Positions 1 through 64,000 of a stretch of DNA of 64,000 nt are shown here, piece after piece. Under the pieces are notes generated by a model, which did not search any database, had not been told where the DNA came from, and saw only the letters and a program-made list of their open reading frames with translations. Origin of the DNA: Octopus sinensis (lineage: Eukaryota). Where the stretch lies: positions 138,074,001-138,138,000 of the forward strand of contig NC_042998.1 of NCBI RefSeq assembly GCF_006345805.1, in the 5' to 3' direction. A program made the position numbers and the translations under genes. Within the stretch, counting starts at the first letter, position 1. Each line of letters begins with the position of its first letter.

Positions 1-199
1 TATGTGTGTGTGTATGTGCTGCTGCAACTTGTCTATCTTACTCTCTCCGTCACTCTGTACGTGGACCGTCCCTTCTGTTTATGCTACTTTGTGTGAGCGT
101 GCGCTAACGCGTGCGTGTATGGGAGTGTGCGCGCATGGGAGTGTTCGTACATGCGAGAGTGCGTGCATGGGAATATGCGCGCCTGTGTATTTCTGTTTA

Positions 200-3085
<2,886 letters not shown>

Positions 3086-3602
3086 AACAGATAGATAGAG
3101 GGATAGAGATACACAGAGTGAGAGAGTGTGTAACAGAGAGAAAAGTGAGAAAATTCTAACGAAAGAGATGGAAAGAAAAAGGTAGAGAAGCATAACATAA
3201 GTAAAAGAGAGTCACATGCATGCTTACAGTGATGCACATACACATATAGGTAGGTAGTTAGCTAGCTAGCTAGAAAGATAGATAGATAGAGTGCTTGAAG
3301 GTAGTAAATAAGGTTGCCCTCAGAGTTGCTAATGTTATATTCGTTATATTCATATTAATTTTTGTTTTTGACAAAAATTGCCAACTTGCAAAATTGACTG
3401 CTGCTATTGCTGCTACTGCCACCACCACCACTACTACCACAAGCTGTCAAAGATCAGTAATGCGATTTATCACGTCAAGGCATTTGAAACGCCAGCAGTG
3501 CAAATGAAGAGAGCTTGTCATCAGGAATAATACAGCGGAAGATGTAAAAACTCTCGAAGGTTTGGGTGTTTATGGAGTATACGAAAAGGATACGGCATGC
3601 TG

Positions 3603-3636
<34 letters not shown>

Positions 3637-5799
3637 ACTGGAGTGATAGATATAGATTGTGGAGTGAAGATGTTAGGTATTCGGCGACTGTTGAATGTGG
3701 CCGCTTCAATATAGAAATCTTTGAGATAACAGGTAGCAAAGAATACATGTATAACGATTTCCTTTTAATTCAGGATAAAAAAGAGTGTTTGGATTGGAGA
3801 GGAACTACAGGTAACTGAATTTAATCCTGTTTATTATAGGTATGCATTGTCCAAATTTCAGTCAATTAAATCCTTGGAATTAGAAATAACGCTAATTTTA
3901 CCAGAGCAGGAGACACAGCTGACTAAACTGATTCCAGTATATTTTTTGACTGATTCTAATGACTTAAAGGCAAAGGTTTAAAGGCAAAGTTGATTCCATG
4001 GTATTTGATCATGGAAGCGAAAATGTTAAGAAGAAATATAGTAATACATTTACTAAGTAAATGTATTACTCTTTAGCTAGTATTATTGTTTATTTTTAAC
4101 GAAATTAATAATCCTTTCTCCTACAGGCACAACGCTTGACATTTTATGGGAGGAAGCTTGTCAGTTACGTCGATCCCAGTACTCGACTGGTTCTTATTTT
4201 ATCGACCTCAAAAGATAAAAGGTAAAGGAATTTCAACTCAGAACGTAAAGACAGATAAAATACTACTTAAGGTTAATAGTTATTTCTGATTTAGGTGCAA
4301 TTTTAAAGAGTAAGGGTTAGTAGATCTCATCGACTCTTGTACTATATTTTATCGACCCCGGAAGAATAGAAGGCAAAGTTGACTGCGGCGGAATTTGAAC
4401 TCTGAACGTAAAGTGTAGGAAACAATAGTGCAAGGTATTTTGTCCGATGTGCTAACGATCCTGCCTGATTGCCGCCTTGCATAAGGTCAGTAATGGTTTC
4501 TAATCTGTGTACAAGACCAGCAATTTTGAGGGGAGTACTTCATTTGTACTTTATTTTATCTATACCGGACTTCAGTACTTGGCTTGTACTTTATTTTATC
4601 TATCCTGGAAGAATGAAAAGCAAAATTAATCTTCTCTGAATGTATAGAGTCAGATGAAAAACGGTAAGACATGTCCGGCGTTCTAAACGGTTCTGCCAGC
4701 TCGTCAAACCTCACATAAGGTCAATGATTTAGGGCTAAGATACCAACCCATAGGATAATCAGGAGAGCCAGTGACTTTCATGTCGTTTCGAGGAGTATTA
4801 GACAGAAAATAATATCACAACCGAAGATCAAAACCGATTGCAGACTTATTGTGACTAAAACTAATTTTAATTTATGCTTTCGCTATTACTTCCACATTAT
4901 CACAACCATTATCGTCAATGTTATTATGGCAGGCGAGCTGGCAGAGTTGTGAGAGCTTCGGAAAAAATTCCTTGAGGTATTTGTTCTAACAATGCCAATA
5001 GATATCATTATTACTGTCTCTAAGGTGGCGAGAATCGTTAGTACGTCGAAGCACTGGGTGGGGGGCGATGTAATCGACTAGCCCCCACATTTCAGGCCTT
5101 GTACCTAAATTACAAACAACTATAACTTTCTCCAATAAAGAGGAACATATAAATTAATTAAAAAAACAAAACAAAAATTTTCTTTTTGCTGCATAGGCAT
5201 CCAGTACGTCACTTCTTTAACTGAATTAGTAAGGCATTGTTCCCTGCCAAAAGAAACCCCAAAAGAAACCTAAGTTTAGGAATATACAAGGTGTAAATAA
5301 ACGCAAACAAATAAATACTGGATAGATTTACTACAGTAAAATCACATACACTTACACACACCGTACACGTATTATTTGTCTTGTTTGTGGCTGAAGTTTA
5401 AACAAAACCAACAAAGCGACTTATAGCTTATGTGGCTTTGGAGAAAAGTGTTGGTCGGTTGGAAATCTCTTCTGAAATAGCAACTTCCAGTGTATACGTG
5501 ACCTCACACTATTTGAGAATATAAAACAGGTGTGTCCTTTGAGACATGGACGTTAAGAATTACAAGAGAAGACGTCAACACCAAACGGAACGCTATTGTT
5601 TCCAGTGAATTATTTAGCATTTTTTGAAGAACTTGCGTCTATCTTTCATAGTTGTTATCAGTGTCCAGGAGAAAAGTTGAACCAATTTCCCCAGAGGATC
5701 ATTGTTATTGTTGTTGCTGGTGCCACTTTTTTGTTGTAGTCTATATTGTTGTTTATTTTGCTGCTGTTGATGCAGTACACGGATTAATGATGGTTTAGT

Positions 5800-6290
5800 T
5801 AGTCCTTCCTACTCATTTTTAAACACCGTTCAGCATTTTCCCTCCATTGCTCTCGATTAGCTGCGTGCTCATCTGTAATTTTAAAGTGTTTATTGACAGC
5901 CTTCAGGTCTTCCTAAAAGGTGTGATACCATACAGCTCACGGTCTTCCCTATCTTCCCCTTCATCATGTTGGTGCCCATATAAATGCTGTTTTTTTTTTG
6001 CACACCTATGACCTGACAGCAGTAGGACATGACTTGTCAATTGACTCTTCGTTTCGATGATGTATATCAGGCTCTTCGCGAAGACACCCTCCTTGAGGCA
6101 TCTTTGTTTCTGATATGATGATGACACGAAATTCCCAGGATTTTTCTGAAGCATCTTTGGTGAAAGACATCAAAGTTTTAGTTGATTTTACGCAGTTTTT
6201 TCTCCATATTTTATCTTCATGCGGCACCATTGATAGTACAATGGTATTGTGCAGGCTGAACATAGTGTTGGTATTCAATATATTTAGGGA
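5800..6290 (-). mobile_element. RTE-clade LINE 3' fragment (decayed)
   Basis: Manual minus-strand translation gives DVFHQRCFRKILGIS..HIRN and AFIWAP..RGR*GRP..WYHTF*EDLKAVN, matching the post-RT C-terminus of RTE LINEs, with stops and frameshifts. Confidence 0.75.
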
Positions 6291-9126
6291 TAAAACTGTA
6301 TATTTGTTGAAATACTGCTTCGAGATTTTGTATTAATCATGATAACACTATTTTGATAAGAAATTATTGTGTAAAAACTATTTCAATATAATAAAAGATT
6401 TGTTAAAAAGAAGCACTTTTGAAGTAAAATATATTCTTCAAACTATTCTCTATTTTAACAGATGGTATATTGGTGTGCAACAACAACTGCAAGAACAAGA
6501 TCTAGAATAACAATATCATTCCGGGAATTGACCCCACATTCATTATGATCCTGAGTCAAACACCATAATCACTTCACACAAGAAATCTATTTAAGACTGT
6601 ATCCGATCTTTTACACAAATGTGTTAATGGAAACAAAAAATGTTGATACAACTATTATTTTACCCTAGACTTTGATTTGTGAAGAGTAAGTTAAATGGCA
6701 ACATTTTTTCTCTCCCTGTATTTTAAGATATATATATTTATTGCAGACATATTCAAATGTGTTTAAACAAATACAGGCATATACGGACATAGGCAATAAA
6801 TTATGTTCTATAAAAAAACTTGATTTAGTTTTTAATTTAAGCACAGAGCAAGCAGTTTTGAAGGGAGAGGTCTGTCGATATTATCGGCCACAGTTCTCGC
6901 TTAATATCCCGAAAGGATGAAAAGCGAAGTTGATCCCAACGGGATAATGAATTGAAGTTACAAAGTGTAAATGGGTTCTGTATCAGTCACAGAAGCGAAA
7001 GGACTTTTGATAAGTAATTAGTTATATCTTCATAAGAATTGGAGTGTTATTAAGTCAAGGCATTTAATAGTACTTGTCTTGATTTGGTAAGGGCATCGTC
7101 TTCAATAAAAACAATTTCTGCATCATTAATGTCACATGAAAAGTGACCCATGACGTTAAACTAATTCAGTATTGAAGATTTGTTTATTACGTATCTCCAT
7201 GTCCGGTCCGAGCCTTCTTTTCAGATGACACACTTGTAGAATGCAATATCTCCAGCCTCATTAGTATAATTAATAAATCCCTATACCTAAACAATTGGGA
7301 CTTATAACGGTTTTTTGAGTCGTTCTCAAAATTATGATAGTTGAAAGCAAACAAACTATATTTAAACAGCATTTTAGCTGTACTAGATAATGATTGTACA
7401 TTGGGTCATGGGATGGGTGCGCAGACAATGAAATTGATACCAATAATTTAAGGAGTATTTACTTTACTGAACACAGAAAGATAAAAATTCAAATTCGAAC
7501 CCGGTGAGAAAAATTCAGTGAGAAATTCAGTAATAAATACAGTGAGAAAAAGGCTTAAAGCTAGACTTCTTATTCACCGCTCTACCAATTCTGCCTCTTG
7601 GTTGCCGTCATGCACTATATATATTCTAATCATTTTATGATATTTACGATTAGAAGGTAGTATTTGGAATAATGTCTTACAGTTTTAACTGGGGGCATAC
7701 CCTGACCAGATTTCTGTGGTGCGCTTTTTTCTGTATTTTTCTCCGTTATGTATTCCAGCTCAAAGGCTATGGCCATACTGGGAAACCCGCATTTAAATAC
7801 ATTTCTGCCTTGTTGGGTTTTGCCAGTAGCAAGTGCCCACAGACAACTGCATGGTAAGGTAAAATTCGTTGCTACTGATATAGGAAAATAGGGATTGAAA
7901 AATCACTGATGATGCAATTAACCGCCCTGCTGAATAAAAATTCCTTATATGCAACAGAAGCAATATTAAATTAAAATATTCATCTGTGATTCATTCTTAA
8001 CACAGAAACATCGTGAAAGGCAATTAACTGCGGTATTCGTTCGGAGATACGCATTATGTACAGATAGTGTTTTAAAAAGCAAAACTATATCAATAACAGA
8101 CGAAAGTAATTCAGCAATGGCTGGGAGACTGCTACATATACATTCCTGCTGGGTTGGGCTTTGTCAGTAGCATGTACCCATTGCCAGCTGCTATATAGGA
8201 TACGACACATTCAGAATCTCACTATGAGAGAAAATACTTTACATAATTAGATATGTGAATGCTAACGAGTATTAATTACTTTAATGTTTCACTGCATTCA
8301 CTTTACATGTTGCTGCATCATATATATCACAAACAATAATTTACAAAATTTAATAATTACACGCTTGTGATTAATAATCGTGCTAATTTTTCTGAACTGA
8401 TATGAACATTCATTCATTGATATATATTTCCAGTGCACTTTTCATATTTGTCGTCTGTAAGTATTGATCTAATTTCATCGCCACCCTTCTTGCCAGCATG
8501 CTGAGGGATACATTGGCGTTGTGAACTAAAGATTTGTTTAACAAGAAGCTCACTTGCCAAAGTTTCGAAGCCATAAATAAGTGGAAAAAAATAGCAATTT
8601 CACAAAGAGGATCGTCAGTAAAAATGGGGTATTAGCGAGCTAAGAGAGTCTAGAAACCATGCACTCAATACATTTGGTAGGATTTACAATTATTTTTAAT
8701 AACCGTTTGACTTAAAGTTTTGTGCGCGAGCAGGATGCTTTCATATCAGATGCTAGGAACAAAGTGATGTGGAGATGAGTTAAGCTTCTATTAATATATT
8801 ATATATAGATATATTTCATCCTTTCGATAAAATAAGTATCAGTTGAGTACTGGGGTGGATGTAATCGACTTATCCTATCCCCAAACTTTCTGGCATTGTA
8901 CCAAAGTTTAAAACCAAAACTGACATACGCACACACGCACACACACCTTACAATCGACCAGTGAGAATGAGTGCTCAACACCGCATAGGTGGATAAAACA
9001 GTCTTTGTTTGTGGGATAACCAGACAAATACTGGCGTCACGTTGAAAGAGATATCTCTCTCAATATGAAACCAATGGTAGTCTGGTTATCTCACGAATAA
9101 TATATATATATACATATATATGGGGG

Positions 9127-9175
<49 letters not shown>

Positions 9176-9260
9176 ATACAAACACACACTTACATACCCG
9201 CTCATATGTACCTGTATGTATTATGTATTAATAATATAAGAAAAAAATGTTTCTACTTAC

Positions 9261-9682
9261 CTGTACGCGTGACTCAGTTAAACCAATTCTGAGAGCCAAT
9301 TCTTCTCGCATAAAAATGTCTGGGTAGTGAGTTTTAGCGAAACTGCGCTCAAGTTCGTTCAACTGGGCAGGCGTGAAACGTGTTCTGTGTCGTTTTTGTT
9401 TGACAGTTTTGTCCAGATCTTGGCCGTTGTTTCCGCCTCCTCCGTTACCATTACCGGTACCGCCATTAAGTGAAGACTGATGCTGTTCTGAACTGGTTCG
9501 TCCATTATTGATGACTGAAGACTTCAGCTGGTTTTCTTCTTTCTCTTTGAGCGGGGCACCACCAAGGAGTTCATGACCCGGATCGCGGATACCTGGAACA
9601 GTAGAGAGTAATTCACACAGGACGGTTGAGGGAACATCCAGTCTTTTACTGGGGTGCTGGTCGATAGAAATACGGCTCACAT
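9261..9682 (-). CDS. Otp: Orthopedia homeobox gene, internal coding exon (N-terminal region, Gly/Asn-rich linker, homeodomain residues 1-46)
   Basis: Translation contains [47 protein letters not shown], the Otp homeodomain as I know it from other bilaterians (homeobox part 9261-9398). Acceptor tttttattgtAG ends at 9683; donor CAG|GTAAGT at 9261/9260 is the classic PRD-class intron between residues 46 and 47. The exon is 422 nt and starts in phase 1. Confidence 0.97.
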
Positions 9683-10934
9683 CTACAATAAAAATGGAAA
9701 TTAAAAAAAAAATGGTTTGTCTGTATATGTGTTTTATTAAGTTAACTATCAGGAAACCAACTCCCAGATGTCATTTTAGATTTATGAATTTCTCCCTTTA
9801 TTTCCCATTAACTATTTGATGTTGTCAGCCAAAACACCAAAGGATGAAAAAAAAAATTATATGAACCAGAACGTAAACTGAAAAGTACAGATAACCATGT
9901 ACTGAGAAGTTATTTATGTTTTACGCTTCAACTAGTATATTTCTAATAGTTTAGTTTTTATTATCTCTAAATGCATGCTTGGCGGCAATCCGGCAAATAT
10001 GCCAGATACAATGTTTGGCGCCTTTCGTCCGTCTTTACCTTCTGATTTCAAATTTCGCCATGGTCGACTTTGCCTCTCATCTTTTTGGAGTCAATGTAGC
10101 CGACTAGCCCAGTGGGTGGGGATGTCAATGTAATCGATTAGCCCACCCGCCGAAAAGTTCACGCCTTGTGCCGTGGTAAAAAGGATTATCTCTTAGTGTA
10201 CATAAAAAGCGTAGTCGTCATTCCTAAGGGCGTATGACATGGCAACATGTGGCATGCTTTCGTCAATTGTTTTAAGTATCTGTGTAGTTACGAGCAAATG
10301 TAGACATCACCGTCAACCCCCACCCCCACATTTAACCAAGCGGAACATTGAAATGTAAAAGGCGGAGGGAGAGAGAACTGAATCAATACTTGGCTGGTTG
10401 GTAGTAATTTTCAGCTGAGAAGACAGAAATCACGTGAAATAAAATGCCTTGTTCAAGAAGACACCGTGCCACCCGGTCCACGAATCGAAGCCACATCCTT
10501 ATGATCGTGAGCCCAATGCACAGACCACGAGGCCATGCTACTTCGCACCCAGTCATATCTATTGGTATACTTTATTTGCAGGTAAATTATACATATTAAT
10601 AGCCTTGCGTAGGTAACGAAATGCATAAACGCCTTATGCTAAAAATTATGTTATATAATGTAGTGTGTATATATATATATATGCATACAATAAAATAGCA
10701 TGTATGTAAGTGTGTGTGTGTGTGTGTTTCTAAATGTTTGTTTACGTGCGTTTAGGGATATGACAAAGTTAAAGAGAATTTACAAAATGATACAAAATTC
10801 AAATATTTAGGGAAATTAATGTTTTACTCTCATTTTCATCTATCATATTTTTTCCTCAAAATTCCACAATTTCTACGGGCATTATTTTCATTATTTACAT
10901 TTGACGGATATTTTACCTCCTCTTGTTTATTGTT

Positions 10935-10980
10935 AACACAACGTTTCGGCTGATATACCGTCCAGCCTTCATCAGGTATT
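10935..10980 (-). ncRNA. Minimal type I hammerhead ribozyme, intact core
   Basis: Minus strand reads AAUAC CUGAUGA A GGCUG gacgguauau CAGCC GAAAC GUU GUGUU. Helix I has 5 bp (one G-U) and helix II 5 bp with one unpaired A after the core. Helix III is reduced to the palindrome AACGUU. The NUH triplet is GUU. Confidence 0.8.
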
Positions 10981-11420
10981 CAAGAGTAATACAACACTTC
11001 GCAAATATCTCCTTCGTGTAAAACCACCAATAGAAGAGAATATGATGAAAGACAGCGTGAACTCCATCCCATGCAGCTGTGGTAGGTTATACAAAGGCAA
11101 AATATGCCGCCCCCTCAAAATAACGGAAGACGAACATCGCAAAGCTGTGACACGAGGAGATATTGATAAATCGGGTATAGCTGATCATTTATGGGTAAAT
11201 GGAGACCACCTTCCCCTGTGGGATGAAGTTAAAATAATAGACAGAAAACACCACTGGAAATACGAAAGCTAAAAGAAGCAGCACATATGCTAGGACACAA
11301 CAACCGCCTAAGCAGACCAAATGCAGATATGAGTAGCATATGAGAACCGGTATCAAGAAGGATAAGAAAATGTTAGATTTATAAGCCCTAAAATTCACTC
11401 CATAATTGCCCACGAGTATC

Positions 11421-11475
11421 TGGCGTAGTAGTTAAGAGCGCAGGCTACTAACCCCAAGATTCCGAGTTCGATTCC
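11421..11475 (+). mobile_element. tRNA-derived (Pol III A/B box) cassette inside the Penelope-like element
   Basis: TGGCGTAGTAGTTAAG (A-box-like) and GAGTTCGATTCC (B-box-like) with tRNA spacing; no complete acceptor stem. Confidence 0.65.
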
Positions 11476-11953
11476 TCAATAATAACTGTAATAATAACAT
11501 CGAAAAATACCTTAGGAATGAGAACCCAGGTTTGAAATTTCCGCAACACACCTGATGAAGGCTGGAGGGTACATCCCCAAGACACCAAACAACAAACAAG
11601 TTGAGGAAAAATATCCGTCAAATGTAAATAATGTATATACTTCCTCAAGTCTTAAATATAGAACTATTTTCTACGGGCATATATAGTATGTTTGAGACAC
11701 ACAGACACATAATAAACAGTTGAAGACAACTGATGCGAAACTTCGAAGTCATTGTAACAGGTTATATATTTATGCATGTATACATATCATTCATACAAAT
11801 ATACATACATACATGCATGCATAAGATCAACAGATGAGACTATGAACATTTTATCTAAAAAATCAGGAGAGTTAAAAATACTGATATTATTATGAAAACA
11901 TGGATAGCATTACAGTGGATTTACTGTATATTCTCAATCACCTTGTATGTACT

Positions 11954-12111
11954 CAGGACCGGCCCTAGGGTTGCTGGCGCCCTGGGCAAGCTGAACTTCG
12001 GCATGTACAAGCTGGAAAATTTCTTGTCTTTGTCTCGCCCTCCTTGGTGCCCCCGTAGTACATAGCACCCCGGGCGACTGCCCGAGTTGCCGGTACCTGG
12101 AGCCGGCCTTG
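11954..12111. mobile_element. 158-bp hAT-type MITE with 8-bp TSD
   Basis: Imperfect TIRs caggaccggccctagg / rc caaggccggctccagg (12/16). The TSD tatgtact lies at 11946-11953 and 12112-12119. An 8-bp TSD with CAGGGCCGGC-like ends is typical of hAT elements. Confidence 0.8.
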
Positions 12112-12722
12112 TATGTACTAGATACAAACGGTTATCGAGAGGTCCATTTAACATGCAAATATATATATCTTTTTACGTTGAAATTTTGATTGGTTTTTAA
12201 TAATGTATTTGCTATTCTATTGTATAGTTTGATACATACATACATACATACATACATACATACATGTATGTATATATAAATATGTATATGTATATATGTG
12301 TGTGTGTGTATTTATTGTTTTACGTAAGAAACAAAATAAAAATGATTGCGGGATATTTTCGATGCTTTTGTAATTATTTTGGTTTACTTTTTTTAATAGA
12401 CGGTGGGAGTTGTGGTTGGTTTCACTACAAAATAGAGAGAACTTTTATAATGGCTGATTGAAAACCATAATAAATTGTAATGAATTCTGTGTAAAATCAT
12501 TGAGAAAAATAAGGAGGATTTTTAAAATATAAAACTATAAATAAATTGGAAAGATCAAGGAAATAAACAAAAATAGTTATAAAATAATGAAAATAATTCA
12601 ATTTTTTTCAAGTGGAAACAGAGAATAAATCAAATGCTATATTGTCCTTAATAAATTATGAGATGTCCAGCGTAACTAATAAATTCTGCTTCTCTCTCTC
12701 AGTTACTCTTTCTCTTCTCTCT

Positions 12723-12819
<97 letters not shown>

Positions 12820-12880
12820 TATATATAAATTATATATATATATAAAATATATATATTTATGTTTGTACATATCTATGTAA

Positions 12881-12913
<33 letters not shown>

Positions 12914-12920
12914 AACACAC

Positions 12921-13400
12921 ACGAGTCTGATCAATAAGTATCCGGACTGTTGCCATAGCAACGAAGCTAAATCACGTAGAGTGAAGCTTCTTGGCAAAGA
13001 TTGACCTTGAGCTCTACTTTGCATGCGCACTAAGTTTTAACGTTCTAGCTCACTTCTGATGTTTACAGCTGTGCTCGGAAGGAAGGTGTATAGCATGTGA
13101 TCGTGGCAGTGACCATGACAGAGAAAGTTGTCATGGAGATACCAGCTCAGAAGCCTACGCAAAGTTGCAGAAAGTGTATAGAGATGAGTGTATGGGCCGC
13201 ACACAAGTGTACGAGTGTTTCGGACGTTTCCAAGAATGTCGAAAAAATGTCGATATTGATCACCGTTATGGAAGACCCGCAACCAGCAGAACTAAGAAAA
13301 ACATTGCAGATGTGCGTGCAGCTGTGAGGGGGAAATTGTCGAACATCATCTGTGAGCTATCAGAGGATATGCAGATTAATTACGGTTCAGTTCAGTCCAT
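12921..13400 (+). mobile_element. Mariner (Tc1/mariner) left end with transposase HTH remnant
   Basis: End sequence acgagtctgatcaataagtatccg. ORF 13165+ reads [64 protein letters not shown], a mariner N-terminal HTH, truncated at (TA)n. Same family as the elements at 60804-62389. Confidence 0.88.
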
Positions 13401-13455
13401 TATATATATATCATATATATTTTACATATATATATATGTATATATATGTGTGTAA

Positions 13456-13503
<48 letters not shown>

Positions 13504-13526
13504 GTTTATGCATATATATATGTATA

Positions 13527-13578
<52 letters not shown>

Positions 13579-13656
13579 TATATATATATGTACATATATA
13601 TATGTATGTATGTATATATGTATATATGTATGTATATATATGTATATATATTTATG

Positions 13657-13703
<47 letters not shown>

Positions 13704-14265
13704 AACGTATAGATATAAACACACACGTATGTACATGTATCTTTCTCTCACTCTCTCTCTCTCTCTACACACACACATACACACACATACTGACATGCAT
13801 ACACACATTTGTACATACATACACATGTATGTATATATGTATGTATCTACATGGACACGTCTTATAACATATGTATGTATTTATAAGAACACGTCTTGCA
13901 AACTGTCCGACATACTCAAAATTGCAGACACGAATTCATCAGCAGGAATTAAATGTGGGGTGATCTGAACTGTTCCTGAGTAATGTGGAAAATCAGAAAT
14001 TCTACGGAATTTCCCAAAATATGCATATCTCATTATTTTATTATCGCAAGTTTATATAACGTTCGAAAACTCAGAACGACTTTCAGTTAGCATTTTATTA
14101 AGTCAACTAGTTTGCAGCACCATGATGTGTTCCAGTCACATCTACTTTAACATTTAACATGGGGACAATTATTTTATGGTGAAATAATCCTGGAGCGAGT
14201 ACATGTTCACATTTGAGTGTATAGCGACATGTTGCGAGTAGGTGCACGCATCTATTGCTTTTTCG

Positions 14266-14305
<40 letters not shown>

Positions 14306-16605
14306 CGCTGAATATGAGTTTGTCAAGCACTTAAAGATATCTGCGTACATGTATGTATGTATGTATGTATGTATGTATGTATGTATGTATGTATGTATGT
14401 ATGTGTGTGCAAAAGATGCACGCGCTTCTGTTTTAAGAAAATTTTAAACGATTTCTAATAAATAACACCATCGTAACTTACCCGAGGGAGTTCATGGGGC
14501 AATATTGTGGCAATAAATATTTCTGCGCACATACGGTAGTACAGACACTGACTCTGAACCACATATACAGCCGTACACCCACCACAGCCACACACACGTG
14601 TACATATACTTGCATATTTATAGATGGAAATTGATCAATGTTGATCTATCTATCTGCATATATATATATATATATATAAAATTAGCAAAATTTTATTCAC
14701 AAACTTATATACATACACATATGTTTGTGTGTATATGTATGTATATATATGAATTAGCAAATTTATTAGTTTCGCTGGACGCCTCATAATTTATTAAGAA
14801 CAACGTGGCGTTCGATTTATCTTCTATTTCTACTTCAAGAAGACTCAATTTGTTTTCTATACATTTTTGTTTATCCCCTATGAATTTCTCAAGTCATTTA
14901 TACTTTTACTATTTTTAAAATTCTCTCTATTTTTCTCTATGAATTCACGTAGAAATTCATTACAATTAATTATAGTTTTCAATCAGCTGGACAAAAATTG
15001 TTCACAATTTTTCTGGTAAAAATCAAACACAACTATTAAACAAATAATACAAAATCGATTAGTAAATTAAAAAATAAATGCTTTCACTGTTTATTTATTC
15101 ATGATAAACGTTAAGTTTGATTCGTTCAAGTCAGTCAATGAGGTTAGTATTTTTTCTTTACCAATGTCGTCGCTCACATTCATATCTGAAAGAGATTGCT
15201 TTCTGTTTTTAGTGTTAGATATTTGAATCTATTCATTTATGGTGTCAATTTTCATAGCATTTAGATTGTCAGTGCATGTTTGCTTTCAAGCATTCACGTA
15301 CAATTTTCCAATATTGATTTAATTCCAACCCTATTCCCACATTCGTCGCTGTCTCTTAATATTTCACACAATAGATGAAAACCAGTTTCTTACATTTGGT
15401 TGGTGGGTTGACGCAATCGATAGCGCAAAGGACAAAATGCCTTGCATAATTTGTAAGTTACTTTTACGTGCTAAGTTCAATTTCAGCCGAAATCAACATT
15501 GCATTTCGCGTTTCAGAGTCGTTAAAATTAGTACAAGCTAAATACTGGAGCTCATTTAATCAACTATTCTCTCCTACTAATTGAAAACCAAGTGTCTAGT
15601 TTAGAAGTCATAAAAGTGGTGGATTAACAGAATATTAAGAGCATCGGACAAAATACCTTGCGGTATTTCTTCCGACTCTTTAGCTTCTGAGTTCAAATCT
15701 TGCCATGGTTAACATTGTCTTTCCTCTTTCCGGTGTCTATGAAATTAAGTATTAGTCAAGTATTTTGGCCACTGATATCGACAAATTCCCTTCCCTCAAA
15801 ATTGCAGGTCTCGTGCCTATATGAGAAAGAATTATAAGATCGGTGGTGGATAGGACGAATAGTTAGATCGTCGAGCAAAAAACCTTGCTTATATACTTTA
15901 TGTGGCCCTTTACGTGTTGATTTCGAATCCCATCAAGGTTAATTCTGCCTTTAATTTTACAGGGTCGATAAAGTAAGTACAATGTAATCGACAAACCATT
16001 ATCTCGAAACTGCTGGCCATGTGCCTAAATTGAAACGATTATATAGCATTAAAGCGGTGAGTTGGCAAAATCACCTGAACATTGGAAAAATGCCTTGCGG
16101 TATTTCGTCCGAATTTTTACGTTATGATTTCAATCCAGTCGAGGTTAACTTTGCCTTTCATCTTTTCAGTATAGATAAAATAAAGTACCACTCAAATACT
16201 GGAGTCGATGTAATCGACTAACTGCCAATTCTCAAAATTGTTAGCCTTGTGCTTTAATCAGAAACCAAAATTATTGGTTTCAAATTTTGGCACAAGTAAT
16301 CCAGCCTGTGAAACTTTATTGGAATGTATTATTGTTATTATTTACTCAGTTATTTAAGCTTATTATTTACCGTTAGTATTATTTTTCTCTACATCATTAT
16401 TTTAAGGAAGGATACCATAATAAACGACACAGTTTGGAAGTTTGCGTAATACAGGCATGTATACATTCTCACTAATGCGCAGAGGCACAGACGCAGGCGC
16501 GAACCTATCATCCACACACGTGAAGGGAGTACATGAGAAAAGAAATAGATACAATGGATTAGAGTGATATAGTAAAATATACTGAAAGCTGAACCTTCGC
16601 TAATA

Positions 16606-16647
<42 letters not shown>

Positions 16648-17339
16648 CACACACACACACACACACTCACACACACACACACACACACATACACACACAC
16701 ACACACTCACACACATCCACACACACACACATATATATACATATGTGTGTATAAAATGTCTGTTTGTATGTATGTGTGTCACTCTCTTTATGCATATCGC
16801 TGCTATTATATTAAACTGTCGTATGTCCAATTTTGGCCAAATACAATATTTTTCAATATTCAGTTTTGCTTGTAATAGCCGGTTCTTTTGGTCAAACCAT
16901 CGTTTCTTCAGCTGTTTCAGATGCCAAGATATGAAAATTGTTCAATGGTTTAGTATTTTTCAAAAGTGTAGTAAGCCCCACATACGACAGATTTGCAAAA
17001 CTATATCTGACTGAAAATATCATACATGCAAGGAGTTATGATTTCATGCACCCAAGCTGAAACTGTTGCTAATGTAACAAGAAGTGGAATAGTGTTTTCG
17101 GAGAAAGAAACGTTTTGGACTTACGGCACATTTGCACAATAGCAACGATATCTACGTATACACATACACACATATATGCGTGTGCATATGTGTTCATATA
17201 TACATGTACATATATATATATATCACCGTGATCACCGTGACCGACCAGGCTATCAGATGTTGCTACACATCGGTGATCACAATGCGCTTCGCATTGTTTT
17301 AGCCTTCAAATGACGCCACCCCGCTGGCTAAGCGAGGAA

Positions 17340-17426
<87 letters not shown>

Positions 17427-17514
17427 ATATGTGCCTATATATTTATACATATAAGCACATATATGAATATACATATAAATATATGTGTGTGTGTGTGTAT
17501 GTAAATGTAATGTG

Positions 17515-17660
17515 CATAAGAAGTTTGCTTCTCAACTTCAAGGTCCCAAGTTCAGTCTCACAGCTTGTTAGCATGGGCAAGTGTCTTCTACCATAGCCTC
17601 GGGCCAACAAAAGCCTTGTGAGTGAATTTTATAGACGGAATTCTAAAGAATTCAGTCGTG
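17515..17660 (+). mobile_element. SINE family B head (degenerate copy)
   Basis: Similar to 22703-22867: gttcagtc..catgggcaagtgtcttctaccatagcctcgggccaacaaaagccttgtgagt..tagacggaa. Confidence 0.7.
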
Positions 17661-17709
17661 TATACACACACACGCACACATGCATGTATATGTACACGCG
17701 CATATGTGT

Positions 17710-17765
<56 letters not shown>

Positions 17766-17899
17766 GCACACAAACACAACACACACACACATTTTTCTAT
17801 ATATTTTGTGCTTATTGTTCTGTTAGCACCAGATATTCTGGAAACTAATGGTAAAAGCATACTCTTTAATAACCCGCACAAGTGAATGTCAGAGTGCAC

Positions 17900-18545
17900 T
17901 GTTATTTGTGGAATTCCATCCATTCTTCCATCTTCTCCGCTTTCTGTTCCTCGGAGGGTCGTGGGTGTAGAGTCCTCACGCACCTCATTCATAGGGTCTA
18001 ATCAGAAACAATGGTCGTTACACTTTCCCAAGCGTGACCAAGTGAGACGATGGATATAATCTACCCATTTCACTCGTCGTTTACCCGTAGATCTCCTGCC
18101 GGTTGGCTCGGTTTGAAAGAGCTGTTTTACGATTCTTTCCTACGACATTCTAATCACATATCCATAGAACCGAAGCTATGACGTCTCATTGCGGTGAAGT
18201 AACAGCTCGATCTGGAGAGATTTCTCGACCTCCGAGATTCACACATTGTCAAGTAACGTTGCTTTCGAGACTCTCCATAGCAATCCTATTTCAACTGTTA
18301 TATTCGTGACCATACTCTTTTGATCATACTCTTTTAACATAGGTTAAAATAGGCACGGAAACCGAACTGAAGATAGGAAGTTTGGCTGTCTTGACAACTT
18401 CTGGTCATCTGAGGATTGAGTGCTGGATCTGGCGCGCTACTGTGCCAGCACTTTCAATTCTAGCATCTAATTTTAGCCTCCAGCCATCACACATGAACAC
18501 GGCTCCGAGGTGCTTAAACATCTCTACTTGCTTCAGTGATGTTCC
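17900..18545 (-). mobile_element. RTE-clade LINE 3' fragment (decayed)
   Basis: Manual translation gives LKQVEMFKHLGAVF...LRFYGYVIRMS*ERIVKQLFQTEPTGRRSTGKRRVKWVDYI, an RTE RT-thumb and C-terminus, ending in a GATGGA-type tail. Confidence 0.78.
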
Positions 18546-21421
18546 TCTCAATATTTGTGCAATTGTATTCTTACATTACCTATGCTGATTGGTTTGTGAT
18601 ATTTAAAGTTAATCTGTTTCTGTTTTAAGGATTATATTCCTTCCAAGTGGTATCCATATCGCAGATGTAACAAATCTTCTTTAAGGGTACATCCAAAAAG
18701 AAAATGATTTTACCTGCGTTAGCTGAATCACTTTAACTACCTTTGATGTTTTGATTATGTTGGATTTCACTTATTGCACCTGCGTTGTTACATTAAATTT
18801 ATCACCTTCATTTGTGATGTCACCACTGGACATGACACCTCGTGAATACTGAATTTAATTAACACTAGGATTAATTTTACTTTGCATCCCAATGCAGACG
18901 ATAAAGTTATACAATATGTGTATGTTATAGTAACGTCAGTTTCATAAATTAAGCATGAAATCCTACCTGTATGTAATTATTCAAGAGTATATTGAACATA
19001 AAGTTTGTAATTGGTTTGATGTGCAGGGAGTTCTGTTTAATAATGTATTTGATGGATATTTCCACCATTTTGTTTTAATTCAAGTGCATTTTCAATTTAT
19101 ATTTCATGTGTTACTTAGGCTTGATGTTCCTTATCGAGGTTTTCTCGTTTTACCATAGGGGTTTTCACTAGCTGAGTATATAAATCAGTTTGTGTCACTA
19201 AACTATAATTCTATCTCCTGAATCGTTTGATAGAAATTACATTTGTTAATTCCTTCCAAGCCTTTATGCCATTAAATTTCTGACATCTTCAATGTAGCAA
19301 CTGCCATTATATAAGTTGGTAACTTAAAAAAATAATATATTTCCTGTGAGAAGAGTTAACTTATTCATCCAAGTGTAATATGAAGTGTTTCATTTACTAA
19401 TTTTTCTCATGAAGTATCTGTTATTTTGTTGGAATGCATGACACATTACTGAGTTTAGCCCTTATCAACTGAAAATGATGGTTATCACTTATGCCAAGGA
19501 GGAAAATTACTTAAAATTTTTTGCTGAAAGACATTTTATTTTCGGTGTGAATCGAAATTAATCGGCCTAGTACATTACAGGTATTTACCCTGCAGAAACA
19601 CAAATTTAAGCGATTTATTACTGGTTCAGTAATCGGATCCACGGTTTATATTTCAAAGAAATATTGCTTTTGAAACACATTTTACTTACTTCTATGTTTT
19701 TTTTCGATGCATTTTTTAAATGTGACAAAGAAAGGAAATATTTTCTTATCTTTCTCTATTTGGATATATTAACCAATCAGTTGTTTCTGCTTTCTAATTA
19801 TCTACTTTTTATTTCAAGCAAAACATTTTTTTATCCAACTCATCTGAACGTCATGTTATTTTTTTTTACCGCCTTCTTTTGACATCCCCACGAAAACTAT
19901 TACAATATTCTAGAAATTATTGAAAACCACAATCAATCATATTTCGTTTTTTTCTCTCCTTGTCTACCAATCTTAAAATATTTTCCATTCTTTATTCACT
20001 CCAGTTTCTTAAGGCCTGATCATATTTAAGTATAATGTTTCATGCAAATATTTTTTCTTCTCTCTTTTGTTTTAAAATTTATTTTCCTCTATATTAAATT
20101 CAACAGAAATATTTTTGTGTTTTACGACCAAATTAACATTTTACATTGTTTGTTGAAAGAAACACAACTTTTATATTTTAAAAAATAAATAAATAAATAA
20201 ATGGCAAAAATCTAAAACAAAATTATAACTGGAGCAAGACAGAATTGTATAAATATGATATTAAGAGCTAAATATGAATATTATATTATGACAACCAGGG
20301 AAGCTTTAGAAAGTATTTTTTAAAACCTATTTTTATGATGCTCGCGCATTCCGCCAAGAATGAGAAGGCTTCAGATGTGAGGTAGGTTAAATGTGAACAT
20401 ACTAATCTGAGTATTCTGACCATTGCAATAAGATTAACTTGAACATTATTCCATATATAAATATCATATATTCATAAAGATCTATTTTTATATTAAACAA
20501 ATAATATAAGTATAAAACTGATTGAAATATAAGCTAATATATAAATAGGAACAAAATACATTTTTAAATAAATGAAATGGGGAATAGGCGATTGAATCAA
20601 CCCCGTTTACGGCTAGTAAGTATTCTTTATCAAATCTAGTGGAATAAAAAATAAGATCAAATTTGATGCTGTTCGAACGTAGAATGTACTGTGCCGCTTT
20701 TGCCAACTGATAGTCTGTCCATGAAAATTTATTAAAACTAAACTCTGGTTACAAAATATAAAAAATGTCAGTGGTTGGTAGAATACTTGTGTTTCGGAAA
20801 GTCATACTAAGGAATAGGAATGTAGCATATACTTCTGTATATCAATGGTTAAGCATGCAAAAGTGAAGAATTATCACAATTGTTAGCACGCCGGACGCAA
20901 TGCTTAGCGGCACTTCCTCCACCTTAATGTTTTGAGTTCATTTTTCTTTCGGGGTCGATAAAATAGGTACCAGTTGAGTACTGGTGTCGACGTAATCGAC
21001 TAGCCTCCTCCCTACAAATTTTTGGCCTTGTGCCTACAGCAGAAAGAAATATTTAAACATGAAGTATATTATTAAACATATGGAAATTTTGTTAGGAGAG
21101 ACCACGATGATGTTTCCCTTCCAGGTTGAAATCCCGTAAAGACTTCATTTTTATTATTATTACTGCGGAGATAGGAGTGATAGACTTCTGCTAGTTTCCC
21201 CACTTCCTCGAGATGATTGGACATTAGCGTTTCTTCAAACGCAAACTGCATTTCAAGTGACAAATGTTTGTTTAAATCTGAATGAAGAAGATTTATTGCT
21301 TTCTGATCTCGTAAAACGTGGTAACTTAAAACCATATACGCCATTCTAAAATATTGATAGATCCATCAAATTCAAACCTGGTCTCCAAACTCTTCATACG
21401 TTAAGGGTGATATAGGGACAG

Positions 21422-21470
<49 letters not shown>

Positions 21471-21524
21471 ATATATATATTTATGTGTACATACATACAC
21501 ACAGACATACATATAGAGGTGACT

Positions 21525-21674
21525 CTGTCGTAAGAAGTTTGCTTTTCATCCAGACGGGTCCGGGTTCAGTCCTTCAGCGTGGCACCTTGGGCAAGTGTCT
21601 TCTACTGTATGTAGCCTTGGGCCAACCAATCCTCGTGAGTAGATTTGGTAGACAGAAACTGAAAGAAGCCCGTC

Positions 21675-21719
<45 letters not shown>

Positions 21720-22488
21720 TATCGATAAAATTTACTTGGAAGAGGATGCGTGGCGTTAATAATATATATTTATATATGCATATATACACACGTATATATA
21801 TACATACATCTATACGTATATATATATGCATATCTGGGCACATGAAGTCATGAGACGTGTACAACAAAAATGTACGAAGCACAAGTGCATAAAACATGAA
21901 CTATTCTCTCGAACAACAAAGACACAAATGGAAAACAAAACAAACAGCATAAAGAATGACCCTTCATCAGTTGTTGGCTGTTTTTCTAGTCTCGTATTTC
22001 GAGCAAACAGCCAACAACTAATGAAGGTTCGTTCTTTATGTTGTTTATTTTGTTTTCCATTTGTGTCTTTCGTTGTTCGAAAGAATAGTTCATGTTCCAT
22101 ATACTCATGCTTCGTACGTTTTTCTTGTACACGTTTCGTGACGTCCGGTGCCCACATATGCATATATATATATATACGTATAGATGTAAGTATGTACATA
22201 TGCGTATGTATATATGCATATGTAAATATATATTATTTATATTATATATATATGTATATATATATGTGTGTGTCTTTATGTTTGCATGTGGCCACCCGTC
22301 ACCGTTTGACAACTGGTGTTGGTGTGTTTACGTCCCCGTATTGTAGCGGTTCGCAAAAAAGTGATCAATATAATAAATACTAGGATTAAGAAATAAGTCC
22401 TGGGATCGATTTCTTCCACTAAAACCCTTGAAGGCAGTGCTCCAGCATGGCTGCAGTCATACGACTGAAACAAGTAAAAGAATAAAAG

Positions 22489-22490
<2 letters not shown>
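21525..22490 (+). mobile_element. SINE family B copy whose internal (TA)n linker contains a fold-back insertion
   Basis: Head 21525-21676 and tail ~22270-22490 match the uninterrupted copy at 22703-23163. Confidence 0.75.
21801..22192. repeat. ~390-bp fold-back inverted repeat (arms ~185 bp, 21-nt spacer)
   Basis: 21801-21983 is the diverged reverse complement of 22005-22192. A single arm recurs at ~34160-34320. Confidence 0.85.
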
Positions 22491-22529
<39 letters not shown>

Positions 22530-22702
22530 CCAATTATAAAATTAATGTCAAAGAATAGGATTTATGCAATGACTTTCATTAGCTTGCAGCTGTTTCTACT
22601 GTAAAGAAACTTGTACCCAAAGTTTAGTGTCAGTGTGGCATTCTTATAACTTCCTCAGACCCATTTCAATGAAAACATTTCGTTATCACAATGGCTATAT
22701 AT

Positions 22703-22876
22703 AGAGGCGCGGGTGTGGTTGTGTGGTAAGAAGCTTGCTTCCCAACCATATGGTTCCGGGTTCAGTCCCACTGTGTGCCTCCTTGGGCAAGTGTCTTCTA
22801 CTATAGCCTCGGCCACCAAAGCCTTGTGAGTGGATTTGGTAGATGGAAACTGAAAGAAGCCTGTGGTATATATATA

Positions 22877-22951
<75 letters not shown>

Positions 22952-23163
22952 TTGTGCCTCTGTGTTTGTCTCCCTCACCATCGCTTGACAACCGATATTG
23001 GTGTGTTTACGTACCCGTAACGTACAGGTTCGGCAAAAGAAGCCGATAATATAAGTACTGAGCTTACAAAGAAGAAGTCCTGGCGGTCGATTTGTTTGAC
23101 AAAAGGCGGTGCTGCAGCATGGCCGCAGTCAAATTACTGAAAGCAAATAAAAGAATAAAAGAA
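22703..23163 (+). mobile_element. SINE family B reference copy: tRNA-like head, CCTTGGGCAAGT core-like box, internal (TA)n, tail ending in (AAAAGAAT)n
   Basis: A-box-like ggttgtgtggt, B-box-like gggttcagtccc, ccttgggcaagtg similar to the CORE-SINE motif, and a 3' tail cagcatggccgcagtc..aaaagaataaaaga. Further copies at ~28383-28945 and ~34775-35686. Confidence 0.75.
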
Positions 23164-24059
23164 TATATATTGATTCCGCTGAGTCAGAGTAGAAAGTAGG
23201 TGTATTGCCAATACAGTCTTCAACTCGAATTCCTGGTTGCATGCACTCTCATACTGGATCTTTGAGAAAAATAAAAAAGAAACTGAACGACCGCTGATGC
23301 AGAAGCCCCGGGAACATGACTGGTGAAAGCAGTGGTTAAGTCTTACCAAGAGTAATGAATATATCGTACAAGTAAGATAGCTCACAATGTAAAAACGTAC
23401 ATTTTGATGCTACTCTGAGGGAGTGCTGCTACAATTTAATCAACCTCACGTATTGCGCAACTTTTCACATAGAATCATTTACGCGCAATGATTCAAACGG
23501 AGCGATACAGAAAAAATGTGACGAATAATATAAGTTATGCTACATTCTTTCCTTGTCTTCTTACATGTAATACACACAGAGACACACGTGTGTGTGTATA
23601 AAACGGAAATACAGTTCAGAGAAACAGAGACCACTGTAGTTGTCACAGAAGATGTATAAGAGTGACAATACATTTCTCGACTAGTGGTCATAGCCTGTTT
23701 GTGAATGAAGATATTTCCTCTCTCCTCACATGGATATATAATATGCTATTACATAGAATACATGCTTTCCTCTTACCCGACTTATAGCATACCAACATTG
23801 CCTAATTTTATTAGATTTCTGTAGCAAATACAATAAAATAACAATGAGATTGAGACAAGAAATTCAAATAATTATTGAAATAGAAAATAAATTATTCTTT
23901 GTTTTGTTTTTCGTTCGACGTCGAGAAAACAATTAGCCAATCAGAGAAAGCTTGAAAAAAACCCCCAAAAGACATTACTGGTTAGATGTAATGTTTTATT
24001 AATGTATCGCGTGAAATGCACATCCATTCATTCACAGATCATACACATGAAATAAAATA

Positions 24060-30060
<6,001 letters not shown>

Positions 30061-30092
30061 TTATATGTAACAATAATATTAATTTTTTTATT

Positions 30093-30460
30093 ATAGGCAC
30101 AAGGCCTGAAATTTTGGGGAAAGAGATTAATCGGTTGCATCGACCCCAGTGTTTCATTGATACTTAATTTATCGGCCTCGAGAGGCAAAGTCGGCGGAAT
30201 TTAACTCAGAACGTAGAGGCAGGCAGATGAAATACCTATTTCTTTGCTACCCAGAAGGGGCTAAACACAGAGAGGACAAACAAGGACAGACAAACGGATT
30301 AAATCGATTATATCGACCCCGGTGCGTAACTGGTACTTATTTAATCGACCCCGAAATGATGAAAGACAAAGTCGACCTCGGCGGAATTTGAACTCATAAC
30401 GTAGCGGCAGACGAAAAGCATTTCGTCCTCCGCGCTAACGATTCTGTCAGCTCGCAGCCT
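30093..30460 (-). mobile_element. SINE family A (tRNA-derived), near full-length
   Basis: Minus-strand head gagctgacagaatcgttagc..gagttcaaattcc (A/B boxes) and body with the ggcaaagtcgacctcggcggaatttgaac and cgat..aatcgac motifs. Many degenerate copies at ~4130-5110, 8830-8920, 9985-10190, 15400-16260, 20880-21050, 32560-32760, 41230-41430, 41980-42320, 43260-43460, 44870-45060 and 53860-54390. Confidence 0.85.
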
Positions 30461-30463
30461 TCC

Positions 30464-30523
<60 letters not shown>

Positions 30524-30652
30524 TATTCATTATATATATACATATATATCATACATACATGCATATATATATATATGTATGTATATACATACATACTACA
30601 TATATATATATACACACACACATACAGTATATCTATATATACAACATTCTAC

Positions 30653-30693
<41 letters not shown>

Positions 30694-31891
30694 GTACATA
30701 CACACGCACACACACGAACACCCCACCACACACACGTGTCGGTCCAAAGCGTAGATTGACGGAATTATCTGTATACATTCCGGTTTTTTGTTAAGATGTT
30801 CAATCTTTTTGTTTATTATGAATTACTGAATACGAGACCAATGTAAAAATTAGGAACTGCTTATGACTCTCCAGTGTATTTCCAAATCTCCTGTAGAGTT
30901 TTTTTCATTAGAGCTCTATATTTCGAACGATCTGGGAGAACCATTTTAGACATATAACGCTTGTGATATAAAACTGATATTTTAACCTAAATTTTGCTGT
31001 TGAAAGCTAAGACGCGCATAGAAAAAAATGCTTTATATATATCGCCTTTAAAAAATATTATACTTATAATTGTAAACAAGGTATTGGTTTGTTATAAAGA
31101 ATCATCTCCACAAACGCTGGAAGTTTGGTAACAGCGGTAAAAATAATTTAGTTATCAGCAACAATAAATAATTTAGTGTTAAATTTTTATTGTGCATTTT
31201 TTTCCTGTTTTGCTTACAAATTGTATCTAACAAATGCAGTCTTTGATAGTTACTTTCTTTGCCTAAAATTTCTAAATTTTCGAGATTATTGCTCACACAT
31301 TTAAGAACATAAACCATGTATGCCAAGGATTATGGGTATAAATGCAAATTTGTAATCTAAATAGAGGTACTGTAGGTATTGTTTCAGGTATCTATTGTTG
31401 TCATTTATTTCAGGCATTAAAAAATAAAACAGAGAAAAAGAAAATCGTTTATATCATGGTGAATAGCTGACCTCATTAAAAGTACAATTTTCATTTTTCT
31501 CTCTATATTTGGCATCTTGTGTTGTACGGATGCTCTAGATCAATTTTTCTAATTCCTTTCCAATCCAGCAGCAATGCATTTTCAATGGAAGTTAGAGAAC
31601 ATCACCTGAGTGGTCTTGAAATTAGTAAGTAAACAAGCAAGCAAATAAAAATAAGTATATAAGTATGTATGTATATACATCTATTGGCAACAATATCATT
31701 ATGTATGAGAATTTGCACATATGTATATGCATACCTGCTTGTGTGTATATATAAATATATAACATATTTATTAACTTTTACAAGAAGGCTGATGGTGACT
31801 TCGAAGATGCGGCTTTACTTGCCTTCAGATTTCTGCCCAAAAGCCTCGTTTAATGCTAATTTTTTTCTATATATATCTTGACATAAAAGCA

Positions 31892-31922
<31 letters not shown>

Positions 31923-33176
31923 CATACACACATACAATACATACATATACACATGCTACATCATGTATATACACCTACATAATGGACTCTTCCATCAATT
32001 GTTTTTACATTTAATTTGACGTAAAAACAAACTCTAATATAAATATATCTATTTATGTGCGCGTGTATATGTATAGATGCATGTCTATCTTTGTGCATAA
32101 TAACATGCCACATGATAAACCACTGGAATGTATTACATAATTTTACAGTTCCATTAATGACATTTAATGGCAAGTGTTTAATTAATATATTTATGCATAA
32201 ATATATTAATGAAGCGTGTGGCACATGCGCGTGCCTGAAAACAAATGCATAAAGCAGATGCGTATTTAACTAGTCCGTGAGTAAATAAATGGAAAGTATG
32301 TGATAAGCGAACATATCTAGTGCATCAATGCTAAAAATTATATTCAACTATAATAAGCACATAATCAATCATTCAATAATTGCCTCTCTGGGAATCGAAC
32401 TATAGATTTTTACCAATCTGATATTACCCCCGCCTCTATTTTGCTACCGATATGATTGTAGACATTTCGATATCAGTAATATTTCTACGTAATAAATATC
32501 AAGTTAAATCGTATGTTATATATTTGTTATATTTGAATACAAAATAGTAATATTAGTTTCAACTTTTGACACAAAGCCAGTTATATCGGGGGAGGGTGGA
32601 AAGCCGATTACAACGATCCCCTTCCTCATTGCTCAACTGGTCCCGAAAGGATGAAAGGCAAAGTCAACCTCAGTAAAATTTGAAATCATAACGTAAAGAC
32701 GGACGAAATGCTGCTAAGCATTTTGCTAACGATTATGCTAACCATTCAGCCAGCCCACCACCTTATATAATCCGCGTGAAATTATTCACATTCATATCTC
32801 TAATACACAAGCAAGCACATATATCATTGCATAATATGTATATAATACGTATATATATAAATGCGATATAATCATATATATATATATGTATGTGTGTGTG
32901 TGTGTGTGTGTTGTGTGTGTGTGTGTGTTTGTGTGTGTGTATGTGTGTGTGTGTGTAAATGTAATATGTGACAATTATTCGGTAGCCAGGATAAAACTCC
33001 GAGTTTTTCCGATGGCCAGATAACTGAAGAGATGACGGCGTGGATTTCCACCTCGGCATGCGAAACTCGGAGTTTTATCATAGCTACCAAATAATTGTCA
33101 CATATTACATTTACAGATATATTCCTCTATTTACATATATCGAGGTCTTTCATTCTTTGTTGTCTTACCATTTTTA

Positions 33177-33254
<78 letters not shown>

Positions 33255-34066
33255 ATGATACATAAATGCATTCACAGACACGTATAACTATGATATATAT
33301 GTTTGAGTGTGTCTTAGTGTGTGTCTTCATGCGAGTTTGTATGTGTGTCTGTGTATCTATTTCGTAATAATGTGTGCCTCAATGTAACGTATAATATGAA
33401 TGAAAGATATGAATGTATGAATACCGTTTGGACTGCAATTAAAGGGCTTAATGGTAATTCCTTTTCTTATATAGCTTATATAATTTCTAATGGTTTTGAT
33501 TATAGAGGTTGGTCTACTGAATAGGTTCAGGCATATTATGGTTTCATCACAAACGAGCGTATTATATACATATACACTGATACAACTAGCTAAATGCAAT
33601 ACATACAGACGTACGCACATGCACCTGTATACACGCGCAAACAAAAGTATATATGCCTGTGATGTATGTATACATATATGAAAGTTTGTGTGCGCGTTTA
33701 TATATGCCTATGCATCTGTGTATATGTAAATCCTTATACACACATATATGCAAACATAAGTATATGTATCCGCATATTCACAAACATATATTTACAATTT
33801 CAGACCCACATACACACATGTATGCATGTATAACATGTAAGCATTATACATACATTATAGGTACACACATACACATATTTATACATACACATTTATGCAT
33901 ACATGCATACATGTAAATATATACACATCACATATGTATAGATTAATATAAATACACACACGTATTATATAGGGATGCGTTTATATAAATGTATATATAC
34001 ACAGTCACATGTACACACAATACACATGCTCGTTTATATATATGCATGTATATCTCTGTTTCTATC

Positions 34067-34098
<32 letters not shown>

Positions 34099-34124
34099 TG
34101 TATGTATGTATGTATGTATGTATG

Positions 34125-34163
<39 letters not shown>

Positions 34164-34794
34164 CTTGTTTCCCATTTGTGTCTTTCGTTGTTCGAAAAAA
34201 TTGTTCATATTCCATGTACTCGTACTTCGGATTTTTTGTTGTGCACGTTTCATGACGTCCTGTGCCCACATATGCATATGTATGTATGTATAGATGTAAG
34301 TATGTACATATACGTATGTATATATGCATATATATATATATATATATAAAGAAAAGGAAAAGATACTTGTAAAGTAGATTTTCACGCAAAGTTATTTTGG
34401 TCTCGTTGAGATATCAGAAGTCGAATAGGCTGATATCGACGGGCTAAAATAAAACTTATTGAAACCTGGATCAAAACAGTTACCTCGGCTTACCTGCATG
34501 TTTTTATATTCTTACGCGTTATTCTTTGATAGCTGATATCATGTAAGTTGCGAAATGATGACTATATTTTATATAAATTGATCTCATTACATTTAGAAAT
34601 ATATTACATCTTCTGGGAGTAACAAGTTCACTTCCTTCATGTTAATTTCCATATATGCATGTTATACATTTATATAACATACTCACTTATGAAAAGGAGC
34701 ATTTCCGAATGTTCATTGCATGTATGTATGTATGTACATATGTACAAACCTATGTTTTGTGAAAGAAATATATGGAAACTGAAAGAAGCCCGTC

Positions 34795-34847
<53 letters not shown>

Positions 34848-34941
34848 TATATATATATATATATAATTACTTGAGGGAATATAAATCCAAACTTACAGGG
34901 GAAAAAAATTCAATTTAGAAATACTAATCAAATTTCACACA

Positions 34942-35293
34942 ATATAATATATATATAAAAAATTAGAAAAAAACAGTTTTATCAATTCAAAATGAGCAAT
35001 TAAATTACACCATCCAGAAAATTACATATATTAGAAATATTAAAATTGAAATAACAATAAAATTTCAATGATTAAGTAAATTGCAAAAAAATAATAAAAA
35101 CGTATATAATTGGTATATATACCAATTATATACTTTTTCTATTATTTTTTTGCAATTTACTACATCATTGAAATTTTATTGCTATTCTAATTTTAATGTT
35201 TCTAATATATGTAATTTTCTGGATGGTGTAATTTAATTGTGCATTTTGAATTAATAAAAGGTGTTTTTTTCTAATTTTATATATATATTATAT
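34942..35293. repeat. ~350-bp spacerless AT-rich palindrome (fold-back)
   Basis: Perfect 32-bp palindrome gtatataattggtata|tataccaattatatac at 35102-35133; the arms continue with high identity to ~34942 and ~35293. Confidence 0.9.
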
Positions 35294-36813
35294 ATATATA
35301 TATACATACATACATACATACATATATATACATATATATACATATATACATATATATATATATACATACATACATATACATATATACATATACATACATA
35401 TGTATACATATATACATATACATACATATATATACATATATATTTATATATGTATGTGTGTGTATATGTTTGTGTGTCTGAGCTTGTTCCCCAACATCGT
35501 TTGACAACCGATGCTGGTGTGCTTACGTCCCCGTAACTTAGCAGGTAGGCAGAAGAGACCGAGAGAATAAGTACTAGGCTTACAAAAAAATAAGTCCTGG
35601 GATCGATTTACTCGACTAATGTTGGTGCTCCAGCATAGCTGCAGTGAAATGACTGAAACAAGTAAAAGAATAAAAGAATAAAAGAGTATATATATATATA
35701 TGCACCTGTATTTATATTTGTGGTTGTTTGGTCTATCTATCTGTTTATTCATATCACTTCATACACGTATATATATCATGGACTCTCCCGTCTTTAGTCG
35801 ACGCATGAGCGTTCGGCAATTTCTTGCCAAACAAACACACAGGTGATTTGTTTATTATGATCAAATGTTTGTGTTCACATAAATCACTCCCTCCTTCAAA
35901 TCGACATTACCTGTATAGGTGCACCATGTGCCACATGCCAGATGACGAAATGATCGCAGAGTAACGTGAAATGAAGTGCTTTGCTCAAGAACCCAACGCA
36001 ACGCTCGGTCTGGGAATCGAAACCACCATCTAGCAATCGTGAGTGCAACACTCTAAGTACTAAGCCATGTTTTTTTTTGTTTTTATGTTGATTTTAGTAA
36101 AAAGAATTTTACACTGAACTGAAGAATTACGCAGTCCTTTTTTTAAAGAGTATGTATTTATTATTCTTTCACAAGAAGAGTGGTGAATAGTAACTTCGAT
36201 GTTTTGGGTGTGTGATGAAGGCTAGCACCTCGAAGTAATTCTGCATAGGTTCAAAACTTTTCAAGAAGATCATACGTAAGCTCAATGATTTTGAAAATCT
36301 TGTATCTGTTTCATTACTTTATTGCGTAAGATTCTGAATGTCATCTAAGTTTATTATGATTTATTTGCAGGAAACAATTGTGAGTGAATCGACGTTCTTG
36401 GAGTAACCGAAGAATGTTAGCGATTTTATCGAAAGCAATTTATCCAAATTATTAGGAATTCACGTATGTATATATGCATCTACACACACACACACACATC
36501 ATACCTGCGGCTCTTCTACCTGAAAAATAAATTCCAATTTATGCCAGCAGTTTTCGGTGCACTTGGTTATTGACAATATGGGAAAGCTGTTTAAGAGACA
36601 GGCTAACACGAACTTTACATATACTATCTGTGAGGGGAACGGTAAAAATATGTAAGGCTTTTCTAAGGTTCTATACGTAACACTAATCACTGTTGATATC
36701 TAAATTGCAGTGATGTAACTTTCGTTTCTTTATCAAATACCAGCTTCTTCCTTCTATGAAGCATTCTGATAAATAGAAACAAAAACAGACAAACTCTCTC
36801 TCTCTTACTTTTT

Positions 36814-36879
<66 letters not shown>

Positions 36880-37905
36880 TAATTACACGCAAACACACAT
36901 GCACAAACACATACAAACACACATGCACAAACACATACAAACGCACACATACATACACACAAACACACACACACACACACACAAACGCATACACACAAAC
37001 ACACACATACAACACACACACACAAACGCACACACACACCCAGACACCTATGTATGCATGTAGGTGTGGATCTCATTGTTGAGTGGATCCATATGTTTTG
37101 ACTTATTGTTATATACGTACAGACATACATGTTTGTCTACACGTATATATATTCACTTATTATAGGATAAATTTCTGGTGTTTTACAAATTTTGCATGTA
37201 AGAGTGTATGTATGTGTGCATGCGTGCAACTTTAAATTTCATTGCATATATTATAAATTAATGTATGTAAGTTTAAGTGAGTGTGTGTTTGTTTGTTTGT
37301 ATGTGTGCGTGTGCGTGTGTAAGGATGTATGTATGTTGTTGGAAATGTTTAACTTTTACCGAATTAACGACTGTCACAAATCGGATGGCCATTGGGTCCA
37401 TTCCGTTATTGCGGTTCACGGATATGAGAACTGGTGTGTGCATTTAACATGTGTGTGTATGTGTCTGTGCGTGTGAGTGCACGCAGGGGAAACTTGCAAT
37501 TATGTAGTGGATGTATACATCACTTTATTATGCAGGTGTGTATGTGTGTGTCTGTCTGTGCGCCATTACTGTTTACGTGTGTATATCTTATGTTTACAAA
37601 TAGTATGTATATGGTCAACCCAAAAAACTCAGATGGATGATCCCTGGGATCTTTCTACACATTTTCACTGTGCCTCTAATCGATTGTATTGGAAGAATGC
37701 GAATCCATTTGCTTTGTATGTATGTATGTATGAACGTGTGTATGTATGAATGTGTGAACGAGTGAATGCATGTATGCATGTATGGGTGCGTGTTTATACA
37801 CACGTATATGAATATTTATATGTATGCACGAACGTACATATGTATATGAAATTTATACCTGTATGTATGTATGTATGTATGTATGTATGTATGTATGTAT
37901 GTATG

Positions 37906-37936
<31 letters not shown>

Positions 37937-40148
37937 ATGTATGTATATGTGTGTATGTGTGTATGTTTGTTTTTCTGTTATAATAATAAAAGCGATGTTC
38001 GCGCTAACCTGAATACTTTTGGTAAGTACAAGTTTATTATTCCTTAGCAAAAATAGTGTTGACATGGTCTTCCAAGTTTCGGCTAGCTAAGCCATCACCG
38101 GACTGTGACTATATATATATATATACGTCTCTGTACATATATGGATATATACTAGAGTATGTATGCGTGTATATGTACATATGTATGTGTGTGTATGTAT
38201 ATATGTATGTATGTGTGTGTATATTTCTATGTATAAGCTATGAGCATGTTATTATTGATGTTTCTCTTCCTGGTAATTACAATATAGCCACATTTTCATT
38301 TATTTACGCTTTTTTTTTTATTTCAAGAAACCAAATTTATTTTATGCACTTGTAACTTCCGTTTAGTTTGGTTGAGAACATCTAGTTACCTAGAATATAT
38401 ACTCTTATCCCGGTAAAAAATTTACAAAAATGTATGTCCTTTTCCATAATTCTGTCCACCATATTTGTAGACGTTTCAAAATTGTTTTTCACAAGATAGC
38501 AATTGTTCAAAGATCACTGTAGCTAGAGCTTACTATACTATAATACAATACTATACCATGTGTGTGTGTGTGTTTTACCGATTCGATTGTTTTTCTAAGT
38601 TGATGAATTTGCGGTGATATATCCATATATTAGAATATTTGGTTTAGCATCTAATAGTTTAAGAACTGTTAGGTTAATAAACTTTGTTATAAAGTGTTGC
38701 ATAGATTCTTTTTACCGTCCTGTAAAGGATTGTTATAGCTTTTAGACTAAGTTCGCGAGAAAAAATTTTGCTTAGAAAATTAAGCCAAAATTACGACGTT
38801 TGTTTCATTTTATTATCATAATTATTTGATTTTAAATATTATTTCTGTTATTTTCTTTATTATCGACAATCATAATTTCTTAGATATTGATTCTTATAAT
38901 GTCCATTTAAATTAGTTGATATTGTTCAAAATATAAATGATTTCTAATCAGTTTGGTTTACTGATTTTTCATGAAAAATAAATGTAATGTTTAAATATGA
39001 AGTCCCAACTTGAGATGTATTCTAAGTGGAAATCTGCCCGATTAAGACCGTTTAAGTAAAATATTGCTGAAGATAGATATAGTAAAGCAAAATGTCACTC
39101 ACGGCAAATCTGACTAATTCCATCCTGTGTAAAAACGGCTAAGCTTTTCGTAAAGCAGACGATACAAGTTTACTGTCGTCTGCTATTGCTAACCCTTATA
39201 TTTATTGTCTTCACCTTTACTTCGTTGCTTTCTATGAATCTCTCCTCCTTCCATCTGTTTCCCAATAACCTTATGTACGTTTTCATTAACAGCATTTTTG
39301 TTCAGCGAAATTTTATTACTTATAAGCTAATCAAATAGGGTCGTGTAATGAACCCTAATTGGCTAAATAAGGAACAAGTTGGTTCACACATCAGCAGTAA
39401 AGGCCTAGGAATTATGTGAGTGGATGTGCATACACAAACGTTTACGTTTACATGTATGTGTGAGTGTATGAAGGGGGGAGGAATTTCGGTGAAGGAGAAG
39501 GAGGAAGAGGAGGCGGGGGCTAAACTAACACCGAACAAACGATTCTCTCTTCTCTCTCTCTTTCCCTCTCTCTCTCCCTCTCTTTCTCTCTCCCTCACTC
39601 TCCCATACAAGTATATACTCCCTCACCAGTCCACACATCTGCAATCTTGTTAGCTGCAAATTGAGAGAAAATTGAGCCTCGAGCTTCAATTTTCTGAAAA
39701 ATAAATTAAATAAACTCAAACGCCTATCGGCTCAGAGATTGCTAATATGTGAAAATGAGTTGTGTCGAACCATTGGAAGTTTTTGATTGAATTCAGTACA
39801 GCTTGTTATTATCGGCAGTAACACTATCAGACTGTGCCCCGCAGTATATATAGATACACACGACAGACAAGGTGTGCACAGATATGTTGTCTGTGTGTGT
39901 GTGTGTGTGCACGTATATATATATATTATATATGTATATATATTAGGTGTGTGTATATTTGTGCATGCGCGTTGTATTTGCAATTTCCGCGTCGTTTATT
40001 TTGTATTTGTATGTTTAGTGAAAATATATTTTAACCACTAATCACTTCGTTAAGGATTCAAGAAAGATGTTGTATATGGGGGGAGGATGGACGGATGAAG
40101 AAATGTACACAAGAAACGAAAAACAGTCTTAAGTGGTTATTTACTTAC

Positions 40149-40215
40149 CTGGAACGCCGTTCATCATCAGGGACTCGGACAAACTCATGGACGTTGGAGA
40201 TGAATTCAAGTCCAT
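40149..40215 (-). CDS. Otp: Predicted first coding exon of Otp (MDLNSSPTSMSLSESLMMNGVP + G)
   Basis: ATG at 40215-40213, 22 open codons plus 1 nt, then a consensus donor CCAG|GTAAGT. The leftover G joins the AT at the start of the 9682 exon to give GAT (Asp) in frame. Joining is inferred from phase and donor quality, not from transcript data. Confidence 0.72.
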
Positions 40216-40299
40216 ATCTTCTTCAAACGCTAGGCTTGCCTGCACACAATTTTTGTCTCTTCTTTCGTTCAATGTTTCTCTTCTCCAAATGCCAACTAG

Positions 40300-40367
40300 C
40301 TTATATTCACGCCATTGGCCGGTTAGAGATTTTCTACTGAAAGATAAAAGCTTGCTAACTATTGGTT
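40300..40367 (-). promoter_or_regulatory. Candidate Otp proximal promoter elements or 5' UTR acceptor
   Basis: On the minus strand: AACCAAT (40361-40367), GGCCAAT (40314-40320) and AATATAA (~40300-40306), 85-150 nt upstream of the ATG. An acceptor-like cttttatctttcAG ending at 40337 is in the same stretch, so the role is ambiguous. Confidence 0.35.
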
Positions 40368-40856
40368 AATTGAGTTGGCTGGCTTTGTACACTGGGGCTT
40401 CTACAGAAACGCGGGAGTGGGTGGGAGATGTAGTCAGCGAGAAAGAAGGGGGAGGCTGAACGAAACGATCGAAGCAGTAAGATGTAGAGAGGAGGGAGTA
40501 AGAAAAACAAACGTGCAAGGGGAGGAGGATGCAATGAAAGAGAGAGTGAGTGAGAGACAGACAGACGAAGTGAGGGATAGAGGGACAGAGAATTTTTCAG
40601 AGCTAGCTAGCTCTTTCTCTCTCTCTCTTTCGATCAATATTATACACCTATACATAGATATATCCATTCACTCACACGCACTGACACGTACACAACACGC
40701 ACAGACATATATATTGTATTATATTATGTATTCATTTTATTTTTACAATAAGAAACAATGACAATAAATAATAGTGGCTTCTTATCACTGATAATACTTG
40801 TTTTTTTTTTTGTATAATTCTTGTCATAAGTAAATAAATATCTGATTATGATAGTT

Positions 40857-42400
<1,544 letters not shown>

Positions 42401-42404
42401 TTCT

Positions 42405-42780
42405 ATTCTAAGCACAACGCTCGAAATTTTAGGGGATGGGACCTGTCGATTAGATCGACTTCAGTACACAGCTGGTACTTTTTTTATCGACCCCGAAAGG
42501 ATGAAAGGCAAAGTCGACCTCGGCGGAATTTGAATTCAGAACATAAAGACAGACGAAATATCTATTTCTTTATTACCCACAAGGGGCTAAGCATAGAGGG
42601 GACAAACAAGGACAGACATAGGTATTAAGTCGATTACATCGACCCCATTGCGTAACTGGTACTTATTTAATCGACCTCGAAAGGATGAAAGGCAAAGTCG
42701 ACTTCGGTGGAATTTGAACTCAGAACGTAGCGGCAGACGAAATACCGCTAAGCATTTCGCCCGGCGTGCTAACGTTTCTG
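42405..42780 (-). mobile_element. SINE family A, near full-length
   Basis: High similarity to 30093-30460, including the internal repeated tcgaccccgaaaggatgaaaggcaaagtcgacctcggcggaatttg unit. Confidence 0.85.
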
Positions 42781-43260
42781 TCACCTACTGAGAAAACAAC
42801 AGAAAGATGGTATGAGCCAGAACTAGAGGCTGTGAGAGAAAATGAAAATTACAAGATCTTGTGGAACATCGTCAGAAAGACTGACTATATTATTGAGGAA
42901 AGAACACCGGACATGATTATAGAGGACAAAACAAACAGTGTAAGATCATAGATTTCGCAATTCCCTATGACAAAGTCGATAACAAAGAAGTTGAAAGAAT
43001 TGAGCAATATCCGGATCGATCCAGTGAGCTGCGGAGACTGGAAGATTGAGACAACAATTATTACTGTAGTAATTGGTGCACTTGGCACAACACCCAGAAT
43101 GCTACCTAAAAGACTGCAAGAAACTGGAACTGAGATTCGCATTGTCGACCTCCAGCAAAATAGCATTCTACATTCTGCAAGAATATTAAGAAAACTTCTT
43201 GAGATTCGAGATTTGTTGTCGCCAAATCTCAAGATAAAACACCTGCTAATTCCGAGTTTG
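42781..43260 (+). mobile_element. RLE-type (R4/Dong-like) LINE 3' fragment
   Basis: WYEPELEAVRENENYKILWN..RTPDMIIEDK..DFAIPYD..VVIGALGT..LQQNSILHSARILRKLLE resembles a PD-(D/E)xK restriction-like endonuclease C-terminus. Confidence 0.8.
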
Positions 43261-43528
43261 CCCAAAGCCAACAATTTAGTAGGAGGGATTTAGGCGATTG
43301 CATCGGCCTCAGTACTTGACTGGTACTTTATTTTATCGACTAGAGAGGCTAGAAAAATGATCTCGGTGAGAAGTGAACGTAGAATGTAAAGACCCAGAAG
43401 AAATAACGCAAGGCGTTTTCGCGGCGATCTAACGATTCTTCTAGCTCGCCGTCTTAAGCAATAATGATGATGATGATGAAGATAAGGTTAATAATAATTA
43501 TTATAACAACAACAATGACAACAATAGC

Positions 43529-43580
<52 letters not shown>

Positions 43581-43620
43581 TAATAATAATAATAATGATA
43601 ATAATAATAATAATAATAAT

Positions 43621-44247
43621 ATTGAAACCGTATGGCATATTACCAGCCAATATACGCTACTAGCCCAGAAGGAATATAAGAGACTCCGCCACAATATACC
43701 CAGGTTTGTCCATTGGACACTTTGCAACAAGTATGGACTTGACAGAGCAAAAAATTGGTACGACCACAAACCTGAAGGCATCATCGAAAATAAAAATGCA
43801 AAGATCCTATGGGATTTTATGATTCAGTGCGACCATGAGATAGAGAATAGGAAGCCAGACATAGTCTTAATTGAGAAAGAAAACAAACTTTGCTGGATCA
43901 TAGATATAGCATGCCCAGCTGACAACAAGGTATGCGATAAGGAAGAAAGAAAAATCGAGAGATATGGCAGGTTAGCTTGGGAAGTTAAGTAGTTTTGGTC
44001 GATGAAAAAGGTAGCAGTAGTGCCAATAATTGTCGGGGCCCTGGGAACAGTGAGCAAAAATCTCAGGAAGTACGTGGAACAAATAGGGGCTGCAATAGGG
44101 GTGGAGCATTTGCAGAAAACAGCACTGCTTGGGACCGCTCGAATACTCCGGAAGGTGTTCGAAAAATAAATTGTGTTACCTTAGTTCACAGGTAGTGAAC
44201 AGCTGACACCGTAGTACATCACCAGCGTTAGAAGCTGTGCAAAGGCA
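43621..44247 (+). mobile_element. RLE-type (R4/Dong-like) LINE 3' fragment flanked by (TAA)n
   Basis: Manual translation gives HWTLCNKYGLDRAKNWYDHKPEGIIENKNAKILWDFMIQCDHEIENRKPDIVLIEK..IIDIACPAD..KEERKIERY..PIIVGALGTV..LQKTALLGTARILRKVFEK*, with one internal stop. (TAA)n lies on both sides. Confidence 0.88.
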
Positions 44248-46967
44248 ATCATAATAATAATAACTGCTTCATATTTTGACACAAGACTCAGGAGTCTGGG
44301 TGTTGCCCCGTGGATAATGTGTACATACTGCAGATATCAAGGAAAAAGTTTCGTAATAATAACTTGATAAAAAGGGTTTTTTTTAAATTCCCACAAAAAA
44401 GTAAAACAAATTATAAATACATAAATATAAATAAAACAATATAAATGCAAATATAAAAACAAAACAAGAGTAAGCCAACCACACATAGATAAGAAGTTGC
44501 TGGTGCATCATGATTATCTAATTTCTTTGTACCTGGGGAAAATTTTCTCATAATGTTCGGTTCCGAAGGTACCCGTGAGCACTCCAGGAGTCATTTAGTG
44601 CACACCTCACATTAAAACATTTCATTAATTTTAAAATTAATTCTAATTAGCAGTCTATCATTACCATTTCCCACAAAGTCGAAGCCCTTTTTCTCCCCAG
44701 TCTCCACTTTATTTCTATGCCTTCCTCCAGTTCGTGAAAATCACCCAAAAGTCCTCCTTCGGTTATTCGAGGGCAGTGACCTTCATAGAGTCCTAGAGAG
44801 AGATGCGCTCCTCTTACAACGTACCACTCGATTTCTGCTTGTGTTCATTATATTTGATGTTGGAGAATGCAGCGAGCTGGCCGAACCGTTAGCGCTAGAC
44901 AAAATACTTAGCTGTATGTCTTCCGACCCTTCACATTCAAATTCCATTGATTTAGACCTTGCCTTTTATCTTTTTAAGGTCTATAAAATAACCACACTGG
45001 GGTCGATGTAATCAGCCTTTGCCCTCTTCTAAATTTGTTGGCCTTGTGCCAAAATTTGAAGTCATTATGTTTGATGATGGGCCTTTTACTTCCACTGACC
45101 TGGATAATTTGTTACCCCTGACCACCTTCCATTTCTTACTCTTCATAGCAAAGCAATGGGGGTGATGTGGGGGTTACTATTATCTGTGAGTGGAAGAAAG
45201 GACCTCTGATCATCAGTTTCTGGTGCTGAACGCAAGGCGATTACTTTCACTCTCCTCGGAGTTGAAACCCGTGGTGCGACAAGTGGAAGTTTCTTGTATT
45301 CAATTCCTTATTGCTGTCTTTGCTGTTGTCTATGTTCTCTCTTTCTCTGTCTTTCCAGTTCCTCTGTGTAGAAAACGCTGAAACTCATAATGATGTTCTG
45401 TTCTTTTACACTAATTTTATCGCCACACACACACTCGCGCGCGTGCGCAATCATTCCTAACTACGTGAACTTCCATAACACTCGGTGCGCAAAATACTTG
45501 CCCTATCTGTTCTGCAAAACTGACTGCATTTGATGTCAGCATTACTGTCCTCTCTGTGACCATCGTGTTACGTCGTCAACTGGCTGGTGTCTGGGGCACC
45601 ATTCTGTTCTGTATTGTCCTTAGTTTTGAAGACAAGATGCTTATTCTACACGGAATGGGATGAACTGGCACAGCTGTTTGGGCGCAGACGATTTCACACG
45701 GCTGACTGGATATTCAATTTGTTTTGGCGGCAGTAATTTCTGGCGCTGGAGGCAACCCACCCCCCACACACACATACACACACACATATATACACACACA
45801 TGCCTGAATGCAAACACAGAAATATAAAAACACACTGGTAGAAAGACAGAGTGAGAGAAAGGGAGAGAGAGAACAAGAGAAGGAACTAGAGAGTGAGATA
45901 TTACAATTTATTAATTGACCACGATTGGCAAAAACACTTTGCCTCTTTTCATACAGATAAAGAGAAATATGCTTACATACATAAAAAAGGGAAGAAAGAG
46001 AGAGAGAGAGAGGGGGGGGGGAGAAAGAGAGTGAGAGAACGAGGGAGAAGACGAAAGAAACATTAAAACGTCTGCTTGGAATCAACAAGTCTGAATAGGT
46101 GTAGCCAAAACGGCTGTGCTAAAACGTTTCAAACTCCAAAACGGTTCTATATACCCTTCACCTATCATGTCGTCCCATAAATCAGCTAAGGTCTCCACTA
46201 TAACTGGGTTTTTTTGAGGACATACCGAAGCACCCACTAGTCTTCGTAAAGTTATCTGAACCTCCTTCTTGCCAGTTCTTGAATATTTCCAAGCAAGAAC
46301 ACATTCTTTTGCGACATGCTGCTTCACTTCTTTTTACGGCTGGATTCGGCCTATATCTAAAAAACTCCTTTTTATGTTTGTAAAGCTTGCAAAACAGATG
46401 TTAGTATTTTTTTTTCTTTTTTGTAAATATCGCAAATATCCATTGTTCTTGTTACTATTTTTGCTTATGCTGTGCAAATTTGCATTGTTAAATTTTATTG
46501 GCTGCAAGTGTATTTGTTTCTTTTACTGTTGCTTTCTCTGTTTGTCATTAAAAAGAATTTGTTTATCTTTTTAACATTCATCTTCGTGTATTATTTTCTT
46601 TATTGAGATCGTATCCATTCTTCTTATTTTCTTTTTAATACTTCTTACTTCCCTTCTAGTAGAAGAAGCAATATTGAACTGAGTGGACGCCTAAAAGAAG
46701 CTTTTTGAATAAAATAATGTTGCAGCGACAACTTTTGACTCCTTACTTTTGATGGAATTGACGTTCATGTGTTCCCAAGTGTATTGTTTGCAAAATAATC
46801 TAAAAATAGGAAGAAGCAAAAATGTTCATCCAGTAAAACTTTATAAATTCAAATTTCTCGAAGCACATCTGTCTATTCAAAACAACAAAAACATCCTCCT
46901 CCTCCCCCTCCTCCTCCCCCCTCCTCCTCATCATCAACAACAACAACAACAACAATGATTAATGCTC

Positions 46968-47510
46968 TGATGTAATGCCAGGCAGTAACTCTCATGGCGT
47001 CTGATCTTAACTGATTCGAAGTGCTAACATGTACATGTTGTGTATAGGTATAAAAGATGGTCTACAGCAAATACCACAGATTTGCTTGTCGTTTCATCTT
47101 AACCAGTTGAGCGTGTCCGTTAGTGGCTGACGATATGTGCATCTCTGATCACGAGCAGGAGTAGTTGGACGAGCACCATAGCTACGTGTTGAGACGGTTT
47201 CTTCGGGATTTGAATAATTCACCTCTGAAAACATGGGTGTTTTGTTCAGCATCCTTAAACAACTATTATTCATGGACCTTTTGAGCGAGATGGGCTACTC
47301 GACCTAAAGAAAATTCTAACTGGATCCCAACTGCAAGTTCATGTGCGGTTTATCTTAATATAAAGGTACCATGTGGCGCATATATGATTGTGATGCATGT
47401 GCCTGGTGTACCCTTATCAGAGTGTTTGTTAGTCATGATGAGTATATTGGGCTTTGTACATTCGTCGTTCCAGCGTCACTTTGATGGCGTGCGCTGCTCT
47501 TCCACTCAAT
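46968..47510. mobile_element. ~540-bp interspersed repeat ending at an (AAT)n tract (SINE-like or non-autonomous)
   Basis: Recognised from memory as an abundant octopus repeat; single copy in this window, no ORF. Confidence 0.45.
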
Positions 47511-47580
47511 AATAACAAAAATAAGTAATAATAACAATAATAACAATAATAATAACAATAACAATAACAATAATAATAAA

Positions 47581-49105
47581 TCACTTGCTATTCATGGACG
47601 ACCTGAAGCTATTCACAAAAAAACAAGCAAAACTGGACAGCCTAGTCCAATCTGTGCGGATTTTCTCCAATGATACTAAGATAGAGTTTGGACTCTCAAA
47701 ATGTGCTAAGGTGTTGATGAAACGAAGAAAGCTTGCCAGGATAGAAGTCTTATGGCTACCAAGTGGTGAAATGATGAAGACAATTCAATCTCAATCCAGC
47801 TAAAAAAATACCTGTTAATACTTGAGGCAAATGAAGGAAAAGACAAAAAGAGTACTTGCGGCGAGTGGGAAAAATATTGACTTCAAAGCTGAATGGCAGA
47901 AACATAATTTCGGCAATAAACTCGCGCACAGTCGCAGTAGTTTGTTATGACGCTGGAATCCTGAAGTGGACAGAGGAGGAGCTAAAGGAGATGGACAGGA
48001 AGTCAAGAAAGCTCCTAGCGATGCATGGAGCACGTCATCCACGTTCAGACACTGATCGCCTATACATGAAGAGAGAAAATGGAGGAAAGAAGGGAACTGA
48101 TAAGTGTGGAAGACTGCATGCATATCGAACTCGAGAGCTTAATGAGATACCTAACCCAAAGTAAGGAAACCTTGTTAGTGTCATGAACGAAGAAGCATTG
48201 AGAGCAGAGAAAAAAGTGAAAACAAAGGAAGAAGTAGAAAAAGGACATGAAGAAGAATTATGCAAGAAGGGACTACATAATCAATTCCATGTATCTACAA
48301 CAGAAGTTGCTGGAAAAAATAAGTGGGGATGGTTGATGAAAGGAACACTAAAAAACGAAACCGAGAGCATTATACTGGCAGCGCAGGACCAAGCTCTGGC
48401 CACGAACAGGAAGGTCAACCTGAGGAATGAGCAATTGTCTCCGCTGTGTCGCATCTGCAATACAGTGGATGAAACCGTTGCCCATATCACGAACGAATGC
48501 CCTAGACTTGCCCCAAACCACTACATGTTGTAGCGACTCAACCAGGTAGTGAAAGTGCTACGATGGAAACAGCGAAAAGTGGGGGATAGAGAGAAGCAAG
48601 ACGTGGTATGAGGACACAACGCAGCGCAGAGAGTGGCGGATTCGGAGACTAGCAAAATCTGCTGGGATTTCGCAATCCAAACAGATCAGGCGCTAGAGCA
48701 TAACAGACCGGACCTAATGGTGGACATGGCACACCACATATGCTATATAGTTGACGTTGCATGCCCTTTTGACCCACGAATAGTCAAGAAGGAAAATGGA
48801 AAAGTAGATAGATGCAACCCTCTTAAGTATGAAATTGCCCGGCTATAAAAAATGAAGAAGGTGAAAATAGTGTCAATTATTGTTGGGTCCTTGGGAACAG
48901 TATCAGAATGCATCAAGAGGAAACAAGAATGGAGTGGCCAGTAGAACTGTTACAAAAGGTTTGCCTCCTTAGTACGGCCAGAATACTCAGGAAAGTATTA
49001 GATAGCTGAAAAGAACGAATAGCATGGTACCGTAGGCTGCAGGTAGCAAGCCCACTACGCATGCAAGACTCCAGGAGCTCCAACAAAACATGTAATAAAG
49101 AGAAA
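47581..49105 (+). mobile_element. RLE-type LINE 3' part: RT end, CCHC knuckle, RLE and 3' UTR, flanked by (AAT/AAC)n and (TAA)n
   Basis: HLLFMDDLKLF, CRICNTVDETVAHITNEC (CCHC), WDFAIQTDQALEHNRPDL..VDVACPFD (RLE) and AATAAA near 49094; frameshifted. Confidence 0.92.
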
Positions 49106-49111
49106 ATAATG

Positions 49112-49203
<92 letters not shown>

Positions 49204-49219
49204 AATAATAATAATACAG

Positions 49220-49650
49220 TGTAAGATCATACTTTGTAATACCATATGACAATAGATGAGTTACCAAACAAATTGTAAAAAATTGGAAAATATCAAGACC
49301 TGGCCAGAAATGAAGAGATTGTAGAAGACGACAATTATTCTTGTGGTAATTTGTGCAGTTGACACAACATCCAAAATGTTACCGGAGAATCTGAAGCATA
49401 TTGGAATTGAAAATCGCATTGTTGATCTGCTGAAAAGTGCAATCCTTTGTTTTGCAAGTAACCTAAGAAAGATTCTTGAGTTCTGAGGAGACCTGCTGTC
49501 ACCAAACCTCAGCAAAACTCAGCGCTAACTAATAAAACATATAATAGCTTTCACAATAATAATAATTAAGGAAGAATCTTGTGATTTGAAGAGACTTGCT
49601 GTCACTAAACATCAAGATAAAATATCTGCTAAGTAAATTAGCATGCACTA
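49220..49650 (+). mobile_element. Two short RLE-LINE 3' ends between trinucleotide tracts
   Basis: Similar to the 42950-43260 end (KYQDLA, LLKSAIL, gaga(c/t)(c/t)tg(c/t)tgtc tail). Confidence 0.65.
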
Positions 49651-49653
49651 GCG

Positions 49654-49761
<108 letters not shown>

Positions 49762-50369
49762 TAATAAGGAGATTCGGCTTTGCGCTGAATAACAACATGG
49801 ATATGCTACACCGGGCTTTCCATTCAAATACAAATCTAATCTAATAACATCGGTGGAATGGGATAAAGGAACCTGTGGAAGATTTGAAGGAAACGGCCTT
49901 TTAACAAAAATAATCACAAAAACGAAATTTTACTGCCATACAAAGCATAGTTTCTCCCTTGCACGATGTCTCAGTGAGACATGTGCGAAATACACATGCG
50001 AAATCAACATCGGAAAGTTTACAAATCATAAAATATAAATGGAACAAAACAGTAAGTATGCAAATTGATTAACTACGCATACACTCGAATGTTTACACAA
50101 TCATATATACATTTTAATACCCATAGGAGTGCACAAACATCCCAATGTTTACACAACTACGTGAAATTTACAGGACACATACTCGCATATGAGAGCACGT
50201 GTCACGTTTAAAAACACCACTAAAATCTATGCCCGGAGAAATGAACAAAAAAAAATACAGACGAATACAGATCTGTTAGCCGAAAGAAGCCACGTTACGA
50301 GCAATGTTTTCATTTAGACAACTCGGGGGCGGTGTTGTCTCAAAAATTTAATCCTAAACAGACAGATCC

Positions 50370-52285
50370 GTCTCCTAATGTCAACGTCCAAGCTCGTTGT
50401 GCCTCAATGATAACAAGCTGTAATGCCTCAATGATAACAAAGCAAAATACAAACCGAATCTGCCGTCACCCGTATAAATAAGGACCGCGTACCAGACTGG
50501 GTACGAAAAATCAGCTACTGGCTGAAATCTTCCCGAAACACAGGAGCTGGAAGTACCCCACAACCGGAATATTCCAACAGATGGCCATCTACGTTCGTCA
50601 TCAAATAACCAAAAGAAAAAAATGAAAAATGGTCTCGGGGAGATAATAAAGAAGTTCTTAAGGCTTTCTATCATGCCATGTATTTCCCCATAAATAAATT
50701 TACTACTGAACAAACCCACCTAAACTGGAGACAGAATCAGCTAGAAGTAAGACCCTACATAGACAGTAACAAACATGCCAACGACAGAAGAAACATTATG
50801 AAAAATAAATTACTAAGTGAAGCAGAGATTGACCAAATTAAACAGTCAGTAAGGGATAAAGGGAACGAAGTTGTAGCTAAAGAATATACTACAGAGGAAA
50901 TCATTATAGACCAGCCCGAGTCTGGTAAAAATGCAGTAATTATAGAAAGAGTTAATGTAGCTGATAAGCAAAGTGAAATACTCTCTGAACCAACCATAAA
51001 CACCAAGGCAGATGAAAATCAAATAGATGAAGAAAGTCACACTGAAATTGACCCAACTGAACTAGATGATTTAAAAGATCAAATCGTGATTGAATGGTTG
51101 AAAATTAAAGAAACCAGTATGAATGAACGTAACACTCTCCAAAAATTCGGAACTCTAACGAAAATCTGAAAGTAATTGGTAAAATCCGCCTTGCACTTAA
51201 GGATATAATTTCAGCTAATGATGTTGATATTACAGATCTCAGCCACCTGTACTATGCATCCGCAAAAATCTCAACGATTCTATGTGGTGAAAAGATTAGA
51301 AAACAACATCATTCTCACGAAAAGCCTACTTGGGAAGGGCGTATTCAACACCAAATTCAGCTACTTAGGTCTGACATAGAATGTTTAAAGAATCATAAGT
51401 TTGACAAGACTATCAAACCTACGAAAATCCAAAAATTAAAGAAAAATATATGAAAACCATACTTGACATCGATACCACCAGAGAAAGTATCAAGCTAAAG
51501 GAATGTACTAAAGCTGCTTGCATAGCAAGGTATGAAAAGCGCGTTAGAGTCTTCAAGGACAACATGTTCAAAAATAACCCAAAAGATATTTACCGGAATA
51601 TAGGGAAAATATCAGTTACAGTAAAGTCTGTCCCATCGAAAGAAGTGCAGGAATTTTGGAATAAAATTTGGGAAGAAGAAAAAACACACAATTGATAGAA
51701 TATCTACTGACTTAGACTCCATAGAAGAGCAAAAGTGGGAGGGTATCAAGGTAGAGGATGTAGGATCTGCTCTCGAGAAGTCATGCAAATGGAAGTCTTC
51801 AGGAAAGGATAAAATTCCCAACTTCTGGTTGAATGCCTTTACAGAGTCATGAACTGCTAACAAAAGCTTACAGCAACGTTTTGCAACAATCTAGTATGAT
51901 TCCCTGTTAACTAGTTAATGGTGTAACATTCTTACTTCCAAAAAATGAGGAAACAAATGAACCGAAAAATTATAGACCCATAATCTGCTTAACAACAATG
52001 TATAAAATACTAACATCTGTCCTGACTGAATATAACTATTTTTTTAAAATAGAAAGTAGCATATTCCCTAATGAGCAAAAAGGATGTAAACGTGGGTCCT
52101 AAGGTTGTAAAGAACAGCTACTCATCAATAAGATGAACTTAGAAGATTGTCATAAACGACACAAAAACTAGTCAATAGCCTGGGTAGACCATAAAAAAAG
52201 CTACCACATAGCTGGATTAAGAAGTGTCTGGAAATGTATAAAATTGCACCTACTCTGCGAAACTTCTTGTCTGTAAGTATGAGAT
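50370..52285 (+). mobile_element. RLE-type LINE 5' part with RT start (pseudogenised)
   Basis: N-terminus ..DRRNIMKNKLLSEAEIDQIK, and RT motifs WKSSGKDKIPNFW, NYRPIICLTTMYKILT, EQKGCKRGS*GCKEQLLINK and AWVDHKK; many stops. Confidence 0.85.
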
Positions 52286-52289
52286 CATG

Positions 52290-53800
52290 GAGAACAGACA
52301 GATTGATCTAGACAGATTGATTAAAGCCCTTATCATCTATATAGGAAATAAAGTAGGCCTTGAACCAAACCGTAAAAGTGGGAAAGAAAGAAATGAACCT
52401 TGGTGGAAAAGAAGAATAAAACAATCAATGAACGAACTACAAAAACATATCAACATCTTGGAAAGAAAGGAAAAAAGTGAAATCTAGAGGGAGGAGAAAT
52501 ATCAGGAACTAGAACGTAGATGTTGGATAAAGAAAAAGGGGCTAAATGTAGTTCTTGAAGAGTTGAAACAAAGACTGCAGGCTTAAGCGACAAAGATCAA
52601 GAGATATGACCAAAGAATTGAGCAATATAAAATCAAGAGACCAGAAAAGGTGTTTATCAACAGCTGAATGGGAAGGTTAACAGTAGTGAGAGACCGGACG
52701 CTGAAGAAAGTAAAACGTTTTGGAGTAACATCTGGGATAACGGAAGAAAATATAACAAAGATGCGAAATGGTTGAAGGAACTAAGATCAGAAAAATATGA
52801 GGTGAAACAGTAATATTAGAATAACGACTGAGATGGTGACCGAACAGAATATAAAGATCCCAAACTTGAAATTCCCAAGGCTGGATGGGATACAAGGATA
52901 TTGGCTGAACAATTACCCAGCACTACACAGGAGAATAGCTACGTAAATTCATAAAATGATCAACAACGGGGCACAAACCTCAAGGTGGCTGACCGCAGGT
53001 AAAACAATTCTAAAAGGACTCCAGGTAATGCAGTGGATAATTACAGGCCTATTACCTGCTTGCCTCTGATGTGGAAGCTGATGACGGGAATAATATACAA
53101 TTACGTTTATAACTTCCTGGAAATGAATGATAAACTGCCAGTGGAACAGAAAGGATGCAGAAGGAAAAGCCGAGGGACAAAAGACCAACTTCTGATAGAC
53201 AGAAGAGTATTGAACGACTGCATGAAATTACTTACTAATCTGAGCATGGCGTAGATCGATTATAAAAAAAAAAACGTATGACATGGTCCCCCATTCCTGG
53301 ATTTTCGAAAGTCTTGAGCTGGTATAGGTGTCTGATAACATCAACTTTTATTAGGTGCTCAATGAAGAACTGGAATACAGAGTTAACTTCATGTGAGCAA
53401 TTTTGGCAAAGGTTAACATCAAGAGTGGTATATTTCAAGGAGATAGCCTATCCCCATTGTGTTTGTGATTTGTATGATACTCCTCACACAGATACTACGG
53501 AAAGGGTTATCCGGGTACACCTTAAAAAGTAGAGGAAGGTTAAATCATGTTGTATGTGGATGACTTCAAGATCTTTGGGAAGACCGAACGTGAAATAAAT
53601 GGCCTAGTTTCAACAGTGCAGTTATTCAGTAAGGATATGGGAATGGAATTTGGGATTTGAACGTGTGATATGCTTGTAATACAAAAAAGCAAAATAATGT
53701 CGTCTGGTAGTGTAGAACTACCCAACGGCGACAAAATCAAGGATATTGAGACTGATGGATATCAGTATCTGGGTATTTTGGAATATGACAAAATCGAAGT
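52290..53800 (+). mobile_element. Second RLE-type LINE fragment with RT domain
   Basis: [74 protein letters not shown] and YQYLGILE. It restarts upstream of RT, so it is a different copy from 50370-52285. Confidence 0.88.
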
Positions 53801-54419
53801 GCTCTATATATAGTACCAATCCACCAACTGTAATTATTTTGATATAAGCAGAAGTTCCGAAATTAGGAGGAGGGGGACAATCGTATCCTCTCCCAGCTGA
53901 TAAATTATAAAACCGCTGGTACATGACCAAACAGTTTTGGGAGAATGTTTATAGTCGATTAGACGGATCTTATAACTTAACTGGTATTTTATTGACCTCG
54001 GAAAGATGACGACTAAAGTCAACACTGGAGTGATTTGAACTCAGAGTGGGAATTGAGCAAAGATAACCATCACAAGAATTATTATCAGAGGAAAGGAGTA
54101 AATAATCGTGACCGACGAAACACAGGGAAAAATAAAAAGAACTGAGCAAACAAGATCACTTAGTCAAGCATTGAAATGCTAGCGCCAATAAATGTTTCTG
54201 ACAAATGCACAAGGGAGTATAAAAAATTGGGAGAAGGTTCAGTCGAATAAGTCGATACTAGTATTTAACTGCTATTTTATTTTACGACACCTGAAAAGCT
54301 GAGCTTGACGGTATTTGAACCTACAAAATAAGGAATCGGATGAAAAGTCACGAAGTAATATTTTTTTATGATGTCTTAACGATTTTGCTTAATCCTTGTA
54401 AACAATATTATTAACGCTG

Positions 54420-54800
54420 TTGTTGTTGTTGGTGGTGATGATGGTGATGATGATGATGACGATGATGGTGATGATTGTGACAACGACGATAACAAAGACG
54501 ACGAAGATGACGACGACGATTACGATAAAGCTGCTGCTGCTGTTGCTACTGATGATGATGATGATGGCGACGACAACGACGACGATGATAACGACGATGA
54601 TGACGATGATGGCGATGATGACAATGATAACGATGATACAATGATGACACTAACGGCTACGACGATAATACTGACGACGACGATGATGATGTTGGTGATG
54701 GTGATAACTATAGTGATAACTGCAACGTCGACGGCAATAACAACGATGATGTCGATGACTGTGATGATGATGTTGATGATGATGTCCACGATACAATATT
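54420..54800. repeat. Degenerate trinucleotide tract (GAT/GAC/GGT/AAC mosaic)
   Basis: Seen directly; 3-nt periodicity with mixed units. Confidence 0.85.
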
Positions 54801-55422
54801 AATTTCAGTACAATTCTAAATAAACAATTTAAATTAATGTGCATATATCTCATTAATATTAAAACTATTGTCATTTATATAATTACGTTTACTCAGACAA
54901 ATAAATAAATAAATATGGTGTATATTGTGTATACTGTGAATTATTACGTTATTTATATTGTGAATTATATTCCATTTATATTGCTAATTATATGCTATCC
55001 ATTTGAGAATAATATTATATTTAGATTACTAATTACGTTATGAAATATATTTCATGTAGTCATCATATTGTATGGTTCTTATATGTTATTTATATTTGCA
55101 TATTGTATTAACGGAGTGAATTAAATTGTTTTAATATTATTAGGAATTACATTGTATTTATATTATAAATTGTATTGCACTATTTATATTGCGTTTATTA
55201 TATACTGAATTATATTGTGTGTTAAATTTTAGATTATATTTATATTGTAAAACACAGATCGTAATATATAGATTGTCTACATTGAGAACTATACTGCATG
55301 AGCATACATATACATACATACATACATACATACATACATACATACATACATACATACATACATGCATGCATGCATGCATACATGCACACATACATACATA
55401 CATACATACATACATACATACA

Positions 55423-55456
<34 letters not shown>

Positions 55457-55922
55457 CATGCATGCATATAGAAACGCATGCATGCTACCGATAAAACCTA
55501 CCACAGCTGCAGGACGATTTTCATCGGCTCCTGATATATATTCATATTTATGTTTTTAAACACCGTACGTCCATAAGCGATATTAACACAGGCTGAATAC
55601 CATAGTTAATTTGCCTTTTCGTGGTGCATCTACATGAAGTATGACACATACCTGGCTATTTTAATCTAATACTTGTTTTGTTGCGCATCGGATATATATA
55701 TATATATATATATAATATATATATATATATATGTATGTATGTGTGTGTGTGTGTGTGTGTATGTGTGTATTTAGCACTGTTTTATATATATATATGTATA
55801 TATATAAATATACATACATACACACTCACACACACACACATACACACACACATACATACATACATACATACATACATACATACATACATACATACATACA
55901 TGCATACATATATATATATATA

Positions 55923-56150
55923 TGTTTGTAGCCACTTCAACATGGCTGTCCGTTCAAACGGACTTTACTGCGAGTTTTTAACCCCAAGAAGACTTCGCCT
56001 CTAGCTAGTTAACGATGCACAGCTGCTTCCGATATATTGCGAACTGGGGAGCGTACCCCTACCACCTTCTGGCAACGGGACCAACAGACCAGCTTGGTTT
56101 AGAGGTGTTTCTACCTCTCTTCAGTGCTGGACACCACGTCTGCTAGAGAT
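55923..56150 (-). repeat. Hammerhead repeat X, copy A (3' part; 5' part continues at 58635-58714)
   Basis: Similar to 58737-58949 (direct) and 58951-59296 (inverted); end motif tgtttgtagccact. Confidence 0.88.
56081..56130 (-). ncRNA. Type I hammerhead ribozyme with one core substitution (G12 to U)
   Basis: Minus strand reads CCAGCA CUGAAGA GAGGU agaaac ACCUC UAAAC CAAGCUG GUC UGUUGG. Helix I has 6 bp and helix II 5 perfect bp; helix III has a near-palindromic loop; the triplet is GUC. The other two copies retain GAAAC. Confidence 0.8.
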
Positions 56151-58634
56151 GTATTCTTTATTGTGATAATATTTATCAGACATAGAGAGGACAATACAGG
56201 ACATCACAAACAAAAAGTGTTCAAGGGTTCATAAATGAGTTTTAAAAATACGATGATGTATTTAAATCTAAATAAAAAATTTTAAACCTTGGCCGTGAAG
56301 TCCACCGGCTATACCGTACTACTTTTCTATGGTTGAGATTAAGCAGGGTCATTCACCTCCAACTTTCTGTCCATATCCTTCTATCTTTTCCCATATACAC
56401 TTCGCGACAGGTGTCTTTCTCCAGCCCTATCTTGCTTTTCAGATGATATCTGAAGTAGTATAGCAAGCCAGGGCTGGAGATGAATCTTCCCGTCATTCTA
56501 GATTTCCATATACATTCTTTCAGTACTGCAACTGTGCACAAGAAACACGCCTTACCTTCCTTTGTCAACAAAAGCGTGGACAACTAAACGTATTCCTATC
56601 TGTATCCCTAACGAAATTCCTATCTATATAGAATCTGAGTGAACCGTCGTTATTAGTCCATGTTTACTGTGGAACCAGCGGTTCATCCAGTCTATAACGG
56701 TCTACTAGATTACAGAATTCTTTTGAGGCCCGGGCTTCTCTTGCTATCGGTTGAGCCAGCACTAACCGCCCGTGCATCGAGAATAGAGTTAAAGTTTCCT
56801 CGTACAACTAGAGTTCTTGACGTCACTAAGAAGTTCCCGGTAACAGCCAGCCTGTCTACTTTGTTTTGGTGCATAGACAGCTACCAACCTGAAGGACTAT
56901 TTACTTACATGTGTTACATTCAAAACGACCAGCCTACCTTCTGTGTCCAGAAAGACTGCACTTGCCTGCACGTCCAGGTTTTCCTTCAATAAGACCACAC
57001 GACCTCACTCCCCCACCATTTCTCGTAGCCATTTAGAAGGGACGAGAACGCTTGTAGCCCACACAGCTTAGACTACGATACAATACATACATCTATATCT
57101 AGTGACCTAAGTTTGTTTCCAGTTCAACCCTAGGCTACACGCATTTATACACCCTAACTTAATTTCCATAATAAAATGGTATTTACATTTTTAGTTTGAG
57201 GGGCTGCACGAATTCAGCTTCACCCGATCCTTTTTCTTCTGTGGTGTAACCCCTGGACTGACCCTAAAACTTTGGCCGCCCATCTCTTTGCTAACATCAT
57301 TGATGTCGTCTGGGCACCTTATTATTGTCATTAAAAGAAATAATTTTGTTTTGCGTCTTGAGGTGGGAATGGGAAATGGGTTTTAACAAGGGGTGGTCTG
57401 GGGTTGGGTTTCGTGTGTGTCTGCATTTGCTTTGGATATTTTCTTTGTATGGGATGAGGAATCTTTCTTTTTGGGGGATTTAACTGTGGTAAACTTCATT
57501 TCGTCACCTTCTGTGGTTTGTACTGTTGCCTCTTGTTTCCTTGGGTTCTTGTATAACTTTTGATTGTTTTGCTGGTTGCTTTTTTTCTCTTCCGCGTTTT
57601 GTGGGTTTCGTTCTTCTTTGCTTTACAGTCTGAGTTAACATTGACCCTTCTCGCCGCATTTAAAGCAACGCGGCCTACGTCCTTCTACTCCGATCCTTAC
57701 GCTTAGCCCCTCGCCTATATAAACTTCAGGTTTGGCCTGTACGACCATCTCGAGGGACTGACCTTTCCAGTTCTCTATTTCCTTTTTTGTTTTTCATTTT
57801 CAGAATGCTCATTTCCTCTTCCAGGTCATTAGTAATGGCTGCCGTTATCCATATAACGTCGAAACCTGCCAGAATTTCTTCCACTTTAATTTTAGCGGTC
57901 CGTCTGCCCATATACGTCGGCAGTAATATCACCTCTTCATTTTTTAAGGTCATTGAAGATAAATCCTTTGCCGTTTTTTCATCGGCGAATTGAGCCTTCT
58001 TTCACGGCCGACGTAAATTATTCTGTTCCAGATTGGCGACAGGCATTTTTCTATCGCCTCACTTTTACATGTAATAATTCTCTTTTCTTTCATACTGTAC
58101 GTTTTGTGTACTATAGTTTTTGCCGCAATATTCTGTAAAACTTCTTGACAAGGGAGTAGTTTTATATCACTTCCTTTTTTTTTTTTGACAAGGTTCCTAT
58201 ATTTAAAAAGTTTTGCCATTGTGACTTCCATTGTTATCATGTTGCTGCCAACGGTGGCCGAAAAACTTCGTTTTTCCTTTTGTACTTGCGTTAAATTTTC
58301 ATTATTTTTAGCCTTTTCCAAGTCTGGGAAACCTTCGTTCGAAAACAAATTGTAATCCATGACGTGAAAATTTTTCATAGTAAACAAATTCCTTCAAAAA
58401 GGAATGAAATTAGCCAAAAATAATTTTTGACAAAAACTAATTTTTATCCTGCAAAGGGTAAAAATCGCAGTTCTAATCACAGTTGTCGCTTTTACAAAAA
58501 TATTTCAAAATTTAAGAATTTTCTGCCCCCAAGGGCGAAAATAACAATTAACAAATAAATCACAGTTCAATTCCAACAATTGCAAAAATAACAATGAAGC
58601 ATTAACTCACAACAACCAAAAAAGCCTGACACGT
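56151..58634 (-). mobile_element. L1/Tx1-clade LINE, both ends present, RT deleted, 13-bp TSD
   Basis: ORF1 remnants (58387-57726) with CFKCGEKG(H)VNSDC knuckle at 57625-57667, broken by a 1-nt insertion. APE motifs FRLVAVYAP, LVVRGNFNSILD and WTNNDGSLRFYIDR at ~56620-56895 join near 56575 to an L1/Tx1-like C-terminus (AVLKECIWKSR..YFRYHLKSKI). AATAAA lies just inside the 3' end. TSD gtctg(c/g)tagagat at 56138-56150 and 58635-58647. Confidence 0.85.
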
Positions 58635-58736
58635 GTCTGGTAGAGATAGCAGTAGCTCGCTGATTTTTCAACACGCAAAAATGTTAGTTTTAAAATCTCT
58701 TTAAGAGATCAACACAGTAGTTGTACTAACAAGTAC

Positions 58737-58949
58737 TGTTTGTAGCCACTTCAACATGGCTGTCCGTTCGAACGGAATTTAGTGCGATTTTTTAACCCCG
58801 AGAGGATAAGAGGATATCTCCCCTAGCTGGTTAACGATGCACAGCTGCATCCAATATATTGCGAGAAGGGGAGTGAACCTTTACGACCTTCTAGCGACAG
58901 GACCAGCTTGGTTTCTGGCTATTTCTACCTCTCTTCAATACTGGACACC
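58737..58949 (-). repeat. Hammerhead repeat X, copy B (partial; C3 to U in core)
   Basis: Minus strand reads ccagua UUGAAGA gagguagaaauagcca GAAAC caagcug GUC at 58895-58944. Confidence 0.82.
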
Positions 58950-58950
58950 T

Positions 58951-59296
58951 TGTTGATCTCTTAGAGAAATTTTAGAACTAGCATTTTTGCTTGTTGCAAA
59001 ATCAGCGATTATGTGTCGCTTGAAATTATATATATTGCGAGCAGGAGCGAGCTACTGCTGTCTCTAGCAGACGAGGTGTTCAGTACTGAAGAGAGAGAGA
59101 CAGAAATAGCCTGAAACCAGGCTGGCCAGCTGGTTTTGTTGCTAGAAGGCGGTGGGGGTTCGCGCCCCTGATCGTAATATATCTGATGTAGCTGTGTGAG
59201 CATCGTTAACCAGCTAGAGGAGATGTCCTCTTGGGGGTTAAAAAATTGCAGTAAAATCCATTCGAATGGACAGTCATGTTATAGTGGCTACAAACA
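58951..59296 (+). repeat. Hammerhead repeat X, copy C (inverted, uninterrupted)
   Basis: Contains the uninterrupted junction gctactgctgtctctagcagacgaggtg, CTGAAGA at 59086-59092 and GAAAC at 59113-59117; the cleavage triplet is altered to GCC. Confidence 0.85.
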
Positions 59297-59308
59297 ACTT
59301 ATATATAT

Positions 59309-59356
<48 letters not shown>

Positions 59357-59361
<5 letters not shown>

Positions 59362-59703
59362 GGGGGTAAAGACCCCCTTCGGTCAGGCACTGACCATGGG
59401 TTTGCACCTAGAGAGATACCCTCTGAGGCACAAGTCTGGGCAAGGTTGTTTTATGGAAGACCAGCAGTCGCCCATGCATACCGGCCTCCCCTCTCCACGT
59501 CACCGATGTTGTCCAAGGGAAAGGCAAGGGCCGATACAGCTTGGGACCTGTGACGTCGCAACTCATTTCTACAGCTGAGTGAACTGGAGCAACGTGAAAT
59601 AAAGTGCCTTGCTCAAGAACACAACACGCAGCCCCGTCTGGGATTCGAGCTCACAACCTCACGATCGTAAGCTCGACGCTCTAACCACTGAGCCATGCGC
59701 CTT
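59357..59703 (-). mobile_element. SINE family C (tRNA-derived head)
   Basis: Head GGCGCATGGCTCAGTGGTTAGAGCG..GAGCTCGAATCCC followed by a cttgagcaaggcactttatttcacgttgctccag body; degenerate copies at ~27040-27245 and ~35770-36070. Confidence 0.82.
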
Positions 59704-59733
59704 CTCATATATATATATATATATATATATATG

Positions 59734-59770
<37 letters not shown>

Positions 59771-60650
59771 TGTATGTATGTATGTATTTAGCAATATATA
59801 AGACCTTCGAGTGGCAGGACCAGAAGACATTAAAAGTGAGCTTGAATCTTGCTTGCTTGCTTGTTTGCAATGTTACCCAGCCAAACTGGTGCATAATGGG
59901 AAAATACTCCGAGCATAACTTAATCCTGAAAGGGAAGAAACTCTAACCTTTCGAGTAGACACGGTGATTTGACAAAGACAAAATTCGAGTTGTTTTTAAA
60001 GTAAATGGTTCGAATGTCTCTATTGTTAAACACAATATTTTAATCCTTTAGAAATATTTTTAAGTGAATGTGATTTCAAAAATGTAAGTTGTTTGTACAG
60101 TAAGTACTTATATTTTAGCATTCTTTAAATAGGCAATATTTTGATGTTTTTTAAATTATTTTCAAGTGAATACCTTTACAAAAAATTTCTTTGGCATATT
60201 TAAAAAATATTTTGAAGTGAAAATGACTTTAAACATACGGTAAATATTTTGTAAAAGACCCGTTCGTAACCGCGGTGTGAAATAATTTTTTTCCATAGGT
60301 TGTTTTCGAGTGCATTCAACGTATCTCACCCCCAAAGATTTGGTTGCTCTTTCTAACACGCCCTGCTACCACGTAACAGCTATTTGCGATAAAGGACCCG
60401 AAATACCTGTCACGTGGTAGCAGGGCGTGCAAGAAATAGTAGCCAAATCTTTTCGTTCTGGGGAAAAGAGCCATTTACGCGTGGTTTCGATGTCATATTC
60501 GTTGAAAGCCTGCAAAATAACCGGGAAAAGAAAAAAACCCCGAAAAACAATATTCCATTGTTGGGTAACTCGGACTTTCTCAGTGACCCAAAGGGTCATG
60601 GGCAGTCTAGTATACATACACACATTCATACATACATACATACATATATA

Positions 60651-60688
<38 letters not shown>

Positions 60689-60716
60689 ATATATATATAT
60701 ATAATATATATATATA

Positions 60717-60779
<63 letters not shown>

Positions 60780-60803
60780 ATATATATAATATATATATAT
60801 ATA

Positions 60804-61554
60804 CGTGGTAAATCAATAAATATTCGGGCTGTAACTATAGTAACGAAGCTAAAGCACGCAGAGTAAATCCGCTTGACACAGATTGATCTTGAACTTTGCT
60901 GTGCATGCGCATTAAGTTGTACCGTTCTAGCTCACTTCTGTGCTTGGAAGGTGTGTAGCGTGTGATCGTTGCATTGACCGTGACAGAGAAGTTGAGCAAA
61001 GAATCTGCGTTAAATTTTGCCAAAAGCTTGGCGATACCTGCTCAGAGGTCCACGCAAAGATTTCAAAAAAGTTTTCATTGTTTTCGAGACCACCATAGAC
61101 ATCTTGTGCAACTAAAACCCGAGTGTCTTTTTGGTCAGCTGAAAGCAGTTTTTGCTACAAACTTGGCAGACGATGTCATTCTTAGTTCAACTTGTTGCGG
61201 GTCTTCCAGAGCGTTGGTCAATGTCGATATTTTTCGGCCATATTGGAAATGTCTGAACCACTCGTACACTCATGTGCGGCTCATAAACTCCTCTCCATAC
61301 ACTTTCTGCAACTTTACGTAGACCTCTGAGCAGGTATTGCCATGACAACTTTCTCTGTTATGGTCAATGCGACGATCACACGCTACACACCTTCATTCCG
61401 AGCACTGCTGTAAGCAGCGGAAATGAAGTGGAACATTAAAACTTAGTGCACATGTACAGCAGAGTTCGGGGTCAATCTTTCGCAAGGGGCTTTACTCTGC
61501 ATGGTTTAGCTTTGTTAATATGGCAACAGTTCGGATACTTATTGATCAGTCCTC

Positions 61555-61555
<1 letters not shown>
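60804..61555. mobile_element. Mariner-derived fold-back element (two left ends facing each other), copy 1
   Basis: TA-flanked. The left arm (60804 to ~61050, +) and right arm (~61050-61555, -) both match the mariner left end at 12921. The minus arm encodes an internally deleted transposase start (KLQKVYGEEFMSR..YEWFRHF..QRSGRP). Confidence 0.88.
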
Positions 61556-61621
<66 letters not shown>

Positions 61622-61667
61622 TATATAATATATATATATATATATATAATATATATATATATATATA

Positions 61668-62492
<825 letters not shown>

Positions 62493-62504
62493 ATATATAA
62501 TATA

Positions 62505-62540
<36 letters not shown>

Positions 62541-62788
62541 CATACATATATGGATACAGACAGACAGACATACACACACACACACATGCACACGCACATG
62601 TATATATATGCAAGAACATGGATGACAGTGACCTCTGAATTCCGGCTTAAGGAAACAAAAATATGTATTTAGCAATGCTCCTCACCGCTGCTAGATGATT
62701 TTCGCCTGTTGCTGATATAGTTCTCTGTTTCTTGACATTACACGTCTATAATTGATGCTCCCTCGAGATGAATACCACGATATATCTG

Positions 62789-62824
<36 letters not shown>

Positions 62825-63153
62825 CATATATATATATATAATATATATATATATATATGCATACATGCGCGCGCACACACACACACATACACGCAACACC
62901 AGCGCCTGTTCTGACACTGTTTTCTATATATCGCTGGCGGAGAGATGAAACGCCGCTATCTCCAGAAGTCGAGCGTCCATCACTGAAAAGACCATGGAAG
63001 GTCGAAATCGCGTGAAATGGTAGTCTCGGCGTTGGAGATAGCAGCAATTCATCTCCCCGCTAGTCATATAAACAAGAGTGCATTTTACTTCAAAAGCCAA
63101 TAAGAGAGTTTCTCACACGGTATATATTGCATGGTATGTACAGAACAGCCACG

Positions 63154-63191
<38 letters not shown>

Positions 63192-64000
63192 GCGCGCGCG
63201 CGTGCGTGTGTGTGCGGGTGTGTATACATATATATATATAGGTATATCGATGCATATGTGTATGTATTTGTACAAGCTAACAAGATGTCAAAAGTCATAA
63301 TAGATACATAAGATGAGTATTAAGAACAAAGCCAGTACCTAAACTACGATGTTAAGTGTAGAGATGTGAGATTCTCATAAATAAGAGGTTGCTTAGAGAA
63401 TGCTTTGATTGGGCTGATGCTGGTATAAGAGAACAAAATATGACTAGGCAGTCGCAAGTTATCAAATCAAATTATAACATATTTGACATATTGAAGAGGG
63501 AACAAAGATATATAAACCTGTATAAAAATGTAGCAAGAAGCCAGTATAAGATCTGGAAGGTGAAAGTTCTTAGCGATACTGCGTAGATGGATAAAATTTT
63601 GTATGAACTGGAAGAGAATTCGAGAAATCTTAGTGTAGATTCTACCTAGATATGAAGTAAAATCCACGGAACACTTGTGCAAAGCATATAAGTGATGGAA
63701 AGGAAAAACATGCAGGTAGTACTTTACAGCTGTTTCTGAGAAAGTTGCATATTAGGAGCAGATCTGTGCATTTTCTTATAGTTCAGGATGCGGTATGTAA
63801 TCCATCCCATTTCCCCAGTTCTTTTTCTTTTATCCGTGATCCCATGAATTTTACTTACCTATCTATATAAAATCAACACCAAGGACTTCTCGATTTCTCT
63901 CGTATTTCATTTTGGAGTGTACTCGTCTTCATGAACTTCCACCCTCCAGATCTTTCCTGGTTTCTCCGACTCAGAGCTATACTCGATACGTCAAGCTCTC

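What the first reader, a model, noticed from the sequence alone, without database searches (positions are those of the whole stretch)
10883..11667. Penelope-like insertion puts an intact minimal hammerhead on the Otp sense strand, ~1.25 kb before exon 2
Seen: all core nucleotides are present, with helices I and II and a palindromic AACGUU in place of helix III. The predicted cut is between 10940 and 10939, on the strand transcribed as Otp pre-mRNA. Established: PLE pLTRs carry minimal type I hammerheads that work best as dimers through palindromic helix III. Inference: the inverted pLTR placed a potentially self-cleaving RNA in a neural homeobox intron. The partner copy at 11548-11590 is broken and on the other strand, so monomer activity may be low.
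Basis: partly seen in the sequence, partly recalled or inferred. Interest (0 to 1): 0.72.

Follow-up and report, generated by a model that had tools for sequence, protein, structure and literature searches.

The report
Relic transposon hammerhead in Otp intron
A decayed Penelope-like retrotransposon fragment next to an octopus Otp homeobox exon carries one sequence-intact "minimal hammerhead" ribozyme motif on the gene's sense strand, but this is the ordinary kind of relic that these transposons leave by the thousand and it is predicted not to cut the RNA.

Summary
At 10980-10935 (minus strand) there is a complete minimal type I hammerhead. It has the CUGAUGA core, an unpaired A, a 6-bp helix II, GAAA, the palindrome ACGU in place of helix III, U17, and a 5-bp helix I. 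The predicted cut is at 10940/10939. A full descriptor hits once in the window and never in 2000 random 64-kb sequences.

The motif sits in the inverted left arm of a 785-bp, 5'-truncated Penelope-like element (10883-11667) with a perfect 13-bp target-site duplication. The element's own 3' copy, on the plus strand, is broken. The Otp homeodomain exon (9682-9261) is on the minus strand, 1258 nt downstream.

This is a textbook PLE min-HHR (Cervera & de la Peña 2014), and single copies showed no detectable cleavage in vitro. Three points argue against activity here:
- Three of the five helix I pairs come from junction sequence, not from the pLTR.
- The trans-dimer fold is less stable than two monomers.
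- On the minus-strand RNA the two arms are predicted to form a ~95-bp duplex that buries the ribozyme core.

Otp exon 1 was not found, so the intronic position is likely but unproven. Rfam finds no hammerhead. Verdict: real, ordinary, low interest.

The parts
10870..10882 (.). Left copy of the 13-bp target-site duplication TTTCTACGGGCAT
   Evidence: Perfect direct repeat with 11668-11680. It is the only direct repeat family found in 10600-11900.
10883..10977 (-). Inverted partial copy of the PLE 3' region (pLTR fragment). It runs from 2 nt 5' of the hammerhead core to about 27 nt short of the element's 3' terminus.
   Evidence: Inverted repeats I1 and I2. BLAST shows 79% identity over 95 nt to 11550-11644 and 85-90% identity to two Octopus vulgaris copies.
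10935..10980 (-). Minimal type I hammerhead motif: helix I 5 bp, CUGAUGA, unpaired A, helix II 6 bp with an 8-nt loop, GAAA, ACGU palindrome, U17. Predicted scission is between 10940 and 10939.
   Evidence: Sequence. Descriptor scan: 1 hit versus 0 in 2000 random sequences. Family alignment A2 and pair counts.
10976..10977 (.). Junction (2-nt microhomology GT) between the inverted arm and the 5'-truncated ORF
   Evidence: Arm identity ends at 10977. Nucleotide identity to the L006 ORF begins at 10976.
10979..11370 (+). 5'-truncated, decayed C-terminal ORF of the PLE (endonuclease-type region, 'SIPCSCGRLYKG...EDEH...'). It has a frameshift near 11254-11260 and an internal stop.
   Evidence: Translation. 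tblastn of L006 EN ORF and P0121. 83-84% identity to P0121 and to Octopus vulgaris P0122. Profile search returned 555 relatives.
11371..11549 (+). PLE 3' untranslated region between the ORF and the hammerhead region
   Evidence: 85% identity to O. vulgaris copy L001 3068-3640 across ORF plus UTR.
11550..11667 (+). The element's own 3' pLTR region with the broken hammerhead (CUGAUGA at 11552-11558; helix II 3' strand, G12, ACGU and helix I 3' strand lost) and the 3' terminus
   Evidence: Alignment A2, row win_right_plus. Terminus is homologous to the L002/L004 ends.
11668..11680 (.). Right copy of the 13-bp target-site duplication
9261..9682 (-). Otp (orthopedia) internal coding exon holding homeodomain residues up to ...ESRVQ. 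An alternative acceptor is possible at 9592/9591.
   Evidence: tblastn 96% identity to the Otp homeodomain. Sequence with ag| acceptor and |gtaagt donor. 744 homologues, and the named ones are orthopedia.

Best explanation
10883-11667 is an old, dead, 5'-truncated insertion of a cephalopod Penelope-like retrotransposon. The element is oriented antisense to Otp. As is usual for this class, integration produced a variable-length target-site duplication (here 13 bp) and an inverted partial copy of the element's 3' region at its 5' end.

The family's 3' region carries a minimal type I hammerhead. The element's own copy has decayed. The inverted copy has by chance kept every conserved position, so it lies on the Otp-coding strand.

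In the living element the motif presumably helps process PLE transcripts. This is inferred from the literature, where the function is still unclear. In this copy it is a molecular fossil for four reasons:
- It has no helix III and no same-strand partner with which to form a double hammerhead.
- Only 2 of its 5 helix I pairs are native.
- The trans-dimer fold is not favoured.
- On a minus-strand transcript the antisense of the right arm is made first and is predicted to pair with the left arm into a ~95-bp imperfect duplex that buries C3-A9 and helix II.

The expected effect on Otp RNA by self-cleavage is nil or negligible.

Shown: the anatomy, family membership, strand, distance to the exon, and folding predictions. 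Inferred: that the site is intronic, that there is no cleavage, and the ancestral role of the motif.
For: - **Insertion anatomy:** TSD and inverted arms.
- **ORF remnant:** homologous to Octopus vulgaris and many ENA cephalopod-like ORFs.
- **Longer relative L006:** has the order RT pieces (RVT_1 32 bits, cut-off 29.6), then the EN-type ORF, then the 3' UTR, then a hammerhead at 6020. It also has an inverted hammerhead arm upstream at 3265.
- **Same hammerhead in seven other family copies:** helix II pair 24-40 appears as C-G x4, U-A x3 and U.G x1. Pair 25-39 appears as G-C x6 and A-U x1. 77.6% of cells are paired, against <=46% when partners are slid.
- **Descriptor scan:** 1 hit versus 0 in 2000 random windows.
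- **Junction:** mapped to 10976-10977.
- **Folding of the motif:** 66-nt monomer MFE -11.4 kcal/mol, z -0.69. The double-hammerhead dimer is -19.9 versus -22.8 for two monomers.
- **Folding of the whole element:** the minus-strand RNA has MFE -245 kcal/mol, z -5.3, with the arms paired in both the MFE and centroid structures. The arm-arm duplex is -113 versus -42 kcal/mol for the arms apart.
[quoted passage not shown] They occur in thousands per genome, often as opposite-strand pairs 100-700 bp apart. A single motif gave no detectable cleavage, and dimers gave low cleavage.
- **PMC8557442:** an inverted 5'-truncated copy is typical of PLE insertions.
- **PMC11167929:** the anole PLE HHR is protein-assisted, and no cleaved ends were seen in RNA-seq.
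Against: - No experiment or RNA data were available. Folding energies are predictions and ignore co-transcriptional kinetics and proteins.
- The motif kept both CpGs and all core bases while its partner lost them. This could hint at constraint, but with one locus it is equally a coin toss.
- Pfam does not recognise the ORF as GIY-YIG, and there was no PDB sequence match. The endonuclease assignment therefore rests on motif resemblance and on its position after an RT.
- Covariation support is modest. With 9 sequences, 51 of 500 shuffles reach the observed score.
Confidence: 0.85

Rival explanations
1. The sense-strand min-HHR does cut a fraction of Otp pre-mRNA in vivo. Cleavage would be helped by PLE-encoded protein, RNA chaperones, or pairing through ACGU with other family transcripts. 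This would dampen or time Otp expression.
For: - All core positions, G10.1-C11.1, helix II and a 5-bp helix I are present on the coding strand.
- An anole PLE HHR cleaves when its ORF protein is present (PMC11167929).
- The family is abundant, with 555 ORF relatives, so partner RNAs could exist.
Against: - A single min-HHR gave no detectable activity, and dimers were weak and mostly at non-physiological Mg2+ (PMC4209133).
- No cleaved ends were found in anole RNA-seq (PMC11167929).
- The double-hammerhead is less stable than two monomers.
- The core is predicted to be buried in a -113 kcal/mol duplex.
- Helix I is partly non-native.
- There is no second same-strand copy in 64 kb.
Confidence: 0.04
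2. The relevant feature is not the ribozyme but the inverted repeat. In a minus-strand (or plus-strand) transcript the ~95-nt arms, 572 nt apart, form a long imperfect dsRNA hairpin. This could be an ADAR editing or dsRNA-processing substrate in cephalopod neurons, or could influence intron folding.
For: - The arms are 79-92% complementary.
- The MFE and centroid structures of the 811-nt minus-strand RNA both pair them, with z -5.3.
- Duplex gain is about -70 kcal/mol.
- That cephalopod neural tissue edits dsRNA heavily is established knowledge. It was not tested here.
Against: This is prediction only, with no editing or expression data. Such inverted PLE arms are common (PMC4209133, PMC8557442), so any effect would be generic. 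The reading depends on the region being transcribed.
Confidence: 0.1
3. The element lies upstream of the Otp transcription start (or between Otp and an unrelated upstream exon), so the motif is never part of Otp pre-mRNA.
For: Exon 1 could not be found by homology anywhere in the window. Only 1.2 kb separates the element from the exon.
Against: - The exon has a polypyrimidine-AG acceptor, no in-frame ATG, and an in-frame stop at 9773-9771, so at least one upstream coding exon is needed (and my reading of it).
- The 9774-10882 gap holds SINE-like repeats.
- The gap has no ATG-initiated phase-1 exon with a >=7/9 donor.
- The other Otp intron exceeds 9.2 kb, so long introns are the rule here.
Confidence: 0.12
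4. The hammerhead-like motif is a chance arrangement unrelated to ribozymes.
For: The bare CTGATGA...GAAAC pattern is expected 0.19 times per window. Rfam finds nothing.
Against: - The full descriptor gave 0 hits in 2000 random windows.
- The same motif sits at the same place in O. vulgaris and ENA family copies, with compensatory helix II changes.
- It matches every non-imposed trait listed for PLE min-HHRs (PMC4209133).
Confidence: 0.01

Closest known systems
Minimal hammerheads (min-HHR) in the pLTRs of metazoan Penelope-like elements (Cervera & de la Peña 2014, PMC4209133)
   Same: Same core, an unpaired nucleotide between A9 and G10.1, G10.1-C11.1, a 6-bp helix II, a 4-5 bp helix I, no helix III with a palindromic 15.2-16.2, location in the PLE terminal repeat, and frequent opposite-strand pairs a few hundred bp apart in truncated copies.
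   Different: Nothing of kind. This is a cephalopod family copy. Its helix I 5' strand is partly replaced by junction sequence, and its cleavage triplet is GUU.
Canonical EN+ PLE insertions (Penelope/Poseidon/Neptune-type) with an inverted 5'-truncated copy (Craig et al. 2021, PMC8557442)
   Same: C-terminal EN-type ORF after an RT (seen in relative L006), a 3' region reused as an inverted arm at the 5' end, a TSD, and an HHR near the 3' end.
   Different: Only the last ~130 codons survive here. The clade within PLEs was not determined.
Intronic, sense-strand hammerheads of amniotes (Rfam HH9/HH10; De la Peña & García-Robles 2010, cited in PMC4209133)
   Same: A type I hammerhead on the sense strand of a host gene intron.
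   Different: Those have a real helix III, loop-loop tertiary contacts, efficient monomeric cleavage and deep conservation. This motif has none of these and does not score against the Rfam models.
Animal non-LTR retrozymes / newt and Schistosoma satellite hammerheads
   Same: Type I hammerheads with weak or absent helix III that act as tandem dimers. They are related to PLE pLTRs (bioRxiv 10.64898/2026.07.22.740005). About 43% of Xenopus copies are intronic.
   Different: Those are tandem same-strand repeats that can form double hammerheads. Here there is a single copy with an inverted, broken partner.

Membership tests
PLE minimal hammerhead (min-HHR) | Catalytic boxes C3-U4-G5-A6-N7-G8-A9 and G12-A13-A14, with A15.1 ... 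U16.1-H17 | tested here: met
   CUGAUGA 10975-10969, GAAA 10947-10944, U16.1 10941, U17 10940.
PLE minimal hammerhead (min-HHR) | One unpaired nucleotide between A9 and G10.1, and a G10.1-C11.1 pair | tested here: met
   A at 10968; G 10967 pairs with C 10948. The same holds in 7 other family copies.
PLE minimal hammerhead (min-HHR) | Long helix II (about 6-8 bp) and short helix I (4-5 bp) | tested here: met
   Helix II GGCUGG/UCAGCC is 6 bp. Helix I AAUAC/GUGUU is 5 bp. Only C-G and A-U next to the core are native; the other three pairs use ORF-antisense sequence.
PLE minimal hammerhead (min-HHR) | No helix III; 15.2-16.2 palindromic, so that two copies can build helix III | tested here: met
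   A15.1-C-G-U16.1 = ACGU with no loop.
PLE minimal hammerhead (min-HHR) | Sits in the terminal repeat of a Penelope-like element | tested here: met
   It lies in the inverted copy of the 3' region of an element whose relatives have RT, then EN ORF, then HHR.
PLE minimal hammerhead (min-HHR) | Self-cleavage (as dimer) | not testable with these tools
   Folding only: the dimer fold is -19.9 versus -22.8 kcal/mol for two monomers.
Rfam hammerhead families (Hammerhead_1, HH9, HH10 and others) | Score against the covariance model | tested here: not met
   No hammerhead match at gathering score, or at E<=10 in 1.3 kb or in 86 nt. This is expected for a motif without helix III.
Penelope-like element, EN+ canonical | Reverse transcriptase followed by a C-terminal GIY-YIG endonuclease in one ORF | tested here: inconclusive
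   The window copy lacks the RT (it is 5'-truncated). Relative L006 has an RVT_1 piece (32 bits, E 1.3e-07) just upstream of the homologous ORF. No Pfam GIY-YIG hit for any member and no PDB hit. The 'VYxIPCxCG..YxGET.R....R..EH' pattern resembles PLE endonucleases from memory only.
Penelope-like element, EN+ canonical | pLTR/inverted 5' copy architecture and a target-site duplication | tested here: met
   95-nt inverted arms and a perfect 13-bp TSD. The same inverted-arm layout is seen in L001, L004 and L006.
Conserved intronic host hammerhead (HH9/HH10-like) | Stable helix III, tertiary loop contacts, and orthologous conservation | tested here: not met
   No helix III and no Rfam match. Orthologous conservation could not be tested.

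The most novel reading that the evidence does not exclude
A transposon-derived minimal hammerhead on the sense strand of the first Otp intron is cleaved in octopus neurons. Cleavage would be assisted by PLE protein or by pairing with other family transcripts. This would give a retroelement-dependent brake on a conserved neuroendocrine homeobox gene.
Probability: 0.03. Interest if true: 0.55.

Novelty: new member of a known kind. Interest (0 to 1): 0.12.

Why it matters
It matters little. It adds a cephalopod example to a class described in 2014 that is present in thousands of copies per genome, many of them intronic.

Two modest points are useful. First, it shows how a truncated inverted PLE arm can leave a sequence-complete ribozyme motif on a host gene's sense strand. 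Second, such motifs are invisible to Rfam models, so genome annotations will miss them.

If sense-strand intronic copies were ever shown to cleave, Otp would be one of many affected genes.

Tried and rejected
- **Rfam scans:** whole window at gathering score, and 1.3 kb and 86 nt at E<=10. No hammerhead was found. The only hits were low-complexity miRNA-like and CRISPR-DR noise.
- **Pfam on the ORF remnant and six relatives:** no GIY-YIG. PDB sequence search gave nothing.
- **Otp exon 1 and exon 3:** searched by tblastn with vertebrate and spider N-termini, the C-terminal homeodomain part and the OAR motif. Only noise came back, and exon 3 is not in the window. N-termini of 18 other Otp predictions share no motif usable for a search. 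A heuristic scan for ATG-initiated phase-1 exons found none in 9774-10882. No octopus Otp protein is in the protein collection.
- **A second upstream hammerhead:** a 19-nt match (TTCAATACCCGGTGAAGGC in L002/L004) first suggested one, with 'UUGAAUAC' as a native flank. Reading those loci showed no ribozyme there, so this was rejected as chance.
- **ORF homology running under the hammerhead:** a tblastn extension to 10958 suggested this, but nucleotide comparison shows it starts only at 10976.
- **tRNA-like look of 11416-11480:** not supported by ARAGORN or Rfam.
- **Other copies of the element in the window:** none.
Full report
**What is in the sequence**

The minus strand between 10990 and 10925 reads UUGAAUAC-CUGAUGA-A-GGCUGG-ACGGUAUA-UCAGCC-GAAA-CG-UU|GUGUUAACA. 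In hammerhead numbering the parts are as follows:
- C3-A9 at 10975-10969.
- One unpaired A at 10968.
- A 6-bp helix II (10967-10962 with 10953-10948), starting with G10.1-C11.1 and closed by an 8-nt loop.
- G12-A14 at 10947-10945.
- A15.1-C15.2-G16.2-U16.1 at 10944-10941. This is the self-complementary ACGU with no loop, so there is no helix III.
- U17 at 10940.
- A 5-bp helix I (10980-10976 with 10939-10935).

**Is it more than chance?**

The loose pattern CTGATGA-N8-38-GAAAC alone is not rare, with 0.19 expected per window. I then scanned with a full descriptor requiring the core, 0-1 inserted base, helix II >=4 bp, GAAA-NN-U-H and helix I >=4 bp. It gave this one hit in the window and none in 2000 random 64-kb sequences on both strands.

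Rfam 15 does not see the motif at all. This holds at gathering score and at E<=10 in 1.3 kb or in 86 nt. That is expected, because the Rfam hammerhead models include a helix III.

**The element around it**

- A perfect 13-bp direct repeat, TTTCTACGGGCAT, flanks 10883-11667 (10870-10882 and 11668-11680).
- Inside, the two ends are inverted repeats of about 95 nt (79% identity by BLAST).
- On the plus strand, 10979-11260 and, after a frameshift, up to about 11370 encode a decayed protein tail, '...TLRKYLLRVKPP...SIPCSCGRLYKG...EDEHRKAV...'.
- That tail is 83-84% identical to an Octopus vulgaris hypothetical protein and to an ENA ORF. A profile of it finds 555 relatives, almost all from one ENA assembly that looks cephalopod-like.

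A longer relative (locus L006) shows the full layout of the family:
- ORF pieces with 'GLPKIHK...PLRPIVS' and 'YVDD', one of which passes Pfam RVT_1 (32 bits, cut-off 29.6).
- Then the homologous C-terminal ORF.
- Then a 3' UTR of about 350 nt.
- Then a hammerhead at 6020.
- Upstream, an inverted hammerhead-bearing arm at 3265.

The window element is therefore a 5'-truncated Penelope-like element on the plus strand, antisense to Otp. Its own 3' region is at 11550-11667, and an inverted partial copy of that region is at 10883-10977. Craig et al. 2021 describe exactly this inverted 5'-truncated arrangement as typical (PMC8557442).

Pfam does not call the ORF GIY-YIG, and there is no PDB sequence match. 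The endonuclease label therefore rests on position and on a motif resemblance I recall, not on a test.

**The hammerhead is the family's**

Seven other copies carry the same motif at the same place. Two are in O. vulgaris L001, and the others are in L002, L004 (two) and L006 (two). In the nine-row alignment A2:
- The core is invariant.
- N7 varies (U or A).
- Helix II pair 24-40 appears as C-G (4), U-A (3) and U.G (1).
- Helix II pair 25-39 appears as G-C (6), A-U (1) and G.U (1).
- 77.6% of cells pair, against at most 46% when the partners are slid.

With so few sequences the shuffle control is not striking (51 of 500 shuffles reach the observed score). I therefore lean on the agreement with the literature.

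The window's plus-strand copy (11552-11590) keeps CUGAUGA-A-GGCUGG. It has lost the helix II 3' strand, G12, ACGU and the helix I 3' strand.

The canonical family helix I 5' strand is (G)ACAC. In the window copy, identity to the other arm ends at 10977, and nucleotide identity to the ORF of L006 begins at 10976. The junction is therefore a 2-nt microhomology.

Only the two pairs next to the core are native. The other three (U.G, A-U, A-U) are supplied by antisense codons of the truncated ORF. 'Intact' is thus partly luck.

**Will it cut?**

Cervera & de la Peña 2014 (PMC4209133) defined this class and listed the traits found here:
- G10.1-C11.1.
- Palindromic 15.2-16.2.
- A long helix II and a 4-5 bp helix I.
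- Thousands of copies per genome.
- Many single copies, or opposite-strand pairs 100-700 bp apart, from truncated PLEs.

They report no detectable cleavage for a single motif and only low cleavage for dimers, mostly at non-physiological Mg2+. A 2024 study of an anole PLE found its hammerhead to be protein-assisted and found no RNA-seq ends at the cut site (PMC11167929).

My folding results point the same way:
- The 66-nt monomer is not unusually stable (-11.4 kcal/mol, z -0.69). Its MFE pairs core bases with ACGU.
- The double-hammerhead dimer scores -19.9 kcal/mol against -22.8 for two separate monomers.
- No second same-strand copy exists in the 64 kb.
- In the 811-nt minus-strand RNA the two arms pair in both the MFE and the centroid structure (-245 kcal/mol, z -5.3).
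- The arm-arm duplex is worth -113 kcal/mol against -42 for the arms apart. The complementary strand is transcribed first.

The ribozyme core would therefore be buried. These are predictions, not measurements.

**The Otp context**

- An exon on the minus strand, 9682-9261, has a polypyrimidine-AG acceptor and a gtaagt donor. A second possible acceptor is at 9592/9591. The exon encodes the Otp homeodomain up to ...ESRVQ, and its named homologues are orthopedia.
- The cut site is 1258 nt upstream of the exon on the coding strand.
- The exon has no in-frame ATG, and there is an in-frame stop at 9773-9771. An upstream coding exon must therefore exist.
- I could not find that exon by homology.
- The 1.1-kb gap holds SINE-like repeats and no plausible ATG-initiated phase-1 exon.
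- The other intron is longer than 9.2 kb, because the WFQNRRAKW exon is not in the window.

An intronic position is therefore likely (about 85%) but not shown.

**Comparison and verdict**

This is a member of a known kind, a PLE min-HHR in a truncated, inverted-arm insertion. Intronic hammerhead-bearing copies are commonplace; about 43% of Xenopus retrozyme copies are intronic (bioRxiv 10.64898/2026.07.22.740005).

It is not like the conserved intronic HH9/HH10 ribozymes, which have a helix III and tertiary contacts. The only readings that would make it interesting are in vivo cleavage of Otp pre-mRNA, or an effect of the dsRNA hairpin. Neither is excluded, but neither has support. Interest is low.

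Noticed in passing
window 10976-10977: The inverted arm and the truncated ORF join at a 2-nt microhomology (GT) right at the 5' edge of the hammerhead. In L004 the inverted arm is also truncated at the CUGAAGA box, which hints that arm formation tends to stop near the ribozyme.
   Followed up: partly
window 11416-11480 (+); L006 5805-5900: A stretch in the PLE 3' UTR looks tRNA-like by eye (GGTTCGATTCC-type box), and a similar-looking stretch sits at the same relative place in L006. ARAGORN and Rfam (E<=10) find no tRNA.
   Followed up: yes
window 1-9260: The third Otp exon (WFQNRRAKWKKRKK... and OAR motif) is not in the window, so the intron after 9261 exceeds 9.2 kb.
   Followed up: partly
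window 10010-10095 and 10432-10547: SINE-like repeats lie between the PLE and the Otp exon. Other copies are at 30344-30419, 32643-32722, 42486-42558, 42680-42742 and 59592-59707.
   Followed up: partly
window 60962-61321 and 61796-62155: Two identical 119-aa ORFs lie 834 bp apart on the plus strand. This indicates a recent tandem duplication or an assembly artefact.
   Followed up: no
window 26232-26331: A run of 100 N (assembly gap) inside an extremely AT-rich microsatellite region (GC 16-25% in 24-30 kb).
   Followed up: no
window 47856-48533 (+) and 13165-13455 (+): ORF fragments that look like other transposable elements: a LINE-type C-terminal zinc-knuckle '...CRICNTVDETVAHITNECP...', and a mariner/HTH-like N-terminus. 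Not analysed.
   Followed up: no
window 11761-11834: Sub-threshold Rfam matches to mir-297/mir-466/mir-4012 (best 42.5 bits versus gathering 90) fall on TA/CA-rich palindromic low-complexity sequence just outside the element. I treated them as noise.
   Followed up: partly
L003 9549 (-): A different min-HHR family in the ENA cephalopod-like assembly: CUGAGGA-A-GUCUUU...AAAGAC-GAAA-UA-UC. It has the same architecture (extra A, 6-bp helix II, palindromic UA), which shows that several PLE hammerhead families coexist.
   Followed up: no

What the first reader, a model, noticed from the sequence alone, without database searches (positions are those of the whole stretch)
55923..59296. L1/Tx1 retrotransposon inserted just 5' of a hammerhead ribozyme in a repeat, with the empty site next door
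Seen: three copies of a ~350-bp repeat X. Copy A is split by a 2.48-kb L1/Tx1 element with a 13-bp TSD (12/13 identical), and copy C shows the uninterrupted junction. The LINE 3' end lies 20 nt upstream of the hammerhead fold at 56081-56130, on the same strand. Established: Tx1-clade LINEs include sequence-specific elements (Tx1L into a DNA transposon, Keno into U2 snRNA genes). Inference: this could be a Tx1 family targeting a ribozyme-bearing repeat, and read-through into the ribozyme could define the LINE RNA 3' end. One insertion cannot show specificity.
Basis: partly seen in the sequence, partly recalled or inferred. Interest (0 to 1): 0.8.

Follow-up and report, generated by a model that had tools for sequence, protein, structure and literature searches.

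The report
Octopus LINE lodged beside hammerhead repeat
A decayed jumping gene (an L1-type LINE that has lost its reverse transcriptase) sits just upstream of a hammerhead-ribozyme-like fold inside a short octopus repeat, and three related LINE copies from other octopus data have the same repeat directly upstream, so this LINE lineage may home in on ribozyme-bearing repeats.

Summary
There are three copies of repeat X (76-79% alike). Copy A is split by a 2.48-kb insert with a 12/13 target-site duplication, and copy C carries the empty site. A type I hammerhead fold lies 20 nt downstream of the insert on the same strand. That fold is the only hit of my descriptor in the window (about 0.005 expected). 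Its catalytic G12 is a U, and Rfam reports no hammerhead.

The insert is an L1-superfamily LINE with ORF1 (CCHC knuckle), the endonuclease, the ORF2 C-terminus and a 3'UTR. The whole reverse transcriptase is deleted. Tx1 placement was not tested.

Three related LINE copies also have X-like sequence directly upstream of their 5' ends, in the same orientation (alignment z 4-11). One is in the Octopus bimaculoides genome and two are Logan transcript contigs. In O. bimaculoides, two LINEs only 75% identical are stacked head-to-tail there.

This supports targeted insertion, but the 3' junction is seen only in the window. Co-transcription of the X leader with the LINE is a live rival. Ribozyme-defined RNA 3' ends remain untested. 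X resembles animal retrozymes and Penelope-like insertions in architecture.

The parts
55905..55922 (.). (TA)n / (ACAT)n microsatellite flanking the X cluster on the left
55923..56150 (-). X copy A, 3' two-thirds (3' copy of the TSD, hammerhead, 3' part ending ...GGCTACAAACA)
56081..56130 (-). Type I hammerhead fold of copy A. Stem I 56125-56130 / 56081-56086; CUGAAGA 56118-56124; stem II hairpin 56102-56117; UAAA with U at the G12 position; stem III 56088-56098; C17 at 56087 (predicted cleavage between 56087 and 56086)
56138..56150 (-). 3' copy of the target-site duplication ATCTCTAGCAGAC (possibly extending to 56126)
56151..58634 (-). L1-superfamily LINE, full-length at both ends but internally deleted; many stops and frameshifts; no poly(A); AATAAA lies 6 nt from the 3' end (56157-56162); the 5' end may be 58623
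56151..56355 (-). LINE 3' UTR; resembles the 3' UTRs of L001 and L004 (...CCTGTATTGT...AATAAA...)
56356..56571 (-). Remnant of the ORF2 C-terminus (equivalent to L001 ORF2 residues 1052-1120). The deletion breakpoint is near 56571, and about 830 codons including the whole RT are missing
56571..57169 (-). Remnant of the apurinic/apyrimidinic-type endonuclease (APE) domain, spread over three frames
57638..58378 (-). ORF1 remnant (RRM-like region plus a CCHC knuckle, RCFKCGEKGQC, at about 57640-57680); homologues in Octopus vulgaris, O. sinensis and O. bimaculoides
58635..58647 (-). 5' copy of the target-site duplication ATCTCTACCAGAC
58648..58736 (-). X copy A, 5' part. Its first 24 nt look like the inner end of an antisense arm
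58737..58950 (-). X copy B (hammerhead plus 3' part only). Degenerate hammerhead at 58901-58944 (UUGAAGA; 8-nt deletion of the stem I 3' strand). It forms the inverted arm of copy C
58951..59296 (+). X copy C, uninterrupted. Empty site at 59060-59072; degenerate hammerhead at 59080-59133; carries 42 nt (59009-59050) that copy A lacks
59300..59358 (.). (TA)n flanking the X cluster on the right

Best explanation
X is a short non-coding retroposon of octopus genomes. Its sense unit is about 320 nt. The fuller form is about 560 nt, with an inverted arm.

The X RNA folds into a long imperfect helix capped by a type I hammerhead. This makes X a retrozyme-like or Penelope-like-style element. The local arrangement of tandem plus inverted 5'-truncated copies inside a (TA)n tract is the usual signature of that kind of insertion.

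An L1-superfamily LINE integrated by target-primed reverse transcription into the long helix I of copy A. The bottom-strand nick fell at 5'-GAGAT^AGC. This produced a duplication of 13 nt, perhaps 24-25 nt, that ends at the 5' edge of the hammerhead core.

The copy seen here is dead. Its RT is deleted, its reading frames are broken, and the adjacent hammerhead carries G12U.

The association is probably not an accident. The LINE lineage to which this copy belongs appears to integrate preferentially at the foot of the X hammerhead. X then supplies an upstream leader that is co-transcribed with the LINE. X may also supply a downstream ribozyme that could trim read-through RNA about 64 nt past the LINE end. 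The tail left behind would be complementary to the nicked target.

Shown: the nested insertion, the duplication, the empty site, the fold, the LINE identity and its deletion, and X-like sequence upstream of three further LINE copies.

Inferred: target preference as the cause of the association, the co-transcription model, and any role for the ribozyme.
For: Nested insertion with duplication and empty site.

LINE identity and RT deletion.

The LINE is a discrete unit. Its ends, as defined by the duplication in the window, coincide (within a few nt at the 3' end) with the direct head-to-tail junctions in L004 (...ATAATAAAAA|TTTTTCAAAC) and in L001.

Hammerhead:
- It is the single descriptor hit, against 0.005 expected.
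- The majority consensus of the three copies keeps CUGAAGA, GAAA, stem III and GUC.
- Stem I and the 18-bp extension of helix I stay paired in copies A and C (93-100% of cells, one compensatory A-U to G-C change; slid controls 33-50%).
- The three-way junction is part of the minimum-energy fold of full-length X.

Recurrence of X upstream of related LINEs:
- Window 58636-59072 against L004 9338-9753 scores 114. Shuffles give 42.8+-7.9, so z = 9.1.
- That region is the top-scoring 500-nt window of all three 20-kb octopus loci. Background median is 36-38 and the next best score is 69.
- L003 start: z 3.8-5.5.
- L011 1-215 against window minus strand 58830..58624: score 81, z 11.3. L011 also shows the same X-3'-end|X-5'-part tandem junction.
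- These LINEs are 64-71% identical to the window copy at the DNA level.
- L004's flanks share nothing else with the window.
- The two LINEs stacked at the L004 site are only about 75% identical to each other, so they are separate insertions.

Literature:
- Penelope-like element (PLE) insertion architecture, (TA)n bias and hammerheads in pseudo-LTRs: PMC8557442, PMC4209133.
- Animal retrozymes of 170-400 nt with type I hammerheads, expected to be mobilised by LINEs or PLEs: PMC7229834.
- The Tx1 clade is one of three groups rich in target-specific LINEs: PMC4640811, PMC3747384.
Against: - Only the window shows both junctions. The 3' end of the L004 array falls in an assembly gap, and L003 and L011 are transcript contigs that end inside the LINE.
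- The X-like flanks are only about 60-70% identical and AT-rich. BLAST and nhmmer did not report them. Their significance rests on Smith-Waterman scores against mononucleotide shuffles, plus one empirical genomic background.
- L011 could be the orthologue of the window locus in another species and so not independent.
- The exact junction is ambiguous by 10-45 nt. In L004 an identical 19-mer precedes both LINEs. It may be X-derived, which would put that insertion right after a GUC rather than upstream of the core.
- L001, L002 and L006 relatives have no X flank.
- No copy of the hammerhead is intact. Stem II is paired in only 56% of cells across copies. Rfam finds nothing. The arm in L004 has no recognisable core.
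Confidence: 0.5

Rival explanations
1. The X 5' part travels with the LINE. A master LINE lying in an X element is transcribed from upstream X sequence. Daughter copies then carry the X leader (5' transduction, or an acquired 5' UTR or promoter) and land anywhere. The window shows the master-type arrangement, or one chance insertion into X.
For: - Only 5' flanks are available for L003, L004 and L011.
- X-like flanks and LINE bodies have diverged to a similar degree, about 60-70%.
- L003 and L011 are transcripts that run from X sequence into the LINE.
Against: - In the window the duplication brackets the LINE alone. X continues colinearly on both sides, and copy C shows the empty site.
- The tandem junctions in L004 and L001 lack any X leader.
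- The sequence further upstream differs between loci. It is an antisense arm in L004 and a tandem X 3' end in the window and in L011. That fits different X copies having been hit.
Confidence: 0.25
2. This is a single chance nested insertion with no specificity. The similarity of the other flanks to X is an artefact of AT-rich, low-complexity sequence.
For: - BLAST and nhmmer give no significant X hit in the loci.
- Shuffle z-scores can overstate significance in biased sequence.
- One control comparison reached z 3.7 (X5A against L004 9166-9365).
Against: - The composite alignment scores 114 against a real-sequence background of median 38, maximum 69 elsewhere in L004 and 65 in L001/L002.
- L011 reaches z 11.3, with recognisable X blocks such as GGGGTTAAAAA and ...GACAAACA followed by the X 5' part.
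- All three hits lie immediately upstream of a LINE 5' end, in the same orientation.
Confidence: 0.1
3. X is the LINE's own terminal sequence. The mobile unit is X5'-LINE-X3', and 'empty' X (copy C) is an internal-deletion derivative made by recombination or template switching between the 13-nt direct repeats.
For: - The arrangement B(hammerhead + 3' part)-A5'-LINE-A(hammerhead + 3' part) looks like a partial tandem with pseudo-LTRs.
- X sequence accompanies several related LINEs.
Against: - Head-to-tail LINE junctions in L004 and L001 contain no X sequence. They coincide with the boundaries set by the duplication.
- The L001 array starts in sequence unrelated to X.
- Precise loss of a 2.5-5 kb body is less parsimonious than an insertion.
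Confidence: 0.08
4. The hammerhead fold of copy A is a chance motif, and X is an ordinary structured repeat (a foldback or MITE-like element, or a SINE) with no ribozyme history.
For: - No Rfam hit.
- Every copy has a core or helix defect, and stem II is not conserved.
- A genome of a few Gb would hold on the order of a hundred chance hits of my one-mismatch descriptor, extrapolating.
- The B+C unit has long terminal inverted repeats flanked by TA-rich DNA.
Against: - The motif is the only hit in about 195 kb examined, with 0.005 expected per 64 kb.
- It sits at the tip of a conserved long helix.
- The three-copy consensus restores both core boxes.
- X has the size, partial tandem and inverted architecture, and (TA)n context reported for hammerhead-bearing elements (PMC8557442, PMC4209133, PMC7229834).
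Confidence: 0.2

Closest known systems
Target-specific APE-type LINEs of the Tx1 clade (Tx1L in the PTR-1 repeats of the Tx1D DNA transposon; Keno in U2 snRNA genes; Mino, Kibi and Koshi in microsatellites)
   Same: It is an L1-superfamily LINE with ORF1 and an APE endonuclease. It lies inside another repeated element, and related copies lie next to the same repeat. Independent copies are stacked head-to-tail at the site. The nick site is not the L1-type TTTT/AA, and there is no poly(A) tail.
   Different: Clade membership was not tested. The candidate target, a hammerhead-bearing retroposon, is not among the targets listed in the papers read (PMC4640811, PMC3747384). Specificity rests on four 5' junctions and one 3' junction.
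R2 and other LINEs processed by HDV-like ribozymes after co-transcription with their target
   Same: The proposed logic is the same. The element is co-transcribed with its multicopy target, a small self-cleaving ribozyme defines an RNA end, and target-derived RNA tails help precise integration.
   Different: Here the ribozyme would be a hammerhead that belongs to the target, not to the LINE. It would act at the 3' end, not the 5' end. Nothing about processing has been shown.
Animal non-LTR retrozymes (Cervera and de la Pena 2020, PMC7229834; Li et al. 2026 preprint, 10.64898/2026.07.22.740005)
   Same: X is non-coding and about 320 nt long, with low GC and a type I hammerhead-like fold. Its RNA is highly self-paired. 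Head-to-tail X|X junctions are present in the window and in L011.
   Different: X has a fixed 3' terminus (...CTACAAACA) and a 5'-truncated copy, and it carries a long inverted arm. It is not in a long tandem array. No circular RNA evidence exists, and the hammerhead is degenerate in all copies seen.
Penelope-like element insertions and their pseudo-LTR hammerheads (PMC8557442, PMC4209133)
   Same: The arrangement is a partial tandem plus an adjacent inverted 5'-truncated copy, inserted in a (TA)n tract. Hammerheads lie on opposite strands a few hundred bp apart. The B/C version may have an unpaired nucleotide between A9 and stem II.
   Different: No Penelope RT or GIY-YIG gene is present. Stem III is 4 bp rather than the minimal 1-2 bp. 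The B(antisense)-C5' colinearity is also seen in L004, which suggests that the inverted arm is inherited rather than made anew at each insertion.

Membership tests
Hammerhead ribozyme, type I | Conserved core box CUGANGA | tested here: met
   Copies A and C have CUGAAGA; copy B has UUGAAGA
Hammerhead ribozyme, type I | Conserved core box GAAA (G12 A13 A14 A15.1) | tested here: inconclusive
   Copy A, the only copy with all three helices, has UAAA (G12->U). Copies B and C have GAAA but damaged helices
Hammerhead ribozyme, type I | Three helices around the core with helix I open, and a cleavage triplet NUH | tested here: met
   Copy A has helix I 6 bp, helix II 5 bp, helix III 4 bp and GUC. It is the single descriptor hit, with 0.005 expected. 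Across copies, helix I is 93% paired, helix II 56% and helix III 88%
Hammerhead ribozyme, type I | Match to the curated covariance models (Rfam hammerhead families) | tested here: not met
   No hammerhead family was reported at gathering score or at E<=10
Hammerhead ribozyme, type I | Self-cleavage | not testable with these tools
   Needs in vitro transcription of the copy and of a family consensus
L1-superfamily LINE | APE-type endonuclease homologous to that of L1 ORF2p | tested here: met
   Stitched APE against L004 ORF2 gives E=1.6e-67, and against L001 ORF2 E=2.4e-35. L001 ORF2 against human L1 ORF2p gives E=2e-71. The direct pairwise test against L1 EN gives phmmer E=2.8e-6 (Z=1) and Smith-Waterman 85 against 33.6+-4.9. 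Pfam and PDB searches with the broken sequence alone found nothing
L1-superfamily LINE | Reverse transcriptase domain | tested here: not met
   It is absent from this copy. L001 ORF2 residues 220 and 1052 are adjacent at about 56571. It is present in the relatives L001 and L004. This is therefore a deletion derivative, not a different kind of element
L1-superfamily LINE | Target-site duplication of variable length; no terminal repeats | tested here: met
   The duplication is 13 nt (12/13), possibly 24-25 nt. No LTR or TIR lies within the insert
Tx1 clade | Phylogenetic placement of APE/RT with Tx1L, Keno and the other Tx1-clade elements | not tested
   No Tx1 reference sequences were available. 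Only human L1 ORF2p in the PDB served as an anchor
Tx1 clade / target-specific LINEs | Recurrent insertion at one sequence in independent copies | tested here: inconclusive
   Four 5' junctions (window, L004 c1, L003, L011) lie next to X-like sequence. There is only one 3' junction. L001, L002 and L006 relatives are not X-flanked
Animal non-LTR retrozyme | Short (170-400 nt) head-to-tail repeats, each with a type I hammerhead | tested here: inconclusive
   The unit is about 320 nt. A B|A tandem junction is in the window, and the same junction is in L011. There are only two units in tandem, plus an inverted arm, and the hammerheads are degenerate
Animal non-LTR retrozyme | Highly self-paired RNA expressed as a circular RNA | tested here: inconclusive
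   Self-pairing was tested and is present: fold z is -2.5 (copy A) and -6.3 (copy C), and the long helix is conserved. Circular RNA cannot be tested with these tools
Penelope-like element | Telomerase-like RT with a GIY-YIG endonuclease | not tested
   No such ORF was noticed in or next to X, but I ran no search for a PLE RT or GIY-YIG. Only the insertion architecture matches (PMC8557442)

The most novel reading that the evidence does not exclude
A lineage of octopus L1/Tx1-type LINEs has specialised on hammerhead-bearing retrozyme-like repeats. It integrates at the foot of the ribozyme and is co-transcribed with the repeat. The host repeat's hammerheads then cut out a LINE RNA whose ends are target-derived. 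This would be a hammerhead counterpart of the R2/HDV-like ribozyme arrangement. Such a LINE would also be a candidate for the long-sought autonomous partner that mobilises animal retrozymes.
Probability: 0.2. Interest if true: 0.85.

Novelty: new variant of a known kind. Interest (0 to 1): 0.55.

Why it matters
Site-specific LINEs are known for rRNA, snRNA and spliced-leader genes, for telomeres and microsatellites, and for one DNA transposon. A lineage aimed at a ribozyme-bearing retroposon would add a new class of target. It would also be the first direct link between an L1-type LINE and hammerhead ribozymes.

It bears on an open question in the retrozyme field. The published view is that animal retrozymes must be mobilised by 'LINEs or PLEs' (PMC7229834). 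A recent preprint favours PLEs (10.64898/2026.07.22.740005).

The idea is cheaply testable with the public Octopus assemblies. If the association turns out to be leader co-mobilisation or chance, the locus is an ordinary nested pair of dead repeats.

Tried and rejected
- **Rfam.** Searched the window at gathering score, the region at E<=10, and the related loci. No hammerhead was reported.
- **Pfam and PDB with the broken LINE frames.** Pfam on the three raw frames and on the stitched ORF1 and APE gave no meaningful hit. A PDB sequence search with the stitched APE gave nothing either.
- **Word-indexed protein searches.** Two searches with stitched LINE proteins found nothing.
- **tblastn of human L1 ORF2p against the window.** It found only the other LINE at about 51-53 kb.
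- **Metagenome scans.** Two exact-pattern scans for conserved X blocks gave 0 hits.
- **Exact-protein look-ups.** Three look-ups of window ORFs were not on record.
- **BLASTN and nhmmer of X against the fetched loci.** Nothing was significant. Only Smith-Waterman alignment with shuffles and a genomic background showed the flank similarity.
- **Relaxed hammerhead descriptor on all loci.** No further hit. The L004 antisense arm has no recognisable core.
- **L001 against L002 upstream flanks.** The alignment was uninformative.
- **Literature.** Searches for octopus plus hammerhead, and for the SRR accessions, turned up nothing relevant.

Ideas considered and dropped:
- X as the SINE partner of the LINE. 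Their 3' ends are not similar.
- X as a Tc1/mariner-type MITE. It has long inverted arms and TA-rich flanks, but copy A is 5'-truncated and the tandem junction is conserved, which point to retroposition.
- L004 as the orthologue of the window locus. Nothing beyond the LINE hits and the weak upstream X-like similarity is shared.


Full report
**1. What is at the coordinates**

- Copy A lies on the minus strand. It is 55923-56150 plus 58648-58736.
- Copy B also lies on the minus strand (58737-58950). It carries only the hammerhead region and the 3' part.
- Copy C lies on the plus strand (58951-59296).

The copies are 76-79% identical to each other. Nothing else in the 64-kb window resembles X or the insert. 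The cluster is bounded on both sides by (TA)n.

Copy A is interrupted by 2,484 bp (56151-58634). The insert is flanked by GTCTGCTAGAGAT and GTCTGGTAGAGAT, which are 12/13 identical. Copy C carries one uninterrupted copy of that sequence at 59060-59072, with X continuing colinearly on both sides.

One refinement concerns the length of the duplication. The first 11 nt of the 'insert' (ACGTGTCAGGC) resemble the X sequence just 3' of the 13-mer (GTGGTGTCCAGC). Related LINEs start at TTTTT directly after ...CAGGC or ...CAGAC. The duplication may therefore be 24-25 nt, with 20 of 26 aligned columns identical. That level matches the divergence among the X copies.

**2. The hammerhead**

On the minus strand, 56130..56081 reads CCAGCA-CUGAAGA-GAGGU(AGAAAC)ACCUC-UAAA-ACCA(AGC)UGGU-C-UGUUGG. 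This is a textbook type I hammerhead except that G12 is a U.

A descriptor written for the canonical motif allowed one mismatch in G12-A14. It finds only this site in the window on both strands. 400 first-order Markov simulations of the window give 0.005 hits per sequence. A looser descriptor found nothing else in the window or in about 130 kb of related loci.

Several points count against an active ribozyme.
- Rfam reports no hammerhead, even at E<=10.
- The isolated 50-mer prefers a competing hairpin (-15.7 against -12.0 kcal/mol).
- Copy B has C3->U and an 8-nt deletion of the stem I 3' strand.
- Copy C has an AGAG insertion and no stem II.

Several points favour a real, decayed ribozyme.
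- The majority consensus of the three copies restores CUGAAGA, GAAA, stem III and GUC.
- The full-length X RNA folds, at its energy minimum, into a long helix with the three-way junction at its tip.
- That 18-bp extension of helix I is fully paired in both A and C, with one compensatory change. Slid controls pair at only 33-50%.

I conclude that X very probably descends from a hammerhead-bearing element, and that none of the three copies is likely to be active now.

**3. The insert**

Its minus strand carries, in order:
- a 256-nt leader;
- an ORF1 with a CCHC knuckle;
- an endonuclease broken over three frames;
- about 70 further codons;
- a 205-nt tail with AATAAA 6 nt from its 3' end and no poly(A).

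Profile and database searches with the broken frames failed. The intact 142-aa stretch of ORF1 did find relatives in the 1.8-billion-protein library: 34 at E<=1e-3, the best at 2.6e-22. Two of the hits are named as Octopus vulgaris and O. sinensis proteins.

The contigs that encode the hits gave full-length relatives.
- L001 (O. vulgaris) holds three head-to-tail copies of an intact 5.27-kb element.
- The ORF2 of that element matches human L1 ORF2p at E=2e-71 across endonuclease and reverse transcriptase.
- The window's stitched endonuclease matches L004 (O. bimaculoides) at E=1.6e-67 and L001 at 2.4e-35.
- A direct pairwise test used a recalled human L1 ORF2p sequence, first checked against PDB entries, trimmed to the endonuclease plus about 65 following residues. 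It gave phmmer E=2.8e-6 (Z=1) and a Smith-Waterman score 10 sd above shuffles.

The '70 further codons' are the C-terminus of ORF2. L001 residues 72-220 map to 56998-56571, and residues 1052-1120 map to 56571-56356. The copy is therefore an L1-superfamily LINE with both ends intact and the whole reverse transcriptase deleted. Whether it belongs to the Tx1 clade could not be tested.

**4. Is the position an accident?**

- **L004.** The 420 bp directly upstream of the first LINE align colinearly with window 58636-59072. That stretch is A 5' part in antisense, then B in antisense, then C 5' part in sense. The score is 114 against 42.8+-7.9 for shuffles. Scanning every 500-nt window of L001, L002 and L004 on both strands, this is the clear outlier (median 36-38, next best 69). 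The significant pieces are the B-like arm (z 3.9) and the X 5' part (z 6.1).
- **L003.** This Logan transcript contig begins with 50 nt of the same leader (z 3.8-5.5).
- **L011.** This is another transcript contig. It begins with the X 3' end (...GGGGTTAAAAA...GACAAACA), followed directly by the X 5' part and then the LINE. That mirrors the B|A junction of the window (score 81, z 11.3).

In the window, L011 and L004 the flank ends ...CAG(G/A)C(A), and the LINE starts TTTTT. ...CAGYA is the 5' strand of hammerhead stem I in X. The L003 junction (...GCGAACA|TTCTTTG) is only loosely comparable.

The LINEs concerned are 64-71% identical to the window copy. L004's flanks share nothing else with the window. 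The two LINEs stacked head-to-tail in L004 are only about 75% identical to each other, so two separate insertions ended at the same spot.

The LINE ends defined by the duplication in the window coincide with the ends defined by the tandem junctions in L004 and L001. This argues that the LINE is a discrete unit and that X is not part of it.

**5. Limits of that test**

- More distant relatives (L001, L002, L006) have no X flank.
- No second 3' junction could be read. The L004 array runs into an N gap, and the transcript contigs stop inside the LINE.
- The flank similarities are weak in absolute terms (about 60-70% identity, AT-rich). BLAST and nhmmer missed them.
- L011 might be the orthologue of the window locus in another species.
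- In L004 both LINEs are preceded by the identical 19-mer TTTTTCAAACAGCTGGTCG, which resembles the 3' half of the X hammerhead (AAACCAAGCTGGTC). If that 19-mer is target sequence, the L004 insertions lie just after a GUC rather than 20 nt upstream of the core. The 'same site' could then be a 60-nt neighbourhood rather than one nucleotide.

The main rival is that the X leader is co-transcribed and carried along with the LINE. That would explain the 5' flanks without any target preference. It does not explain the clean duplication and empty site in the window, nor the leaderless tandem junctions.

**6. What X is**

X is non-coding and has about 320 nt in its sense unit.
- It has a fixed 3' end (...GGCTACAAACA).
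- One copy is 5'-truncated.
- A head-to-tail junction recurs in L011.
- A 215-nt inverted arm is colinear with the X 5' part in L004 as well.

The combination of a partial tandem, an adjacent inverted 5'-truncated copy, a (TA)n target and hammerheads on opposite strands is what has been described for Penelope-like elements and their hammerhead-bearing pseudo-LTRs (PMC8557442, PMC4209133). The size and the self-paired RNA match animal non-LTR retrozymes (PMC7229834; preprint 10.64898/2026.07.22.740005).

I file X as 'works like' these families. I do not file it as a proven member, because there is no intact ribozyme, no circular RNA evidence and no Penelope genes.

**7. Mechanism, with shown and inferred steps kept apart**

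Shown:
- a LINE integrated into X;
- the duplicated target ends at the hammerhead core;
- the complete hammerhead fold lies 20 nt downstream on the same strand;
- transcripts exist that run from X into related LINEs.

Inferred:
- The endonuclease nicks the bottom strand at 5'-GAGAT^AGC, which is not an L1-type TTTT/AA site.
- A read-through LINE RNA would carry AUCUCUAGCAGAC... after its last base. That tail could pair with the nicked target and place the primer exactly at the LINE end.
- An active downstream hammerhead would trim that RNA 64 nt past the LINE.

These steps parallel what is known for R1 and R2 elements and for HDV-like ribozymes (my own knowledge, and PMC4209133 for the ribozyme-retroelement link). 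Nothing here tests them.

**8. Verdict**

The locus itself is a dead LINE in a dead repeat. The interest lies in the recurrence, which turns 'one insertion cannot show specificity' into a lead resting on four junctions, checkable in an afternoon on public Octopus assemblies.

I rate it a new variant of a known kind, namely target-preferring L1/Tx1-type LINEs with a new class of target. Confidence that the preference is real is moderate, about 0.5.

Noticed in passing
window 9228-9680 (-): An ORF ends in a paired-like homeobox exon ([46 protein letters not shown]). From memory this is the Orthopedia (Otp) type. The window probably lies next to the Otp gene of an octopod.
   Followed up: no
window ~50700-53100 (+): A second, unrelated LINE. 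It has a 163-aa ORF (50678-51169) and RT-like matches to L1 ORF2p and to L001 ORF2 around 51.4-53.1 kb (motif NYRPI).
   Followed up: partly
window 59360-59700 (-): A tRNA-derived SINE (ARAGORN calls no tRNA here). Its tail abuts the (TA)n tract that flanks X on the right. Similar SINE sequences recur through the window and in L001 and L002 at 75-90% identity.
   Followed up: partly
window 26232-26331: A run of 100 N (an assembly gap).
   Followed up: no
L001 4445-19184 (Octopus vulgaris OX597840.1): Three head-to-tail copies (99-100% identical, period about 5,279 bp) of an intact 5.27-kb L1-like LINE with no spacer. The last copy is cut off at its 3' side. ORF1 is annotated as 'EPM2A-interacting 1-like'. 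This looks like an active or very recently active element.
   Followed up: partly
L004 9766-9784 and 15392-15410 (Octopus bimaculoides CM046605.1): Two LINEs about 75% identical are joined head-to-tail. Each is preceded by the identical 19-mer TTTTTCAAACAGCTGGTCG, which resembles the 3' half of the X hammerhead. It could be the target duplication of a second insertion at the same spot, or a conserved LINE 5' terminus. Unresolved.
   Followed up: partly
L003 1-2036 (Logan SRR11869391 contig): A chimeric transcript. An X-like leader and about 800 nt of LINE 5' region are followed by a complete His_Phos_1 ORF that looks PGAM5-like from memory. This suggests an exonised LINE/X fragment in a host mRNA.
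   Followed up: no
window 59009-59050: Copy C carries 42 nt that copy A lacks, bounded by AGCGA direct repeats. The L004, L003 and L011 flanks align to this stretch, so copy A has a deletion rather than copy C an insertion.
   Followed up: partly
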